From IMG/VR virus record IMGVR_UViG_3300043427_000106, positions 1 through 24,851 of that record: DNA of 24,851 nt; one strand, written 5' to 3'. Position numbers and translations under genes: made by a program. Below, piece after piece: positions 1 to 24,851 of the stretch (its first letter is position 1; every line of letters starts with the position of its first letter). This stretch comes from a virus. Its lineage: Duplodnaviria; Caudoviricetes. A model generated the notes under the pieces. That model worked only from the letters and a program-made list of their open reading frames with translations. It searched no databases and was not told the DNA's origin.

Positions 1-2
1 GG

Positions 3-452
3 CTGGACAACATGGCCTGGGTGCAGTCCAGTTTGAAGAAGGTGGGGACACTGCCGACTGCGGGGATTGCGCTGAAGTTAAAGATGCATGAGGCACTGGC
101 TGCGATGCTGAACGGCAGTGCGACCAGGCTTGATGTGGATGCGTTGATTTCGGCGGTAAATGTGGCCGAGGCGCTGATCAAGGTAAGGGCTGACCTGGGG
201 CGAGATTGGGCGGTGGAGATCAAGGCCGCGCAAGACGCCATCCATGAAATGGGGGTCAGGGGTTACAAAAGAGACAGGTTTTTGTTCACGGGGCCAGAGA
301 TGTCGATGGTGAAGGTGGTGGTTGAGTTGCACGACCAGCAGCTTGATAACTGCACCGTCAAGGAGATGGAGCAGGCGCTGTTCATTGTGGATGAGGTGAT
401 CAGGATGAAGATGGCTAGGGCCATCATCCCTGCCGACAAACTGGCCGCATAA
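3..452 (+). CDS. Hypothetical helical phage protein, probably 5'-truncated by the window edge
   Basis: The frame is open from base 3 (CTG GAC AAC ATG) through the ATG at 12 to TAA at 450-452. It lies directly upstream of terL. No recognisable catalytic motif. Confidence 0.75.
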   Translation: MDNMAWVQSSLKKVGTLPTAGIALKLKMHEALAAMLNGSATRLDVDALISAVNVAEALIKVRADLGRDWAVEIKAAQDAIHEMGVRGYKRDRFLFTGPEMSMVKVVVELHDQQLDNCTVKEMEQALFIVDEVIRMKMARAIIPADKLAA

Positions 453-461
453 TTGACGCCT

Positions 462-1874
462 ATGGCAAAAACAGAAAATGTGTTTCAGCAGTGGGTGGAC
501 AGGTATCACCCTGACCCGGTGCTGTTTGTGCGGGAGGTGCTGGGGGTGGACCCTGACCCCTGGCAGGTAAAGTTCTTGGGGGCGATTGCCCGTGGGGACA
601 GGAAGATCTCAGTCCGCAGTGGCCACGGCGTGGGCAAGTCCACAGCATCAAGCTGGGCCATGCTGTGGTACTTCATGACCCGCAGCCCGGTCAAGGTGGT
701 GGTGACCGCGCCGACCAGCAGCCAACTGTATGACGCCATGTTTGCTGAACTCAAGCGGTGGATCAACGCCATGCCTGCCCCACTCCAAGGCTTGCTGACT
801 GTAAAGCAAGAGAGGATCGAGTTCAACGCTGCGCCGACTGAAATGTTTATTTCGGCACGAACCAGCAGGGCCGAGCAGCCTGAAGCATTGCAGGGCATTC
901 ACTCTGAGTATGTGATGCTGGTGGCCGATGAGGCGTCAGGCGTGCCGGAGCAGGTGTTTGAGGCGGCGGCAGGCTCAATGTCTGGACACAATGCTGTGAC
1001 GCTACTGCTGGGCAACCCGGTGCGGTCCAGCGGTTTCTTCTACGACACCCACACCCGCCTGTCTGGTGAGTGGACCACCTTCCAGGTGGCGTGTACGGAT
1101 TCGCCACGGGTGAGTGATGAGTATGTGAAGGAGATGGCGCAGCGGTATGGCGAGGACAGTAACGTGTATCGGATTCGCGTGATCGGGGAGTTCCCGAAGG
1201 GCGATGACGATACGGTGATTGCGATGGACCTGCTCGAAAGTGCGCTGCACCGGGATGTGGCGGCCAGCATGTCGGCGCCCATGGTGTGGGGGCTGGACGT
1301 TGCGCGGTTTGGCAGTGACAGGTCAGCCCTGTGCAAACGGCAGGGCAACGTGGTGACCGAGAGCATCCGCACTTGGAAGAATCTGGACTTGATGCAACTG
1401 ACGGGGGCGGTGGTGGCCGAGTACAACGTGCTGCCGCCAAGCCAGCAGCCCAAAGAAATCTTGGTGGACAGCATTGGCCTGGGTGCTGGCGTGGTGGATC
1501 GCCTGCGCGAGTTGGGCCTGCCAGCCAGGGGGATTAACGTCAGCGAATCGCCAGCCATGGGCGGGACGTACAGGAACCTGAAGGCTGAGCTTTGGTACAG
1601 GGCAAAGGCGTGGCTGGAGGCCAGGGATTGCAAGCTGGCCAAGGATGAGGTGCTGATCAGCGAGTTGGCCACGGTGCGCTACAGCTTCACCAGCAACGGC
1701 AAGATCCAGATCGAGGGCAAGGACGAGATCAGAAAGCGCGGCCTGCCAAGCCCTGACAAGGCCGATGCGTTTGTCTTGACGTTTGCAAGCGATGCAATTG
1801 CCGGGATGTACGGGTCAGCGGCCAGCAACAAGTGGAGCCAGCCGCTGCGCCGAAACCTGTCGAGAGTCGCATAA
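462..1874 (+). CDS. terL: Terminase large subunit
   Basis: Walker A (VRSGHGVGKS), VVVTAPT motif, Walker B (LVADEASG), coupling motif (LLGNP), RNase H-like nuclease (GLDVARFGSD, VDSIG, SPDKADA). ATG 462 is preferred over TTG 453. Confidence 0.96.
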   Translation: MAKTENVFQQWVDRYHPDPVLFVREVLGVDPDPWQVKFLGAIARGDRKISVRSGHGVGKSTASSWAMLWYFMTRSPVKVVVTAPTSSQLYDAMFAELKRWINAMPAPLQGLLTVKQERIEFNAAPTEMFISARTSRAEQPEALQGIHSEYVMLVADEASGVPEQVFEAAAGSMSGHNAVTLLLGNPVRSSGFFYDTHTRLSGEWTTFQVACTDSPRVSDEYVKEMAQRYGEDSNVYRIRVIGEFPKGDDDTVIAMDLLESALHRDVAASMSAPMVWGLDVARFGSDRSALCKRQGNVVTESIRTWKNLDLMQLTGAVVAEYNVLPPSQQPKEILVDSIGLGAGVVDRLRELGLPARGINVSESPAMGGTYRNLKAELWYRAKAWLEARDCKLAKDEVLISELATVRYSFTSNGKIQIEGKDEIRKRGLPSPDKADAFVLTFASDAIAGMYGSAASNKWSQPLRRNLSRVA

Positions 1875-1899
1875 TCTGGGCAATCAACTGGAGAATTTA

Positions 1900-2370
1900 A
1901 TGGCCACAATGCAGCGCACCATGGAACAAGCCATGGACCGTGAGGGTGATGACATGGAAGGCCAAGACTGCCCCATGCCAACGCAAGACATCACGCTGAA
2001 CTTGAAGAACCGCGCCAAGGCGATCACCAGCGCGGCCTATGGCCCTGAAAACCCGAAGCTGCCCAACAGCGCGTTTTGGGCGAAGAAGGCTGACCAGTGG
2101 GATGTGTCAGTCGATGACGCCAAGCAAAGCCTGTGCGGCAACTGCGCGGCATTTAATGTGTCGGACGGGATCAAGCAGTGCATTGCCGAGGGCATTGGCA
2201 TGGAGGCTGACCCATGGGGCACGATTGAGTTGGCCGACCTTGGCTATTGCGAGATCTTTGATTTCAAGTGCGCAGCCAGCCGCACCTGCGATGCATGGGT
2301 GGTGGGTGGCCCCAATACGGGTGAGCAAGATGGTGAGGACATGGAATACGTTGAAGGAGACGAATCATGA
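1900..2370 (+). CDS. Acidic Cys-rich protein with a HiPIP-like metal/Fe-S ligand pattern
   Basis: GGAG SD at 1890-1893 precedes ATG 1900. Motifs CGNCAAF and GYCEIFDFKCAASRTCDAW; 7 Cys in total. Confidence 0.8.
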   Translation: MATMQRTMEQAMDREGDDMEGQDCPMPTQDITLNLKNRAKAITSAAYGPENPKLPNSAFWAKKADQWDVSVDDAKQSLCGNCAAFNVSDGIKQCIAEGIGMEADPWGTIELADLGYCEIFDFKCAASRTCDAWVVGGPNTGEQDGEDMEYVEGDES

Positions 2371-2522
2371 AAGGCTTGTATGAGAACATTCATCGAAAAC
2401 GTGCTCGAATTGAGGCTGGCTCTAAAGAGAAAATGCGACAGCCTGGAAGCAAGGGTGCGCCAACGGCTGCTGCTTTTAAGGCAGCGGCTAAAACGGCCAA
2501 GCCAGTGAAGTCCAAGAAATGA
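2367..2522 (+). CDS. Small, very basic phage protein (51 aa), absent from the ORF track
   Basis: AAGGAG SD; ATGA overlaps at both ends (2367-2370 and 2519-2522). Translation MKGLYENIHRKRARIEAGSKEKMRQPGSKGAPTAAAFKAAAKTAKPVKSKK. Confidence 0.85.
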   Translation: MKGLYENIHRKRARIEAGSKEKMRQPGSKGAPTAAAFKAAAKTAKPVKSKK

Positions 2523-3208
2523 TCCCTATCTGCATTGCGACTGTGCACGGCAAGGGTCTGGGCGTGCTGCTGGAGAGCATCCGGCAGTACGCACCAGAGC
2601 ATCCTGTGTACCTGCGCGGTCCTGAGTCGGTCATTGAAAAGTATGACGCGCACCTGAAAATCTACGGTCAGCCCAGCAACTTTGGAGACGATTACAACCA
2701 GGTCATCCATGCTGCGCTCAAGGATTACGACCAGGTGATCGTGGCCAACGATGACATCGTGCTGACGCCTGACAGCATCAAGGTGTTGTTGGAGGATGTG
2801 GGCATCATCAACACCATGCACAGCGTGCGTGCTGGCTGGGTGGCGTCACGGTCTGACGCAGCGCGGCCATGCCAGAATGTGCGGATCACTGACCAGCCAG
2901 AGCGGCTGCACTTTTACAAATTCCCGTCCGAGGCCCACATCAAGATGGTTGAGGAGGTCAGTCCCATCTTGGGCTGGATCAACAAGGAAGCGTTTGGCGA
3001 GGGATTCCCGCCTCTGAACTGGTACAGCGATGACGTGCATTGCCTGGACTTGCGCCAGCGCGGGTACAGCCACTTTGTGAGCGCCAGCTACGTGCACCAC
3101 ATCGGCAGCCACACCATCGGCTATGACGCCAAGAAGCTGCACGACCAGGCACTGCCTTGGCTTTTAACCCACCGACCTGAATATGCAAAAGCCTGGTTTG
3201 ACGCTTAA
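2519..3208 (+). CDS. GT-A fold (GT2-like) glycosyltransferase
   Basis: N-terminal strand IPICIAT, NFG..YN, DxD-like VIVANDDIVL, acceptor-base motif WYSDD, and C-terminal YVHHIGS. Confidence 0.8.
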   Translation: MIPICIATVHGKGLGVLLESIRQYAPEHPVYLRGPESVIEKYDAHLKIYGQPSNFGDDYNQVIHAALKDYDQVIVANDDIVLTPDSIKVLLEDVGIINTMHSVRAGWVASRSDAARPCQNVRITDQPERLHFYKFPSEAHIKMVEEVSPILGWINKEAFGEGFPPLNWYSDDVHCLDLRQRGYSHFVSASYVHHIGSHTIGYDAKKLHDQALPWLLTHRPEYAKAWFDA

Positions 3209-3716
3209 TCTTGGCTCCGGCAAGGATTGGCGCGAGGACTGTCTGAACGCAGACATTCAGGCTATCAAAGACCCGGATTGGCTGCTGGACATCACGAAAG
3301 TGCCGTGGGGATCGACCATCCGCACCAGGCTTGGCGAGTTGGACATCAAGCCGGGGATGTTTGAAACCATCCTGGCCAACGATGTGCTGGAGCACATCCC
3401 TGATCTGGTCACGGCCATGGCCAACTGCAAGGAACTGCTGCAAGTGGGTGGTCAGATGCACATCCATGTGCCGTATGACCTGAGTTATGGGGCATGGCAG
3501 GATCCCACCCATGTGCGTGCCTTCAACGAGAAGTCTTGGCTCTATTACACCGATTGGCACTGGTATTTAGGCTGGCCGGACAGATTTGAGATGACCCACA
3601 TGGAGATGAGGCTTTCTGAGGTCGGTCAAGCACTAAAATTGCCGCAAGAGGAAATCCTGCGCACACCACGGGCGGTGGATTCCATGTATGTCATTTTGAC
3701 AAAGGCACAGCCATGA
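3183..3716 (+). CDS. Class I SAM-dependent methyltransferase (type 11-like)
   Basis: Motif I LNLGSG, acidic NADI, LLDIT, motif IV ANDVLEHI, GGQMHIHVP, and AWQDPTHVRAF. Its stop overlaps the portal start (ATGA). Confidence 0.85.
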   Translation: MQKPGLTLNLGSGKDWREDCLNADIQAIKDPDWLLDITKVPWGSTIRTRLGELDIKPGMFETILANDVLEHIPDLVTAMANCKELLQVGGQMHIHVPYDLSYGAWQDPTHVRAFNEKSWLYYTDWHWYLGWPDRFEMTHMEMRLSEVGQALKLPQEEILRTPRAVDSMYVILTKAQP

Positions 3717-5926
3717 ACGAGCAAGACATCACTAACGCCATCACCACCGACATTGCGGCCACAAAGCCCATGGACGATGCGGAACTGGAAAGCATCATCG
3801 GGCAAGACCTGACAGATGCGGTCAGCTATGTTGACAGCGACCTGTCGCCAACACGCGCCAAGGGGACTGAGTATTACCGTGGCGACCTGTTTGGCAACGA
3901 GGTCGAGGGCAACTCCAAAGTGGTGGCTATGGAGGTGCGCGATACGGTCAGCGCCATGCTGCCCAGCCTGATGCGGGTTTTCTTCAATTCCGAGAATGTG
4001 GTGGAGTTCACACCGCGCGGCCCTGAAGATGTTGGGTCTGCGCAGCAGGCCACGGACTATGCCAACTACATTTTCCAAAACGACAACACTGGTTTTTTGA
4101 CCACTTACGCAATTTTCAAAGATGCGCTGGTGCGTAAATGCGGCATTGCCAAGTTTTGGTGGGAAGATGAAGAGCGCGTGCGCATCGAGGAGTACACCGG
4201 GTTGGACGAGCCAACCCTCCAGATTCTGATGCAAGAGCCTGGCGCTGAAGTCCAGATTGTGATGTCATACCCTGACCCCAACGTGGACGAGATGCAGATG
4301 ACCACGGTGGACCCGATGACGGGCCAGCCGGTGGTGATGCCTGCGCCGATGGTGCACGATGTGCAGATCAAGCGCATCACCAAGGATGGCCGCATCCGCA
4401 TCATGGCCGTGCCTCCAGAGGAGTTGCTGCTGGACAGACGCGCCCGGTCATTTGACGATGCCACCATCATTGCGCATCGGCAGATGGCCACCGTGGCCGA
4501 CCTGATCGCCATGGGCTATGACCAAGACGAGATCGAAGAAAACTTGATGTCCAATGACTTGGATAGCAACGATGAGTATCTGGCGCGCCAGCCGCTGTCC
4601 ACCACGTTTGGCACGAATGACGCAGCCAACCCGATGATGCGCCGAGTGCTGTACATCGAGGCGTATGCGCGTGTGGACTATGACGGGGATGGCATTGCTG
4701 AGTTGCGCAAAGTCTGCTGCATGGGCGCAGGGTACAAGGTGGTGCGCAACTTGCCAGCAAGCTACATCCCCTTTGCTGATTTCCCATGTGACCCAGAGCC
4801 GCACACCAGCCCACTTGAGGCGATGTCCATTTTTGACATCACCCGCGACTTGCAAGAGATCAAGTCCGAGATCCTGCGCAACACGCTGGACAGCCTGGCT
4901 CAAAGCATTCACCCGCGCACAGCGGTGGTGGAGGGCCAAGTCAATATTGACGATGTGCTGAACAACGAGACGGGCGCGATCATTCGTATGCGTGCGCCAG
5001 GCATGGTCCAGCCACTGACAACGCCATTTGTCGGCCAGGCGGCATTCCCGATGATGGAATACATGGACCAGATCAAGGAAGACCGCACGGGCATGAGCAA
5101 AGCGGCCATGGGCCTGAATGCTGATGCCTTGCAGTCCAGCACCAAGGCGGCGGTGAATGCCACCATCAGTGCCAGCCAAGGCCGTATTGAGTTGACAGCA
5201 CGCATCTTGGCCGAGGGCATGAAGAAGCTGTTCAAGGGCATTTTGTTCTTGGTGACAACCCACCAGGACAAGGCACGCATGGTGCGTATGCGCAATGAGT
5301 GGGTGCAGATTGACCCTCGCGGCTGGGACGCTGGCATGGACGCCAACATCAACATTGCCTTGGGCAATGGCGACACCAACGAGCGCCTGCAAGCCTTGAT
5401 GATGATCTTGGCCAAGCAAGAGCAGATCTTGCAGCAGCTTGGCCCAACCAACCCATTGGTGACGCCACAGCAGTTTTCCAACACCTTGCGCAAGATTGTG
5501 GAGTTGTCCGGGTTCAAGGACTCGACCAGCTACTTTCAGGCCATCCCTGCTGACTATGTGCCGCCAGCGCCACCACAGCCCAAGCCAAGCCCAGAGGAGA
5601 TTTTGGCGCAAGTGCAGGCTGAGAGCATCAAGGCCGATATCCAGAAAAAGGCTGCTGATTTGGAACTCCAGCGCCAGCAAATGATCATGGATGACGATTT
5701 GAAGCGTGATCAAATGGCGCAAGACCTGTATCTCAAGAAGTATGAAATTGAGTTAAAGTACAACTCACAGATCAGTACAGCCGAAATTGATGCGGCCCAG
5801 AATATTGATCGTGAAGCGATTCGCCAGCAGGCGCTTTTGGCCCAGCAACAAGCAGCACAGTTTGTGCAGCAGCAGCCACCAGCCCCGATGGCGACACCAT
5901 CAACCTTTAACGGAATGGCACAGTGA
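3713..5926 (+). CDS. Portal protein (P22-like, 737 aa)
   Basis: Size and position between terL and scaffold/capsid; EYYRG, DALVRKCGIAK, EDRTGMS motifs; Gln-rich coiled-coil C-terminal barrel region. Confidence 0.92.
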   Translation: MNEQDITNAITTDIAATKPMDDAELESIIGQDLTDAVSYVDSDLSPTRAKGTEYYRGDLFGNEVEGNSKVVAMEVRDTVSAMLPSLMRVFFNSENVVEFTPRGPEDVGSAQQATDYANYIFQNDNTGFLTTYAIFKDALVRKCGIAKFWWEDEERVRIEEYTGLDEPTLQILMQEPGAEVQIVMSYPDPNVDEMQMTTVDPMTGQPVVMPAPMVHDVQIKRITKDGRIRIMAVPPEELLLDRRARSFDDATIIAHRQMATVADLIAMGYDQDEIEENLMSNDLDSNDEYLARQPLSTTFGTNDAANPMMRRVLYIEAYARVDYDGDGIAELRKVCCMGAGYKVVRNLPASYIPFADFPCDPEPHTSPLEAMSIFDITRDLQEIKSEILRNTLDSLAQSIHPRTAVVEGQVNIDDVLNNETGAIIRMRAPGMVQPLTTPFVGQAAFPMMEYMDQIKEDRTGMSKAAMGLNADALQSSTKAAVNATISASQGRIELTARILAEGMKKLFKGILFLVTTHQDKARMVRMRNEWVQIDPRGWDAGMDANINIALGNGDTNERLQALMMILAKQEQILQQLGPTNPLVTPQQFSNTLRKIVELSGFKDSTSYFQAIPADYVPPAPPQPKPSPEEILAQVQAESIKADIQKKAADLELQRQQMIMDDDLKRDQMAQDLYLKKYEIELKYNSQISTAEIDAAQNIDREAIRQQALLAQQQAAQFVQQQPPAPMATPSTFNGMAQ

Positions 5927-6186
5927 GTACAAACGAAGACCAAGTACGCAAGGGACGCAAGGCCCAGCAGATTCTTGAGGACGAAACCCTCAACACTGCA
6001 ATTGCAAAATTAGAAAACGATCAACTTTGGTTGTTTCGATCCTCGAAACCCGAAGAGTCGGCAAAGCGTGAAACGGCGTGGTGCATGTTGCAGGCCATTG
6101 ATGGATTGCGGCAGGAACTTATCAAGATCATGGACAACGGCAAGATTGCGCAGAAGTCCATTGACCGTTTACCTAAACTGATTTAA
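5923..6186 (+). CDS. Small helical protein between portal and scaffold
   Basis: GTGA overlap with the portal stop; 87-aa amphipathic helical sequence. Confidence 0.75.
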   Translation: MSTNEDQVRKGRKAQQILEDETLNTAIAKLENDQLWLFRSSKPEESAKRETAWCMLQAIDGLRQELIKIMDNGKIAQKSIDRLPKLI

Positions 6187-6190
6187 GACT

Positions 6191-7171
6191 ATGGCAGAAA
6201 TACAAGCAATGAATATGGCCGATGCGGCCAGTGCTATCTCGGCAATGTTGGCCCCCGAAGAGGGACAAGCGCAAGTTGACGAGACGCAGCCAGCCGAAGT
6301 GTCTGATGAGGACACCGAGGCAGCGGCCTCTGAGGAGGATGAGTCTGGTGTGGAAGACGCGCCAGATGAAGAAACCTTAGAGGAACAGTCCGAGGAAAGT
6401 GATGAATCCGAGGAGCAAGACCAGCCACAGACTTTCACCGTCAAGGTAGATGGCAAGGAAGTCGCTGTGACGCTGGACGAACTCCAAAAGGGTTACTCAC
6501 GCACCCAGGACTACACCCGAAAGACGCAGCAGATTGCCGAAGTGCGCAAGCAAGTCGAGCAAGAAACGCAGGCGATTCGGGCCGAGCGTGAGCAGTACGC
6601 TCAGTTGTTGGGAGCATTGCAAGCCCAGCTTCAAACGTCAGAGCCGCAAGTCGATTTGGAACGTCTTTACCATGAAGACCCAATCGAGTGGGTGCGGCAG
6701 AAAGAGGTCTTGCGGGATCGACAGGAAAAGGCATACGCTATTCAGGCCGAGCAGCAGCGCCTTTCTCAGTTGAGCCAGCAAGAGCAGCAGCGTGCCATGG
6801 AGGCGCATCTTGAAAGCCAAAAAGATGCGCTGTTGGCGGCATTGCCTGAGTGGAGAGATCCAAAGAAGGCAAAGGCCGAAAAGGCGCTGGTGCTGGAGTC
6901 TGCCAAATCGGTGGGCTTCTCCGACGATGATTTGAAGAGCGTTTACGACCACAGGTTGGTGCTGTTGCTGCGTAAAGCGGCGATGTACGACCAGATGGTG
7001 AGTAAGCGTCAGGACATCAAGCCTGTGGTGAACAATGGCCCACGAACCGCCAAGCCTGGTGCAGCGGGTCGGGTTTCGACAACAACAGAGGCCACTCGCG
7101 CAAAGCAGCGTCTTGCAAAAACTGGCCGTGTCGATGATGCGGCTTCTGCAATTGAACTTTTATTGAGGTAA
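6191..7171 (+). CDS. Capsid scaffolding protein
   Basis: Highly acidic N-terminus, FTVKVDGKEVAVTLDELQKGYSRTQDYTRKTQ motif, long coiled coil, basic C-terminus; immediately upstream of the capsid gene. Confidence 0.88.
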   Translation: MAEIQAMNMADAASAISAMLAPEEGQAQVDETQPAEVSDEDTEAAASEEDESGVEDAPDEETLEEQSEESDESEEQDQPQTFTVKVDGKEVAVTLDELQKGYSRTQDYTRKTQQIAEVRKQVEQETQAIRAEREQYAQLLGALQAQLQTSEPQVDLERLYHEDPIEWVRQKEVLRDRQEKAYAIQAEQQRLSQLSQQEQQRAMEAHLESQKDALLAALPEWRDPKKAKAEKALVLESAKSVGFSDDDLKSVYDHRLVLLLRKAAMYDQMVSKRQDIKPVVNNGPRTAKPGAAGRVSTTTEATRAKQRLAKTGRVDDAASAIELLLR

Positions 7172-7176
7172 TCAAA

Positions 7177-8139
7177 ATGGCAATCGTCGCTAATACGTTC
7201 ACCACATACTCCGCAAAGGGTATCCGTGAAGACCTGTCCAATGTGATCACAAACATTGCACCCGAAGAAACCCCTTACATGAGCAACATTGGCCGTGAAA
7301 ACGTGTCCAACAGCTTGTACGAGTGGCAAACCGACACCCTGGCCTCCGCTGCTGCTAACGCACAGTTGGAAGGCGATGATGTCAGCAGCTTTGATGCTGT
7401 CGTGCCTACTGTGCGTCTGCAAAACTACGCACAGATCAGCCGCAAGACAATAATTTTGTCGGCCACTGAAGAAGTAGTAAATAAGGCAGGCAGACGCTCT
7501 GAAATTGCATACCAAATAGCCAAGCGCGGTGCAGAGCTAAAGCGTGACCAAGAGTTCTCCATGCTGAACGGCGCCGTGGCCGCTGCTGGTGACACCACCA
7601 CTGCCCGTGCAACTGCCTCGCTCGGCGCGTTTGTGAAAACAAACACCGACAAGCAGACCAACGGTGTTGACCCATCGTACACCACGCTGCCAACCAGCGC
7701 CCGTACCGATGGCAACGTGCGTACCTTCACCGAGACGATCTTGAAGAACGTCATCCAGAAGGTGTGGTCGCAGGGTGGCACACCAAAGATTTTGATGTGC
7801 GGTCCTGTCAACAAGCAGCGCGTGTCCAGCTTCTCTGGTATTGCTTCCAGCCGCTTCAACATTGACGGTGGTGCAAAGCCTGCAACTCTGGTCGGTGCTG
7901 TCGATATCTACGTTTCCGATTTCGGCAACGTGCAGGTGATCGCCAACCGCTTCCAGCGTGAGCGTGACGCTTGGGTGATTGATCCTGACTACGCCAAGAT
8001 GACCGTGCTGCGTCCTTACCAGCAAGTCGAATTGGCCAAGACAGGCGACGCCGAAAAGCGTATGCTGATCGTGGAATGGGGCCACAAGGTCTTGGCTGAA
8101 AACGCCCACGGCCTGGCCGCTGACCTGGTTACTTCTTGA
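7177..8139 (+). CDS. Major capsid protein (DUF5309/SU10-like, HK97 fold)
   Basis: GAGGT SD; REDLSNVI..I.PEETP, EWQTD, NYAQI, ELKRDQE, YVSDFG and LAKTGD motifs; followed by an intrinsic terminator. Confidence 0.93.
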   Translation: MAIVANTFTTYSAKGIREDLSNVITNIAPEETPYMSNIGRENVSNSLYEWQTDTLASAAANAQLEGDDVSSFDAVVPTVRLQNYAQISRKTIILSATEEVVNKAGRRSEIAYQIAKRGAELKRDQEFSMLNGAVAAAGDTTTARATASLGAFVKTNTDKQTNGVDPSYTTLPTSARTDGNVRTFTETILKNVIQKVWSQGGTPKILMCGPVNKQRVSSFSGIASSRFNIDGGAKPATLVGAVDIYVSDFGNVQVIANRFQRERDAWVIDPDYAKMTVLRPYQQVELAKTGDAEKRMLIVEWGHKVLAENAHGLAADLVTS

Positions 8140-8153
8140 TTTGAAGCCAACGG

Positions 8154-8183
8154 AAAAGGCCAGGGAAACCTGGCCTTTTTTTT
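8154..8183 (+). terminator. Rho-independent terminator after the capsid gene
   Basis: AAAAGGCCAGG-GAAA-CCTGGCCTTTT perfect hairpin with a GNRA loop and an 8-T tract (8176-8183). Confidence 0.92.
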
Positions 8184-8186
8184 AAG

Positions 8187-8504
8187 ATGATCCACAGACG
8201 AATTTTTGACCAGAACAAAGAGCAGGGCATCACACGGTATTGGCATGAGAATGCCGAGACAGGTGATGTGACTATTGAGACACAGCAAGACGTCACGGCT
8301 GTGATTGAGGCCAACAAAGCCATTTACAATGCAGTTGACGAGAAAGCCAATTGGACAGGGGAATGGCACTTGGTCGCAAGCATTCCAGAAGCCTTGTATT
8401 ACAAGATGAAGGCCGAGGGAAAGATTGACGATCAGGCGTACATGAAGAAATGGCTCAACGATTCTGACAACCAATTTTTTAGGACTCGACCAGGAAAAGT
8501 ATGA
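8187..8504 (+). CDS. Hypothetical protein downstream of the capsid gene
   Basis: 105-aa ORF (QDVTAVIEANK, WHLVASIP, KKWLND..N..FRT) with ATGA overlap to the next gene. The exact start is uncertain because no SD is visible. Confidence 0.8.
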   Translation: MIHRRIFDQNKEQGITRYWHENAETGDVTIETQQDVTAVIEANKAIYNAVDEKANWTGEWHLVASIPEALYYKMKAEGKIDDQAYMKKWLNDSDNQFFRTRPGKV

Positions 8505-9163
8505 GCAACTACATTGCTGTCTGCACCCCAGCCCGTGACCAGGTTCACACCAACTATTGCTACTGCATGGTAAATTTGGTCGCGTACCACACACTCAACA
8601 CAGAAGACGCTATCAGTCTGAAATTGATGCAGGGCACGATCATTCAAAACCAGAGAGCAGATCTGTGCTTGGATGCCATGCGCGAGGGATGCACACACAT
8701 TTTGTTCATCGACAGCGACATGACCTTCCCACAGGACATGGTGCAGCGCCTGCTCAAGCACGACAAGCCCATCGTGGCCGCCAACTGTGCACGGCGCAGA
8801 ATGCCAACTGGCCCAACGGCGCAGAACTATGATGCCGATGGCAAGCGTGTCCCTGTTTTCACCATGCCAGAGTCCACTGGATTGGAAGAGGTCGGAAGCA
8901 TTGGCACTGGCATAATGCTCATCAAGCGCGAGGTGTTTGAGGGTATGTCCGAGCCATGGTTCGATATGCCTTGGCAGACCACACGGGGTTACATGGGCGA
9001 GGATGTGTTTTTCTGCAAGAAGGCACAGGAACTTGGATACAAGGTCTACATCGACCATGACGTATCCCATGAGATTGGACACATCGGCACTTTTGAATTT
9101 GGGCATCCTCACACCTGGGTGGTGAAAGAGGAAATGGAAAAAGAGGCTGGAAATGGCACTTAG
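8501..9163 (+). CDS. GT-A fold (GT2-like) glycosyltransferase, second one
   Basis: IAVCTPA strand, THILFIDSDM (DxD), GTGIMLIKREVFE, GEDVFFC acceptor-base motif, and GHIG. Confidence 0.85.
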   Translation: MSNYIAVCTPARDQVHTNYCYCMVNLVAYHTLNTEDAISLKLMQGTIIQNQRADLCLDAMREGCTHILFIDSDMTFPQDMVQRLLKHDKPIVAANCARRRMPTGPTAQNYDADGKRVPVFTMPESTGLEEVGSIGTGIMLIKREVFEGMSEPWFDMPWQTTRGYMGEDVFFCKKAQELGYKVYIDHDVSHEIGHIGTFEFGHPHTWVVKEEMEKEAGNGT

Positions 9164-9776
9164 CACATATGCGGAGTTGAGGACATCGATTGGCGACTGG
9201 CTGAACAGGTCAGACCTGGCGGCCACCATCCCTGACTTCATCTCGCTGGCCGAGGCGCAGATCGAGCGCACACTGCGCACACGCCAAATGATTGTGCGTG
9301 CCAATGCGTCTTTCGACTCTGAGTATGGCGCTGTGCCTGCTGACTTCTTGGAGGTTAAGTCCCTCAAGCTGACCAGCACCAACCCCTTAACGCCTTTGGA
9401 GTTCCTGTCGATTGATGACATGGACCAAGCCCGATCCCAATACACTGCCAGCAATAAGCCCAGGTTCTTCACGGTGGTGGGAAATCAGTTTCGGATTGCA
9501 CCAACGCCTGATGCAACTTACACAGCCGAGCTGATCTACTTTGCGAAGTTGACGAAGTTGTCAAACAGCGTGGCCAGCAATTGGCTTTTGGCATCAAGTC
9601 CTGACATCTATTTGTACGGTGCGCTGTTGCAGGCTGCTCCATACCTGCAAGACGATGCGAGAATTCAGACATGGGCAACGCTGTATGAGCGAGCCTTGAA
9701 TGATTTGAGAACAGCAGACAGCAGGGCATCTACCTCTGGTGGCTCACTGTTGACCCGTGCAAAGACTTTTGGATAA
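9153..9776 (+). CDS. Putative head-tail adaptor / tail tubular protein A-like
   Basis: TYAELRTSIGDWLNRSDL...DFISLAEA N-terminal helices, APTPD..Y, NWLL...PDIYLYGALLQA; position after the capsid genes. Confidence 0.7.
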   Translation: MALSTYAELRTSIGDWLNRSDLAATIPDFISLAEAQIERTLRTRQMIVRANASFDSEYGAVPADFLEVKSLKLTSTNPLTPLEFLSIDDMDQARSQYTASNKPRFFTVVGNQFRIAPTPDATYTAELIYFAKLTKLSNSVASNWLLASSPDIYLYGALLQAAPYLQDDARIQTWATLYERALNDLRTADSRASTSGGSLLTRAKTFG

Positions 9777-9785
9777 GGGCTGGAT

Positions 9786-10184
9786 ATGTCATCTTTTACC
9801 GACCACACAGAAAATCTGGTGCTGACCTGGCTCTTGACCAGCGGCACGGCTACACGCCCGACAGCTTGGTATGTGGGCCTGTTTACGGCTGCCCCATCTG
9901 ACACTGGTGGCGGCACTGAGGTGACAGGCAACGGGTACGCCCGTGTGGCCACTGGCACGATCACGGTTTCTGGCACAAGCCCCACCAACGCCACCAACGC
10001 AGCGGCCATTGAGTTTGCAGCGGCTTCTGGTGGCAATTGGGGTGAAATCGGCTGGGCTGCCATCTTTGACGCCGAAACAAGCGGCAATATGTTGGCTTGG
10101 GCTGCACTGAGTACAGCACGCACCATTAACGATGGCGATGTGTTGCGCATCCCTGCTGGTGACCTTGACGTTACCTTGACATGA
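9786..10184 (+). CDS. Virion structural (tail/fibre-associated) beta-rich protein
   Basis: YVGLFTAAPSDTGGGTEVTGNGYAR motif, typical of small phage tail-associated proteins. Confidence 0.7.
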   Translation: MSSFTDHTENLVLTWLLTSGTATRPTAWYVGLFTAAPSDTGGGTEVTGNGYARVATGTITVSGTSPTNATNAAAIEFAAASGGNWGEIGWAAIFDAETSGNMLAWAALSTARTINDGDVLRIPAGDLDVTLT

Positions 10185-10185
10185 C

Positions 10186-10947
10186 ATGGCTGCGTATGGC
10201 CGTGGTCCATATGGCGAGGGAAATTACAGCTACGGCATAAGCCTCGCCTCAGTCACACTTGCAGCCACCAGCGCGGTGGCTGTGGACGCAAAACGCATCT
10301 GCATAGGTGCGTTTTCTGTTTCTGCTGTCAGTGATGTGGCTGTGGCCACCAACGTCATCAAAGACGCATCATTTGCGGTGGCCGCATCCAGCAGCGCATC
10401 AGTTGCTGCGCAGCGTGTGGCTGTGGCGGCTGCTACGGCCTCCAGCGCCAGCAACATGGCCGTTTCTGGCGTGCGGTATGCCATAGGTGCGGCCACTGCT
10501 GAATCGACCTCCAGCGCGGCTGTATCGGCTTTGCGGGTGGCGATTGCCAGAGCGACTGCTGTGGACGAGAGCGCCATGACGGTCAGCGCCATCAGAGTCC
10601 CGCTGATTGAAATCCTGATTGAAGACTTTGGCGTCATGACGGTCAGCACCAGCGTGATCGTCAACCAGGCTGTGCTGATTCAGGCGCAGTCGGCCATGAC
10701 CGTGAACGGCACGCGCAGGCAGAGCATTGGACTGACGTTTGCTGGCGTGTCCGGCATGACGGTGGCGGGTAATTTGAAGTGGGTTCCAGAGGGTGACACA
10801 CCTGAAACTTGGTCGGCAATTTCTGATAACTCAGAAACCTGGACGCCAGTGTCGGACACTTCAGAAACATGGGATGCGATTGCTGACACCAGTGAAACAT
10901 GGACACCAATCGCCGATAATTCAGAGAACTGGCAAATAGCCGCATAG
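10186..10947 (+). CDS. Repetitive Ala/Ser/Val-rich virion protein (fibre-like)
   Basis: N-terminal YG repeats, about nine 20-aa repeats, then six Trp at exact 10-aa spacing. Confidence 0.75.
   Translation: MAAYGRGPYGEGNYSYGISLASVTLAATSAVAVDAKRICIGAFSVSAVSDVAVATNVIKDASFAVAASSSASVAAQRVAVAAATASSASNMAVSGVRYAIGAATAESTSSAAVSALRVAIARATAVDESAMTVSAIRVPLIEILIEDFGVMTVSTSVIVNQAVLIQAQSAMTVNGTRRQSIGLTFAGVSGMTVAGNLKWVPEGDTPETWSAISDNSETWTPVSDTSETWDAIADTSETWTPIADNSENWQIAA
10780..10932 (+). repeat. Degenerate 30-nt coding tandem repeat, W-x-x-I/V-x-D-x-S-E-T
   Basis: TGG codons at 10780, 10810, 10840, 10870, 10900 and 10930. Confidence 0.9.
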
Positions 10948-10956
10948 GGGTAAAAC

Positions 10957-12384
10957 ATGGCAGATTCAACTACGACAAATTTGTTACTGACCAAACCAGA
11001 GGTCGGTGCATCGACTGATACTTGGGGGACCAAGATCAACACCGACTTGGACACCATTGATGCGCTGTTTGATGCGGGCCCAGTGCTCAAGGTGACAAGG
11101 GGCGGCACAGGTGTCGGCACATCCACTGGATCGGGCAACAACGTGTTGTCCACTAGTCCGACATTGGTGACCCCAGTATTGGGAACACCAACAAGCGCAA
11201 CTCTGACAAACGCCACAGGCTTGCCCTTGACCACAGGCGTCACAGGCACTTTGCCTGTGGCAAATGGCGGCACAGGCATTACAAGCCTTGGCTCTGGTGT
11301 TGCGACATTCTTGGGAACACCAAGCAGCGCCAACCTTGCTGCTGCGGTAACAGACGAAACAGGCACTGGCGCTTTGGTGTTTGCCAACAGCCCCACCTTG
11401 GTGACTCCAGCCTTGGGCACTCCAGCATCGGGTGTGGTGACAAACCTGACCGGCACAGCCTCCATCAACATCAACGGCACTGTGGGCGCTACAACGGCCT
11501 CAACTGGTGCTTTCACTACGCTATCTGCCACAGGGGTGACAACGGTTCAAGCTGGCACTGCTGCGGCTCCTGCAATCACCACTTCCGGCGACACCAACAC
11601 AGGCATCTTTTTCCCTGCGGCTGACACCATTGCTTTCTCTGAAGGTGGTGCAGAGGCTATGCGCCTCGACTCCTCCGGCAACCTCGGCTTGGGGGTTACT
11701 CCGAGTGCTTGGAGTGCGTACAAAGCATTTGAGGTAAATGCAGGTTCCATTGCAGCTAGTGCCGGAGCAGGTACAGTAATTGTTTCCAACAATGCTTTTT
11801 TTGACGGTACAAACTGGATTTATAAAGCCACAGGCGTTGCATCTGATCATGTTCAAACTGCTGGTCAACACTGGTTTCGTACAGCAGCCTCCGGCACAGC
11901 AGGTAACGCTATTACCTTTACTCAGGCGATGACGCTGGATGCGAGTGGGAATTTGGCTCTTGGTACAACAAGCGCAGGGACAAGATTAGTTCTTGCTACT
12001 GATGATTCAGCAGCAACTGGTCAGCTAAGGTACGCCCGTTCTGCTGATACAAGTTTTTATTGGGAAACTGGTAGAGACAATAATCTTACTGGCGATTTTG
12101 TTTTTAGTAACGCTGCTGGTGGCGCTAAAACCGAACGCGCCCGTATCACTTCCGGCGGGGAAGTGCTGGTGGGCCTGAATTCTGCCACTGGTGTTGCACT
12201 GCTTCAAGTATCCGGGCCTATCCGGACTACAGGCTACACGGTTGCAACATTACCCGCTGGAACTGTCGGCATGAGAACGTATGTGACAGACGCACTAGCT
12301 CCGGTTTTTGGCGTTGCTGTCGCTGGCAGCGGTGCTGTCACTATCCCTGTTTTTTACAACGGCGCAAACTGGATCGTTGCTTAA
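10957..12384 (+). CDS. Tail fibre protein
   Basis: N-terminal anchor [22 protein letters not shown]; Thr/Gly-rich shaft with repeated SPTLVTPxLGTP; three [12 protein letters not shown]-type fibre repeats. Confidence 0.85.
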
Positions 12385-12409
12385 CATTTACCCCTCGAAA
12401 GGAAAAACC

Positions 12410-12478
12410 ATGACTACCACTTGGACAATCACCCAAACCGACTACGAAGTCTCCAACGGTTTCATTACCACAGCCTAA
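12410..12478 (+). pseudogene. Stranded 22-codon 5' fragment of the gene at 13189
   Basis: AAAGGA SD, then MTTTWTITQTDYEVSNGFITTA-stop; 14 of 22 residues are identical to the N-terminus of 13189..13494. Confidence 0.85.
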
Positions 12479-13260
12479 ACTTATGGTCGCCAGATTAACA
12501 ACAGAGGAATTTGTCGCCAAGGCCACTCAGGTTCATGGCGGCAGATACACCTATGACAAAGTGGTTTATGAAACCAAGTTGTCAAAAATTGTTGTTACTT
12601 GCCCGAAGCACGGTGACTATGAGGTGTCTGCAACTATCCACATTCAAGGGCACATTGGAAGATGCTGTGCAAACGAAGCCAAAAAAGGCATTCGTACTCG
12701 AAAAGACACACCAGAATATCTTGAGCGCAAAGCTGCTTTAGCCAAAGAGTCTATGTTTTTTGAAGGTGTGTCGTGCCAGATTTGCGGAAACAAAACACGT
12801 TATTCATGCAATAACTCATGTGCAAATTGCGCCGTTGAGTCAAGACGCAAATCAAACGCCAAAAACAACGGTGTGCGTCATCGCAGAATTAACCAAGCAA
12901 ACATCTACCGATCTGACGCTGGTGTGCAAAAACGGATACAAGACATATACGCTTGCGTCCGAGACATGAGCAAGACGTTTTCCACCGAACTTCATGTTGA
13001 CCATATTGTTCCGCTTAGGGCTAAAAATGCTTGTGGTTTGCATGTGCCTTGGAACCTGATGGTAACAACGGCAAAATACAATCTTAGCAAGCAAAACAAA
13101 ATTGACGATGTGCCCCTTGTCAACACCAGCACCTCAGTGGTGATTCATCAATCCGCTTTACCTTGGAACTTGAAAAAGGAAACTCAAAATGACTATCGCT
13201 TATAACTGGACAGTTTCGGAAACAAACTACGAAACCTCAAATGGATTTATTTTTACGGCA
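12476..13260 (+). mobile_element. Inferred homing-endonuclease cassette: HNH gene plus replacement RBS and 5' end of the target gene
   Basis: Deleting 12476-13260 joins ...ACC ACA GCC to CAT TGG CAA in frame and restores a single intact gene from ATG 12410. Confidence 0.7.
12483..13205 (+). CDS. HNH homing endonuclease with N-terminal Zn-ribbon (DUF723-like) DNA-binding domain
   Basis: TTEEFVAKA..VHG..Y.Y....Y......V.CPKHG module, further CxxC pairs, and HNH core LHVDHIVPL...GLHVPWNL...N.SK.NK. Visibly more AT-rich than its flanks. Confidence 0.9.
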   Translation: MVARLTTEEFVAKATQVHGGRYTYDKVVYETKLSKIVVTCPKHGDYEVSATIHIQGHIGRCCANEAKKGIRTRKDTPEYLERKAALAKESMFFEGVSCQICGNKTRYSCNNSCANCAVESRRKSNAKNNGVRHRRINQANIYRSDAGVQKRIQDIYACVRDMSKTFSTELHVDHIVPLRAKNACGLHVPWNLMVTTAKYNLSKQNKIDDVPLVNTSTSVVIHQSALPWNLKKETQNDYRL

Positions 13261-13494
13261 CATTGGCAATGCACAGCAGTGGATGGTGACTACACAGCCT
13301 CCATCTATTCCACTTGCAGCTTTGCCGCTGCTGAGCCATCTATCCCTTACGCTGATGTAACCATGCAAGAAGTGCTTGGCTGGTGCTGGAACAACGGTGT
13401 GGACAAAGATGCCACCGAAGCTGCTTTGGCTGCCAACATTGCCCTGCAAAAGAATCCTGTGACAGCTACTGGCACACCTTGGGGTCAAGCATGA
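13189..13494 (+). CDS. Small tail-fibre-associated protein
   Basis: AAAGGA SD; AHWQC.AVDG, IPYADVT..EVLGW and C-terminal GTPW, the pattern of small proteins that follow tail fibre genes. Confidence 0.8.
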   Translation: MTIAYNWTVSETNYETSNGFIFTAHWQCTAVDGDYTASIYSTCSFAAAEPSIPYADVTMQEVLGWCWNNGVDKDATEAALAANIALQKNPVTATGTPWGQA

Positions 13495-13646
13495 ACTTGA
13501 ATCTCGAAACCAATGAAGTGCAATTCATCCTGAACGTGCTGGGCGAGATGCCAGCCAAGTCAGGTGTGTGGCCTTTGATTGTGAAAATCAAGGAGCAAGC
13601 TGAAGCTCAAGTTGCTGATGGAGTGAAGGCAGATGACAACAGTTGA
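13491..13646 (+). CDS. Small helical protein (51 aa), possible fibre chaperone
   Basis: ATGA overlap; MNLNLETNEVQFILNVLGEMPAKSGVWPLIVKIKEQAEAQ. The start at 13491 is preferred over 13383. Confidence 0.75.
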   Translation: MNLNLETNEVQFILNVLGEMPAKSGVWPLIVKIKEQAEAQVADGVKADDNS

Positions 13647-13812
13647 CGCAACAGATGCACGCTTGCAGACACATGAAGAAATCTGCGCCATACGCTATGA
13701 GCAGATCAATGCACGGTTAAAGCGCATAGAGGGCATCATGCTCAAGACCGCTGGTGTGATGATCCTGTCGATGGCTGGCACGATCTTTTCTGCTGTGTGG
13801 ATACTCAAATGA
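13633..13812 (+). CDS. Small coiled-coil plus C-terminal TM protein (59 aa, XhlA-like topology), absent from the ORF track
   Basis: MTTVDATDARLQTHEEICAIRYEQINARLKRIEGIMLKTAGVMILSMAGTIFSAVWILK; overlaps both neighbours. Confidence 0.8.
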   Translation: MTTVDATDARLQTHEEICAIRYEQINARLKRIEGIMLKTAGVMILSMAGTIFSAVWILK

Positions 13813-13907
13813 GAGAGTGGGCAGTCAGCTTCATCGCGGCTGCCCTTCTTGTTGGGCTGGTCATTTGGTGCGTCAAAGTTTTAATCTGGGCTTTTTATGT
13901 TGGTTGA
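13809..13907 (+). CDS. 32-aa single-TM peptide, absent from the ORF track
   Basis: ATGA overlap at 13809-13812; MREWAVSFIAAALLVGLVIWCVKVLIWAFYVG fills the gap to the next gene. Confidence 0.6.
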   Translation: MREWAVSFIAAALLVGLVIWCVKVLIWAFYVG

Positions 13908-14328
13908 ACTCGCGGCAGCAAATGCCGCTTTTGCTGTCATCAAAGAAACGGTGCAAAACGGCGGCGACATTATGGCCGCTGGTCAAAAGCTGTTTGACTT
14001 CTTTGACAACAAGAACGCCATCCAAAAGAAGGCCAACAGCGGCAACGACATGGAGGCGTTTGCTGCCCTTGAGCAGATCAAGAACAACGAGGCTGAACTC
14101 AAACGCATGATGGTCTACCACGGCAGGGCTGGTCTGTGGGATGACTGGCTCAAGTTCCAGAAAGAAGCAAAGCAAAAGCGCGAGGCTGCTGAGAAAGAAG
14201 CCGCACGCAAGAAAGCTGCACGGATTGAAAAGGCTTGGCAGATCGTCATGTGGTCGGCCATTTTTGTTCTTGTGTGCGCTCTGACAATCATCGGCCTGTG
14301 GGTCGTGTCGCAATTGAAAGGTAAATAA
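13897..14328 (+). CDS. Hypothetical protein with coiled coil and C-terminal TM helix
   Basis: 143 aa; charged helical region followed by IVMWSAIFVLVCALTIIGLWVV; TAATG overlap with the next gene. Confidence 0.8.
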   Translation: MLVELAAANAAFAVIKETVQNGGDIMAAGQKLFDFFDNKNAIQKKANSGNDMEAFAALEQIKNNEAELKRMMVYHGRAGLWDDWLKFQKEAKQKREAAEKEAARKKAARIEKAWQIVMWSAIFVLVCALTIIGLWVVSQLKGK

Positions 14329-14852
14329 TGCTGTCACTGTTCTCAACCCTTGGAGGTCTGCTGATTTCCGGCCTTCCCAAGCTGCTGGAGTTCTTCCAAA
14401 ACAAGCAAGACCAAGCGCACGAGTTGCGGCTGGCATCTTTGCAAAACGAGCGCGAACTGGCTCTGGCTGCTGCTGGCTTTGCCGCGCAGGCCCGTGTCGA
14501 GGAGATTCGCACCGAGCAGGTCGCCATGCAGACCCAAGCGCAGATGGCTGAAGCTGAAGCTGAGATGGTCAAAGGTGCTCAGGATCACGACAAGGCCATC
14601 ATCAAGAACGGCAGCACATGGATCGTGAACTACATCGGCACTGTGCGTCCGACAGTGACCTACATCTTTGTACTTGAACTGGTCTGTATCAACATCTTCC
14701 TGTGCTACTACCTGTGGAGCAATCCCGGCATGATCTCCAGCATGGATGACGTGCTGCGCTACGCCGACATCATCTTCAGCGCAGACGAAATGGCTATGCT
14801 TGGCGGCATCATTGGTTTCTGGTTTGGATCGCGCAACTGGAGCAAGAAGTGA
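14328..14852 (+). CDS. Putative holin (3TM-holin-like)
   Basis: N-terminal hydrophobic segment, coiled coil, VRP.VTY TM segment and IIGFWFGSR C-terminal motif; directly upstream of the lysozyme. Confidence 0.65.
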   Translation: MLSLFSTLGGLLISGLPKLLEFFQNKQDQAHELRLASLQNERELALAAAGFAAQARVEEIRTEQVAMQTQAQMAEAEAEMVKGAQDHDKAIIKNGSTWIVNYIGTVRPTVTYIFVLELVCINIFLCYYLWSNPGMISSMDDVLRYADIIFSADEMAMLGGIIGFWFGSRNWSKK

Positions 14853-15364
14853 AGCTGTCAAAGGCTGGTGAAGACCTGATGCATCGTTTTGAAGGGTGCA
14901 GAAGTCGCCCATATTTATGTCCGGCGCATATTCACACGATTGGCTACGGCCACGTCCTGTACCAAGAGCAGATCAGGCTTCCTATGGTGCGGCCACCGGG
15001 CAAGACCAAAGAGGACATTCCGATGATCCGCAAAGAGTACCCACTGAAACCGGAGGACAACCGTGTTTGGACGAAAGAAGAGATCAACCACCTATTCCGA
15101 GATGACGTCGCGTCTTTTGAACGTGGTGTTCTACGACTTGTTCCCGGCGTTGTTGGCCGTCAAGGCGCTTTTGACGCTCTGGTCTCTATATCCTTCAATT
15201 TTGGACTAGGCAACCTCCAACGCTCTACCATCCGTATGAAGGCCAACCGAGGCGACTGGGAGGGTGCTGCACAGGCTTTCAGGATGTGGACCAAGGGAGG
15301 TGGGAAAGTGCTGCCGGGTCTTGTGCGGCGCAGGGAGGCAGAGATTGCTTTGTTCCTGTCTTAA
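14849..15364 (+). CDS. Endolysin, GH24 phage lysozyme
   Basis: Catalytic E15-x8-C24-x5-T30 (FEGCRSRPYLCPAHIHTIGYGH), FDALVS..FN.G, and GLVRRREAE. Confidence 0.93.
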   Translation: MKLSKAGEDLMHRFEGCRSRPYLCPAHIHTIGYGHVLYQEQIRLPMVRPPGKTKEDIPMIRKEYPLKPEDNRVWTKEEINHLFRDDVASFERGVLRLVPGVVGRQGAFDALVSISFNFGLGNLQRSTIRMKANRGDWEGAAQAFRMWTKGGGKVLPGLVRRREAEIALFLS

Positions 15365-15382
15365 AGGTGGAATAATTGCGCC

Positions 15383-16039
15383 ATGGCAAACATCAAGCAG
15401 CAACTGGAAGTCCCCTCAATACCGAGCCTTGGCTTTGCGCCGGAGGGGTATGAGCGCAGGCATTTCAGCGAAAACTATGGGTCTTTGAACCTGTACTTTC
15501 GCAAGATGACCAGTGTGCTGGGTGCATTGTTTGGCCCAATGGGTGGCAAGAATCTGAACACCCCGCATGGCGCGTTTCACAGCAGCATTGATCAGGTCGC
15601 AGCAAATACCACCACGGCGTATCCAGTATTTTTTGGAACGACTGACATCTCCAATGGCGTCAGCATTGCAAGCGACTCTCGCATCACTGTGGCGGTGGAT
15701 GGCATTTGGAACTTGCAATTTTCTTTGCAGATCAAAAACGTCAGCAATGATGGCCAAGATTTTGATGTGTGGATTCGAAAAAACGGCACAAACATTGATG
15801 ACTCCAACAGCAGGTTTCACGCTCCGGCCAGGAAATCATCTGGCGACCCGAGCCACCTAGTCGCTGCCTTGAATTTTTTTGTCAGCTTGTCGGCTGGTGA
15901 TTACGTTGAGGTTGTGGGCTGCGTGACCAGCACAGATGTGAGCCTTGAGGCATTCGCTGCTGGCACAAGCCCCACACGCCCTGCAATTCCATCGGCAATT
16001 GCGACCATGACGTTTGTCTCCAATTTACCAACGGTGTGA
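15383..16039 (+). CDS. Virion protein with N-terminal helix and C-terminal C1q/BclA-like beta-sandwich
   Basis: ITVAVDGIWNLQFSLQ, VWIRKNG and LSAGDYVEV match the C1q/TNF-like jelly-roll pattern. Confidence 0.65.
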   Translation: MANIKQQLEVPSIPSLGFAPEGYERRHFSENYGSLNLYFRKMTSVLGALFGPMGGKNLNTPHGAFHSSIDQVAANTTTAYPVFFGTTDISNGVSIASDSRITVAVDGIWNLQFSLQIKNVSNDGQDFDVWIRKNGTNIDDSNSRFHAPARKSSGDPSHLVAALNFFVSLSAGDYVEVVGCVTSTDVSLEAFAAGTSPTRPAIPSAIATMTFVSNLPTV

Positions 16040-17520
16040 CCATGTACATCCCCATTAAACTTCCACCAGGCATCTACCGCAATGGCACTGAGTACCAAGC
16101 TGCTGGCCGCTGGTATGACGCCAACCTAGTGCGCTGGTACGAGAACACCCTACGGCCTATTGGCGGCTGGCGCAAACGCTCCAGCCAGCAAGTCACTGGC
16201 CTGTGCCGAGGATTTATCAACTGGCGCGACAACAGCGCCACACGGTGGACAGGCATTGGCACGCATTCCAAGCTGTATGCCATGAGCGAGTCCGGCACGA
16301 TCAAGGACATCACGCCAACTGGATTTACGGCTGGCATTGCGGATGCACTTGTGAAAACTGGCTACGGGTACAGCGATTACGGCAAGTTCAGCTATGGTGT
16401 GGCACGCCCTGATCTTGGCTCCATCACGCCAGCCACCACATGGAGCATGGACACATGGGGTGAGTATCTGGTGGCCTGTTCCAACGCTGATGGCAAACTG
16501 TACGAGTGGCAGCTTGGTTTCACCACGCCCACCATTGCCGCAGTCATTGCCAACGCGCCAGAAGACAACAGCGCCTTGCTGGTGACTGCCGAGCGCATTC
16601 TTTTTGCCCTTGGCGCTGATGGCAACCCACGCAAGGTGCAGTGGTGTGACCAAGAGGACAACACGCTTTGGACGCCATCCACCGACAACCTGGCTGGTGA
16701 CTACGAACTGGCCACGCCTGGCACGCTCTTGGCTGGCAAGCGCGTCAAGGGCATCAACTTGCTGTTCACCGATGTGGATGTCCACACGGCTCAGTATGTG
16801 GGCGCTCCATTCGTTTACGGCTTTGAGAAGGCTGGATCGGGCTGCGGCCTGATTTCGGCGCAGGCAGTGGCTGCCATTGACACTGCGGCCATCTGGATGA
16901 GCAAGTCGGGATTTTGGATTTATGACGGTTACGTCAAGCCACTGCCAAGTGATGTGGGTGATTACATCTTTGGCAACATCAACTACAGCCAAGCCAGCAA
17001 GGTCTATGCTGTCCACAACAGCCAGTATGGCGAGATCTGGTGGTACTACCCCAGCAACAGCAGCAACGAGAATGACAGCTACGTCACCTTCAACTACCGG
17101 GAGAACCACTGGAGCGTGGGCACACTGGCGCGTACCGCAGGCACAGACTCTGGGGTGTTCTCACGCCCCATGATGGTGTCGGTGGATGGCTATGTGTATG
17201 AGCATGAGGTGGGTTTTGACTATGACGGTGCGTCTGTCTTTGCCGAGTCTGGACCTGTGCAGATCGGCAACGGTGACAACATCATGAGCGTGCTGCAAGT
17301 AATTCCCGATGAGCAGGCTTTGGGCGAGGCCGTGGTGTCATTTACCACCAGAAACTACCCCACAGGCGCTGAGTTCTCATATGGGCCTTATTCGGCGGCC
17401 AACCCGACCAGTGTGCGTTTTTCTGGCCGCCAGATCAATATGAAGGTGACGGGCGCTGTGTTGGCTGATTGGCGCGTGGGTGTCATGCGCCTTGATGCGG
17501 TGGCTGCTGGCAAGCGATGA
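16036..17520 (+). CDS. Tail nozzle / packaged-DNA stabilisation protein (P22 gp10 / tubular B-like)
   Basis: About 490-aa Trp/Gly-rich beta-propeller-like sequence (VQWCDQE, GCGLIS, WMSKSGFWIYDG, EIWWYYPS) upstream of the ejection genes. Start is GTG 16036 or ATG 16042. Confidence 0.7.
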   Translation: MTMYIPIKLPPGIYRNGTEYQAAGRWYDANLVRWYENTLRPIGGWRKRSSQQVTGLCRGFINWRDNSATRWTGIGTHSKLYAMSESGTIKDITPTGFTAGIADALVKTGYGYSDYGKFSYGVARPDLGSITPATTWSMDTWGEYLVACSNADGKLYEWQLGFTTPTIAAVIANAPEDNSALLVTAERILFALGADGNPRKVQWCDQEDNTLWTPSTDNLAGDYELATPGTLLAGKRVKGINLLFTDVDVHTAQYVGAPFVYGFEKAGSGCGLISAQAVAAIDTAAIWMSKSGFWIYDGYVKPLPSDVGDYIFGNINYSQASKVYAVHNSQYGEIWWYYPSNSSNENDSYVTFNYRENHWSVGTLARTAGTDSGVFSRPMMVSVDGYVYEHEVGFDYDGASVFAESGPVQIGNGDNIMSVLQVIPDEQALGEAVVSFTTRNYPTGAEFSYGPYSAANPTSVRFSGRQINMKVTGAVLADWRVGVMRLDAVAAGKR

Positions 17521-17885
17521 ATGACTTAGAGCAACTGGAGAGACTGCGCCACCATGTGGAGGCGGCATTAGAATACTCTGGAGGCACACACCATTTCGAT
17601 GATGTCGTTGAGATGGTTAAGCAGAACAAATTGCAGCTATGGCCTGCTGTCAATTCTGTGGTGCTGACTGAGATCATTGTCTATCCCAGGCTCAAGAATT
17701 TGCATTACTTCTTGGCTGGTGGCGACCTCGATGAACTCTCACGGATGCGACCGATGATCGAATCCTGGGGCAAATCGATTGGATGCACCAGGGTGTCATT
17801 GGCAGGCCGAAGAGGCTGGGCCAAGACATTTTTGAAGGATGAGGGGTACAGCCCACAGTGGACTGTACTGGCCAAGGAACTTTAG
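17517..17885 (+). CDS. GNAT-fold-like tail assembly protein (position of P22 gp14 / T7 gp13)
   Basis: LHYFLAGG, WGKSIGC.RVSLAGRRGW; syntenic between nozzle and ejection proteins. Confidence 0.6.
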   Translation: MNDLEQLERLRHHVEAALEYSGGTHHFDDVVEMVKQNKLQLWPAVNSVVLTEIIVYPRLKNLHYFLAGGDLDELSRMRPMIESWGKSIGCTRVSLAGRRGWAKTFLKDEGYSPQWTVLAKEL

Positions 17886-17892
17886 GAGATAG

Positions 17893-19056
17893 ATGATGGC
17901 GACAGAACAGCAAATTTTGGCATTCTTGCAAACACCCGGTTTGAGCGATCAGCAGATTGCCACCGAGTTGCAGCGCATTGGCGCAACAGCGCAGCAGGTG
18001 TCGAACGTCACTGGCGTGCCTGTGGACCAAGTGCAAAGCCGAATTGCTGCTGTCGCTCCGGCAGCAGTTGTCTCGGCTCCAGCATTCTCAACTGCTGGCG
18101 AGACACAGCTTTACAACTACTTGCAGACGCCTGGCCTGACCGATGCCCAGATTCGCGCTGAAGTCAATCGTCTTGGCGTGAATGCGCAACAAGTGTCATC
18201 CATGACGGGCGTGCCTGTTGATCAGGTGCAGTCAAGGCTTGGAACTCCAGTGCCAACAGCCGCGCCAACGGCAGCACCCACGGCAGCACCCACGGCAGCA
18301 CCAACCAACTTGGCTCAGTTTGAAAATATGCTGCGCACAACGCCAGGTCTTACTGATGCGCAGATCTTGGCTGAGATGAATCGCTTGGGTGTCAACAGCA
18401 ACCAGGTGGCAAACATCACTGGTATGCCGATCAACCAAATTCAAAACAGGGTCAGCAACCTGCTGCCATTTGAGAATGCCACGCAAGGATTCCAGCAGCA
18501 GTTTGACAATTACACATCCATCCCAATTGGTGCGCAGTACAACCCTGCTGCTGTCGGTGGAACTGGATCGCCTTACAGCCAGATCATGAGCCAGATGCAG
18601 CCAGTGGGTAATCCTTACGCCACAGTCCGAAGCGGCTTGGCCATGGGTGGCTATGACCCAACCATCTACGACCCCAACCTGCTGTCAAATTTTGTGCGGC
18701 AACGTGCTGCTGAATTGGCAGCCGCTGGGATGCCTGCCCCTTTGGGCTTTGATGGCGGTGGTGGTGATGCTGGGATTTCTGATGGCGGCAATGGGATTGG
18801 CGGAAACAGTACAGCAGGCGGAATGAGCAACCAAGGCGAGGGCGGCCCCGATGGTGTTGGTGGGTGGGCTAAAGGCGGCTTGATTGATCGTGTTGCTGGT
18901 AAAAACCCAGCAGGACCAGACGATGGCCAGATCAACGCCCAAGTTGGCGAGTATGTTGTCAAAAAATCTTCTGTCAACAAGTACGGCAAAAGTCTGCTGG
19001 ACAAGGTCAATGAAGGCAAGATTCCAGCCAAAAAAATGAAATCACTTTTGGGTTAA
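17893..19056 (+). CDS. Putative internal virion protein with three helical repeats
   Basis: AGGAG SD; three ~48-aa repeats, a PTAA linker, a Gly-rich tract and a C-terminal AKGG...GEYVV module. Confidence 0.75.
   Translation: MMATEQQILAFLQTPGLSDQQIATELQRIGATAQQVSNVTGVPVDQVQSRIAAVAPAAVVSAPAFSTAGETQLYNYLQTPGLTDAQIRAEVNRLGVNAQQVSSMTGVPVDQVQSRLGTPVPTAAPTAAPTAAPTAAPTNLAQFENMLRTTPGLTDAQILAEMNRLGVNSNQVANITGMPINQIQNRVSNLLPFENATQGFQQQFDNYTSIPIGAQYNPAAVGGTGSPYSQIMSQMQPVGNPYATVRSGLAMGGYDPTIYDPNLLSNFVRQRAAELAAAGMPAPLGFDGGGGDAGISDGGNGIGGNSTAGGMSNQGEGGPDGVGGWAKGGLIDRVAGKNPAGPDDGQINAQVGEYVVKKSSVNKYGKSLLDKVNEGKIPAKKMKSLLG
18253..18306 (+). repeat. 12-nt coding tandem repeat, (PTAA)x4 plus PT
   Basis: ccaacagccgcg ccaacggcagca cccacggcagca cccacggcagca ccaacc. 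Confidence 0.9.
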
Positions 19057-19065
19057 GGAGCAGAT

Positions 19066-20004
19066 ATGTCAAAAGGCGGCGCACCAGATGTCACGACCAA
19101 TGCGGTCGATCCAGACATCAAACAGGCATTTCTTGCCAACTTCCAAAACGCTCAAGGGGTAGCAAGTGCGCTGCCCACGCAGCAGTTTGCTGGCCTCAAC
19201 CCGATGTATCAGGCTGGCGAGGAGGCATTGGTCAACACGGCCTTGGCTGGCCCAGGCATCAGCGGCACTGACCTTGCAGCCCAGATGGCTGCGTATGGCG
19301 GTGTGTACCAGCCAGCCATGCAGACTGCTGGCCAAGCCAACCTTGGCATGACAGGGACAGGCAACATTGCCACCTACATGAACCCATACACCAGCCAAGT
19401 GCGTACCAACGCCTTGGGTGACTTGGAGTCGGCACGCCGAGCAGCCATCCAGCAAACTGGCGAACGCGCAACGCAGGCCCGTGCCTTTGGCGGCTCACGC
19501 CAAGGTGTGGCCGAGGCTTTGACTAACCAAGGGTTTGCCAAGCAAGCGGCCAACTTGGGCACGACACTGAACGAGCAAGCATTCAACCAGGCTGTGCAAA
19601 TGCAGTCGGCTGATTTGGCACGCCAGCAGGCGGCGCAAGCAGCTAACCAGCAAGCAGGTTTACAAGGCGCTCAATTGCGCCTTAGTGGCGCAAGCCAACT
19701 CGGCAGCTTGGCAGCACAGCAGCAGGCATTGCGCCTTGGCGGTGCGCAGGCTGTCATGGGTGCTGGCGGTGCGCGTCAGGCTTTGGACCAGCAGCAGATG
19801 GATGCGATTCGCAACATTGGCTTGCAGCGCCTTGGCATCGTGCAGTCCTCATTGGGCGCAAGCCCTGCCAACCTTGGCGGCACAGTGTCCACACCAACTT
19901 ACAGCAACCCAGCCTCTGGCGCACTTGGCGGTGCATTGGCTGGTGGCCAAATGTTTGGCCCGTACGGCGCAGTTGCTGGCGGCATTCTTGGCTTGCTGGG
20001 TTAA
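19066..20004 (+). CDS. Putative DNA ejection/pilot protein
   Basis: AAGGAG SD; Gln/Ala/Gly-rich, YMNPY and AFGGSRQ motifs, C-terminal glycine-zipper (GALGGALAGG...GAVAGGILGLLG). Confidence 0.7.
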   Translation: MSKGGAPDVTTNAVDPDIKQAFLANFQNAQGVASALPTQQFAGLNPMYQAGEEALVNTALAGPGISGTDLAAQMAAYGGVYQPAMQTAGQANLGMTGTGNIATYMNPYTSQVRTNALGDLESARRAAIQQTGERATQARAFGGSRQGVAEALTNQGFAKQAANLGTTLNEQAFNQAVQMQSADLARQQAAQAANQQAGLQGAQLRLSGASQLGSLAAQQQALRLGGAQAVMGAGGARQALDQQQMDAIRNIGLQRLGIVQSSLGASPANLGGTVSTPTYSNPASGALGGALAGGQMFGPYGAVAGGILGLLG

Positions 20005-20014
20005 GGAGTAGGAC

Positions 20015-21409
20015 ATGGCATTTGACTTCATGAATATGTTTGCCCCTCGCGGCACACCATCAGGGCTTGATGCTCTTTTGAGTGCAGATCAGCGCAAACT
20101 GATGGGCCGCAATGCGAACCTGTCGGCAGCGGCTGCGCTGCTTGCAGCCAGTGGCCCCAGCCGCCAACGTGTTGGCCTTGGCCAAGCCCTTGGCTCGGCT
20201 TTGCAGGCTGGACAGCAAGGCTACCAACAAGCCCGTGCCGGATCTTTGCAAGACCTGCTGCTGGGTGAGAAGCTGAAGGAGGCGCAGGCAGCGCGTCAAG
20301 TGCAGCAGCAAGTGGCTGGCGCATTGACTGCGCAGCCATCAGTGCTGACGCCAGAGCAGCAAGCATTGGCGGCTCCTGGTGGCCAAGTCGGCCCCACGAT
20401 GCAGCGTGCCGAGATGGCCGCAGCCATGCCGCAAATGACGCCCAACCAGATCAAGGCAACCCAATACCAAAACGCTGCCGACATCTTGGCGGCTGCCGGC
20501 CGGGTTACCGATGCTGAAAAATATCAGTCCATGGCCGAGAAGTTGAATCCCCGTGCCGAGGTTGTGGGCCAACCTTTTGAGGTGACTGACGCCACCGGCA
20601 AGCCGATTCTGGTGCAGCAGTTCAAAGACGGTAAGTTGCAAACAGCCGCTGGCTTTGGTCCCAAGCGTGAAGTCGTGTTGCAAAACTTGAACAATCAAGT
20701 GGTGGCAATTGACAAATCAAAGCTAAGAGGCAATGAGACTTTTGCAGTTGGTATGTCGCCAAGTGAGGCGGCCAATTTGCGCATTGCTCAAGGTAACTTG
20801 GCTGTGGCTCAAGGCGGTTTGGCTTTGCGTGGCCAAGAGTTTGCGCGTGGTGCGTTTGATCGGGTTGATACTGCTGAAGGCATGATGTTTGTGCCGAAGA
20901 CGCCAGGCGCTGCGGCCATGCCAGTCTTGGGGCCAGATGGCAAGCCAGTAAAGGGCGCATCTGGCGGCCAGCCAACTGGAGAAGAGCGCAAAGCAGCAAC
21001 ACTGCTGTCAAGGATGCAGCTTGCGCAAACCCAAATGGATCAAGGCGCAAAGGGTATGCCTGGATTCTTGACTTCTGTCACGCCTCGATTGGCTTTGCCA
21101 GAAGAGCGTAAGAAAGTTGAAGATGCGCAGATGGATTTCTTGGACGCAGCACTGACACTTGCAACTGGCGCGGCATATACAGAGTTCCAACTCAAGGGTG
21201 CAATGCAATCGTATTTCCCCAAGTTTGGCGATTCTCCAGATGTCCTTGCCGACAAAGAATTGCGGCGTCAAAATCTGTTGGAAGCTGCAAGGCTTTCAGC
21301 AGGCCGCATGGGTGGATCAGTTCCAGCATTGCCAGCAGCAAATGCCCCACAACGTGGCGGCGCTGGCAATAATCGTCCTTCCTTGAACAACATCTTTGGA
21401 GTTCAGTAA
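20015..21409 (+). CDS. Putative DNA ejection / internal virion protein
   Basis: AAGGAG SD; Ala/Gln-rich; C-terminal TGAAY..Q...YFP.FGDSP module; TAATG overlap with the next gene. Confidence 0.7.
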   Translation: MAFDFMNMFAPRGTPSGLDALLSADQRKLMGRNANLSAAAALLAASGPSRQRVGLGQALGSALQAGQQGYQQARAGSLQDLLLGEKLKEAQAARQVQQQVAGALTAQPSVLTPEQQALAAPGGQVGPTMQRAEMAAAMPQMTPNQIKATQYQNAADILAAAGRVTDAEKYQSMAEKLNPRAEVVGQPFEVTDATGKPILVQQFKDGKLQTAAGFGPKREVVLQNLNNQVVAIDKSKLRGNETFAVGMSPSEAANLRIAQGNLAVAQGGLALRGQEFARGAFDRVDTAEGMMFVPKTPGAAAMPVLGPDGKPVKGASGGQPTGEERKAATLLSRMQLAQTQMDQGAKGMPGFLTSVTPRLALPEERKKVEDAQMDFLDAALTLATGAAYTEFQLKGAMQSYFPKFGDSPDVLADKELRRQNLLEAARLSAGRMGGSVPALPAANAPQRGGAGNNRPSLNNIFGVQ

Positions 21410-23496
21410 TGTCAGAAATTCAGGACAAGATCAAGCAAGCAAAAAAGGCTGGCTACAAGGATGACGAGATTGTCCAATTTCTGGCGCAGATGCCAGATGT
21501 TGGAGCGCAAGTCACAACTGCGCTGGATAACAACTACAAGCCCAGCGAGATTCTGAAGTTCTTGGGGCAGTCCCTTGCTTATCGTGAAGGCACGCAAAAA
21601 TCCACCACGCAGCGCGGTGTTGTTGCGGCTTTACAAGGCCCGACATTTGGGTTTTTTGACGAGTTGGCTGGCGCTGTCAGCGCACCATTTCTTGCAGCAC
21701 AGCAAAACATCCCACTTGGTCAAGCGTATCGCCAAGGCCGAGATGTTGTTCGTGGTCAAACAGAATCGTTTGAAGCAGAGCGCCCATTCACTGCGGCTGG
21801 CTTGCAGATTGCAGCCAGCGGCCCCATGGCGCTGCTCAAAGCCCCAACCGCTGTTGGCCGTGCCATCATGCCAACCATCACCAGCGCAGCCCCAAGCATT
21901 GCGCCAACGGTGCAGGCAGCAGGCCGGTATTTGACAGGCGCACCAGCCACTGGTCAGGTCATGGGCCTTGGTCAACGCGCAGCCCAGGCTGGCGCATCCG
22001 GCGCTGGCTACGGTTTTGTCGGTGGTGTTGGGTCATCTACAGCAGACAACCCATTAGATGTGCTGTCTGATGCGGCCACAAGTGCTGTGTTTGGCAGCGC
22101 CTTGGGTGCTGCCACCCAACCCGTGCAAAGCGTTTTAGGCGCTGGTGGGCGGCAAGTCATGGCTCGGGTATCACCCACAGCCGCTGGCACTTATGCCCAG
22201 CAAAAAGTTGCAGAGTCGCTGATTCGTGATGTGCCACAGGATCTGTCTTCCAGTGCATTGACCATGGCGCAGCGCAGATTGACACGCCTTGGCCCAGAGG
22301 CACGCATTGCCGATGTGGGTGGCAAGTCCACACGCAACCTGCTGGATGTGCAGGCAACACTGCCAGGAACAACCGCAGAGGCTGCTGAACGCGCCATTCG
22401 TGAACGACAGTCTGGGCGTGCTGGTCGATTGATGACATCTGCCGATGAGGCTCTAGGCACTCAAGGCGCACAATATTTGGCCAAGCTGGAGGATTTCAGC
22501 ACGCAACGTTTCAATGAGTCGCGTCCATATTACGCAGCAGTTGACAAAGCCACTGCCAAAGTCGATGACGCTGTTTCCGATGTCTTGAACAAATCACAGG
22601 CTGTGCAACGAGATGCCGAATTGCTGTTCAAAACTAAAACAGGCCAAACCATTGATCTGTCTCAATTGCAGCCTGGTCAGACCGTGCCCATGAATGTGCT
22701 GGATTCATTGAAGCAATCCTTGTATGACGCATCTCAATCATTGCGGCGCAGTGGCAGCAATGAGCAGGCCAACGCATATGACCAAGTGCGCCTGAAGCTG
22801 ATTGGTGAATTGGAAAAACAGTCACCAAAAATCGGCGGTCAGTCTGCATACACCATGGCGCTCAAGACTTGGGCTGGCCCATCGCAAATGATGGATGCTG
22901 CGGAGGTTGGCCGCAGCGTGATGCGTGGAGATATTCTGGACGTACAGCAAGCCACCAAAGGCTTGTCGCCATCCGAGATTGATGCCTTCCGGATTGGTGC
23001 GCTGCAAGCCTTGCGCCAAAGCACAGGCACAGAGGCTGGCCAAACATCGCTGCTCAAAATGTGGAAAGAGCCAGCAACGCAAGAGCGTTTGAAGGCCGCA
23101 TTTGGCAATGACTATCGCACCTTTGCTGCATCTGTTGCAAAGGAAGCACGCCTGAAGGGTTTAGAGTCCACTGGCCGTGGAAGTCAAACCGCTGCACGCC
23201 TGGCTGGCGCTGCTGATCTGGATGTTGCTCCAATCACCCAAACAGCAGGCGCTGTCGCATCTGGAAATCTTCCAGCCATCGTGACAGCCGCAGCCAACTT
23301 GGCTCGACAAACACAAACCCCAGAGGCTGTGCGAAACGAGATTGGCCGCATCTTGCTGTCGCGTGATCCAAGAGAACTCCAGAAGTTGTCCGAGATCGTC
23401 CGACAAGTCAATGCGTCACGCTCTAGGGCAGCAGGTGTTGCAGGCTTTGGTGCTGGTCAAATCGGCGCTCAGTCAACTGGATTGCTTGGCGACTGA
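21409..23496 (+). CDS. Putative large DNA ejection / internal virion protein
   Basis: GYKDDEI and NYKPSEI N-terminal repeats, QGPTFGFFDE motif, glycine-zipper segments; last gene of the structural arm. Confidence 0.72.
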   Translation: MSEIQDKIKQAKKAGYKDDEIVQFLAQMPDVGAQVTTALDNNYKPSEILKFLGQSLAYREGTQKSTTQRGVVAALQGPTFGFFDELAGAVSAPFLAAQQNIPLGQAYRQGRDVVRGQTESFEAERPFTAAGLQIAASGPMALLKAPTAVGRAIMPTITSAAPSIAPTVQAAGRYLTGAPATGQVMGLGQRAAQAGASGAGYGFVGGVGSSTADNPLDVLSDAATSAVFGSALGAATQPVQSVLGAGGRQVMARVSPTAAGTYAQQKVAESLIRDVPQDLSSSALTMAQRRLTRLGPEARIADVGGKSTRNLLDVQATLPGTTAEAAERAIRERQSGRAGRLMTSADEALGTQGAQYLAKLEDFSTQRFNESRPYYAAVDKATAKVDDAVSDVLNKSQAVQRDAELLFKTKTGQTIDLSQLQPGQTVPMNVLDSLKQSLYDASQSLRRSGSNEQANAYDQVRLKLIGELEKQSPKIGGQSAYTMALKTWAGPSQMMDAAEVGRSVMRGDILDVQQATKGLSPSEIDAFRIGALQALRQSTGTEAGQTSLLKMWKEPATQERLKAAFGNDYRTFAASVAKEARLKGLESTGRGSQTAARLAGAADLDVAPITQTAGAVASGNLPAIVTAAANLARQTQTPEAVRNEIGRILLSRDPRELQKLSEIVRQVNASRSRAAGVAGFGAGQIGAQSTGLLGD

Positions 23497-23883
23497 CCCA
23501 AAAAACGCAGCAACAAGCGGATCACGTTTCACGACCCGTCTTTGTTGTCTGCGCCTGGCGTCCTTGAAAGCCTTGTCCTCCACCGTCAGCTTCTCACGGT
23601 ACTCCTGCACCCGCTGAGTGCTGGTGCGGCCTGTTGGCGCTGGCTTTGGCGCATCAGTGCCAGCGCCCATTCGGTACTGAGGCCGCCAGCGGTAGCTGTC
23701 ACCGGCAGGCACCCAGCCAGCAATGTGCACCAGCCCCTGCGCGTGCAAGTCTTGCAGCCTGCGCTGCACCACCCGGCGATTGCTGAACACAATGTCCATC
23801 AGTTCCCTGTCGCACCGTGGCCGCCCATCGGCCAGGGCGATCAGCAGGCTGGGCAGCACCCGAGGCTTGAGGCCAGCCTTCAT
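23473..23883 (-). CDS. Basic HTH/winged-helix-like hypothetical protein
   Basis: ATG 23883 overlaps the upstream stop (ATGA). DRELMDIV..NRRVVQRRLQDLHAQGLVHIAGW resembles a winged helix. Confidence 0.7.
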   Translation of the reverse strand: MKAGLKPRVLPSLLIALADGRPRCDRELMDIVFSNRRVVQRRLQDLHAQGLVHIAGWVPAGDSYRWRPQYRMGAGTDAPKPAPTGRTSTQRVQEYREKLTVEDKAFKDARRRQQRRVVKRDPLVAAFFGSVAKQSS

Positions 23884-24185
23884 TTGCCACACTCCTCGGC
23901 AGCCTTGGCCCGCTGCTCCAGCGCCAGCAAGAACAGCACGCAGCACCCAGCGTGCGCCATGTGCGACAGCCCTGTCTCTGGGTCGTGCTGCTGCCCCTGC
24001 GCATATGCAGCCATGTGCCTAAACGCTGCGGCCATGTAACGGGTCTTTCCATTGGCCACCAGCTTCCAGTTGTCGCGTGCGTATTTCTTTGCGCCAAGGT
24101 CCAAGACCTTGACGATCTCCTCAACACTGCCCCACGGCAGCAGCGTGTAATCTGGCTTTTCTTGGTCGAACTTCATGCCGGTCAT
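23880..24185 (-). CDS. dATP/dGTP diphosphohydrolase domain protein (DUF5664-like)
   Basis: GMKFDQEKPDYTLLP, GAKKYARDNW, AAFRH and DPETGLSHMAHA. GGAG SD, and ATG 24185 overlaps the MTase stop. Confidence 0.85.
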   Translation of the reverse strand: MTGMKFDQEKPDYTLLPWGSVEEIVKVLDLGAKKYARDNWKLVANGKTRYMAAAFRHMAAYAQGQQHDPETGLSHMAHAGCCVLFLLALEQRAKAAEECGK

Positions 24186-24851
24186 TTCAAATTCTCCTGA
24201 ATACGTTGTCCAATCCACCGAACATTTGGCACAGCCCATGAGTTGCCCAATGCCTTGTACCGAGGCCCATCTGGTGACTCATCTTTTTTGCGCCAAGGGA
24301 TGTTGGTGTAGTTATCGGGAAAGCCTTGAAGGCGCTCACACTCAACAGGTGTCAGGCGGCGCACAGCCATTGGTTGAGCAATTGCTTGCGGCTGCCCACG
24401 GCTGTCCATGCAGTATGCAGACCCGTCCAGCAAATACTCTTTGCCCTGCGGCCCAGCCTCTGGGGCGCGGCCTATGCAGTGAGGATGGATGCTGATAGGC
24501 TCAACCACATAAGCCTTTGTATCTGGCGCATGGTGTGAGCCACTGCAAGTGTTTAAGGCTGGAGAAATCACAGGCACTAAATGCTCATCGTCTCCAGACA
24601 TTCCACCCTCACCGGGTCGCCTAGTTCTCAAAGTCTGAACTGTAGACGCAAGAACAAACAAAGGGCATCCAGCATTAACGTGCTGGTCTTCCAGCCCTTG
24701 CTTTGTTCCAAATGTGGTGTCCAGAGTGCTGCTTACTTCTGCTGGCCAGCTACGCTTTGAAGCGCCATCTCCAATGCCTCCGGCAGATTCTTCCCTCGCC
24801 TTTCTGCTCGGCGCAGTATCCCTGCGCACGCTGTCGAACTCAAAAAGAACC
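24182..24851 (-). CDS. C5-cytosine DNA methyltransferase, C-terminal part (5' end outside the window)
   Basis: Motif IX RRLTPVECERLQGFPD and motif X RYKALGNSWAVP; the frame is open to the window edge. Confidence 0.9.
   Translation of the reverse strand, partial: VLFEFDSVRRDTAPSRKAREESAGGIGDGASKRSWPAEVSSTLDTTFGTKQGLEDQHVNAGCPLFVLASTVQTLRTRRPGEGGMSGDDEHLVPVISPALNTCSGSHHAPDTKAYVVEPISIHPHCIGRAPEAGPQGKEYLLDGSAYCMDSRGQPQAIAQPMAVRRLTPVECERLQGFPDNYTNIPWRKKDESPDGPRYKALGNSWAVPNVRWIGQRIQENLK

Follow-up and report, generated by a model that had tools for sequence, protein, structure and literature searches.

Among described systems, the closest to the locus analysed here is the MobA element, a T4-type element in topoisomerase gene 39/60 (10.1101/2022.08.31.505936, where the experimental MobA work is cited as Bonocora et al. 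2011). As reported there, MobA is an HNH gene within phage coding sequence, with no intron or intein. The new start for the downstream part of the target gene overlaps the HNH open reading frame (ORF) out of frame by 8 to 32 nt, and the element carries a diverged homologous segment of 67 to 81% identity, which holds the nick site. Its left insertion point varies over about 20 nt, and repeated recent insertions are found beside empty alleles.

In fungal mitochondria, mobile ORFs bring along a foreign gene end (Allomyces atp6 and Glomus atp6, atp9, cox2 and nad3; PMC3630166), free GIY-YIG genes are duplicated together with the atp9 N-terminus (PMC7487136), and intron-like inserts carrying host-gene fragments have been described (PMC7315562). 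The endonuclease and the foreign fragment yield a hybrid gene, and the native remnant matches the uninvaded allele (PMC3630166); the accessible text of PMC3630166 and PMC7487136 does not report the remnant as a translation leader. The "intronless homing" of the T4 Seg and Mob enzymes likewise involves no intron, and for mobE and others translational coupling to the upstream ORF was proposed (PMC2988022). By that account, Seg/Mob genes are intergenic, they cut at sites hundreds to thousands of bp away from where they are inserted, and no gene start is duplicated. Finally, the CapR/DUF723 enzymes of ICP1 and related phages combine an N-terminal DUF723/CapR-like zinc finger with a nuclease, mostly of the T5orf172 type, and show modular domain swapping (PMC10448857). 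A replacement-start cassette was not found in the accessible parts of PMC10448857, PMC12724721 and the satellite preprint 10.1101/2022.07.18.500453.

Here we analysed a stretch of phage DNA of 24,851 nt (the window). Its element can be read, with a probability of roughly 0.8, as an intron-less, intein-less HNH homing cassette in the 5' part of the phage DUF7936 gene, carrying a ribosome site and a foreign start. Its closest kin are the T4 MobA element and the fungal mitochondrial mobile ORFs. The cassette works like MobA: it carries a new start (overlap, 17 nt) and a diverged segment (67% identity), and its left insertion point varies. It is not MobA, however. The target is DUF7936 instead of a topoisomerase large subunit, and one open 101-codon frame is present instead of split products; MobA leaves the protein in two pieces that have new extensions, whereas here the whole protein is rebuilt downstream. 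MobA needs a ribosomal bypass sequence for protection and no bypass is present here; its homologous segment replaces deleted DNA, whereas here the old start persists as a duplicate, the stub; and here the nuclease domain is at the C-terminus of the enzyme.

The fungal elements differ by their organelle setting, by mostly C-terminal replacement, by other enzyme families and in that a ribosome site need not be provided. The window comes from a tailed phage, as its SU10-type portal, capsid and adaptor genes show, and spans the structural and lysis region. Unlike the Seg/Mob genes, the element is inserted 22 codons into a gene, and its cut site is a predicted one. The first-pass annotation had proposed the fungal analogy, which fits well: the remnant matches the uninvaded allele and the carried fragment is foreign (52/54 nt for the stub versus 35/54 for the replacement, both against the intact allele L002). 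It had known of no such case in a phage tail gene. For a full replacement start with a retained stub, no description in phage was found in the literature searched either, most subscription papers lying outside the search, but the MobA element is a partial precedent.

Anatomy of the cassette in the window

Behind the tail-fibre-like gene, the gene order is a 22-codon ORF, a 240-aa HNH gene and a 101-aa DUF7936 gene (PF25590), with the following features.

10957..12384, + strand: tail-fibre-like gene (context, outside the element); PHROG 18345 (E 1e-10) and 9942 (E 1e-8)
12398..12405, + strand: native ribosome-binding site of the DUF7936 gene, AAAGGAAA; site in common with locus L264
12410..12478, + strand: stub, the recipient's own first 22 DUF7936 codons plus a TAA stop at the insert's left edge, likely the HNH translation leader; 62/66 nt identical to the intact L002 start
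12476..13287, + strand: mobile cassette, approximate extent; left edge at 12473-12476, right edge a crossover just past 13287
12483..13205, + strand: HNH endonuclease gene, 240 aa, intact frame; PHROG 26577, 1035 (endonuclease VII), 681 and 559
12993..13082, + strand: putative HNH catalytic core H171-N200 (D173, H174, N191, N200), all four invariant in 10 aligned relatives
13137..13172, + strand: C-terminal tail V-x-x-H-x-S-A-L-P-W-N-L, marker of the DUF7936-associated clade, conserved as protein
13175..13182, + strand: replacement ribosome-binding site within the HNH coding sequence, AAAGGAAA; predicted pairing of -4.9 kcal/mol, equal to the native site
13189..13287, + strand: DUF7936 5' part of foreign origin, brought by the cassette; 35/54 and 22/30 nt identical to L002, versus 160/170 beyond
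13288..13494, + strand: recipient-derived 3' part of DUF7936, forming with the foreign start the full 101-aa gene; PF25590 (E 7e-25, whole model)

As noticed at first pass, two starts lie behind the same Shine-Dalgarno sequence. The window has exactly two copies of the 8-nt AAAGGAAA: one at 12398, ahead of the stub start at 12410, and one at 13175, ahead of the second start at 13189. The second copy falls within the HNH ORF, whose 3' end runs 17 nt into the DUF7936 gene behind it. Between the stub stop and the HNH ATG are 4 nt, and this ATG lacks a ribosome site. In an 18-codon core, stub and second start share 12/18 residues and 36/54 nt. Since the next-best matches are far lower (28/54 nt among 49,487 window positions on both strands; 6/18 residues), this likeness is not due to chance. 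The 14 of 22 identical residues counted previously are reached only if the start-anchored M and T are added to the 12 end-anchored residues, and a 2-residue gap separates the two groups.

Seven of the 12 identical core residues indeed use different synonymous codons. The described contrast of C-ending and A/T-ending codons applies to five of these seven changes, but GGT/GGA and ACA/ACG do not fit. Synonymous recoding is no signal of resistance, however: among 392 pairs of empty alleles with 10 to 12 identical residues, 27% reach a proportion of synonymous differences of at least 7/11, with a mean of 0.54. The supposed codon-bias contrast also failed. In the window, GC3 is 0.64 in the stub, 0.38 in the replacement and 0.44 in the HNH gene, but 0.36 in the second half of the upstream gene, and in 15 loci compared pairwise the difference between stub and replacement (0.46 vs 0.37) was not significant (p 0.13).

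Removal of 12476-13260 restores one in-frame gene, as predicted: 12410-12475 joined to 13261-13494 is an open 99-codon frame. The foreign tract, however, continues to about 13287. The right edge is placed there because the mismatches to L002 end at 13287, the next one being at 13371. The carried 5' end is foreign, in agreement with the annotation, and the nearest neighbors of the window's replacement start are other replacements. In it, TTT at 13252-13254 replaces a conserved Thr codon, three codons before the His codon. The insertion into coding sequence without intron or intein was also confirmed: a stop codon is located at the left edge, the HNH ORF fills the insert, and no Rfam intron family matched at E ≤ 1 in 12000-13800, in contrast to the ribozyme core of a group I or group II intron or the in-frame splicing domain of an intein.

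At three loci (L264, L265 and L267), the end of the window's upstream gene is followed by a single intact DUF7936 gene, preceded by that ribosome site. In L264, the spacer, ribosome site and first codons are as in the window and lead into the intact gene. We conclude that the window stub is at the native position. Two contigs of 1363 nt, one each in runs X1 and X3, cover 12200-13494 without a difference, and X1/X3 are possibly the source of the window. A scan for promoters and terminators found none.

Empty alleles and recent exchange

The best 80 of 370 DUF7936 loci were kept. No nuclease was detected upstream of DUF7936 in 66 of these 80, one was present in 11, and 3 were too short. The empty alleles read GF[IV]TTAHW continuously through the junction, a check that had been named beforehand. 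The intact allele L002 matches the window stub at 52/54 nt over the core; against the second copy, it shows 19 differences in the 54 nt before the His codon and 8 in the next 30. Two full DUF7936 copies at one locus, the case named at the outset as refuting, were seen at 0/129 loci with a full DUF7936 gene, and no tail-bearing locus had an upstream DUF7936 copy past model position 35.

The predicted structure of DUF7936 is confident (mean pLDDT of 90). Its fold had no PDB match at E ≤ 0.001, and the only matches at this threshold were DUF7936 or unnamed viral proteins. A literature search with the term DUF7936 found no paper. Cultured relatives are annotated as hypothetical, or as lysozyme in two distant rows. 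The target was first called a tail gene; DUF7936 adjoins a tail-fibre-like gene and is at most a possible tail gene.

Five occupied loci were paired with their best empty alleles. The stub was identical at 40-45/45 nt, the replacement at 26-35/54 and the 3' part at 160-165/170 (in the case of L010, two different best empty alleles underlie the stub and 3' values). Identity returned 0 to 27 nt after the junction: three pairs regain it at the His codon, the other two some 25 nt further on. Counted from the first Trp, the foreign tract is just 54 to 81 nt long in 5/5 pairs. In the L029/L070 pair, 150 nt upstream are also shared (27-30/30). Thus, the stub stems from the recipient and the replacement is a short foreign tract. 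Furthermore, in a pool of 49 empty and 36 replacement sequences, the nearest neighbor was an empty allele for 14/15 stubs and another replacement for 31/36 replacements. The expectation that occupied alleles share the junction was not borne out, since the left junctions scatter over about five codons.

The same HNH gene stands behind different stubs. In run X5, a 774-nt contig over 12387-13154 has 17 differences and a 6-nt gap compared to the window; among the differences listed (6 are unlisted), the stub has 9, none beyond 12472, and some 670 nt of the HNH gene have 2. A contig of run X6 has a third type of stub, followed by the initial 123 nt of the HNH gene without change. Joints of the empty allele, with net 785 nt removed, are also present in both runs. 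Both states thus occur in X5 and X6; together with the 66 empty loci and the constant position of the tailed HNH genes before DUF7936 (below), this makes the element optional at one fixed locus. These runs belong to two studies other than the possible source of the window, and near-identical HNH genes lie in them behind stubs unlike the window's. This shows that stubs were exchanged around one element, whereas exchange alone does not give the direction.

The HNH family, its C-terminal tail and the stub

HNH relatives were collected by searches with the HNH protein and its alignment, and the counts given here, a sample, refer to the matches listed; the loci L001, L085, L102 and L263, identical to the window, were counted once. 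The protein consists of an N-terminal DUF723/CapR-like zinc finger, central Cys pairs and a C-terminal HNH core. Its first Atlas matches were DUF723 clusters (score 0.98). It had no Pfam match at the cut-off, the Pfam HNH families included, and no solved relative by sequence, and its predicted structure (pLDDT of 53) was too poor for use. The residues D173, H174, N191 and N200, which we take to be catalytic from their roles in HNH enzymes, are invariant in intact frames down to relatives of 50% identity, pointing to an HNH-type nuclease domain with intact putative catalytic residues.

The C-terminal SALPW tail marks the association with DUF7936. Among the matches listed, 37/37 distinct SALPW-tailed HNH genes precede DUF7936 (36 recognized by profile and L192 by pattern), as opposed to 2/97 tail-less ones with enough downstream DNA. 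The tail is conserved as protein, while its synonymous codons vary freely. The SALPWNL at 13137-13172 in the window resembles the HVPWNL of the HNH core itself (profile probability of 85%, 8 columns) and is possibly an internal repeat. A remnant or mimic of the G-x-P-W at the DUF7936 C-terminus was also considered for the tail and was dropped at a profile probability of only 8%. Occupied DUF7936 loci are present in many uncultured aquatic phages; a cultured phage with the SALPW-tailed clade was not among the best 25 of 268 records.

Two N-terminal types are found on the common core and tail: family A with the DUF723/CapR-like zinc finger, and family B with a different N-terminal half. Among the matches listed with an intact 5' end, a stub is present at 17/27 family A loci and 1/9 family B loci. 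These counts leave out L110, L117, L118 and L125, which are truncated at the 5' end, and the assignment was made by hand for L081 and L195 (the candidate in L195 is not DUF7936-like, and the locus was counted as stubless). In family B without a stub, the HNH gene begins on the host ribosome site and often on the first codons of the host gene. Family B loci fused at the host start codon are L047:2333-3001, L120, L121, L122, L126, L194, L195 and L180. Loci L108 and L119 have stub and replacement type in common and HNH genes of different families, and L029 and L126 likewise share the replacement. HNH modules are swapped, and replacements partly track their hosts.

The start of the HNH gene differs between stub and stubless loci. 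A ribosome site was absent (weaker than -3 kcal/mol) in 18/18 stub loci, whereas 16/18 stubless loci had one of -4.5 kcal/mol or stronger, among the matches listed. Site strength here means predicted pairing to a generic anti-Shine-Dalgarno motif, taken from general knowledge. The stub stop is positioned -8 to +12 nt from the HNH start. In the simplest reading, HNH translation would be coupled through the stub, in line with the proposal made for T4 mobE (PMC2988022), and the stub is then probably not dead.

Other nucleases also occur around DUF7936. At L078:2500-2991, an unrelated HNH_3 and AP2-like endonuclease occupies the same site. It begins on a ribosome site of host type, and the DUF7936 start behind it is of the replacement type (GYIFCAHW). 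Either a second family has adopted this strategy or the first has undergone turnover. A second HNH gene just after DUF7936 was seen in L081:4015-4494 (HNH_3) and, as judged by eye, in L087, and in these cases endonucleases bracket the gene. Tail-less HNH genes lie directly 5' of DUF7936 genes with empty-type starts at L032:2-148 and L261:1033-1608. The DUF7936 site thus seems to be a nuclease hotspot.

Predicted mechanism and alternative explanations

The first-pass idea of a homing cassette holds at its core, but the emphasis now lies on a non-synonymous change at the predicted site, the greater length of the foreign tract, left junctions that vary and a stub that likely works. Thr at the third position before His is present in 45/49 distinct empty alleles, 1/20 close occupied alleles and 0/24 family A replacements, and homology is lost between His-4 and His in 17/18 stubs (by eye); the loci are related, and neither the Thr nor the stub counts are independent events. 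The family-wide difference between the alleles is thus non-synonymous, in the Thr codon, and the synonymous recoding is not remarkable. The family B replacement L195 keeps GFITTAHW unchanged.

On these grounds, we propose that the cassette likely spreads by homing. An active HNH enzyme would nick empty alleles at the GF[IV]TTAHW codons, and repair would proceed from the occupied genome. The recognition site would extend over the Thr codon at His-3 and the His-Trp codons; a stub lacking the right half and a replacement with a changed left half could then both escape. In MobA, a diverged homologous segment was reported not to be enough by itself to prevent nicking (10.1101/2022.08.31.505936), and therefore resistance cannot be read from the sequence here. 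The right edge would be a homologous crossover shortly past His-Trp, and the left edge may arise by short homology or microhomology at the stub end. Ribosomes ending the stub would restart on the HNH gene, which would tie its synthesis, at a reduced rate, to the host's late-gene ribosome site. The target gene is likely fixed by the shared HNH core and SALPW tail and not by the swappable N-terminal domain.

Several observations speak against a homing cassette: L195 keeps its codons, half of the loci are stubless, the left junction is variable, and across 12 loci the similarity of the HNH genes correlates weakly with that of the replacements (rho 0.19-0.34, p 0.07-0.09). The similarity of the replacements correlates strongly with that of the 3' gene parts (rho 0.75). 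From these two correlations, HNH gene and replacement are not a fixed unit over long times. A more far-reaching version of the proposal is tentative, and we would sooner bet against it than for it. It holds that this is a distinct and active class of splicing-free phage homing cassettes that may hijack both ends of host gene translation. The severed start would serve as an obligatory leader and the rebuilt start would be resistant by amino-acid change; the C-terminal SALPW module would provide the aim while N-terminal DNA-binding domains are swapped, and the class would thereby drive new N-terminal sequences of a single conserved protein from the tail region through phage populations in freshwater and the sea.

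An ordinary free-standing homing endonuclease of the T4 Seg/Mob type, co-converting the neighboring allele, would leave the stubs as imprecise by-products of left-end repair that head for deletion and have no translation role. The stubless state of 18/36 loci with intact 5' ends among the matches listed, with the HNH gene directly on the host ribosome site, agrees with this, as do the correlation of the replacement with the 3' gene part and a stub cut down to 11 codons (L111). We nevertheless consider it improbable, since the foreign tracts are so short in all five pairs, the HNH genes of stub loci never have their own ribosome site, and stub ends and replacement changes meet at the insertion point, whereas Seg/Mob cut sites are far off, by the available account (PMC2988022). 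Passive spread of one old insertion is very unlikely. Here, the nuclease would be inactive or non-homing and without drive, and general recombination of mosaic phages would exchange the stubs and 3' ends on either side of it. Recombination at the border is indeed free, L002 sharing the stub and not the upstream gene, and L264 sharing the upstream gene with a distant DUF7936; moreover, different stubs on one HNH gene give no direction. Passive spread is at odds, however, with the intact frames and invariant putative catalytic residues down to 50% identity, with several distinct left junctions, with two N-terminal families and the unrelated HNH_3-AP2 gene at the same site, and with the directional loss of the Thr codon in replacements. 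An HNH gene lying between tandem paralogues, the first copy having decayed, or a self-splicing intron restoring the first start, is hardly credible. The faint likeness of the SALPW tail to the DUF7936 C-terminus would suit paralogues, but the tail is closer to PWNL of the HNH core, none of the 129 loci has two full copies, no tail-bearing locus has an upstream copy beyond model position 35, and the 3' part and the stub match the same empty allele. An intron is opposed by the lack of an Rfam match and by the mere 4 nt from stub stop to HNH start.

The homing cassette, as favored here, would be a homing endonuclease able to reside inside a phage gene with neither an intron or intein nor a split protein. 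It is documented over dozens of genomes with matched empty alleles and is not one odd case. From it follows a precise prediction of the target, namely the GF[IV]TTAHW codons, in which the Thr codon at His-3 would be decisive; it also predicts that the stub acts as a leader. Natural pairs, L029/L070 among them, offer material for studying insertion by nicking HNH enzymes with long homology on one flank only. Caution is advised with DUF7936 genes, which are chimeric at the 5' end.

Elsewhere in the window, a methyltransferase-like, an Anp1/glycosyltransferase-like and one unclassified gene lie among the head genes (2519-3716 and 8501-9163) and possibly serve virion or DNA modification. A 387-aa ORF at 17893-19056, without a reliable Pfam family, has repeated helical-looking units and a run of PTAA repeats. 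On the minus strand, at 23880-24829, a dATP/dGTP diphosphohydrolase (PF18909) is located beside a C5 cytosine methylase fragment.
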